A stretch of DNA of 15,513 nt from an uncultured bacterium (lineage in GTDB: Bacteria > Spirochaetota > Leptospiria > Turneriellales > Turneriellaceae): the NCBI GenBank assembly GCA_938038265.1, contig CALHRC010000079.1, forward strand, positions 1-15,513, given 5' to 3'. The notes beneath the pieces are model-generated. The model saw only the letters and a program-made list of their open reading frames with translations. It did not search any database and was not told the DNA's origin. The translations under genes and the position numbers were made by a program. This document shows positions 1 through 15,513 of the stretch, in pieces; positions within the stretch are counted from its first letter, which is position 1, and the number at the start of each line of letters is the position of its first letter.

Positions 1-20
1 TCCACATCTGTTATGATAAT

Positions 21-83
21 CCATACCCTGTTCAGGAATTCCTGAACAGGGGGACGGTATCACCCCCGGCAGGGGCTGGTTAG
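21..83. repeat. Repeat element copy A. Perfect 22-bp palindrome CTGTTCAGGAATTCCTGAACAG (28-49), then a G5/C5 hairpin (GGGGG-acggtatca-CCCCC) and a CCCC-GGCA-GGGG hairpin, ending GGTTAG.
   Basis: Read directly. The palindrome is its own reverse complement. A near-identical copy lies at 268-327 in direct orientation. Confidence 0.7.
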
Positions 84-170
84 TAACTCAAAACAAATAT
101 AACGTTAGATAGATTTATATTTTGCTATAGTTATGGCACCCCCAGTAGATGGGGAATTCTCCAACAAGTA

Positions 171-223
171 CCGTCCGACAGGGGGTGTCGGATGGCGCTT
201 TTGTCCGACACTTTGTGTCGGAC
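171..223. repeat. Tandem hairpin pair built from four alternating-orientation copies of GTCCGACA/TGTCGGAC. Hairpin 1: CCGTCCGACA-GGGGG-TGTCGGATGG (171-195). Hairpin 2: GTCCGACAC-TTT-GTGTCGGAC (203-223, 9-bp perfect stem).
   Basis: Inverted repeats read directly. No U-run follows, so this is not a typical intrinsic terminator. It looks like a protein-binding-site array or a structured RNA/DNA element. Confidence 0.6.
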
Positions 224-267
224 GCGTCTTTGGCCAAAAAGCCCGCGGGGGTAAGGGATGGGTTTTT

Positions 268-327
268 CCAATCTGTTCAGGAATTCCTGAACAAAACAGA
301 GTTACATCCCCCCAGCAGGGGGCTTAG
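268..327. repeat. Repeat element copy B. Palindrome CTGTTCAGGAATTCCTGAACA (273-293), then a CCCCCC-AGCA-GGGGG hairpin, ending GCTTAG.
   Basis: Direct repeat of 21-83. Palindrome and C/G hairpin are conserved and the spacer has diverged. It is preceded by AGGGATGGGTTTTTCC (254-269), which resembles the 3'-end tandem repeat core. Confidence 0.7.
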
Positions 328-342
328 AACAGCAAAAAATGC

Positions 343-371
343 TTGAACTGCTAAGAAAAGAATCGTATAAT
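343..371 (+). promoter_or_regulatory. Near-consensus sigma70-type promoter: TTGAAC (343-348), 17-bp spacer, TATAAT (366-371).
   Basis: Hexamers and spacing read directly. The predicted transcription start (~377-379) coincides with an ATG at 377. Confidence 0.55.
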
Positions 372-376
372 GTAAT

Positions 377-544
377 ATGGACATAGGAAAAATTGATCCC
401 TATACGGTGCCGGTAAACCAGCCGCAGACAACCCCACCACAGCCACAACCCACAACAGAAAACGAACCCAAAGCCGATGCCGGCAGCAGTGGCGTTACGC
501 CGCCGGTACCTGAGAATATCCCTAAAATAGATTTTTATGCTTAA
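377..544 (+). CDS. Possible leaderless small ORF, 55 aa, Pro/Thr/Gln-rich (MDIGKIDPYTVPVNQPQTTPPQPQPTTENEPKADAGSSGVTPPVPENIPKIDFYA). Alternatively the CA-rich 5' leader of the downstream gene.
   Basis: I translated this myself. It falls below the 60-aa cutoff of the supplied ORF track. The ATG sits 6 nt after the -10 hexamer. It is in the same frame as the 563 ORF and separated from it by a single TAA (542-544). No similarity recognised. Confidence 0.25.
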   Translation: MDIGKIDPYTVPVNQPQTTPPQPQPTTENEPKADAGSSGVTPPVPENIPKIDFYA

Positions 545-562
545 AAAGCCGATATTAATACC

Positions 563-1381
563 ATGGCTGTAGATCAGGCGACCAAAAAAAAATATAACGA
601 TCAAATTGCTGAACAAAAAAAAGAAATCAGCGAATTAGAAAAAGACATCTCTATTTATCGCAAACAAATGCAAGCCAACAAAAAATTAGAGCCATTTTAC
701 CGTTTAGCCATTATTGCCCGTTACCTCAAGCAGGCCAACCTCTATATTGACATGAGTAATCTTTCTGAATCAATGATGAATATTAAAAATAATTCTTATC
801 TTGACTCCGCTAGAAAACTAATTTATAAAATCATTGTTGAAGCCGAAGACATTTTTACTGCAGAAATTGATGAGCCGCTTGACCATAATCGCGAACAGTT
901 GAACGCCGTAAAGCCATTCAATCCGCGCCAGCGCCTGAACCTCTATAAACATATCAAAAAACTAATCCAACGCCTCATTAACGCTTACGGCCAGAATACG
1001 AAATGGCAGTGGTCCTTCCCCGAGTTGTGGAGCAAATCGTCGGTCTTGCTTAAAAATATGACTGATTTTCGTGAAGTGCAATCTATCCGCGACCCCAGAG
1101 AAATCTATTACTACGACCGGCAGGAAATGCTTGAGCTGTTAAAAGAAGACATGTTTAACGCGTCAAATCACTACCGGGACAAATTTGAGCTTTCGACAAA
1201 GTCACCTAATGATATTGTACATGCAATAAAATTGCTCGAAGGCCTGCGGCGGGTTGCTAGTCTTACTGGCGATGATGAATTAGTCAAACGCTGCAAGGCC
1301 GGCATTGAAGCTTATCGCTCACGCATAGAAACTGACGAAAAAAATGATCCCAAGAAAGCGAAAGCAGCCAAGAAAAAATAA
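563..1381 (+). CDS. Hypothetical protein, 272 aa. N-terminal coiled-coil-like K/E-rich region and a C-terminal histone-H1-like lysine/alanine tail (DPKKAKAAKKK).
   Basis: Long ORF with coherent codon usage and no family recognised. Weak or absent Shine-Dalgarno. A9 (584-592) and A8 (615-622) homopolymers lie within the first 20 codons. Confidence 0.6.
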   Translation: MAVDQATKKKYNDQIAEQKKEISELEKDISIYRKQMQANKKLEPFYRLAIIARYLKQANLYIDMSNLSESMMNIKNNSYLDSARKLIYKIIVEAEDIFTAEIDEPLDHNREQLNAVKPFNPRQRLNLYKHIKKLIQRLINAYGQNTKWQWSFPELWSKSSVLLKNMTDFREVQSIRDPREIYYYDRQEMLELLKEDMFNASNHYRDKFELSTKSPNDIVHAIKLLEGLRRVASLTGDDELVKRCKAGIEAYRSRIETDEKNDPKKAKAAKKK

Positions 1382-1459
1382 AGCAGCCGCTTCAGGCAGG
1401 ATGGAGCTTGCGGTACATAATTCTCGCCATTTCACACGATACTCTATATATTTTCAAAA

Positions 1460-1702
1460 GTGCCGCAGCTTGTTCTCTACCATTTTGACTCCTGTCCGTA
1501 CTGTCTGAAAGTCAGACGGTACCTGGAGCAGAATAACATAACCATAACCATGAAAAACACCATGACCGATCTTGGCGCGCGGGCAGAATTGTTACGCATT
1601 GGCGGTAAAACCCAGGTTCCCTGCCTTGTGATTGACGGCAAAGCCCTCTATGAATCCGATGACATCATTCAATGGTTTCAGGAGAATTACCAGCATGTTT
1701 GA
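1460..1702 (+). CDS. Glutaredoxin (classical dithiol CPYC active site), 80 aa. GTG start inferred.
   Basis: CPYC motif, TQVP and G..D elements of the glutaredoxin/thioredoxin fold. Overlaps the next gene by 8 bp (ATGTTTGA). Confidence 0.7.
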   Translation: MPQLVLYHFDSCPYCLKVRRYLEQNNITITMKNTMTDLGARAELLRIGGKTQVPCLVIDGKALYESDDIIQWFQENYQHV

Positions 1703-1964
1703 AGCGTTATACCGGGCGATAGAAAAAGCCATAACCGACGCGCTGCCCGGTGCCGAGGTACATATCCATGATCCAATGAACGATGGAGCTCACCTGCAGG
1801 CCCTGGTAATTGCAGAACAGTTCCGGGGCATCCCGCTGGTAAAACAGCACAAAATGGTCATGAGCGCGGTCGCCAATCTGATGGAGGCCCGGGTACACTC
1901 TTTGGGTTTAAAAACTTTTACTCCCGAAAAATGGGAAGTTGAAAAAAAAGACTATATAATGTAA
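1695..1964 (+). CDS. BolA/IbaG (YrbA)-family protein, 89 aa.
   Basis: Family-like sequence (HLQALVIAEQFRGIPLVKQHKMV...LKTFTPEKW), compared with E. coli IbaG from memory. Start ATG 1695 is chosen over the track's 1632 because of a GGAG at 1681-1684 and the 8-bp overlap with the grx stop. BolA-Grx partnership is established biology. Confidence 0.75.
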   Translation: MFEALYRAIEKAITDALPGAEVHIHDPMNDGAHLQALVIAEQFRGIPLVKQHKMVMSAVANLMEARVHSLGLKTFTPEKWEVEKKDYIM

Positions 1965-1979
1965 TCACAGGAGTTTAAT

Positions 1980-2294
1980 GTGAGCCTTGAAAACGTAAAA
2001 CAGCAAATTGAGCAGGATGTAAAAAATAATAAAATTATACTCTACATGAAAGGTGACAAAGATATGCCGCGTTGCGGATTTTCCGCTCGGGTCGTCGATA
2101 TATTAAACCATTACGGCGTTGAGTTTGCTACCCGCGATGTACTGAAAAGCGAAGAGTTGCGTCAGGCAATTAAGGAATATTCCGATTGGCCCACCCTGCC
2201 CCAGCTTTATGTTAACGGGGAATTTATCGGCGGCTGCGACATTGTCACGGAACTGCACCAGAACGGGGAACTAAAGGCGCTGTTGGGCGCCTGA
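1980..2294 (+). CDS. grxD: Monothiol glutaredoxin Grx4/GrxD (CGFS type), 104 aa.
   Basis: CGFS active site and N-terminus collinear with E. coli GrxD (ILLYMKG...P.CGFS). GTG start at 1980 with AGGAG 6 nt upstream. Confidence 0.9.
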   Translation: MSLENVKQQIEQDVKNNKIILYMKGDKDMPRCGFSARVVDILNHYGVEFATRDVLKSEELRQAIKEYSDWPTLPQLYVNGEFIGGCDIVTELHQNGELKALLGA

Positions 2295-2296
2295 GT

Positions 2297-3535
2297 ATGT
2301 TTCTTGCCGATAAAATTTCCGATGTTGCTCTAAGCAGAGCTGAAGCCTGGCTTGAGCAGCAGGAACAAACCGTTACTCTGCCCTTGTACCTCTCAACGGA
2401 TATAAGAGATGCTGGTTTCAAGGCCATGCCGATTGATGCTAACTTGTTTCCGGCAGGTTTCAACAACCTGCATTTAGACGATCATCCTTTTGCTGCTCTC
2501 GTCATAAAAAACGCCCTGATGTCGCGCAAAGCGGATATCCGCCGGGTGCTGGTTATCATGGAAGAGCATTCCAGAAATCTTTGGTATCTGGAAAACATCG
2601 CTGTGTTACGTGACCTGATTCTTGCTGGCAAAATCGAGGTAGATGTCACGACCCCCACAGACCTATCCGATGTCACTTACACCGACGGGAAAGCGACCCT
2701 GCTGACTGCCCGAGGGAAAAGTCTTGAAGTAAGACAAATCACATATTGCCAAAACGACGCCTATGATCTGGGAATTTTAAACAACGATTTGATGAACGGC
2801 ATTCCCGACTCTTTGCGGAACCTGCCCTTTCCGATCTGTCCATCCCCCCGCCTTGGCTGGCACTCGCGCTTGAAGTCATCGCACTTTAGCTATTACAATC
2901 GTATAGCTGCAGATTTAGCTAACCTAATGGAAATTGACCCTTGGGAGATCACAGGAGCGGCAAGCAGAGTAGCCGATGTCGATATCAACCTTGATTCCGA
3001 TCGGGAGATTATAGCACAGAGTGCGGCAATACTGCTTGAACAGATTGAACAGAAATACCGGGAGCGCAACATTAACGCCAAACCTTTCGGCTTTCTTAAA
3101 GCTGACTATGGCACTTATGGCATGGGATTGATCCCTTTTGAGTCACCCGATGATATTCGTTTTATGAACCGCAAGACACGTAACCGACTTTTCAAGGGTA
3201 AAGGGTCACGGGAGATCCACGCCTACCTGCTACAGGAAGGAATTCCCAACACATTGAAATACAATGGCTATACTGCTGAAGTCTGCGTTTACCAGAGCGA
3301 CCGTCATCCGATTGGGCAATTTCTGCGCTACAATACGGAAAAATCAGAGCGCGAAAACTTGAACAGTACGGGAATGCACTTTTTGCCGTTCAGCGCCCGG
3401 CAGTCACCAATCTCTGCAAGACACCTGCGCTTCTATTACATTCTTACGAAAACCGCAATGCTGGCAGCTTCACATGAAGCACAGGCTGCGGCCATTACAG
3501 GGTGTGGCCGACATGAACTTTCTCTATCTTATTGA
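2297..3535 (+). CDS. gshA: Glutamate-cysteine ligase, short (~410 aa) proteobacterial family (the 'T. ferrooxidans-type' GshA, as I recall it), 412 aa.
   Basis: Not the 518-aa E. coli-type GshA. The call rests on size, on its position immediately upstream of and overlapping gshB, and on my recollection that this short GshA family typically sits adjacent to gshB. Needs an HMM search to confirm. Confidence 0.55.
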   Translation: MFLADKISDVALSRAEAWLEQQEQTVTLPLYLSTDIRDAGFKAMPIDANLFPAGFNNLHLDDHPFAALVIKNALMSRKADIRRVLVIMEEHSRNLWYLENIAVLRDLILAGKIEVDVTTPTDLSDVTYTDGKATLLTARGKSLEVRQITYCQNDAYDLGILNNDLMNGIPDSLRNLPFPICPSPRLGWHSRLKSSHFSYYNRIAADLANLMEIDPWEITGAASRVADVDINLDSDREIIAQSAAILLEQIEQKYRERNINAKPFGFLKADYGTYGMGLIPFESPDDIRFMNRKTRNRLFKGKGSREIHAYLLQEGIPNTLKYNGYTAEVCVYQSDRHPIGQFLRYNTEKSERENLNSTGMHFLPFSARQSPISARHLRFYYILTKTAMLAASHEAQAAAITGCGRHELSLSY

Positions 3536-4469
3536 TCCCTTAGAGACACTCCACCCCAAAAAAGACACCTCGCTGGCCCTAATGGCCGCCGCAACCGAAA
3601 AAGGTCACTCGGTTTATTGGCTGACCTGGCGGGAACTTTCTCTCGTTTCAGGCAACCTAATGTTTCATGCGCATGAAGTGAAAGTAAAAATCGCCGGCGA
3701 GTATGCACAGGCAGAATCAGGCGCTGCTCGTTTGCTACCAGCGCATGAGGTGGATGTATTTTTTATTAGAACTGATCCACCCTTTGACCTGAATTACCTC
3801 ACCCATATGTGGCTACTCGAATACCTGCCAAGCAAAACCGTTATTTTAAATGAGCCGGCAGGCTTGCGAACCGTAAACGAAAAAATTTTTGCCGCACGCT
3901 ATCGCTCTATAGTGCCCGATACGGTAATCACTGCCGATAAGAACCTATACCGAGAATTTCTCAACCGGCATGGCCACATTGTCGCCAAACCGGCCACTGG
4001 CTTTGGTGGCTCAGCAGTATTTTTAGTACGTCGGGGCGACAGCAACGCCATGGTTATCTTTGAGTCACTTACCCGCAATGGTGAATTTGTCATTTTACAG
4101 GAATATCTGCCTGCTGCTGCCCAAGGCGACAAACGCATTTTGCTGCTGGGCGGCGAAATTCTCGGCGCAGTACTTCGGCTGCATGCAGATGAAGATCACC
4201 GCAATAATTTTGCCGCTGGCGGCAGCGCCCAACCCACCGAAATCACGCCCCGAGACAAAGAAATTATATCCCTCATAAAAGACGATTTGCTGAAACTGGG
4301 GCTTCATTTTGTCGGCATCGACATTATTGGCAGTTCACTGGTAGAAATCAACGTTACCTCACCTACTTGCCTGCGTGAAATAAACACATTGACAGGCAAG
4401 CGTCATGAATTTAACGTTATTGACTATGTAGAAGAGTTATGCAAAAAACGCGCAGAAAAAAATAAATAA
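3513..4469 (+). CDS. gshB: Glutathione synthetase (prokaryotic ATP-grasp GshB), 318 aa.
   Basis: N-terminus MNFLYLIDPLETLHPKKDTSLALM aligns with E. coli GshB MIKLGIVMDPIANINIKKDSSFAML. Start taken at ATG 3513 rather than the track's 3474. Overlaps gshA by 23 bp. Confidence 0.85.
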   Translation: MNFLYLIDPLETLHPKKDTSLALMAAATEKGHSVYWLTWRELSLVSGNLMFHAHEVKVKIAGEYAQAESGAARLLPAHEVDVFFIRTDPPFDLNYLTHMWLLEYLPSKTVILNEPAGLRTVNEKIFAARYRSIVPDTVITADKNLYREFLNRHGHIVAKPATGFGGSAVFLVRRGDSNAMVIFESLTRNGEFVILQEYLPAAAQGDKRILLLGGEILGAVLRLHADEDHRNNFAAGGSAQPTEITPRDKEIISLIKDDLLKLGLHFVGIDIIGSSLVEINVTSPTCLREINTLTGKRHEFNVIDYVEELCKKRAEKNK

Positions 4470-4478
4470 GGAGTCAAG

Positions 4479-5138
4479 ATGGCGACAAAATACAAACTAA
4501 TCAGTTTCAAATTATGTCCTTTTGTGCAACGATCGGTCATTACCTTGAACATGAAACAAGTTCCCTATGAGATTGAGTACATTGACCTGAAAAACAAACC
4601 AGAATGGTTTCTAAAAATTTCGCCGTCGGGAAAAGTCCCTGTTTTGTTGGTAGGCAATGAGGTACTGTTTGAATCAGCAATCATCAATGAATATCTTGAC
4701 GAAGTAAATCCACCCTCACTGCACCCAAAAGACCCCTTGAGAAAAGCACGTAACCGCGCCTGGATTGAATTCTCCTCAGGATTATTTACTCTGTTTTTTC
4801 AACAAGCGCACGCTAAAACAGAAAATGAATTTAACGAGAGAACCAGCGCAATTCTTTCAGGGATGCAAAAACTTGAGGAGCAAATCGTGCTGCCTTTTTT
4901 TAACGGAACTGAATTTAACTTGATCGACGCGGCAATTGCCCCAATGCTGGGTCGGTTTCAATATATAAAAAAATATATCCCATTTGATTATTTTGAGGGC
5001 ACCCCCAAGATGAAACAATATGCAGAGCGCTTAGAGCAACTACCGGAAATACGCAGCAGCCTTTTACCCGAAGTTCCTGCAGAGTTTATCGATTACATGA
5101 AGCATACCGGGGGCTATATGGCCCAGTGGTTTCAATAA
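4479..5138 (+). CDS. Glutathione S-transferase family protein (thioredoxin-like N-domain with CPFVQR, Grx2/omega-like), 219 aa.
   Basis: GST N-terminal fold signatures (KLISFKLCPF..R, VP.L, ES..I.EYL). AGGAG Shine-Dalgarno 8 nt upstream. Confidence 0.8.
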   Translation: MATKYKLISFKLCPFVQRSVITLNMKQVPYEIEYIDLKNKPEWFLKISPSGKVPVLLVGNEVLFESAIINEYLDEVNPPSLHPKDPLRKARNRAWIEFSSGLFTLFFQQAHAKTENEFNERTSAILSGMQKLEEQIVLPFFNGTEFNLIDAAIAPMLGRFQYIKKYIPFDYFEGTPKMKQYAERLEQLPEIRSSLLPEVPAEFIDYMKHTGGYMAQWFQ

Positions 5139-5139
5139 T

Positions 5140-6057
5140 ATGCTGGCACTCGAAATAGCTAACCTCAAAAAAACTTACACGGGCGGTCAAACGGCACTTA
5201 AAGGCATAAGCCTAACGGTAAAAAAGGGGGATTTCTTCGCCCTGCTTGGCCCTAATGGAGCAGGAAAATCCACCCTGATCTCGATTTTAACTTCGCTGAC
5301 TCTCAAAGATTCAGGTACTGTAAAAATATGCGACATTGACATCGACAAAAATTTTGCCGAAGCCCGCCGCCGACTCGGCGTGGTACCGCAGGAATTTAAT
5401 TTTAATATCTTTGAAAAGGTCGCACAGATTGTACAAAATCAAGCAGGCTACTACGGAATTCCCCGCCGTCTCGCCCGTGAAAGAACAGAAATGGTACTGC
5501 GCCAGCTTGAGCTGTGGGAGAAACGCAATGTGCAGGGGCGTATGCTATCGGGGGGGATGAAACGGCGCCTAATGATTGCCCGCGCTTTGGTACACCAGCC
5601 GGAAGTGCTTATTCTCGATGAACCGACAGCCGGAGTGGATATTGAACTGCGACGTCAGATGTGGAATTTTTTGCAACAACTCAACTGCACAGGTACCACT
5701 ATCATCTTAACAACTCATTATCTCGAAGAAGCTGAACAACTCTGCCGTAATATTGCCATCATTAACCAAGGAGAAATTATTGCCAATACCGACAAGAAAT
5801 CATTGCTTAGCATGCTTGATACCAACACTCTGGTGCTTGAACTAGCAAAACCACTCAAGAAAGCGCCGGTCATTCAAAATGCACAATCGGTACTCAGCGA
5901 CAGCCAGACACTGGAACTTACCTTCAGCTCCCGAATACCGGTTAGCAAAATTTTGTACCATCTTGAAACCCAGAAAATTTCTTTCACTGGAATAAGAAAC
6001 AAGACAAATCGTCTGGAAGAATTATTTGTCCGTCTTACTGCAAAGAGAGCATCATGA
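5140..6057 (+). CDS. ABC transporter ATP-binding protein (ABC-2 exporter ATPase, YadG-like), 305 aa.
   Basis: Walker A GPNGAGKST, signature LSGGMKRRL, Walker B ILDEPTAGVD. The ATG lies 1 nt after the GST stop. Confidence 0.9.
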   Translation: MLALEIANLKKTYTGGQTALKGISLTVKKGDFFALLGPNGAGKSTLISILTSLTLKDSGTVKICDIDIDKNFAEARRRLGVVPQEFNFNIFEKVAQIVQNQAGYYGIPRRLARERTEMVLRQLELWEKRNVQGRMLSGGMKRRLMIARALVHQPEVLILDEPTAGVDIELRRQMWNFLQQLNCTGTTIILTTHYLEEAEQLCRNIAIINQGEIIANTDKKSLLSMLDTNTLVLELAKPLKKAPVIQNAQSVLSDSQTLELTFSSRIPVSKILYHLETQKISFTGIRNKTNRLEELFVRLTAKRAS

Positions 6058-6839
6058 ACGACCGAACAAACCGCAAAGCTGAATGGATTGCCTTCTATAC
6101 CATTATCCGAAAGGAAGTCCAGCGCATTATTCGCATTTGGAGCCAGACCCTGCTGCCATCGGTGATCACCACAACGCTGTATTTTCTGATTTTTGGCAAT
6201 TTGATGGGCAGCAGAGTAGGCAATCTAGGGGGATTTCCCTATAGTGATTTCATCGCTCCGGGGCTTGTCATGATGTCAATTATTACCAATTCTTATGGGA
6301 ACGTCTCATCCTCTTTCTTTGGAGCAAAATTTTCCCGCAGTATTGAAGAGTTGTTGGTCTCACCGGTCAGTGAGCATACGATTATCTTGGGTTATATGAC
6401 AGGCGGTATCTTTCGCGGACTCATGGTAGGAATTCTTGTTTCAAGCGTAGCACTGTTCTTTACCAATCCGGTTGTCACTCATCCGGTTCTGGCAGTCATA
6501 CTAACTCTGCTGGTCTCCTCCCTGTTCTCTCTCGCCGGACTACTCAATGCCCTTAAAGCAAGAAATTTTGACGACATTAGTATTATTCCCACATTCATAC
6601 TTACGCCACTGACTTACCTGGGGGGTGTTTTCTACTCAGTTCACATGCTGCCCGACTTCTGGCGTTTTGTCTCTTACGCAAATCCCATACTATATATGGT
6701 CTCTGTATTCCGGTTTGCTTTTCTGGGAGCAAGTGACATCCCCCCCTGGCCAGCTCTGTTACTGCTCATCACCCTTACCCTGGCTCTCTATGGGGTCTGC
6801 TGGTTCTTGGTACGCTGGGGTAAAGGTCTGCGTAATTGA
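6054..6839 (+). CDS. ABC-2 type transporter permease (YadH-like), 261 aa, multi-pass membrane protein.
   Basis: Six hydrophobic segments. ATGA start/stop overlap with the ATPase gene. Confidence 0.8.
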   Translation: MNDRTNRKAEWIAFYTIIRKEVQRIIRIWSQTLLPSVITTTLYFLIFGNLMGSRVGNLGGFPYSDFIAPGLVMMSIITNSYGNVSSSFFGAKFSRSIEELLVSPVSEHTIILGYMTGGIFRGLMVGILVSSVALFFTNPVVTHPVLAVILTLLVSSLFSLAGLLNALKARNFDDISIIPTFILTPLTYLGGVFYSVHMLPDFWRFVSYANPILYMVSVFRFAFLGASDIPPWPALLLLITLTLALYGVCWFLVRWGKGLRN

Positions 6840-6870
6840 TAGCAGAGCGTAAAAAAAGTATGCAAATTCC

Positions 6871-6905
6871 TTGACATACCCGCAGGTTATAATATCATTG
6901 CGGGA
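6871..6905 (+). promoter_or_regulatory. Promoter-like region: perfect TTGACA (6871-6876) and perfect TATAAT (6888-6893) only 11 bp apart, embedded in an inverted repeat CCCGCA(6879-6884)...TGCGGG(6899-6904).
   Basis: Read directly. The spacing is non-canonical for sigma70. The palindrome straddles the -10, which suggests an operator. It lies 24-58 nt upstream of the SPFH gene, which has a GAGGT Shine-Dalgarno at 6917-6921. Confidence 0.35.
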
Positions 6906-6928
6906 TAATCCATTTATGAGGTAACCCA

Positions 6929-7954
6929 ATGGCATTGATTGATCGCATTAAGTATGACGCGGGGCCCGACGAGATAGTCTGGAAATATCCTAAAGATGAT
7001 ATTGTTTGGGGCGGTCAACTCATTGTCAATGAATCCCAGGAATGTATTTTTGTCAAAGGTGGGCAGACTGCCGATATATTCGGCCCGGGCACACACACTC
7101 TTAAAAGTGGGAATATCCCACTGCTTGAAAAACTAATTAACTTACCTTTTGGCGGCGATACTCCCTTTACTGCTGAAATATGGTACGTCAACAAAACTCC
7201 ATTTATCGGGTTGCAGTGGGGCACTAAAACTCCTATCCAGGTGGAAGATCCTAAATTTGGTATTTTGACAAACCTGCGTGGGCACGGTGTCTATGGCTTT
7301 CGCGTCGTTGACACTCGCCATTTTATTAAAGAAATTGTCGGCACTAAAAAAGCTACCAATACAGAGCAAATTGATCTGCTATTCAAAAATATTATTGCCA
7401 GTGATATTGAAGAACTTTTGTCGCAGATCATTCATGACCAGAATATCGATATTATCCGTATCAATACCCAGCGCACCAATATTGAAGAAGCCTTTAAACC
7501 AAAATTAGCAGAAAAATTTCAGAAGTATGGCTTGGAGCTTGAGCAATTTGAAATTGTCTCCCTCAATATTCCCCAGGATGATCCCGGCTATAAGACTTTA
7601 GTGGAAGCGCGCGCCAAACGCGCTGCAGCAGTTGAACAGGCAATGGGCGATAAAGCGCAGATAGATATACTCGGAGCCGCTTACCAGCAGAAAAGAATGC
7701 TCGATATTGGTGAGGCGGCAGCGAAAAATGAAGGACAAGGCGGCGGTATGATGGGTGCCGGTATGGGTATGGGAATGGGTATGAATATGGGCCAGATGAT
7801 GGGCGGCATGATGAACCAGGCAGGACAGCAAGCAGCAGCTGCAACCGACGATCCGGCAGCCAAACTCGCGAAACTAAAAACCATGCTCGACCAGGGTCTT
7901 ATTACCCAGCAGGAATTTGACGCAAAAAAGCAGGAAATCCTTTCAAAGATCTGA
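6929..7954 (+). CDS. SPFH/band-7 (stomatin-prohibitin-like, COG4260-type) protein with Gly/Met-rich low-complexity linker and C-terminal SHOCT-like motif, 341 aa.
   Basis: N-terminal region resembles the COG4260/YdjI-like SPFH family. The C-terminal KLAKLKTMLDQGLITQQEFDAKKQEILSKI matches the SHOCT short C-terminal domain pattern. Confidence 0.7.
   Translation: MALIDRIKYDAGPDEIVWKYPKDDIVWGGQLIVNESQECIFVKGGQTADIFGPGTHTLKSGNIPLLEKLINLPFGGDTPFTAEIWYVNKTPFIGLQWGTKTPIQVEDPKFGILTNLRGHGVYGFRVVDTRHFIKEIVGTKKATNTEQIDLLFKNIIASDIEELLSQIIHDQNIDIIRINTQRTNIEEAFKPKLAEKFQKYGLELEQFEIVSLNIPQDDPGYKTLVEARAKRAAAVEQAMGDKAQIDILGAAYQQKRMLDIGEAAAKNEGQGGGMMGAGMGMGMGMNMGQMMGGMMNQAGQQAAAATDDPAAKLAKLKTMLDQGLITQQEFDAKKQEILSKI
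7738..7818 (+). repeat. In-frame hexanucleotide (ATG-GGN) tandem repeat encoding GGGMMGAGMGMGMGMNMGQMMGGMM.
   Basis: DNA ggtatgggtatgggaatgggtatgaatatgggc read directly. The 6-bp unit preserves the frame if copy number changes. Confidence 0.8.
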
Positions 7955-7956
7955 CC

Positions 7957-8925
7957 TTGTCGCGCTTGAGTTCACTGGCAGACTCCATCAACTCAGCAAT
8001 TGACAGACAATTGGCTGTCATTCTTGGTGAAGAGTTGCCAATATTAAAAGAGATAAAAGACTTTGTCATCCAAAGCGGCGGCAAGCGGGTGCGCCCACTG
8101 CTACTTATCTTACTAACCCGCTCTTTCGGATGTCATGACGAAAACGCCGAAGCTTTAGCGGCCATAACGGAAATTATTCACGCATCAAGCCTCTTGCATG
8201 ACGACGTCATTGACGGTGCGGATGAACGCCGCGGCCAACCATCAGGGCGTGCTCTTTTTGGTAACCAAGCGGTAATTCTTGGGGGCGATTATCTATTAGC
8301 TTGTGGTATTGAAAGGTTAAATCGTTTTCAAGACCAGCGACAGATGGATCTATTTACCAGAGTAATAAAACATCTCTCAATGGCGGAGCTGCTACAAATG
8401 CACTATGCCCGCCGAGCGGAAATTACTCTTGAAATTTACCAGCGTATCATATACGGCAAAACAGCGGTTCTTTTTGAAGCTGCCGCAGTGAGTGCCGGCC
8501 TGTATGCCAAACAAAGTCCTGAAATACTGCAAGCACTAGAAACAATCGGCCGTGACCTCGGAATGCTGTTCCAGATCCGCGACGATATGCTGGATTATTT
8601 CAAAGCCAGTCTGCTGAAAAAAGCTGCACTCACCGATTACGACAATGGCCTATATACTTACCCGGTGCTGGAGCTGCGGGAACGAGCCGATGAAAAAACG
8701 CAAAAAGAACTAACACGCTTTATGGAATTACCGAGAGAATTGCGTAGCGACAAAAAAAACCACCAGACTTTTCTTGCCTTTTTGCAACAATATGATTGTG
8801 AAAAACATTGTATTGACCGAATCAACCAGTTAAAGAGGGGGATTTATTTAGCCCTGCAGGCGCTACCCCCTGACGATCATATTGACCTTATTCGGGAACA
8901 AATAGAAAGACTGACGGATTTCTAA
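7957..8925 (+). CDS. ispB: Polyprenyl (octaprenyl) diphosphate synthase, 322 aa.
   Basis: Both DDxxD motifs (LLHDDVIDGAD; FQIRDDMLDY). Collinear with E. coli IspB. TTG start 2 nt after the upstream stop. Confidence 0.85.
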   Translation: MSRLSSLADSINSAIDRQLAVILGEELPILKEIKDFVIQSGGKRVRPLLLILLTRSFGCHDENAEALAAITEIIHASSLLHDDVIDGADERRGQPSGRALFGNQAVILGGDYLLACGIERLNRFQDQRQMDLFTRVIKHLSMAELLQMHYARRAEITLEIYQRIIYGKTAVLFEAAAVSAGLYAKQSPEILQALETIGRDLGMLFQIRDDMLDYFKASLLKKAALTDYDNGLYTYPVLELRERADEKTQKELTRFMELPRELRSDKKNHQTFLAFLQQYDCEKHCIDRINQLKRGIYLALQALPPDDHIDLIREQIERLTDF

Positions 8926-10235
8926 TTAGGCTTTGCCGGCGGCGTCACCCGCGCAAAGATAAAATCCACATGTTTCAGAAAAGAAGTAATATCAAATACT
9001 TCATCCCATGCGCTATCGGGAATTGACTTAAGCTCGTCACGTGAACTAAGCCGCTGCCGCAAATCGGGGCCATTGAGATCGGCCCAGACTGCCATGGCCT
9101 CTTGCTGTATGATCTGATAAGCCTCTTCGCGACTGATCTTCACCACCGAGGTCACAGTTAACAAAGCGCGCGACGAAAACAATAAGCCTTTAGTCTGCCC
9201 AAGCACGCGCTTTATATTTTCTTCATGCACCTGCAGGTTAGTTATCACAAATTCCATTTTTTGGAGCATATATTCAAATAGACTAGTAGCATCGGGTAAA
9301 ATCACTCTTTCAGCTCCCGAATGAGAGATATCCCGCTCATGCCAGAGGCCAATGTTTTGCCAGGCAGTCTGCGAATATCCGGCAAGCACCCGCGCTAAAC
9401 CGCAAATTCGTTCACACAAAATCGGATTACGCTTGTGCGGCATTGCCGATGAACCTTTCTGCCCTTTCTGAAATGGCTCTTCAATTTCGCGGCTTTCTGT
9501 TTTTTGCATAAGCCTGATTTCCTGCGCCAGACGCGAGAGGGCAGCAGCACCAAGAGCAAGAGCATTGAGATAATGTGCGTGTCTGTCCCGTGGTACGACT
9601 TGGGTACTGACCGGCTCCGGCTTAAGACCTAACTTACCAAGCACATATTCTTCAAGCTCAGGGGGCAGCTGGGAATAAGTGCCGACAGCCCCTGAAATTT
9701 TACCAAATTTTATGTCTTCAAGTGCAGCAGCGAAACGATCACGGCCTCGCTGCAGTTCAGTATAATAACCTAATAGTTTAAGACCTAAAGTTGTAGGTTC
9801 CGCATGAACGCCATGAGTGCGACCAACAACCGGTAGTTTTTTGTATTTAACCGCCTGACGATATACACTGGCCAACAGAGAATCCCAGGCGGAAAGAATC
9901 CATCCCCCCGCCTCTGCTAACTGGTACGAGAGCGCAGTGTCAACCACATCCGAAGAAGTTAGGCCATAATGTACATGCCGGGAAGCCGGGCCAATATTTT
10001 CAGCCATGTTGGTAAGAAAAGCGATAACGTCATGGTGGGTTTCGTTTTCAATTTCTAAAATTCTTTCAACAGAAAAATTAGCTTTTAAGCGGATGTTATT
10101 CATTTCATCATCACTAATTTGCCCTAATGAATGCCAATATTCGCAGGCAAAAATTTCAATATCTTTCCAGATTTCAAATTTTCTCTGCAGCGACCACAAA
10201 TGCCGCATTTCTTTTGAGGAATAGCGATCTATCAT
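8922..10235 (-). CDS. purB: Adenylosuccinate lyase, 437 aa.
   Basis: N-terminus MIDRYSSKEMRHLWSLQRKFEIWKDIEIFACEYWHSLGQIS, as I recall typical of the short (~430 aa, B. subtilis-type) PurB. Fumarate-lyase family length. Confidence 0.9.
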   Translation of the reverse strand: MIDRYSSKEMRHLWSLQRKFEIWKDIEIFACEYWHSLGQISDDEMNNIRLKANFSVERILEIENETHHDVIAFLTNMAENIGPASRHVHYGLTSSDVVDTALSYQLAEAGGWILSAWDSLLASVYRQAVKYKKLPVVGRTHGVHAEPTTLGLKLLGYYTELQRGRDRFAAALEDIKFGKISGAVGTYSQLPPELEEYVLGKLGLKPEPVSTQVVPRDRHAHYLNALALGAAALSRLAQEIRLMQKTESREIEEPFQKGQKGSSAMPHKRNPILCERICGLARVLAGYSQTAWQNIGLWHERDISHSGAERVILPDATSLFEYMLQKMEFVITNLQVHEENIKRVLGQTKGLLFSSRALLTVTSVVKISREEAYQIIQQEAMAVWADLNGPDLRQRLSSRDELKSIPDSAWDEVFDITSFLKHVDFIFARVTPPAKPN

Positions 10236-10270
10236 AAACCAGTTTTCAGCTGTGATGTATTGCGAAAAGA

Positions 10271-11587
10271 TTAAACTTCTTGATCAATAATAATTTCACG
10301 CCCTTTTATATCTTCAAAAAACTCACCCTCGCGATATACAATATTGCCATTCACAATTGTAACAATTGGCCAACCCTGCAGAGTAAGGCCATGGTAAGGG
10401 CTCCAGTTCACTTTAGTCTGCAGCTTGCCATTTTCGACTGTTTTCTTTTTATTTAGATCAATTAGAGTAATGTCTGCATCAGCTCCGACAGCCAGAAAAC
10501 CCTTATGACGCACCCGGTACAATTGCGCCGGCATTTCACACATCCAACGCACCACCTGGTTTAATGTCCATAATCCCTCATGCATTAGGGTGAGCATCAC
10601 TGGCAAAGCCGTTTCAACCCCCGGCATTCCAGAAGGTGCAGCAGGATATCCCTTTTCTTTTTCTGCAATTGTATGCGGCGCGTGATCTGTTGCGATACAG
10701 TCAATCACCCCCGCCTGCAGAGCCCGGCGCAGGGCATCGCGATGCCATTTGTCTCTAATGGGGGGATTCATCTGAGCGAAGGTGCCAAGTCGTTCATATA
10801 CTTCAGGCGCTTGAAAAAATAAATGCTGCGGCGTAACCTCTGAGCTGATATTACCATCCTTGTGTTGGGCAAGAAAAATAACTTCATCACCTGAAGTTAC
10901 ATGTAACACATGCAGACGGCGGCGGTATTTTTTAGACAACATCACCGCCAATTGCGTAGCCTTAAGTGCCGCCTCTGCCGATCTTATTTTGGGATGATCA
11001 AACACTGAAGTGGCTGGCATACTTGCTTTATTGTGACGCAAAATTTCTTCATCTTCAGCGTGTACGGCAATTAAGCGACGCCCTTGGGCAAATATCTTTT
11101 CTATATCGTGAGAATCAGCGACCAGCAGATCGCCGGTGCTCGAACCCATGAAAATTTTTATTCCAGCCACATTAGGAACAGTATTGAGATAATCAAGATT
11201 AGAAGCTGTGGCACCGGCAAAGAAGTTATAATTTACGAGAGAAACTGAAGCCGCGCGTTTTTTTTTGGCTTGCATGGCATCAAAATCAATAGTAGCCGGT
11301 TTCGTGTTGGGCATTTCAAAATAACTTGTAACGCCACCTGCAGCAGCTGCTTTGGAACCGGTATATAAATCTTCTTTTTCGGGAAATCCCGGATCGCGAA
11401 AGTGCACTTGGGGATCAATAACGCCGGGCAGCACATACAATCCCGCAGCGTCAAAAACCTCAGCGTCGGGGTGTTGGATATTGGCTCCAACTTGCGTTAT
11501 TTTTCCATTTTCAATTAGAAGATCACCAAGTGCGGTTTCTACAGATGAAACCAGCAAACCATTGCGAATTAGCAATACCTTGTTCAT
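10271..11587 (-). CDS. pyrC: Dihydroorotase (cyclic amidohydrolase), ~438 aa.
   Basis: Metal-binding motifs VHFRDPG and DHAPH. The track's TTG at 11602 adds 5 residues. I prefer ATG at 11585-11587 (MNKVLLIRNG...). Confidence 0.8.
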   Translation of the reverse strand: MNKVLLIRNGLLVSSVETALGDLLIENGKITQVGANIQHPDAEVFDAAGLYVLPGVIDPQVHFRDPGFPEKEDLYTGSKAAAAGGVTSYFEMPNTKPATIDFDAMQAKKKRAASVSLVNYNFFAGATASNLDYLNTVPNVAGIKIFMGSSTGDLLVADSHDIEKIFAQGRRLIAVHAEDEEILRHNKASMPATSVFDHPKIRSAEAALKATQLAVMLSKKYRRRLHVLHVTSGDEVIFLAQHKDGNISSEVTPQHLFFQAPEVYERLGTFAQMNPPIRDKWHRDALRRALQAGVIDCIATDHAPHTIAEKEKGYPAAPSGMPGVETALPVMLTLMHEGLWTLNQVVRWMCEMPAQLYRVRHKGFLAVGADADITLIDLNKKKTVENGKLQTKVNWSPYHGLTLQGWPIVTIVNGNIVYREGEFFEDIKGREIIIDQEV

Positions 11588-11643
11588 ATCTGCAGTCCAC
11601 AATGAGCAAACCGCACGTCAAACCCAATCAGTATGGCCTTAGA

Positions 11644-12456
11644 TCAAAATTTTTTCGAATTAACTGCTCTATTGATCAATGCAACCGCCTCATCGGCATC
11701 TATCCAACGACCGCTAAAAGGATCACGAATTTCACCCGGTTTAAAACGAATTTTGTAATTCATTTTGCTATGTTGGGGGATGTAATAACCTAAATACAAA
11801 TAGGGAATTCCCTGCTCGGTAGCATATTGCAAACCTTGCAATATTATCTCTGTACCCAAACTGCGATGGTGCAAGCTAGTGTCATAGACCGAATAGAGAG
11901 CATGTAAGGCATCCTTCCCACGGTCAAAAGTAGCAAAACCAACCAAACGCTTATCTAAGCGCAAGGTCAATTCTAATGTTCCGGCAACTGGCGAAAACAT
12001 TCGATGTTTCATCCCTTCAAGTGCAGGCTCTCTATAAAAGAAATTTAAAACAGGAAGCTCATCAATTAAGTTTTTTAAAAGTTGTTCATGTCGTTCTAGC
12101 CGGTATTTGAGGTAAAGACGCGCCTTTGAAAGAGTAAGTTGGGGAGTTTGCCAACATATTTCAAGATCTCGATTTTTTTTCATAACGCGCTTCATATTTT
12201 GTGACGGCTTAAAATCAGCTGTCCGCACACGGTAGCTCATACATTGGCGACAATGGGGACATTCTGGACGAGTAAAACGGTTGTCTGAGGAATTGGTGCC
12301 TAACCGACTATAACCTTGTTCTATTAAATACTCCAAAGTCAAATCATCAGGATCTTTAATATAAAGCTTTCTTTTTTGAGCTTGTCTGTCCTCAAAATAA
12401 CTACACTGTTCTGAAACTATAGTCGATATTCTATCTAACCAATCCGAAATATTCAT
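11644..12456 (-). CDS. bpt: Arginyl/leucyl-tRNA-protein transferase family (bacterial Bpt/Ate1-like, N-end rule), 270 aa.
   Basis: Cys cluster CPHCRQCMSYR typical of the ATE N-domain, YLGYYI in the C-domain, ~240-270 aa length. Start abuts the alaS stop. Confidence 0.65.
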   Translation of the reverse strand: MNISDWLDRISTIVSEQCSYFEDRQAQKRKLYIKDPDDLTLEYLIEQGYSRLGTNSSDNRFTRPECPHCRQCMSYRVRTADFKPSQNMKRVMKKNRDLEICWQTPQLTLSKARLYLKYRLERHEQLLKNLIDELPVLNFFYREPALEGMKHRMFSPVAGTLELTLRLDKRLVGFATFDRGKDALHALYSVYDTSLHHRSLGTEIILQGLQYATEQGIPYLYLGYYIPQHSKMNYKIRFKPGEIRDPFSGRWIDADEAVALINRAVNSKKF

Positions 12457-15168
12457 TTAAGATATAGCCTCGAATAGTTTTATAAAATTATTAAGGGATT
12501 CTTGCGAATCTTTCACATTTTTACATACTGCCTGTACCAGCTCTTTTTTACCTCCACCGTTAGCTCCACTTCCCGGAAGAATTTTTTTCAGAGTTTCAGA
12601 CAGATCAATTTTATAGTCGTCGGCATATTTACGCGAACAGGCGGCAACAAAACTCCACATTCCTGTAGAATAGCCACCGAGCAGAAACAGTACCGCAGGA
12701 TCCATCTCGCGCAGTCTATCTGCCAGAGACTTCAAGGCAGCGATATCCAAATCATTTTCATAGTACGCTGCAATGGTAAGCGCCCCTAAGTTTCTTTTCG
12801 TTTTCAGAACCCGATCGGGCAGCTCAGGCGCAAACCCGCGTTTAGTTTCCGCTTTTTTCTCAGATCTTTTCATATCTGCTTCGATATTTTTCAACCTGTC
12901 ACGTAAGGCTGACAGACTGCGAAAATTCCCAGGTGTCGGCATAACAGTATTATTAAAAGTGTAAATCTCCTGCATAAGGCGCTCTTTGAAGGGAGAGACA
13001 CTCGCTGTTTCTTCCAGAACTTTAATCATGCTGGCGATCTCCTGCCGGCGCTCCTCGAACATTTTGCTCGCAGCGGCTCCGGCATAGGCCTCAATCCGTC
13101 TATTACCCGCACCTGGACTACTTTCCTTCGCTAAAAAAAACATCCCAATATCGTTAGTATTGCCGACATGAGTTCCGCCGCAAAATTCACTAGAAAAACT
13201 ACCTATTTCAACAACGCGCACAATATCCCCATATTTTTCACCAAAGGTCATAAGGGCACCTCGTTTTTCAGCCTCTTCTTTGGGAAGCACTGCGGTCTGA
13301 ACTGACACGCTGGCGGCTATGGCATTATTGACATCCTCCTCTATTGCGGTTATCTGCTCTAAGTTTAACGCGGCAGGGTGAGTAAAATCAAATCTAAGGT
13401 AATCTTCATGCACCAGAGAACCACTCTGGCGAACATGCTCTCCTAAAACGCGCCGCAGGGCGCCATTGAGTAAATGCGTCGCGCTGTGGTGTCTGGCAAG
13501 CGCATTACGTCTCTCTCGATCCACTGTCAGAGTTATTGTATCTCCAACTGACAGAGAACCCTCAAGATGAGCGCAAATATGCACGATAGCATCGCCGTTC
13601 TTTTGCGTATCAATAACAGCCGCGCGACCGCCATTCCACTCAATCAATCCAGTATCCCCTAATTGCCCACCGCTTTCAGGATAAAAGCAGGTTCGCCGTG
13701 TTATGATATAGAAAACGCTGTTCGGGGTCAACTCTAATTCTTTAATTTTCTGGTACTGCTGATCGCCTATAATCAGGGCCGTAACTTCTGCAGATTCCTG
13801 CAAGCGGTCATAGCCAGTAAATTCTGTCTGAATACCCACTTGGGGAAATTGGATCGCAGCGCCCTTCCAAGCTGCTCTACCACGCGCTCGCTGGTTTTCC
13901 ATTTCTTTATGAAAACCCTGCATATCCAGTTTTAGATTGCGAGCCTCCGCTAACTCTTTTGTCATTTCCGGGGGAAAGCCATAAGTGTCATAAAGAATGA
14001 AAATTTCTTTACCGGGGATGGTGCGCTCGCCATAAGCGCCATCCTCTGCTTTGTGAAGTATTTCTTCAAGTCTGTCAGCTCCAGATTCCAAAGTTTTGAG
14101 AAAACGATTTTCTTCTTGCTTAATGTACTCTTTCGTTAAGTATTGAGCAGGCATCAATTCAGGATAAAATTTGCCGTAAATTGCGGTAACTACATCCACC
14201 ATTTCAAATAATTTGCTTTCTTTCTGCCCTAAGCGACGACCAAAAAGCAAAGCTCGTCGCAGAATACGACGCAGTACATAGCCTCGTGATTCATTGGCAG
14301 GATAGATGCCATCCGCCATAGCAAACGACAAAGCGCGCACATGGTCAGTTAAAACGCGAATGGGCAGGATATTCTCTCCTTCATAAGAGGCGTTATAGTG
14401 CCGCGCTATTGCATCCCTAAGTGTTTTTAGCTCATCAGTATCATAGACGGAATCAACACCCTGCACTAGTGTAGCAAGCCGTTCAAGCCCCGCACCGGTA
14501 TCAATGCCGGTTTGCTGCAGAGGCAAATATTCTTTGCCATTGTAGTTATATTGATTGAAAACTAAATTCCAGAATTCCATAAAACGATCCCCGCTGCCAC
14601 CCGGTGCTGTTTCTTCAGGGCCAAATTCAACTCCGCGATCTAAATAAAGCTCGCTGCAAGGGCCGCAAGCGCCGGTCTCGCCGGCTGGGCCCCAAAAATT
14701 ATCGGCCCGCCCCAACCTCACAACTCTCTTAGCCGGTATGCCAATGTGCTTTGTCCAGAGGTCAAAAGCTTCGTCGTCTTTTTCAAATATTGATATCCAA
14801 ATATTTTCTTTTGGGAAAGGCAGAAAGGATGTCGTGTATTCCCAGGCAAACTCAATCGCTTCTTTCTTGAAATAATCGCCAAAACTAAAATTGCCCAACA
14901 TTTCGAACATGGAAAGATGGCGTTTGGTACGACCCACCGATTCCAAATCTGTGGTTCGGATACACTTCTGTACAGTGGCAATACGATTTCTCGGCGGCTT
15001 AGCTGCTCCAGAAAAATAATCTTTGAAAGGCACCATCCCCGCCGTAGTAAATAGCAGAGTGGGATCATTGGCCGGCAGTAAGCTAGCACCCGACATAACC
15101 AGATGACCCTTTTCTTTGAAATATTCCAGAAATGTAGTTCTGATATCGTTGATTGTCTGCACTTTCAT
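12457..15168 (-). CDS. alaS: Alanine-tRNA ligase, 903 aa.
   Basis: N-terminus F...F..KGH.....SL.P..DPTLLFT.AGM and the FEMLGNFSFGDYFK motif, collinear with AlaS throughout. C-terminal DHHA1-like region is present. Confidence 0.95.
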   Translation of the reverse strand: MKVQTINDIRTTFLEYFKEKGHLVMSGASLLPANDPTLLFTTAGMVPFKDYFSGAAKPPRNRIATVQKCIRTTDLESVGRTKRHLSMFEMLGNFSFGDYFKKEAIEFAWEYTTSFLPFPKENIWISIFEKDDEAFDLWTKHIGIPAKRVVRLGRADNFWGPAGETGACGPCSELYLDRGVEFGPEETAPGGSGDRFMEFWNLVFNQYNYNGKEYLPLQQTGIDTGAGLERLATLVQGVDSVYDTDELKTLRDAIARHYNASYEGENILPIRVLTDHVRALSFAMADGIYPANESRGYVLRRILRRALLFGRRLGQKESKLFEMVDVVTAIYGKFYPELMPAQYLTKEYIKQEENRFLKTLESGADRLEEILHKAEDGAYGERTIPGKEIFILYDTYGFPPEMTKELAEARNLKLDMQGFHKEMENQRARGRAAWKGAAIQFPQVGIQTEFTGYDRLQESAEVTALIIGDQQYQKIKELELTPNSVFYIITRRTCFYPESGGQLGDTGLIEWNGGRAAVIDTQKNGDAIVHICAHLEGSLSVGDTITLTVDRERRNALARHHSATHLLNGALRRVLGEHVRQSGSLVHEDYLRFDFTHPAALNLEQITAIEEDVNNAIAASVSVQTAVLPKEEAEKRGALMTFGEKYGDIVRVVEIGSFSSEFCGGTHVGNTNDIGMFFLAKESSPGAGNRRIEAYAGAAASKMFEERRQEIASMIKVLEETASVSPFKERLMQEIYTFNNTVMPTPGNFRSLSALRDRLKNIEADMKRSEKKAETKRGFAPELPDRVLKTKRNLGALTIAAYYENDLDIAALKSLADRLREMDPAVLFLLGGYSTGMWSFVAACSRKYADDYKIDLSETLKKILPGSGANGGGKKELVQAVCKNVKDSQESLNNFIKLFEAIS

Positions 15169-15277
15169 ATCTTAATTACGCCGCTAATTTAATGCAATAC
15201 CATGCGTAAATATGTTTCCTATTTCCTATATACTTTATCCCATGCGAGGAGTTATGTACACTCCGCCCGCACCACGT

Positions 15278-15513
15278 AATTTTCGCTTATGTGAGGATGT
15301 TTTACCCCGAGCAAGTCCACCGCTGCCGTAATTTTTCTGCATGTGGGATGTTTTCCCGCCGCTGCCCAGTTTCTCGCATGGGCTGATGTTAGACTTGCAC
15401 TGCCTAATTTTTGCAAATGTGGGGATATTTTCTTGCCGAGCAGCTTGACCAGTTCACTGGTGCCGTATTTTTGAGGATATTTGAGGGGGTGCATCCGCCT
15501 GAAAGAGCGCGCG
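15278..15513. repeat. Degenerate tandem repeat array, at least 4 units starting at 15278, 15330, 15406 and 15467. Each begins AATTTTT(c)-N3-5-ATGTG(R)GGATRTTTTCC. Truncated by the window edge.
   Basis: Aligned by eye with periods of 52, 76 and 61 bp. Unit tails are related (CCGAGCA...CTGCCGT). Lies upstream of alaS in its promoter-distal region. Confidence 0.6.

Follow-up and report, generated by a model that had tools for sequence, protein, structure and literature searches.

A palindrome-rich intergenic element ahead of a glutathione operon in a spirochaete, tentatively read as a lineage-specific repeat unit

Hairpin-rich intergenic repeats are a well-known kind of bacterial sequence. The REP/BIME families of proteobacteria are extragenic, combine a few short types of palindrome in a fixed order and in alternating orientation, form hairpins able to stop or stabilise transcripts, are absent from orthologous spacers in relatives and number tens to hundreds of copies. 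MITEs such as Correia, ERIC and RUP are non-coding intergenic sequences of 100–300 bp that fold into long hairpins, are present or absent among relatives and in some cases carry promoter- or terminator-like signals. Tandem intrinsic terminators consist of G+C-rich stems that close on short loops and have T-runs after them on one strand. Switches of the fimS type consist of identical short repeats around a segment with transcription signals, and such invertible promoters span 100–750 bp, a range that includes ~223 bp, while arrays of integron attC sites are made of repeated imperfect palindromes in direct order.

The element analysed here lies within the first 330 bp of the window, by which we mean the whole stretch of 15,513 nucleotides under study, and recalls each of these systems in part. 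It shares with the REP/BIME families the extragenic position, the few palindrome types with their order and orientation, the hairpins and the absence from orthologous spacers. It differs from them in copy number, since one further copy was found here, in having a loop-less perfect palindrome of 20–26 bp, in a 245-bp period that is longer than BIME units, and in belonging to a spirochaete lineage, for which the literature searched holds no such family. With MITEs it has in common its size, non-coding nature, intergenic location, presence or absence among relatives, and promoter- and terminator-like signals. As in tandem terminators, two G+C-rich stems of 9–10 bp with short loops are followed by T-runs on one strand, and, as in a fimS switch or an attC array, identical short repeats surround a segment of ~220 bp with transcription signals, and imperfect palindromes are repeated in direct order. 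Our preferred reading, to which we give a probability of only about 0.4, is that of a lineage-specific palindromic repeat unit, REP/BIME- or MITE-like, which was acquired by a variable spacer and repeated there in part. The kind is familiar; the sequence family is absent from Rfam, the collections and the literature that we searched.

The most conspicuous part of the element is a 21-mer, CTGTTCAGGAATTCCTGAACA, for which a repeat search of the window gave two identical copies, at 28–48 and 273–293. Its 20-nt core, sought with up to six mismatches, has no further site across 15.5 kb, and none of 200 shuffled sequences contained two matches. On the left, the shared 21 nt are included in a perfect palindrome of 26 bp, CCCTGTTCAGGAATTCCTGAACAGGG (26–51), whose energy as an RNA hairpin is −21.3 kcal/mol. 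On the right, the perfect palindrome measures only 20 bp (274–293); this copy reads CTGTTCAGGAATTCCTGAACAA, and because its last base is A, the 22-mer named in the original prediction is present in the left copy only. Two perfect 22-bp palindromes had been proposed: the 21-mer is indeed shared, but the full palindrome is confined to the left copy (26 bp, against 20 bp on the right). At 153–167 a remnant of the palindrome's right half survives, GGAATTCTCCAACAA, with 80% identity to 280–294. The right palindrome is directly preceded by a G-rich arm on the + strand, GGGGGTAAGGGATGGGTTTTTCC plus AAT (247–272), the start of which is overlapped by a short palindrome, CCCGCGGG, at 242–249, after the hairpins, where it had been expected.

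Exactly 14 nt after each palindrome core stands a module made of a C-run, NGCA and a G-run (63–75 and 308–322). Compared together with their flanks, as ATC-C5-NGCA-G4-CT..TTAG.AAC, the left and right modules are significantly similar (0/2000 shuffles). The 14-nt spacers that separate them from the palindromes are dissimilar by inspection (3/14 matches), and the similarity of the A-rich DNA farther downstream is not significant. What had been described as 60-bp direct repeats therefore comes down to two conserved modules, with an intervening spacer devoid of similarity. The left module with its tail, TATCACCCCCGGCAGGGGCTGGTTAGTAAC (58–87, + strand), has a C5 run that begins 14 nt past the palindrome core, and taken as a hairpin by itself it scores like shuffled sequence (z = −0.66). 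The right module follows a degenerate C-rich arm, and the two, AAACAGAGTTACATCCCCCCAGCAGGGGGCTTAGAAC (294–330, + strand), make up the right end of the element. A third and weaker module (p ~0.01–0.016), CACCCCCAGTAGATGGGG (137–154, + strand), forms a 5-bp hairpin of −9.0 kcal/mol with z = −2.3. Between the left module and the third one extends an AT-rich spacer (84–133, + strand) of 20% G+C, in which an extended −10-like motif, TGcTATAGT, was seen by eye at 123–131. It is a possible internal promoter, with a putative start near 138, but is not among the sites reported by the consensus promoter scan.

The centre of the element is occupied by two adjacent hairpins with the predicted stems of 9–10 bp. 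Hairpin 1, CCGTCCGACA-GGGGG-TGTCGGATGG followed by CGCTTTT (171–201, + strand), has a stem at 171–195 of 10 pairs, including six G-C pairs. One of its pairs is G-U on the + strand and becomes a C-A mismatch on the − strand, and the energies are −17.4 kcal/mol on + against −14.2 on −. It passed the terminator scan and ranks first among the terminator-like sites of the window. Hairpin 2, GTCCGACAC-TTT-GTGTCGGAC followed by GCGTCTTTGG (203–233, + strand), has a stem of nine pairs at 203–223 and is a tandem 30-nt duplicate of hairpin 1, the units being 173–201 and 203–231. Its stem is stable (−15.4 kcal/mol), but it is borderline as a terminator, because only UCUUU comes after GCG. The arms of the two hairpins are also able to pair crosswise into one long hairpin. 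Four copies of GTCCGACA had been claimed for this array; three are exact, while the fourth (186–193) carries one mismatch, giving the G-U pair on the + strand only. The tails after the stems read GCGCTTTT or GCGTCTTT, and both hairpins have T-runs after them on the + strand but not on the − strand. The position of these T-runs and of the G-U pair indicates that both hairpins are oriented toward rightward transcripts.

Judged from its sequence, transcription termination is a plausible role for the element. Termination may be weak, since the T-runs are 3–5 nt away from the stems, and they are also shorter (3–4) than those of ordinary intrinsic terminators. Two other features set the element apart from such terminators: the arms are identical between the hairpins, which termination does not require, and the flanking palindromes are left unexplained by terminators alone. 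The strength of the structure as such is clear. Relative to shuffled sequence, RNA folding of 1–380 gave z = −7.2 for the + strand, with a value of −7.7 for the − strand, and the strongest short-loop inverted repeats of the 15.5-kb window are clustered in 1–330, in line with the original prediction of a highly structured element of ~310 bp at the start of the window.

The original prediction pictured this architecture as terminal direct repeats around an internal dyad array. It is better described as ~1.25 tandem units of ~245 bp, each running from a palindrome through a C-run/G-run module, an AT-rich stretch, a small hairpin and two terminator-like hairpins to a G-rich arm. The window then contains one full unit (28–272) and the first 55–60 bp of a second (273–330). 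TRF reported no tandem array, because there are only ~1.25 diverged units. Within 330 bp of intergenic DNA the element has three motif types in two to three copies each, as in REP/BIME repeats. Longer duplications that would take in the promoter (76–136 compared with 323–380) or the sORF (133–267 compared with 377–562) were not significant. Since window positions 1–27 are unrelated to the side of the G-rich arm (246–272), the array seems to begin at about 21–27. The element is situated 20 nt from the contig end, and an independent Logan contig, L002, starts inside it, at 317.

The region 1–330 is non-coding. No Pfam match was obtained for the ORFs 133–327 and 149–346, and exact look-up of nine mechanical ORFs of the element showed them to be absent from ~15 billion collected proteins. 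A search with ORF 133–327 among 1.84 billion representatives returned a sole true relative, a 61-aa ORF (P0060; E = 1.7e-4); its other three hits were repeat or Cys-rich proteins, as judged from their sequences. The alignment of P0060 with the window passes through frames +3, +1, +2 and −2, and because the match changes frame, conservation is at the level of DNA and not of the reading frame. Both ORFs had been suspected to be artefacts, and the lack of a Pfam match and of a gene call, together with a relative that switches frame, bears this out.

P0060 is encoded on a separate 3,830-bp NCBI/ENA contig. The DNA matches given for it are best cases, obtained by back-translation from the protein. 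It is colinear with window 192–293 and then with 49–112. Residues 1–17 resemble window 192–242, that is hairpin 2 and its tail (at best 44/51 nt), and residues 13–34 resemble window 229–294, the G-rich arm and the palindrome, with 82% amino acid identity (at best 60/66 nt). The remainder is similar to the DNA after the left and not the right palindrome: P0060 ends in ...WGLLVTQKLYYVA and a stop, against ...GWLVTQNKYNVR and a stop in the window after the left palindrome, the position of the stop codon being equal in both. For residues 36–50, back-translation allows a match to the G-rich arm in reverse complement, with a best-case score of 38 compared with 22.8 ± 3.2 for shuffles (0/500). This match pattern implies that the unit is present elsewhere in a diverged form. 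One further copy has been detected, through a translated ORF; as a protein query, P0060 found only itself.

The reverse complement of the G-rich arm recurs across the palindrome of P0060, which means that the palindrome there caps a longer inverted repeat, a trait also seen in MITEs. Seen in this light, the C5...G5 hairpins of the window are in part the decayed C-rich arm of an inverted repeat of the P0060 type. At its palindrome, P0060 passes from sequence that in the window precedes the right palindrome to sequence that there follows the left one, as expected at a junction between two tandem units or on a circle formed by recombination at the cores, and its modules stand in a circularly permuted order of the unit. 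P0060 could also derive from this very locus in a different strain and so not be a second one.

Comparison of the instances is informative about what is being kept. Across hairpin 1, hairpin 2 and the P0060 hairpin, as well as across the left, right and P0060 palindromes, the stems are free of covariation: the arms are identical or compatible with identity, and the loops and spacers vary, the P0060 part of this statement being drawn from back-translation. In hairpin 2, for example, the back-translated P0060 is compatible with the arms and differs in the loop codons. The idea that the stems are maintained by compensatory changes is thus not upheld by the few available copies, in which none was seen. 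Identical arms with changing loops would suggest sequence-specific recognition by a protein, or recent copying, and this pattern would differ from that of an RNA structure maintained through compensatory change.

The element occupies the spacer upstream of the promoter of an sORF-glutathione operon. This promoter, a σ70-like TTGAAC-17-TATAAT found by promoter scan at 343–371 (+ strand), flanks the element and is outside it. A leaderless sORF of 55 aa (377–544, + strand), whose start is 5 nt past the −10 element, heads the operon, and is followed by genes for a 272-aa protein of unknown function, a small Grx/GST_N protein, BolA, Grx, GshA, GshB, GST and an ABC transporter. The longest contig on which the 272-aa protein is encoded measures exactly 15,513 bp, so that the window is apparently an entire contig, and homologues of this protein bear the names Leptospiraceae or Turneriella in their sources. 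The operon and its leaderless layout are kept in relatives, and the promoter layout is matched in one of them, L044. At the orthologous position, the relatives L044–L050 (a Leptospiraceae MAG and Logan assemblies, with ~80% protein identity) have 120–480 bp of unrelated DNA. Local alignments of 1–345 to these spacers stayed at chance level, and no motif of the element was found in them. L052 is a closer relative, its adjacent gene having 83% nucleotide identity, and 96 nt upstream of its sORF are readable; the corresponding span of the window takes in the right palindrome and module, neither of which is present in L052. More distant relatives have other neighbours and no related motifs, nor did ~100 kb of Leptospiraceae loci contain any. 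Comparison with related genomes, put forward along with the original prediction, therefore leaves the element undetected at the orthologous site in the relatives examined. The upstream neighbour also changes from one relative to another (yqeY in L044, a hexapeptide transferase in L048, AT-rich DNA in L046). The absence from relatives and the differing upstream neighbours indicate that the element is located at a synteny breakpoint and is lineage-specific. None of the contigs reached via identical proteins extends to the left of position 1.

Searches for a known family and for further copies gave a consistent picture. Rfam covariance models had no match at gathering score in the whole window, and at E up to 10 over 1–700 they gave chance-level matches only (best E = 0.29, with 20 bits against a cut-off of 100 bits); an ARAGORN scan for tRNA and tmRNA found nothing. 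The original prediction recognised no known repeat family, and none turned up in Rfam, the collections or the literature; the literature searched for the motifs and for Leptospira repeats held nothing relevant. An exact 18-mer has at least 41 loci in the genome collection, and among the matches listed all are chance occurrences in coding DNA or in unrelated terminators. The exact 21-mer matched only one unrelated high-G+C terminator in JGI metagenome contigs, the 21-mer is absent from viral contigs, where three patterns retrieved nothing related, and blastn of 1–345 and tblastn of P0060 against plasmids and phages gave chance matches only. Readings as a σ54 promoter or as DnaA boxes had no convincing match by eye, and a Fur-box-like match of 13/19 at 9–27 does not rise above background, the window having four of this quality.

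How far the element can be called a MITE-like remnant, one of the possibilities raised at the outset, depends on which traits are considered. Its absence at the orthologous site, the synteny breakpoint and the second, rearranged copy speak for such an origin, but defined terminal inverted repeats, a target-site duplication, many copies and a transposase are not in evidence. The palindromes form a perfect inverted pair of 21 nt, which is equally a direct pair, and neither of their outer flanks is an inverted copy of the other. Comparison of 21–27 with 328–342 revealed no short direct repeat that would make a target-site duplication. The empty-site comparison with L052 was not significant (p ~0.1), the spliced alignment being overfitted. 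As had been noted, no transposase was found within the 15.5-kb window, among whose proteins there are likewise no integrase, recombinase or regulator domains. In contrast to MITEs, the element has no known cognate transposase, and its copies appear to be tandem or permuted and not dispersed.

If the element is a palindromic repeat unit, its history and effects could be outlined as follows. The unit would have been gained, or expanded, just upstream of the promoter of the leaderless sORF-glutathione operon. The palindromes may have been kept identical because a dimeric protein recognises them, either an enzyme that propagates the unit or a DNA-binding protein of the host. The + strand hairpins at 171–233 would act as an insulator, stopping transcripts that come from the left before they reach the operon promoter at 343–371, and the transcripts so stopped may include any that begin in the AT-rich stretch of the unit itself.

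Several other explanations have to be weighed against this one, among them the structured small RNA, the multi-site operator and the recombinase or attachment site, which the original prediction had listed beside the MITE-like remnant without preferring any. Possible, though doubtful, is a small RNA gene driven by the extended −10 motif at 123–131, with a start near 138 and an RNA of 63–95 nt comprising a 5′ hairpin (140–154), an unpaired C/A-rich segment (155–170) and one or two intrinsic terminators (171–233); the flanking palindromes would then be regulator sites or the boundaries of a duplicated unit, as in tandem sRNA genes. Trans-acting sRNAs have a classic shape of hairpin, single strand and terminator, and the order of parts matches it; no terminator-like site in the window ranks above hairpin 1, both hairpins are specific to the + strand, and the stem and T-rich tail of hairpin 2 are compatible with conservation in P0060. 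However, the promoter was recognised by eye only, has no −35 and was missed by the scan, GCG is interposed between stems and T-runs, and Rfam gave no match even at E up to 10. Nor is there anything comparable at the locus in the relatives examined, and the stems, with arms identical in all copies, have no compensatory changes. Identical arms with variable spacers or loops are the pattern of protein sites rather than of RNA stems, and would be in keeping with an array of operators, in which dimeric proteins bind the 20–26-bp palindromes (A sites) and two 8-5-8 inverted repeats (B sites), GTCCGACA-N5-TGTCGGAY with right arm TGTCGGAC, whose centres are 30 bp apart. The targets of such an array would be the operon promoter and a divergent gene beyond the left contig end, for which there is a possible ATG at 24–22 on the − strand. 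The A sites are perfect palindromes without a loop, the two B sites are spaced by about three turns of the helix, and an operator would account for the perfectly conserved palindromes as well as a repeat unit would. We nevertheless regard this as rather unlikely: no regulator gene is present in the 15 kb to the right, a search allowing 4–6 mismatches finds no other A or B site in the window, relatives with the same operon and leaderless promoter layout are without such sites, and the ~95–100 bp between the A sites and the nearest start points downstream of them are a long distance for a repressor.

The location at a contig end and a synteny breakpoint, the related copy on another short contig and a region not detectable in the relatives examined would also be explained if the element were the edge of something larger, such as a prophage, island or transposon continuing beyond the left contig end, its palindromes, promoters and terminators forming a regulatory or end region beside the core genome. 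This we hold to be unlikely, as the element has no similarity to phage or plasmid records or to viral contigs, and window positions 1–27 show no coding or repeat signal that could be placed. A site-specific recombination cassette is a very improbable alternative. In it the two 21-bp cores would be crossover sites, and excision, duplication or inversion of the ~223–224-bp segment with its promoter and terminators would switch read-through into the operon. The perfect 21-nt repeat, inverted and also direct, does bracket ~223–224 bp, within the size range of invertible promoters, and the P0060 junction is the expected product, circle or tandem, of an exchange between cores. The junction is, however, not an inversion product, and L002 breaks at 317 and not at a core boundary. 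In addition, the C-run/G-run flanks beyond the core are homologous too, which points to duplication rather than to integration at a foreign site. Unlike fimS switches and attC arrays, the element has no recombinase within 15 kb and no integrase nearby, each of its repeats is itself symmetric and one orientation was observed. An integron attC site was rejected because its core motifs are unpaired: there is one GTTRRRY (104–110) and no RYYYAAC on the same strand in 1–400. A variant to which we give equally little credence makes the 245-bp unit a reiterable transcription module with a promoter, a structured RNA and a double terminator, in which a recombinase acts at the cores and the number of units sets sRNA dosage or read-through; unit number would then vary between cells or strains, and the P0060 junction would be a trace of recombination.

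Should the reading as a palindromic repeat unit prove true, the element would represent a so far undescribed repeat family, palindromic and intergenic, of free-living Leptospiraceae, for which none is catalogued in the literature searched. Recognising it would be useful for annotation, because assemblies break there and spurious ORFs arise. Nature would here offer an example of a repeat placing terminators before the promoter of a stress operon, and the significance of the element would grow should the palindromes turn out to be sites for recombination or for a regulator.

The four GTCCGACA arms in the hairpin pair at 171-233 are mutually complementary, and therefore the two hairpins would be able to refold as a single long hairpin, in which inner arm pairs with inner arm and outer arm with outer arm. 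This long form is the minimum-energy fold predicted for 136-236. It shares the geometry of an attenuator, but neither a leader peptide nor a ligand element is evident.

On its left side the element lies close to the contig end. A minus-strand frame (MDYHNRCG...) opens from an ATG at 24-22, directly adjoining the left palindrome, and runs past the contig end (24-1). A plus-strand frame open from position 3 stops at a double stop, TAG-TAA, at 81-86. Either frame could represent the end of an unseen neighbour gene. A Fur-box-like match (13/19) at 9-27 was also considered and rejected as background level, because the window has matches of the same quality at three other places (782, 6269 and 8794), all within ORFs. 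On the right side, an independent assembly of this region (L002, Logan ERR9287621), which to judge by its similar run accession probably belongs to the same study, starts at 317, within the right C-run/G-run module; this break could reflect a repeat boundary, a sequence variant or poor read coverage.

The glutathione operon that follows is headed by a Pro/Gln-rich sORF of 55 amino acids and a gene for a 272-aa protein without a Pfam domain, followed by genes for a small Grx/GST_N protein, BolA, Grx, GshA, GshB and GST. The small glutaredoxin/GST_N-like protein (80 aa, GTG start, 1460-1702; Pfam E = 7e-17) corresponds to an additional small Grx gene that is annotated in the equivalent place in relatives. 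The layout of the sORF was compared with that of L044, the locus of a relative with ~80% protein identity. In both, the start codon lies 5-6 nt past the -10 hexamer (343-544 in the window, 9788-9985 in L044), and this leaderless arrangement is conserved between the two loci.

The gene located 5' of the operon varies between close relatives. Among the three loci compared, L044 carries yqeY at this place (9281-9830), L046 has AT-rich DNA alone (1-488) and L048 has a hexapeptide-repeat transferase gene (2-900). The position of the hairpin-rich element thus coincides exactly with a synteny breakpoint.

Follow-up and report, generated by a model that had tools for sequence, protein, structure and literature searches.

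Short disordered proteins are known to bind TPR and other helical-repeat partners via a C-terminal peptide, the EEVD motif of Hsp70 and Hsp90 and its TPR co-chaperones being an example. At the level of translation initiation, dRNA-seq of Leptospira interrogans (Zhukova et al. 2017; PMC5243855) identified ~440 genes with a 5'UTR of <10 nt, of which 184 have the transcription start site exactly on the start codon, indicating that leaderless initiation is routine in this order. A distinct class of promoters, recognized by sigma-28, is described by the consensus TAAAGTTT-n11-GCCGATAA, and at the Escherichia coli aer promoter, transcription starts 6 bp after the -10 octamer (PMC2859248).

Here, we analyzed a 15,513-nt stretch of spirochaete DNA (the window), in which positions 343 to 1381 are, as judged from orthologous loci, a two-gene module conserved across Leptospirales, with a gene for a small, predicted disordered protein ahead of one for a 272-aa protein of predicted helical-repeat structure. 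The following features, all on the plus strand, are referred to throughout.

343-348, +, -35-like hexamer TTGAAC of the putative small-gene promoter (10/12 consensus match with a 17-nt spacer)
366-371, +, -10 hexamer TATAAT, 5 nt 5' of the ATG at 377 (consensus scan)
377-544, +, small-protein gene, 55 aa, disordered and Pro/Gln/Thr-rich (orthologues, codon-position signal)
420-480, +, CA-rich tract (84% C+A), the codons of a low-complexity linker ...QPQTTPPQPQPTTENEPKADA...
527-541, +, codons for the conserved I-D-F-Y-A motif at the C terminus ([IV]-D-[TF]-Y-A across the family, followed by the stop)
542-544, +, TAA, the genuine stop of the small gene (orthologue frames; identical in two other runs)
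548-555, +, GCCGATAT box, 7 nt 5' of the ATG of the 272-aa gene (kept in orthologues)
563-1381, +, gene with its own ATG for the 272-aa all-helical repeat protein (Leptospirales and Treponema)

The promoter (343-371), the ATG at 377, the ORF from 377 to 544, the TAA at 542-544, and the ATG at 563 were all placed correctly in the first-pass annotation. It also described the small product aptly as Pro/Gln/Thr-rich and devoid of a hydrophobic segment: the peptide (MDIGKIDPYTVPVNQPQTTPPQPQPTTENEPKADAGSSGVTPPVPENIPKIDFYA) contains 12 Pro, 6 Thr, and 4 Gln residues and no such segment. The two ATGs share one frame [(563-377) mod 3 = 0], the gap between the small-gene stop and the 272-aa gene is 18 nt, and the interval from 377 to 563 contains no terminator-like site. 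When the TAA was re-read in contigs from two other runs (L006 and L007; ERR9287890 and ERR9287621), these matched the window with 0 mismatches across the TAA and reproduced the stop; thus, a sequencing error at this codon is unlikely. An antisense ORF at 302-616 (104 aa) was discounted as a side effect of the CA-rich strand, the codon-position signal being located in the plus-strand frame.

To define the extent of the family, orthologous loci were gathered by exact-protein look-up and by scanning one genome per species. An ORF of 45 to 67 codons is present directly upstream of the orthologue of the 272-aa gene in 37 of ~40 Leptospirales loci. Among the orthologous peptides, both termini are conserved, with M-[DE]-[IV]-x-x-[IV] at the N terminus and [IV]-D-[TF]-Y-A-stop at the C terminus (the D and A of the latter being at least 90% conserved across the family), and the middle is variable in both sequence and length, stays Pro/Gln/Glu-rich, and often contains a TG..G motif. 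The codons of the C-terminal motif differ synonymously among the loci (atcgatacctacgcc, atagacacgtacgcc, and gtcgacacttacgca), a sign that selection acts on the peptide. Differences at the three codon positions of the small ORF in the Turneriella clade number 813/563/1873, so that the third position dominates, and pN/pS is ~0.30 in this clade and 0.46 in a second clade in which the ORF has a Shine-Dalgarno motif. Thus, the small ORF is a real, separate protein-coding gene under purifying selection. Its 41 database homologues (51 to 67 aa) are, without exception, named "hypothetical." Neither the window peptide nor 25 family members matched any Pfam or NCBIfam model, no Pfam family was hit by two or more of the 25 members at E <= 10, and a profile search run exhaustively against 1.84 billion cluster representatives recovered five representatives, all of them from the small-protein family itself. 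The small protein is hence an uncharacterized family restricted to Leptospirales. From its small size, disorder, MDI-like start, and ...ID.xA-like end, we had presumed a resemblance to the YjfB-type "putative motility" proteins (PF14070) and the anti-sigma-28 factor FlgM; membership in either was dropped, as the 25 members gave no Pfam match even at E <= 10. The pairing of the two genes is not universal: in two more distant Leptospirales loci (L035 and L037; partner identities, 49% and 40%), lgt is the immediate upstream neighbor, and a small ORF is absent within 120 nt. As a separate observation, the small ORFs of L003 (489-647) and L005 (987-1154), contigs from related samples, are identical in their 3' two-thirds and in the partner gene and have unrelated 5' ends and upstream DNA, each ATG being preceded by AGGGGGG; this mosaic could be due to strain-level recombination or an assembly chimera.

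The product of the downstream gene has 55 homologues in Leptospiraceae, Turneriella, and other metagenome-derived spirochaete genomes, with the full-length members spanning 262 to 288 aa. No known domain was found in these homologues, and the protein is all-alpha, with a TPR-like helical-repeat (solenoid) fold. In an alignment of 27 homologues, M1 is invariant, A2 and D4 are at least 90% conserved, and all sequences begin with MA[VI]D. None of the 55 homologues has an N-terminal extension, indicating that the gene begins at the ATG at 563. The observation in the first-pass annotation that this ATG has no Shine-Dalgarno motif holds, yet 10 of the 16 gene starts in the window share that property in a simple scan (including those of GshA, ABC, ADSL, and AlaRS), which makes the bare start at 563 unexceptional; initiation without a Shine-Dalgarno motif seems to be common in this genome. 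In Treponema (L048-L087), the homologue (~267 aa) lies directly downstream of recN, often overlapping the recN stop by one base, and no small ORF is found between the two.

The tract at 420-480 is, as previously pointed out, strikingly CA-rich; it is 84% C+A and lies in the richest part of the window, in which the top 61-nt stretches for C+A (up to 0.885) are at 410-417. The C+A fraction of the small ORFs is 0.60 in leaderless-type and 0.56 in Shine-Dalgarno-led loci, a marginal difference, and the CA-rich stretch is absent as a conserved nucleotide-level feature in the orthologues. The RNA of 377-600 folds no more stably than shuffled sequence (z = -0.38), which suits a coding region and leaderless initiation. 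Searches of Rfam gave nothing at the gathering threshold for the whole window and chance-level matches only at E <= 1 for positions 1 to 700, and no tRNA or tmRNA gene was found. We conclude that the tract owes its CA richness to the codons of a disordered linker rich in Pro, Gln, and Thr. By analogy with the reported enhancement of leaderless translation by CA repeats just 3' of the start codon (PMC9031893), it could additionally aid such translation.

Two readings of this segment raised earlier can be weighed against these data. One of these took the shared frame to mean a single gene of ~330 aa broken by a stop, whether a pseudogene, a sequencing error, or a case of programmed TAA readthrough. 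The two ORFs do lie in one frame here, with a single stop codon between them, as they likewise do in L001 and L008. However, among the orthologues, the frame of the small ORF relative to the 272-aa ORF is 0, 1, and 2 in 18, 9, and 11 loci, respectively, and the intergenic gap varies from 2 to 109 nt; the occurrence of all three relative frames removes both the readthrough and the pseudogene variants. The search for a stop-free single ORF in orthologous loci recovered no fused version. Together with the invariant M1 and MA[VI]D starts of the 272-aa homologues, none of which is N-extended, the conserved ...YA-stop end of the small peptide, and the TAA reproduced in the two other runs, this leaves a single interrupted gene with a negligible probability, and the shared frame across the TAA is due to chance. 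The other reading regards 377-544 as a noncoding, CA-rich, unstructured translation enhancer or as an attenuator leader peptide of indifferent sequence. The extreme composition of the tract, the lack of structure in its RNA, and the reported effect of CA repeats would all fit such a leader. In contrast, the codon-position differences and the pN/pS of ~0.3 reveal purifying selection on the protein, with conserved termini encoded by synonymously varying codons, at odds with an ordinary leader; moreover, the small ORF has a strong Shine-Dalgarno motif of its own in other clades, no alternative attenuator-type hairpins or terminator occur between 377 and 563, and the CA-rich stretch itself is not conserved. 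We therefore regard a noncoding or sequence-indifferent leader as very improbable.

Having established that the small ORF is a gene, we turn to its start. The promoter TTGAAC-17-TATAAT, originally held to be the best in the window, is in fact second by one rank (10/12), after TTGACA-16-TATCAT at 6871 (11/12). Promoter-like matches in the window number 28, compared to 24.9 +/- 5.5 in shuffled sequence; given the lack of an excess, the match alone is weak, and its meaning comes from the comparative evidence. No Shine-Dalgarno motif (GGAG, GAGG, or AGGA) is present within 18 nt upstream of the ATG at 377. In 13 further loci, a TAnnnT hexamer is situated 5 to 7 nt (usually exactly 6) 5' of the small-ORF ATG, again without a Shine-Dalgarno motif. 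Within the Turneriella clade, the spacing between the end of this hexamer and the ATG is exactly 6 nt in 12 of 13 loci, none of which has a Shine-Dalgarno motif, and an A-tract with TTGGCC, TTGCC(G/A), or CTGGCC occurs 18 to 19 nt upstream of the -10 hexamer, the spacers having otherwise diverged. L001, whose partner protein is 80% identical, has TTGACC-17-TAAACT, which likewise ends 6 nt before the small-ORF ATG. Loci of other clades display GGAGG or AGGGAGGGA 5 to 8 nt 5' of the small-ORF ATG and no adjacent -10 hexamer. The small-ORF starts fall into four classes, whose locus counts overstate the number of independent observations because loci of one clade are related by descent.

Shine-Dalgarno motif, no adjacent -10: 17 loci
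Adjacent -10, no Shine-Dalgarno motif: 13 loci
Both Shine-Dalgarno motif and -10: 1 locus
Neither Shine-Dalgarno motif nor -10: 7 loci

The promoter-adjacent starts use ATG in every case. This near-exclusivity of the -10 hexamer and the Shine-Dalgarno motif is expected if the mRNA either starts at the ATG or contains it internally behind a Shine-Dalgarno motif. Thus, of the interpretations previously put forward, the one that gains support is that of two genes with a leaderless upstream peptide, both from the 37 of ~40 loci with the small ORF and from the -10 spacing in the 13 further loci. The mRNA of the small gene is most likely leaderless, a prediction that consensus matches and comparative spacing support without proving. 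A further candidate promoter-adjacent start is found at 1424-1462, where TCGCCA-17-TATATT ends 7 nt before the proposed GTG start (1460) of the glutaredoxin gene, which has no Shine-Dalgarno motif. This may be another such start, although leaderless initiation works poorly with GTG and the gene may actually begin elsewhere.

The DNA upstream of the promoter has features of its own. Positions 20 to 335 are extremely structured (MFE, -137 kcal/mol; z = -6.7) and contain two identical perfect 22-nt palindromes, CTGTTCAGGAATTCCTGAACAG (28-49 and 273-293), each followed by a CCCC..GCAGGGG hairpin, with twin GTCCGACA..TGTCGGA hairpins between the palindromes at 172-231. This region has no Rfam match, and a metagenome-wide search for the palindrome CTGTTCAGGAATTCCTGAACA recovered one unrelated contig. 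It could be a repeat/MITE-like element, a terminator cluster, or a noncoding RNA.

The start of the 272-aa gene is marked by a different signal, one that the first-pass annotation does not mention. In 21 of 38 loci, a [CT]CGA[ATG]NNT box occurs 13 to 15 nt before its ATG without a Shine-Dalgarno motif, with an octamer-to-ATG separation of 6 to 7 nt and an invariant CCGA position. The 10 loci with a Shine-Dalgarno motif at this gene have no box, and in these, the genes are only 11 to 12 nt apart. In ~270 kb of Leptospirales DNA, 19 of the 22 matches to the box plus ATG are at the 272-aa gene. The only other convincing box plus ATG among the fetched loci is on the minus strand of L032 (start at 2129; CCGATAATAAAATATG), before a divergent gene for a 375-aa protein with a lipoprotein-like signal peptide. 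The window box, GCCGATAT, agrees with the sigma-28 -10 octamer GCCGATAA in 7 of its 8 bases, and a start spacing like that of sigma-28 would put the transcription start at the A of the ATG at 563 or beside it. At the canonical 11-nt spacing, no -35 element TAAAGTTT was found, the window having agattttt at 529-536 (4/8), and box-anchored alignment revealed no conserved -35. The box in the Turneriella clade is (G/A)CCGAAAAT, and in L020-L030 of this clade, a hairpin lies between the small-ORF stop and the CCGA box, where the -35 of the box would lie (e.g., tttttttccatgccacgcatggaaaaaaa in L027). In these hairpins, the 5' side has a T-run and the 3' side has an A-run, and the stem differs among the loci with complementarity kept; neither strand has a 3' U-tract, so that they are not classic terminators. 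The neighboring genes gave no link to motility and are not flagellar. In a comparison covering only four independent flaB loci from Leptospiraceae and Leptospira genomes, made without statistical controls, the upstream regions carry CCGA-type boxes (aaaaaaaaCCGAAGTT in L089, TCCGATAC in L093, and ACCGATAG in L091), of which aaaaaaaaCCGAAGTT resembles aaaaaaaCCGAAGCT at the 272-aa gene in L028; the flaB boxes lead into long leaders with strong Shine-Dalgarno motifs. This fits with CCGA boxes being sigma-28 -10 elements in this lineage and proves nothing. The box at 548-555 is possibly of sigma-28 identity, given its octamer and spacing.

The alternatives at this stage concern the transcripts. 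For the small gene, the mRNA might have a leader, with the promoter further upstream, in or beyond the structured region at 1-340, and with TTGAAC and TATAAT being fortuitous; initiation would then occur at an internal AUG without a Shine-Dalgarno motif, aided by A/U-rich upstream sequence and ribosomal protein S1. Promoter-like matches at chance frequency in the window are in line with this, as are the seven orthologous loci with neither signal and the 10 of 16 window starts without a Shine-Dalgarno motif, which imply that such initiation must be routine here. A fortuitous hexamer, however, does not account for the -10-to-ATG distance being kept while the flanks diverge (6 nt in all but one of the 13 Turneriella-clade loci) or for the almost mutually exclusive distribution of the two signals, and leaderless starts are frequent in Leptospira. 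A leadered mRNA thus appears unlikely to us, and a leaderless start at 377 remains the preferred reading. For the 272-aa gene, the competing explanation is that it has no promoter of its own and is translated from a bicistronic mRNA by re-initiation or 70S scanning after the TAA at 542-544, the CCGA box then acting in the RNA or as a protein-binding site instead of as a -10. The 18-nt gap without a terminator means that the gene could equally be read from the small-gene transcript; in the Shine-Dalgarno clade, the genes, at 11 to 12 nt apart, clearly form one operon; a sigma-28 -35 element is missing; and 70S scanning is an accepted route of initiation (PMC9031893). Against this, the gap in the Turneriella clade is 38 to 109 nt, often with a stable hairpin that is unfavorable to re-initiation, and the box-to-ATG distance is nevertheless exact; the box is also a 7/8 match to GCCGATAA, and the interval between it and the ATG is the one usual between such an octamer and the start site. 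Bicistronic translation is accordingly an option that we keep in view, albeit with some doubt.

Considering the above, we favor, as reasonably probable, an account in which a separate gene for a disordered small protein would have a leaderless start and be followed by an independent 272-aa gene with a second -10 box. In this proposed scheme, the sigma-70-type promoter TTGAAC-17-TATAAT would set the transcription start at or within 1 to 2 bases of the A of the ATG at 377, and a 70S ribosome would initiate on the 5'-terminal AUG of the small-gene mRNA. The GCCGATAT-type box would serve as the -10 of a second promoter, possibly of the sigma-28 type, from which the 272-aa gene would likewise be transcribed with little or no leader. 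Since the small protein is disordered, has conserved termini, and is encoded next to a helical-repeat scaffold, the two may act as a peptide-scaffold pair, in which the C-terminal [IV]D[TF]YA peptide, and perhaps the N-terminal motif too, would dock onto the helical-repeat partner.

Across clades, only the small gene and the 272-aa gene stay together, and their neighbors differ. Synteny of the downstream glutaredoxin-BolA-Grx4-GshA-GshB-GST cluster is confined to the nearest relatives, and other clades have lgt, hrcA-grpE, or adenylate cyclase as neighbors. A functional link to the glutathione genes was considered and found to be unsupported, synteny being limited to those nearest relatives.

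These results turn an ambiguous stretch into two correctly bounded genes and add to the gene inventory of Leptospirales a lineage-restricted small-protein family without a Pfam or NCBIfam model, one that is easily missed because gene calls are inconsistent. They also provide a clean comparative example of orthologues that would switch between Shine-Dalgarno-led and promoter-adjacent (leaderless) starts, a pattern from which leaderless genes may be predicted in uncultured spirochaetes that lack RNA data. The current understanding is unchanged in that leaderless mRNAs have already been documented as common in Leptospira. In its most far-reaching form, to which we give a low likelihood, the locus would be a previously unrecognized, Leptospirales-wide two-component module in which the C terminus of the small protein docks onto its partner and which, in one branch, is expressed from leaderless sigma-70 and sigma-28-like (-35-less) transcripts; if this is true, sigma-factor activity could determine the relative amounts of the two proteins.

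When compared with the known systems, the small gene resembles the leaderless mRNAs of L. interrogans (PMC5243855; reviewed in PMC9031893) in having a -10 hexamer 5 to 6 nt before the ATG, no Shine-Dalgarno motif, and an unstructured 5' coding region and in belonging to the same bacterial order, but starts were mapped there, whereas at this locus they are predicted from sequence. It further differs from known leaderless cases in that the ATG is promoter-adjacent in some orthologues and preceded by a strong Shine-Dalgarno motif in others and in that two consecutive genes both look leaderless. With sigma-28 (FliA) promoters, the box before the 272-aa gene shares the -10 octamer (7/8) and a distance of 6 to 7 nt to the putative start, compared to the reported 6 bp; in contrast to those promoters, it has no -35 (4/8) and no evident motility role, and in the Turneriella clade, the CCGAAAAT box has a hairpin in place of the -35. 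The putative protein pair, finally, is like the Hsp70/Hsp90 EEVD-TPR system in combining a short disordered protein that ends in a conserved C-terminal pentapeptide with an all-helical repeat protein, which is here the product of the adjoining gene; the two co-occur across the order.

Follow-up and report, generated by a model that had tools for sequence, protein, structure and literature searches.

Gene X, which lies in the 15,513-nt stretch of DNA analysed as a whole (the window), encodes a predicted cytoplasmic, all-alpha helical-repeat protein of a Spirochaetota family that has no curated name. The protein may act as a peptide-binding adaptor that docks the C-terminus of a small protein encoded upstream, a tentative reading to which a probability of about 35% is assigned. 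The two genes concerned are the following:

377..544, + strand: small ORF of 55 aa (MDIGKIDPYTVPVNQ...PKIDFYA), a predicted disordered partner of X, from its adjacency in relatives and an AlphaFold2 (AF2) model
563..1381, + strand: gene X, 272 aa, predicted cytoplasmic all-alpha helical-repeat protein

The translation of X starts with MAVDQATKKKYNDQ and ends with DEKNDPKKAKAAKKK. Its homologues keep both the length and the N-terminus, so that the frame at 563-1381 is a genuine coding gene. Fifty-five close homologues and 230 distant clusters (at 50% identity) have been found, with lengths of about 262-290 aa. The genome scan used the NTKWQWSFPE and YRxKYELST motifs as search patterns and covers the best 80 of 160 matches. 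Among the matches listed, the phylogenetic distribution of X comprises Leptospirales and Treponema: Turneriella and Leptospiraceae metagenome genomes, Treponema metagenome-assembled genomes (MAGs) of rumen, faecal, and termite-associated origin, and one isolate of an oral Treponema. Some of the X-bearing MAGs may come from caves and springs, to judge by isolate names such as SulCav and SKYG. The homologue of Turneriella parva, a free-living spirochaete (PMC3746428), is 59% identical to X and has the small ORF upstream, without the CCGA motif described below.

The sequence-only reading had found no family recognisable by eye, and the searches agree: X has no match in Pfam, NCBIfam, PADLOC, PHROGs, or PDB sequences. 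With 62 family members and with X alone, the first four collections gave only sub-threshold coiled-coil noise (DUF6776 and DUF2129 among others), and PDB sequence and profile searches with X gave no significant match. At the level of remote homology, neither a curated family nor a solved structure was matched by sequence. No naming of the family was found in the literature on spirochaete signature proteins and Turneriella genomes; the annotation is nearly everywhere “hypothetical,” and one distant cluster is labelled “TPR repeat protein” (JGI). An apparent ScpA-X fusion (P0055) sits on a 1.1-kb contig that is probably chimeric, and was set aside. By all these comparisons X belongs to no described family and appears restricted to spirochaetes among the matches listed. 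It had also been presented as the only uncharacterised coding gene of the window, which does not hold, as the 55-aa ORF at 377-544 and an 80-aa ORF at 15252-15494 on the minus strand are family-less too. Rfam and tRNA scans of the window returned no matches, and the 22-nt palindrome from the upstream repeat element was absent in the 89 other loci searched.

The AF2 model of X is a confident all-alpha solenoid of eight long helices (pLDDT 90.3, pTM 0.86), and a Foldseek search with this model returned only generic TPR-like or designed helical repeats, with PDB TM-scores mostly <0.5. “TPR-like” denotes here only a class of fold, because these scores are low and the TPR sequence signature is lacking. 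No Pfam TPR model is above threshold in X or in the 62 family members, and the best match is TPR_6, with E 0.4-0.65, in two distant members. Whereas TPR proteins carry a 34-residue signature and helices of about 14 residues, X is without the signature and its helices span 22-34 residues. The 14-3-3 and SNAP-like helical adaptors are eukaryotic, have no sequence relationship to X, and offer a likeness of low structural specificity. A coiled-coil N-terminus had been proposed from the sequence. The heptad-like hydrophobic pattern is present at residues 15-36, but in the model helix 5-38 is directly followed by helix 40-72, both with pLDDT >95, in a compact structure. These predicted N-terminal helices are read as an intramolecular hairpin within the solenoid and not as a free coiled coil. 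The N-terminus is strongly hydrophilic (KD19 -1.35), the maximum KD19 is 0.75, and there is no TM segment; by hydropathy, X is predicted to be cytoplasmic and without a signal peptide.

The residues conserved across the family (130 non-redundant members) are mostly K, N, R, D, W, and Y and lie on helices. Four segments carry motifs of the family:

809..817, + strand: “ARK” family signature A83-R84-K85, on helix 77-98, with R84 conserved in 93% of the non-redundant members
995..1024, + strand: N145-E154 (NTKWQWSFPE), by conservation the most distinctive family motif
1052..1102, + strand: K164-N165 ... R176-D-P-R-E180 (KN...DFRE.Q..RDPRE), with N165 at 93% and D177/P178 at 77-80% family-wide
1172..1213, + strand: Y204-R-D-K-F-E-L-S-T-K ... 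D217 (YRxKYELST), with R205 at 84% and D217 at 93% family-wide

K147, W148, W150, S151, F152, and P153 are invariant in Leptospirales, as is the RDPRE motif, and K147, W148, and W150 reach 78-86% family-wide.

The small ORF accompanies X through most of the Leptospirales. About 38 of 41 Leptospirales loci, and with them the distant locus L093, have an ORF of 45-67 aa on the same strand directly upstream of X; the gap between the two ranges from 2 to 109 nt, and in most loci the stop is 2-49 nt from the X start. SD sequences precede it in several lineages, and some MAG annotations call it as a gene (hypothetical protein). It has an N-terminal M-[DE]-I-x-x-I motif, a central D-T/A-G-x-x-G, and a C-terminal [IV]-D-[TF]-Y-A, with variable spacing between the motifs. 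The sequence is Pro-rich, and the AF2 model contains no secondary structure (pLDDT 61, pTM 0.15). Pfam and NCBIfam searches gave no match to the small protein, including no FlgM domain, and AF2 predicted no helices, hence none that would bind sigma-28. Its end is marked by the following feature:

527..541, + strand: C-terminal pentapeptide I-D-F-Y-A of the small ORF, with synonymous codon variation across loci

Across loci, Ala is encoded by GCT, GCC, GCA, and GCG, Thr by ACN, Asp by GAT and GAC, and Tyr by TAT and TAC, and all three stops occur. All synonymous codons are thus used, and the conservation is at the protein level; the C-terminus, in the form hydrophobic-D-(T/F)-Y-A, is under purifying selection as protein. 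It is kept even where X is only 35-39% identical. Covariation of the -3 residue (T versus F) with columns of X was tried and gave no information, since the top columns follow clades and phylogeny confounds the comparison. In Treponema, the small ORF is absent within ±4 kb of the X homologues, so that X must have a partner-independent function.

In the adaptor reading, X would be a cytoplasmic, TPR-like all-alpha solenoid devoted to protein-protein interaction. A groove formed by K75-N76, R84-K85, K147, K164-N165, R205, and K207 would clamp the partner's C-terminus by its acidic residue and free carboxylate, much as TPR domains hold EEVD or PTS1 tails. The proposed parallels are the TPR carboxylate clamps of Hop/Sti1 (TPR1-TPR2A with the EEVD of Hsp70/Hsp90) and PEX5 with PTS1. 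The short polybasic tail of X would contribute a non-specific attraction to anionic surfaces, either membrane or nucleic acid. Against this reading stand the missing TPR signature, the Foldseek TM-scores mostly below 0.5, and the Treponema homologues that have no small ORF beside them.

The expression of the pair may depend on two candidate elements:

343..371, + strand: candidate sigma-70-like promoter TTGAAC-17-TATAAT (10/12, consensus scan), ending 5 nt before the small-ORF ATG
548..556, + strand: conserved cis motif GCCGATATT (consensus R-CCGA-W-A-W-T), 6-7 nt upstream of the X ATG

The number of candidate sigma-70-like sites in positions 1-1800 is not above that in shuffles; the Turneriella-clade loci have a comparable TTGnCC-17-TAnAnT 5-6 nt before the small-ORF ATG. 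We infer for the window candidate a leaderless geometry with respect to the small ORF, and leaderless mRNAs are common in Leptospira (PMC5243855). In the window, the small ORF and X would be expressed together from this promoter, and X may also use its own sigma-28-like -10 element. The latter is the octamer GCCGATAT at 548-555, which matches the sigma-28 -10 GCCGATAA; in some Turneriella X genes the motif also occurs as CCGAAAAT. Of 38 Leptospirales loci, 19 have a CCGA core at -13 to -15 from X, and in 18 of the 19 it lies at -13/-14. The geometry of motif plus ATG is near-unique to X, which accounts for 16 of its 18 matches in about 370 kb of Leptospirales loci. By raw counts, in which kinship is ignored, the motif precedes X in 16/38 cases and other genes in 17/316.

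Flagellar export chaperones have disordered substrates, which they bind at the C-terminus, and the X locus likewise places a small disordered protein beside an all-helical cytoplasmic one, as do the FlgN pairs with FlgK/L and the FlgM-sigma-28 pair. The sigma-28-like -10 upstream of X adds to this likeness. X could accordingly be viewed as a member of the flagellar (sigma-28/FliA) regulon that forms with the small protein an export chaperone-substrate or checkpoint pair, which we consider unlikely. In its favour, RCCGAWAWT (GCCGATAT in the window) precedes the ATG of X by 6-7 nt in about 19 loci of the Leptospirales and fits the sigma-28 consensus TAAAGTTT-n11-GCCGATAA (PMC2859248), and Leptospira often has leaderless mRNAs. 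Two distant loci, L091 and L094, have CGATAA-type cores upstream of X as well, and in Treponema the octamer with a TAA(A)-type -35 lies 7 nt before a LysM/M23 gene, 2-3 genes downstream of X. However, a TAAA -35 with a 12-20-nt spacer is absent in every Leptospirales X locus, where the region has no conserved column, and an E. coli sigma-28 promoter is crippled by single -35 mutations (PMC2859248). A sigma-70 -10 (GAWAWT) could just as well be read in the motif, and the same geometry precedes ptsH (L001) and a SpoIID-like gene (L027). Flagellar genes are absent beside X in the clustered Leptospirales and Treponema loci, no flagellin locus whose promoter could be compared turned up among the loci searched, the small ORF has no FlgM domain, and X is twice the size of FlgN, FliS, and FliT, with no sequence match to them. 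A broader version, in which the two proteins would form an undescribed spirochaete module, with X as a new kind of alpha-solenoid receptor that captures the C-terminus of the disordered protein of about 55 aa, and with leaderless mRNA made from a sigma-28-type promoter, as a checkpoint or export chaperone-substrate pair of the periplasmic-flagellum regulon, is improbable. The conserved end of the small ORF could also be explained without any docking, if the small ORF were a regulatory leader (arrest) peptide whose C-terminus stalls the ribosome at the stop and controls X, as in TnaC and SecM. Conservation concentrated in the last five residues, beside a stop mostly 2-49 nt from the X start, is what the small ORF shares with TnaC, SecM, and MifM, and in the Turneriella clade a 13-bp hairpin separates the small ORF from X. 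This too seems unlikely: in contrast to the arrest peptides, the small ORF also conserves its N-terminal and central (DTGxxG) motifs with variable spacing, as fits a disordered linear-motif protein. In addition, the junction RNA structure in the window is not above shuffles (z = 0.05), the intergenic length varies over the whole range given above, and X has its own conserved upstream motif.

Other readings start from the basic C-terminus or from the neighbouring genes:

1334..1378, + strand: C-terminal tail of X, DEKNDPKKAKAAKKK, residues 258-272, net charge +4, disordered (AF2 and charge count)

Residues 265-272 have pLDDT <50. The K-rich tail is where the sequence-only reading had put it, but its comparison with histone H1 fails. 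Bacterial H1-like domains consist of tens to hundreds of residues of KKAA/PAKK repeats; X shares the Lys/Ala-rich C-terminus (PKKAKAAKKK) with Chlamydia Hc1, Pseudomonas AlgP, and the mycobacterial HupB tail, but here the basic stretch covers no more than about 10 residues, differs in length and charge across the family, and has no Pfam match. An extended (at least 40 aa) Lys/Ala/Pro-rich repetitive domain is absent from X. In the last 15 residues of 235 family members the median is 5 K+R against 3 D+E, and the Treponema tails are weakly basic. The tail is, as far as composition can tell, a short, variable, mildly basic stretch and no H1-like domain. That X might be a nucleic-acid- or nucleoid-associated protein, with its basic tail on DNA and acting with RecN in repair, has a slim chance. 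Of 40 Treponema loci, 38 have recN as the next gene upstream of X, in the same orientation. The start of X overlaps the stop codon of recN in L043 and follows it by 11 nt in L089, a locus of the T. denticola group in which the stop of X in turn overlaps the beginning of a gene for a YfbR-like HD nucleotidase; L093 has a similar degT-nadK context. The whole protein is net basic (51 K+R versus 41 D+E), as is the tail. Yet the recN linkage is confined to one clade and may be shared synteny, no recN is near X in Leptospirales loci, and the least basic tails are exactly those of the recN-linked Treponema proteins. No DNA-binding domain was detected in X, and true H1-like domains are far longer and repetitive. 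Across clades, X adjoins lgt, hrcA-grpE-dnaK, recN/HD, glutathione genes, or PilZ/ftsW/murI, with no consistent functional theme. The lgt gene directly upstream in 14 Leptospirales loci, ftsW/rodA and murI downstream in L090, and LysM/M23 in the Treponema cluster would suit a peripheral inner-membrane scaffold for envelope biogenesis, anchored by the polybasic tail. This reading is quite improbable, given that the neighbours change by clade and several are separate transcription units, that X has no amphipathic helix or lipid-binding domain, and that its tail is poorly conserved. The suggestion that an intracellular or host-associated bacterium secretes X as an effector, marked as speculation at the outset, had nothing beyond composition in its favour and retains a negligible probability. 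X has a hydrophilic N-terminus (hydropathy) with no signal peptide or hydrophobic segment, and it is vertically conserved with housekeeping neighbours; its orthologues occur in Turneriella and Leptospiraceae MAGs, a group with free-living members (PMC3746428), and in gut Treponema. The lack of a signal peptide together with relatives in free-living lineages argues against this role, which is effectively refuted.

The 5′ end of X contains two homopolymers, correctly located by the sequence-only reading in codons 8-20, which had regarded them as possible sites of slipped-strand on/off switching:

584..592, + strand: A9 tract, codons 8-10, AAA AAA AAA (KKK), not kept as a tract in the closest orthologues
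615..622, + strand: A8 tract in CAA AAA AAA (Q18 K19 K20), codons 18-20, recurring only where AAA encodes conserved QKK

Such a phase-variable contingency gene, of the kind known in Haemophilus, Neisseria, Campylobacter, and Helicobacter, would share with X a homopolymer in the 5′ coding region; X has two of 8-9 A in its first 60 nt, and a ±1 slip would truncate the protein early. However, KKK and QKK are written here in the preferred codon: AAA encodes 232 of the 295 Lys residues in the window (79%), which gives three consecutive AAA a probability of about 0.49, and X has the most KK dipeptides among the window genes (8). The A9 tract is interrupted in the nearest orthologues, 79-80% identical, as AAA AAG CAG or AAG AAA AAG, and the A8 tract is variably broken among orthologues following codon choice. 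Housekeeping genes of the window have sense-strand A8/A9 tracts as well, namely bolA, polyprenyl synthase, amidohydrolase (A9), and arginyl-transferase. An independent assembly (L083, ERR9287621) matches the window at 1173 of 1173 nt, and the nearest orthologue (79% identical) is in frame in each of its five assemblies, a comparison of assemblies only and of few samples. Unlike typical contingency loci, X is conserved phylum-wide in the best 80 of 160 matches; it is a core-type gene whose tract is not kept as DNA, is explained by codon bias, and has no length variants. Codon usage, the broken tracts, the identical second sample, and the tracts of housekeeping genes leave phase variation of X unsupported, and a contingency role is very improbable. 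The poly-A tracts of X are lysine codons, with no sign of an on/off switch. X is a spirochaete-specific gene of housekeeping type, neither a contingency gene nor an effector, judged from the best 80 of 160 matches.

These results remove a false lead, the notion that the poly-A tracts are the sign of a phase-variable gene. They also delimit a family that is present in Leptospirales and Treponema and confidently folded, yet without coverage in Pfam, NCBIfam, or the PDB. Defining X and its micro-protein would fill an annotation gap in spirochaete genomes, among them those of organisms related to the pathogens that cause leptospirosis, syphilis, and periodontitis. If the docking of the partner tail or the link to sigma-28 were true, the pair would be a tractable new piece of spirochaete cell biology.

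The gene in question, X below, encodes a 272-aa protein and occurs once in the window (15,513 nt, 45% G+C); the protein P0013 is a homologue of 58% identity. Translation and position confirmed the reading frame and both poly-A tracts, and the sequence facts given in the sequence-only reading were all correct. The features discussed are as follows.

563-1381, + strand: X, 272 aa, start MAVDQATKKKYNDQ, end DEKNDPKKAKAAKKK
584-592, + strand: A9 tract, X codons 8-10, AAA AAA AAA (KKK)
615-622, + strand: A8 tract, X codons 18-20, CAA AAA AAA (QKK)
377-544, + strand: small ORF, 55 aa (MDIGKIDPYTVPVNQPQTTPPQPQPTTENEPKADAGSSGVTPPVPENIPKIDFYA), directly 5' of X, unflagged in the earlier reading
343-371, + strand: sigma-70-like promoter candidate TTGAAC-17-TATAAT, 3' end 5 nt before the small-ORF ATG
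548-556, + strand: GCCGATATT, between the small ORF and X, 6-7 nt before the X ATG
28-49 and 273-293: 22-nt perfect palindrome CTGTTCAGGAATTCCTGAACAG, two exact copies
172-231: pair GTCCGACA...TGTCGGAC in the palindrome cluster
Within 1-340: CCCCxGCAGGGG boxes

The + strand neighbours of X are grx, bolA, grx4, gshA, gshB, GST, an ABC-2 transporter pair, an SPFH protein and a polyprenyl synthase; those on the - strand are an adenylosuccinate-lyase-like gene, an amidohydrolase, an arginyl-transferase-family gene and alaS. The remainder of the window is unremarkable housekeeping sequence, and scans for tRNAs and Rfam families found none in it. The glutathione/iron-sulfur cluster grx - bolA - grx4 - gshA - gshB - GST (1460-5138) is compact, lies on a single strand and is kept in the two closest relatives. 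The gshB ORF as listed (3474-4469) overlaps gshA (2297-3535) by 62 nt, whereas the overlap in the closest relative (L001) is 23 nt; the real gshB start therefore probably lies further downstream. At the contig end, an 80-aa ORF (15252-15494, - strand) has no match in Pfam or NCBIfam.

X had been called unrecognised, and this holds. X, Treponema and mid-distance members, and 62 diverse members taken singly gave nothing above threshold in Pfam, NCBIfam, PADLOC or PHROGs, and neither X itself nor two profiles had a significant match among PDB sequences. One distant cluster is labelled "TPR repeat protein" by JGI, its sole Pfam trace being TPR_6 (E about 0.5). The homologue table contains 55 proteins of 262-288 aa and 50-100% identity, none of them named, and a profile run against 1.84 billion representatives returned 230 clusters with E <= 1e-3, of which 52 reach E <= 1e-30. 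When one genome per species was scanned, 160 encoded a relative; the best 80 of these all belong to Leptospirales (Turneriella, Leptospiraceae and "Leptospiria" MAGs; 35-80% identity) or to Treponema/Treponemataceae (27-34%). Where a second profile search gave a named source, it was Spirochaetaceae, Treponema (some of them cultured isolates, oral and other) or Leptospiraceae, apart from a few MAGs that are probably mis-binned; no Leptospira sensu stricto, Borrelia or Brachyspira labels occur among the matches listed. The window thus derives from an organism resembling Leptospiraceae; its nearest relative is a MAG at 80% identity, with the same glutathione operon downstream. The gene is genuine and vertically inherited, and its product is a cytoplasmic helical-repeat protein whose family is Spirochaetota-specific and absent from curated resources. 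A 253-aa ORF on a 1.1-kb ENA contig (P0055), in which an ScpA N-terminal domain is joined to mid-X at ...AYGQNTKW..., was set aside as a probable chimera of the assembly rather than a natural fusion.

The AlphaFold2 model of X, built on a 42-sequence alignment, is confident (mean pLDDT 90.3, pTM 0.86) and all helical (5-38, 40-72, 77-98, 121-142, 153-166, 183-212, 215-235 and 238-261), with the final 8 residues disordered. Given this fold and the lack of a known family, X is predicted to be an alpha-solenoid of the TPR-like class outside recognisable families. The coiled-coil N-terminus proposed earlier corresponds to helix 5-38, which is followed straight away by helix 40-72, both with pLDDT above 95. 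The heptad-like pattern itself stands, at residues 15-36, and fits an intramolecular hairpin, which is how we read these two modelled helices. The family signature, computed from 130 members with pairwise identity < 60%, comprises L80, A83-R84-K85, E95, D103, G143, K147-W148-x-W150, K164-N165, D177-P178, Y183, Y204-R205-x-K207-Y-E209, D217, L228 and W/Y251; NTKWxWSFPE and RDPRE are invariant in Leptospirales. X contains no hydrophobic segment (maximum Kyte-Doolittle 19-residue mean 0.75; N-terminus -1.35) and is therefore cytoplasmic, and the speculation that it is a secreted effector was not borne out.

Slipped-strand switching through the poly-A tracts had also been proposed. AAA accounts for 232 of the 295 Lys codons in the window genes, so A9 is the single likeliest spelling of KKK (probability about 0.49), and X has the most KK dipeptides of these genes (8). 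Sense-strand A8/A9 tracts are also found in bolA, the polyprenyl synthase, the amidohydrolase (A9) and the arginyl-transferase gene. The first tract is interrupted in the closest orthologues (AAA AAG CAG or AAG AAA AAG), and the second is kept only where the conserved Q-K-K uses AAA; Turneriella genes have neither. Another assembly, made independently (ERR9287621), agrees at 1173/1173 nt, and five separate assemblies of the 79% orthologue are identical and in frame. Nothing in the compared assemblies and orthologues supports such a switch. The tail described as H1-like is a short, variable, mildly polybasic stretch and no H1-like domain. Among 235 full-length members, the final 15 residues have a median of 5 K+R against 3 D+E, with a net positive charge in 207, and the tail after the last helix is 0 to about 25 residues long (typically ...DQKSGxxx in Treponema). 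It may have non-specific affinity for membranes or nucleic acids.

An equivalent of the small ORF (45-67 aa, same strand, 2-109 nt before X) is present in about 38 of 41 Leptospirales loci and also in the distant lineage L093, where X is just 32% identical and the small ORF ends ...AVGRNIDIEA. It is absent within +-4 kb of X in the 41 Treponema loci scanned. Three motifs are conserved around an unalignable P/Q/E-rich middle: M-[DE]-I-x-x-I at the N-terminus, D-T/A-G-x-x-G in the centre and [IV]-D-[TF]-Y-A at the C-terminus (variants NFTA, DFLA, DTYG and DFFA). Across loci the last 5 positions are spelled with every synonymous codon, and all three stops occur, so that it is the peptide rather than the DNA that is under selection. 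A GGAGG-type SD precedes the ORF in many lineages, several MAG annotations call it as a gene, and the leaderless geometry of the sigma-70-like candidate recurs before it in Turneriella-clade loci; Leptospira often has leaderless mRNAs (PMC5243855). The AF2 model of the small protein shows no secondary structure (pLDDT 61, pTM 0.15), and the profile is that of a putative intrinsically disordered protein with short linear motifs.

Further upstream, a dense palindrome cluster at the contig end (1-340), previously noted as a structured repeat element, folds as RNA with z = -7.7 relative to shuffled sequence. Rfam contains no match to it, its 22-mer is absent from 89 other loci, and it may be REP/MITE-like.

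Between the small ORF and X, 19 of 38 Leptospirales loci examined have a CCGA core 13-15 nt ahead of the X ATG (consensus R-CCGA-W-A-W-T). The motif-plus-ATG geometry is nearly exclusive to X (16 of 18 matches in about 370 kb of Leptospirales DNA), and the motif occurs before X in 16/38 cases against 17/316 before other genes, in counts that ignore kinship. RNA structure at this junction in the window is not significant (z = 0.05). In the Turneriella-clade loci L015, L016, L022, L023 and L025, a perfect 11-13-bp hairpin (for example TTATTTTGCGCGC-caa-GCGCGCAAAATAA) separates the small-ORF stop from the CCGAAAAT motif; having no U-tail, it is not a classical terminator. One of just two non-X genes with the strict geometry in Leptospirales loci is a SpoIID/LytB-like lipoprotein gene of a Turneriella MAG (L027 2502-3629, - strand; SpoIID assigned by eye), preceded by GGCCGATAA-N6-ATG. 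In Treponema, a LysM/M23 secreted-protein gene has a near-perfect sigma-28 promoter exactly 7 nt before its ATG, which suggests a leaderless, FliA-dependent, putatively peptidoglycan-binding product.

L069 5903-5939 and L073 6061-6098: LysM/M23 promoter TAAA-N15/16-GCCGATAA, about 2 kb downstream of X
L056, L058, L059, L064, L074, L077, L080-L082: LysM/M23 promoter xTAAx-N16-GCCGATAA, about 2 kb downstream of X

The gene order around X varies by clade.

Window clade: X - grx - bolA - grx - gshA - gshB
Many Leptospirales (14 loci): lgt - small ORF - X
Another Leptospirales clade (8 loci): small ORF - X - hrcA, followed by two ORFs (about 253 and 640 aa; probably grpE, dnaK)
Treponema: degT - nadK - recN - X - HD nucleotidase - (cNMP-binding protein) - LysM/M23
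Distant member L090: PilZ - X - ftsW/rodA - murI

The neighbourhoods of other distant members show no pattern. The X start overlaps the recN stop in L043 and lies 11 nt past it in L089, where X also overlaps the HD nucleotidase gene.

TPR domains clamp C-terminal carboxylates through Lys/Asn/Arg residues, as in Hop-EEVD and PEX5-PTS1, and the conserved surface residues of X are likewise of this type. The adjacent solenoid would be the obvious candidate receptor for the linear motifs of the micro-protein. Our likeliest, still tentative, mode of action (probability about 0.35) is that X may serve as a protein-interaction adaptor which, in Leptospirales and one or more further lineages, binds the disordered micro-protein encoded beside it by that protein's conserved C-terminus. 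Covariation between the two was swamped by phylogeny. That the small ORF is instead a leader peptide seems improbable.

Other readings turn on the promoter and the neighbours. The motif before X matches the sigma-28 -10 octamer GCCGATAA (PMC2859248), which recurs at the same 7-nt distance, with a TAA(A)-type -35, before the LysM/M23 gene of the Treponema clusters. Against this, Leptospirales loci have no -35 TAAA before X and the motif could conceal a sigma-70 -10 (GAWAWT), so sigma-28 dependence is a lead and not a result. Membership of X in the flagellar sigma-28 regulon is unlikely. The non-flagellar ptsH (HPr) of L001, on the - strand near the 3' end of that locus on this strand, has TAAA-N16-GCCGAAAA-N7-ATG, a leaderless sigma-28-like arrangement of the same kind, which cautions against a flagellum-specific reading of the motif. 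A RecN-linked DNA role draws on the position of X directly after recN in Treponema. The context has no single theme: only one clade each points to DNA repair, to envelope biogenesis and to proteostasis. The DNA role is doubtful, and an envelope scaffold is an equally long shot.

X is a new family inside a familiar structural class, and the parts most worth pursuit are its micro-protein partner and the sigma-28-like leaderless motif.

Follow-up and report, generated by a model that had tools for sequence, protein, structure and literature searches.

The stretch of DNA analysed here (15,513 nucleotides at full length, referred to as the window) raises the question of where a cluster of glutathione-related genes begins and ends, and whether its arrangement is exceptional. 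The initial annotation had described a six-gene supra-operon ending at gst, unusual in comparison to gammaproteobacteria and coupling glutathione synthesis, glutaredoxin/BolA and conjugation functions. Our analysis argues for a longer unit: the region 1460-6839 probably constitutes one eight-gene operon of the glutathione system of an uncultured Leptospiraceae/Turneriella relative, with predicted co-transcription, enzymatic roles and transporter substrate.

We first consider the arrangement of the genes, as read from the sequence. All eight lie on the plus strand, and the junctions from grx to yadH measure, in order, -8, 15, 2, -23, 9, 1 and -4 nt. The six open reading frames described before, with their five junctions (-8, +15, +2, -23 and +9 nt), were found exactly as claimed, and their identities agreed with curated HMM assignments. 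The grx and bolA genes overlap by 8 bp, with AGGAGA located 9 nt 5' of the bolA ATG; the 15-nt spacer between bolA and grxD contains AGGAG, the gap between grxD and gshA is 2 nt, and the 9-nt spacer between gshB and gst carries AAGGAG. The 23-bp overlap of gshA and gshB is the same in the two closest relatives, L003 (a Leptospiraceae MAG) and L005, because the gshA stop codon TGA falls within ATT-GAT, two codons of the LIDP motif of gshB. The unit extends past gst, since the tight packing continues with yadG, starting 1 nt past the gst stop, and yadH, overlapping yadG by 4 nt (ATGA); only then comes a real gap, of 89 nt (6840-6928). Internal terminators had been named earlier as a feature that would split the cluster. 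The lone plus-strand terminator-like hairpin within it (2275-2292) has no U-tract and was not found in L003 and L005; a conserved terminator inside the cluster was not detected. The single strand, the short or overlapping junctions and the absence of a conserved internal terminator are all consistent with an operon. However, in L005 yadH and the unrelated purK share 4 nt, and tight packing is general in these genomes, so that junction distances alone prove neither shared function nor the 3' end of the unit.

The first gene, grx (1460-1702, plus strand), encodes an 80-aa dithiol glutaredoxin with a GST-N-like fold, and the GTG at 1460 is its sole possible start upstream of the CPYC motif. It scored 51.3 bits against PF00462 (cut-off 22.9) and 62 bits against PF13417, and none of the NCBIfam equivalogs was matched above its cut-off. 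The translation shows CPYC, TQVP (cis-Pro, TVP-like) and ESDD motifs, and the nearest solved structures were Grx 7c10 and the N-terminal domain of Grx2; the assignment as a dithiol glutaredoxin is based on the PF00462 score, CPYC and the cis-Pro motif. This gene is uncalled in the Logan record. The 89-aa product of the second gene (1695-1964, plus strand) is a BolA-family protein (PF01722, 49.7 bits, cut-off 25.7), whose best solved homologues were YrbA 5nfk and 1ny8 and which retains the conserved C-terminal His that serves as Fe-S ligand in this family (RVHSL, compared with ILHAL in 5nfk). It reached 32 bits against the 137 of the NCBIfam BolA equivalog, in keeping with a subtype other than BolA, and being nearer to YrbA/IbaG than to BolA it was assigned to the IbaG/YrbA subtype. 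The third gene, grxD (1980-2294, plus strand, GTG start), encodes a 104-aa CGFS monothiol glutaredoxin of the Grx4 family (TIGR00365, 148.6 bits, cut-off 117.1) with the site PRCGFSARV, and is 79% identical to its orthologues in L003 and L005.

Adjacent Grx and BolA genes are frequent in prokaryotes (PMC3721309). Glutathione is a ligand of the [2Fe-2S] cluster of CGFS glutaredoxins, IbaG-Grx4 heterodimers are established, and in E. coli ibaG is co-transcribed with murA (PMC10051749). The window resembles the Grx4-IbaG and GrxD-BolA [2Fe-2S] heterodimers of E. coli in that the gene of a CGFS glutaredoxin adjoins that of a BolA-family protein. In E. coli, grxD and bolA are separate from ibaG, whereas the grxD/bolA pair of the window has a dithiol grx on one side and the genes for glutathione synthesis on the other.

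Profile searches confirmed the predicted product of gshA (2297-3535, plus strand; 412 aa) as a glutamate-cysteine ligase of the PF08886/TIGR02049 ('ferrooxidans') type. The initial annotation had allowed that this ORF might prove to be something else; it scored 342.4 bits against PF08886 (cut-off 25, residues 14-394 covered) and 308.6 bits against the TIGR02049 equivalog (cut-off 293.9). In an alignment of 15 sequences with 40-48% identity, all 61 invariant columns, including the GTYGMG block, are kept in the window protein, and the family profile matched only PDB 3k1t, the single solved structure of this GshA family, which is named GshA (E = 2.7e-117). The 318-aa glutathione synthetase encoded by gshB (3513-4469, plus strand) scored 313.1 bits against NF003573 (cut-off 272), with 101 bits for PF02951 and 182.5 bits for PF02955, and was marginally below the cut-off of a second equivalog, TIGR01380 (296.2 vs 299.05).

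The gst gene (4479-5138, plus strand) encodes a 219-aa protein with GST N and C domains (Pfam GST_N_2, 69.6 bits; GST_C_2, 30.5 bits) and a catalytic cysteine at the start of helix 1, in a CPF motif that aligns with the active-site CPY of 10ha; it was classified as omega-class-like. Its best PDB matches were insect pyrimidodiazepine synthase and human GSTO1 (both omega-class), TDR1, SspA homologues, DHARs and lambda GSTs. The omega-class enzymes, the DHARs and the lambda GSTs share its fold and the CP[FY] cysteine (E = 1e-26 to 1e-15); in comparison to GSTO1, the window protein is bacterial, shorter and without the N-terminal extension. It scored similarly to SspA-like proteins, which generally have no active-site cysteine. 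An omega-like GST with an active-site cysteine is more likely to act in thiol transfer than in conjugation, and the conjugation role proposed before is doubtful. Among the related loci, gst occurs only in L003/L004 and L005.

Where transcription of this unit begins was approached with a promoter scan. A promoter-like TCGCCA-N17-TATATT (1424-1452, plus strand, 9/12) ends with its -10 hexamer 7 nt 5' of the grx GTG, without an intervening Shine-Dalgarno, so that grx is probably leaderless if this site functions as a promoter. TATATT is also located 6 nt 5' of the grx start in L003 and L005, and the Turneriella/Spirochaetota loci L010, L006 and L032 have TTGCCA-N17-TATATT ahead of the first cluster gene (TGGCCA in L025). 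An earlier start is conceivable, at the promoter-like TTGAAC-17-TATAAT of 343-371, which would give a ten-gene unit including a 55-aa small ORF (377-544) and the gene of a 272-aa protein, hyp272 (563-1381). Both genes have the same position in L003 and L005, and no terminator-like hairpin was found in the 78 nt between hyp272 and grx, so read-through from upstream is possible. Yet this gap is the largest of the series, a separate conserved promoter-like motif stands directly ahead of grx or bolA, and the small-ORF/272-aa pair sits elsewhere, beside unrelated genes, in Turneriella (L088) and in further MAGs of Leptospiraceae and Spirochaetia (L089, L090), which makes the ten-gene unit unlikely. 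At the other end of the eight-gene operon, an intrinsic terminator was looked for 3' of yadH and none was found. Within the scanned region 1-9000, the top-scoring promoter-like site, TTGACA-16-TATCAT (6871-6898, plus strand, 11/12), lies ahead of an SPFH gene at 6929. Synteny with L003 and L005 stops past yadH, as purK-purE come next in both relatives.

Comparison with related genomes showed that the gammaproteobacterial frame of reference used earlier was the wrong one, as the nearest relatives of the contig are Leptospiraceae and Turneriella MAGs. L003 and L005 share an identical gene order and similarly tight junctions, with GshA only 46-48% identical, and the Turneriella loci read (grx-)bolA-grxD-gshA-gshB-yadG-yadH(-gloB), where gloB encodes the glutathione-dependent glyoxalase II. 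Genes for BolA and GrxD lie beside a PF08886-type gshA in 8/8 Leptospiria/Spirochaetota loci and 24/35 Omnitrophota/PVC loci, compared with 0/27 proteobacterial/Bdellovibrionota loci, and these counts indicate that the clustering is not due to chance. The 35 Omnitrophota/PVC loci also have gshB (34/35) and grx (33/35), and the ABC pair is present in 15 of the 20 with full flanks. Many of them have the same seven families together on a single strand, frequently abutting, in the permuted order yadGH-like-gshA-gshB-grx-bolA-grxD, with the transporter first, Grx/BolA last and no gst; their permease is ~33-38% identical to that of the window and 35% to E. coli YadH, and falls just under the NF011648 cut-off. 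Thiobacillus, Ferrovum, Thiohalobacter and related proteobacteria have the same non-canonical GshA with gshB directly after (20/27 loci) but, unlike the window, none of grx, bolA, grxD, gst and yadGH within 6 kb (0/27).

The six gene families are scattered in E. coli, and in comparison to that species the locus is indeed a consolidation. Judged from the gene order of the loci compared, however, clustering is the rule in the lineage of the window, in Omnitrophota and in some Margulisbacteria, and the window holds an ordinary, lineage-typical glutathione operon. A six-gene unit ending at gst, although its genes and junctions are real, is quite improbable: the yadGH extension is shared by L003, L005 and Turneriella, the lineage is Leptospiria-like, the GST belongs with the omega-like enzymes that have an active-site cysteine, and three phyla commonly show the arrangement, which occurs in Leptospira interrogans as well (PMC10294975).

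The two genes added to the unit are orthologues of yadG (5140-6057, plus strand), for a 305-aa ABC ATPase with a PF00005 match, and yadH (6054-6839, plus strand), for a 261-aa ABC-2 permease (NF011648, 385.6 bits, cut-off 225). Both products are 58% identical over their full length to those of E. coli K-12, where the two-gene layout and the 4-nt overlap are also the same. The permease score, the full-length similarity of both subunits and their adjacency identify a YadGH ABC-2 system, and yadH is kept at the same position in L003, L005, L006, L010, L025 and L032. Alternatively, yadGH, and perhaps gst, may be passengers in a compact genome, with only grx-bolA-grxD-gshA-gshB forming the functional module, a reading to which we give somewhat less than an even chance. 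In L003 and L005, purK-purE follow yadH at junctions of +21 and -4 nt, and yadGH is missing from the Leptospiria loci L022 and L033 and from the Margulisbacteria loci. In E. coli, unlike the window, yadGH stands alone between can and yadI, away from glutathione genes; it is activated by MarA, makes cells weakly tolerant to macrolides and is described as having an unknown physiological substrate, and glutathione is unmentioned among the published phenotypes (PMC13462070). Against passengers speaks that a YadH-family pair adjoins gshAB in 6/8 Leptospiria and 15/20 fully flanked Omnitrophota loci, compared with 0/27 proteobacterial ones, and does so in at least three positions: it may follow gshB, precede gshA or, in L012, follow grxD. 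Moreover, the edge of the cluster is in each case taken by an accessory gene related to glutathione, namely gst in the window, gloB in Turneriella and ggt in L. interrogans (PMC10294975). The repeated occurrence of putative YadGH-type ABC-2 exporters beside genes for glutathione synthesis is a fresh lead.

The results support the earlier proposal of one functionally coherent glutathione/glutaredoxin/BolA unit, and for the eight-gene operon the following scheme may be suggested. Transcription would start at the conserved sigma-70-type promoter (1424-1452), ~7 nt 5' of the grx GTG, and give a leaderless mRNA, in which downstream translation would depend on own Shine-Dalgarno sequences (bolA, grxD, gst) or on coupling through overlaps and 1-2 nt gaps. 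GshA and GshB would synthesize glutathione, which all remaining products of the operon would require. The CGFS GrxD and the IbaG-like BolA protein could together hold a [2Fe-2S] cluster with glutathione as a ligand and serve in the trafficking or sensing of Fe-S clusters, whereas the CPYC Grx and the Cys-type GST could carry out glutathione-dependent disulfide reduction and deglutathionylation. The YadGH exporter might transport glutathione, or an adduct of it, through the inner membrane, this substrate being the most conjectural step.

A counterpart in a related lineage is known from L. interrogans, where LIMLP_08975-09000 (LIC11808-...) are homologous genes with consecutive locus tags, for a BolA-like protein, a Grx4 monothiol glutaredoxin, a dithiol glutaredoxin, glutathione synthetase, gamma-glutamylcysteine ligase and gamma-glutamyltransferase (PMC10294975, PMC8638967, PMC11442865). 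The same five core families thus occupy consecutive genes, but in a different order (bolA-grx4-grx-gshB-gshA), with ggt replacing the omega-like gst and no adjoining yadGH reported; strands, spacing and GshA family type are taken from the literature only. In L. interrogans biofilm, gshA, gshB and both glutaredoxin genes shift together, with fold changes of 2.5-2.6 (PMC11442865), and in a perRA/B double mutant expression of both the BolA and the Grx4 gene is lowered (PMC8638967). This co-regulation of the homologous genes lends indirect support to a single transcript in the window. According to the work of Sasoni et al. (2019, 2022), as cited in PMC10294975, lysates of L. interrogans were assayed and showed GCL, GS and Grx activity, and yeast grx mutants could be complemented with either Grx gene.

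Positions 1460 to 6839 were read as one glutathione-system operon. The initial annotation had placed six ORFs on the plus strand in a unit running from grx to gst, and their positions hold, as do their labels, each of which was upheld by curated HMMs: grx (1460-1702; GTG start; Glutaredoxin and GST_N_3, with a CPYC motif), a bolA-family gene (1695-1964; BolA PF01722, 49.7 bits), grxD (1980-2294; Grx4-family TIGR00365, 148.6 bits versus a cut-off of 117.1; CGFS), gshA (2297-3535), gshB (3513-4469; NF003573, 313 bits versus a cut-off of 272) and gst (4479-5138; both GST domains matched). The sequence also confirmed the junctions claimed for them, which from grx to gst are -8, +15, +2, -23 and +9 nt, and Shine-Dalgarno-like AGGAG(A) motifs lie upstream of bolA, grxD and gst. 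However, the unit does not end at gst: yadG, encoding an ABC ATPase (5140-6057, +), begins 1 nt past the gst stop codon, and yadH, encoding an ABC-2 permease (6054-6839, +; NF011648, 385.6 bits, cut-off 225), overlaps yadG by ATGA. Each product shares 58% full-length identity with its E. coli K-12 counterpart, YadG or YadH.

The assignment of the 412-aa ORF as glutamate-cysteine ligase was borne out by PF08886 (342 bits) and by the equivalog TIGR02049 (308.6 versus 293.9 bits), and the sole solved structure matched by the GshA-family profile was 3k1t, deposited as GshA. The best solved matches of the BolA-family protein were 5nfk and 1ny8; it has the conserved C-terminal His and, judged by its sequence, is of the IbaG/YrbA type. 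Pyrimidodiazepine synthase, TDR1, GSTO1, DHARs and lambda GSTs head the matches of the GST, whose CPF motif lines up with the catalytic CPY/CPF of these enzymes, so the protein is omega-class-like, and thiol transfer or deglutathionylation is a more likely activity than the conjugation originally assigned to it. Of the fetched loci, only the closest relatives of the window carry gst (L003/L004, from a Leptospiraceae MAG, and L005).

Two structural features within the cluster were considered and rejected as regulatory elements. The 23-nt overlap of gshA and gshB could be taken for a programmed frameshift site giving a fused enzyme, but Turneriella lacks the overlap, and its cause is mundane: the gshA TGA stop codon is contained in ATT-GAT, two codons of the conserved LIDP motif of gshB. 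A hairpin at 2275-2292 (predicted folding energy -14.1 kcal/mol) was a candidate attenuator separating gshAB from the Grx/BolA genes; it has no U-tract, falls within the coding region of grxD and is absent from L003 and L005.

The contig is of metagenomic origin (NCBI; Logan ERR9287890; ENA ERZ6864144). The best relatives of its GshA and GrxD were found in the 'Leptospiraceae bacterium' MAG GCA_033577975.1 and in one Logan contig, followed by those of Turneriella, Omnitrophota and Margulisbacteria; none of the best 120 matches in the GrxD search came from Leptospira proper, every one being metagenomic or MAG-derived. Given these relatives and those of the 272-aa protein encoded upstream, the gammaproteobacterial frame in which the cluster had been viewed was the wrong one. 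A genome scan with the single GshA sequence did not find any relatives; a GTDB genome scan with a 15-sequence GshA alignment gave 80 loci, whose six-frame ORFs, together with those of three earlier-fetched Leptospiria loci, were searched by blastp with the window proteins, counting genes on the gshA strand and at most 6 kb from gshA.

L003/L004 and L005 have exactly the window order (small ORF, 272-aa gene, grx, bolA, grxD, gshA, gshB, gst, yadG, yadH), with similarly tight junctions and an identical 23-nt gshA/gshB overlap, and their GshA proteins are only 46-48% identical to that of the window. Turneriella has the order (grx-)bolA-grxD-gshA-gshB-yadG-yadH; after the cluster there lies a gene for the glutathione-dependent glyoxalase II (hydroxyacylglutathione hydrolase; L010 11896-12678, L006 11941-12726). 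In the eight Leptospiria/Spirochaetota loci gshB and bolA plus grxD were always present, with a YadGH-like pair in six, grx in five and gst in two. Omnitrophota/PVC (35 loci) had gshB in 34, grx in 33, bolA plus grxD in 24 and YadGH-like genes in 19 (15 of the 20 with full flanks), with gst in none, and their usual order was yadGH-like-gshA-gshB-grx-bolA-grxD. In many Omnitrophota loci the interval from the yadH-like gene to gshA also contains, on the opposite strand, another BolA-like ORF, which is divergent (21-33% identity; L041 7605-7856 (-), L043 4931-5179 (-), L046, L047, L042, L031, L026 and L044). Margulisbacteria/UBP8 (seven loci) had gshB in five, bolA plus grxD in three and grx in two, with neither a YadGH-like pair nor gst. 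In contrast, the 27 loci of Proteobacteria/Bdellovibrionota had gshB in 20 and none of grx, bolA plus grxD, the YadGH-like pair or gst. Thus, the packaging of glutathione synthesis with a pair of glutaredoxins, BolA/IbaG and, in many cases, an ABC-2 exporter is common to Leptospiria, Omnitrophota and Margulisbacteria and absent from proteobacteria with the same GshA family. The counts across groups indicate that the clustering is real and selected, and that these lineages have it as their norm. Comparative synteny therefore supported the co-linear order, which recurs in L003/L004 and L005, but not its description as an unusual consolidation, the same clustering being the rule in Leptospiria and Omnitrophota. 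The cluster belongs to a known, lineage-typical kind, and the operon amounts to an ordinary annotation: a complete, self-contained glutathione system in an uncultured Leptospiria-like bacterium.

The arrangement in L. interrogans is known here from the literature, a supplement search for its locus tags having given no match. Consecutive tags cover a BolA-like protein (LIMLP_08975), Grx4 (LIMLP_08980, LIC11809), Grx (LIMLP_08985, LIC11810), glutathione synthetase (LIMLP_08990), gamma-glutamylcysteine ligase (LIMLP_08995) and GGT (LIMLP_09000) (PMC10294975, PMC8638967), with ggt at the edge that corresponds to the glyoxalase II gene of Turneriella. Which accessory gene stands at the edge of the cluster differs by lineage, but it is each time glutathione-related. 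In L. interrogans biofilm, gshA, gshB and both glutaredoxin genes are up together, 2.5-2.6-fold (PMC11442865), and in the perRA/B double mutant the BolA and Grx4 genes are down together (PMC8638967). As summarised in PMC10294975, lysates of L. interrogans were assayed and gave GCL, GS and Grx activities (Sasoni et al. 2019), and yeast grx mutants were complemented by each of its two glutaredoxin genes (Sasoni et al. 2022). More generally, prokaryotic Grx and BolA genes are reported to be often adjacent (PMC3721309), and Grx4-IbaG and GrxD-BolA complexes with a glutathione-ligated [2Fe-2S] cluster are established (PMC10051749).

In the mechanism we propose, glutathione supplied by GshA and GshB would serve GrxD and the IbaG-like protein as a [2Fe-2S] cluster ligand, and the CPYC Grx and the Cys-GST as a reductant. 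YadGH would plausibly export glutathione or a glutathione adduct; this least secure step is suggested by a recurrent linkage to gshAB, seen in two phyla and in no fewer than three different relative positions. The YadGH-like pair lies downstream of gshAB in Leptospiria; in Omnitrophota it lies upstream of gshAB or, in L012, on the downstream side of grxD. Our tentative suggestion, which we consider rather unlikely as it stands, is that ABC-2 exporters of the YadGH type have a functional link to glutathione metabolism and may export glutathione, GSSG or glutathione S-conjugates. Such a role would explain the presence of the pair beside gshAB in both Leptospiria and Omnitrophota. However, the Omnitrophota permeases have only about 35% identity to YadH and fall just below the family cut-off, and in E. 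coli yadGH is unlinked to glutathione genes. Nitroaromatic compounds include classical GST substrates. The E. coli yadG promoter is reported to be induced by nitroaromatic compounds, which fits a glutathione-linked YadGH, and the same paper describes the physiological substrate of the transporter as unknown (PMC13462070). The literature was searched for links between YadH and glutathione and gave only unrelated co-mentions, as judged by title and abstract. The recurrent linkage to gshAB is the one lead worth testing and may be of use beyond annotation, as it offers a specific and inexpensive hypothesis on what E. coli YadGH natively transports; if true, it would provide a testable native role.

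At the start of the unit, a promoter-like TCGCCA-N17-TATATT (1424-1452, +) ends 7 nt before the grx GTG, which at 1460 is the sole start codon available before the CPYC motif and has no Shine-Dalgarno ahead of it. In L003 and L005, TATATT lies 6 nt ahead of the grx start codon, and TTGCCA-N17-TATATT precedes the first cluster gene in four Turneriella/Spirochaetota loci, with TGGCCA in L025. From this conservation we infer a genuine promoter and a leaderless grx in the window's clade. The TATATT box 6-7 nt before grx predicts a leaderless operon start and may be of use beyond annotation. grx is absent from the Logan gene calls for identical DNA (window 1460-1702; fetched locus L001, 871-1183); the predicted leaderless start may explain the omission, for which the GTG codon and the missing Shine-Dalgarno are the probable reasons, and automatic annotation may under-report grx in related MAGs. 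A second candidate leaderless start, TTGAAC-17-TATAAT (10/12; 343-371, +), ends 5 nt before the ATG of a 55-aa ORF, and with two such candidates in the window leaderless mRNAs may be common in the host organism.

This Pro/Gln-rich 55-aa ORF (377-544, +) stands 18 nt before the gene for the 272-aa protein (563-1381, +), which has no Pfam domain and, at 79-80% identity in L003 and L005, the highest conservation of the neighbourhood. Its family has 55 members, and almost every named one derives from a MAG of Leptospiraceae, Turneriella or Spirochaetia. Of three further relatives, two (L088, L089) have a small ORF before the gene and the third (L090) has lgt there. The AlphaFold2 model is confident and all-helical (pLDDT 90.6) and had no meaningful fold match in the PDB. 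Membership of the 272-aa protein in the operon was rejected: its homologues in Turneriella and other relatives adjoin unrelated genes, which argues that the 55-aa ORF and the 272-aa gene are a separate module. Positions 1-376 hold no convincing ORF; a strong terminator-like hairpin (171-195, +; 10-bp stem, six GC pairs, then CGCTTTTGTC) may be where a gene further upstream, or a small RNA, ends. Neither Rfam nor tRNA scans gave a match in the window.

The first sizeable downstream gap is at 6840-6928, where synteny with the relatives stops. No intrinsic terminator was evident after yadH, and the yadH of L005 shares 4 nt with purK, an unrelated gene; as tight junctions are general in these genomes, spacing alone proves neither co-function nor the 3' boundary. 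A promoter-like TTGACA-16-TATCAT (6871-6898, +; 11/12), the strongest in the scanned region 1-9000, precedes the gene for an SPFH (Band_7_1) protein (6929-7954, +) with a C-terminal SHOCT domain and a Met/Gly-rich low-complexity stretch, GGGMMGAGMGMGMGMNMGQMMGGMMNQ, between the domains. This site overlaps an inverted repeat, CCCGCA-N14-TGCGGG (both within 6871-6905), which could be an operator for the gene at 6929. Further on, genes for a polyprenyl synthetase (+, ends 8925) and adenylosuccinate lyase (-, ends 8922) converge, their stop codons overlapping by 4 nt (8922-8925). On the minus strand at 11644-15168, alaS is followed without a spacer by the gene for an arginine-tRNA-protein transferase (ATE_N/ATE_C), an N-end-rule enzyme; that a tRNA synthetase gene and an aminoacyl-tRNA-protein transferase gene are paired in this way may deserve attention.
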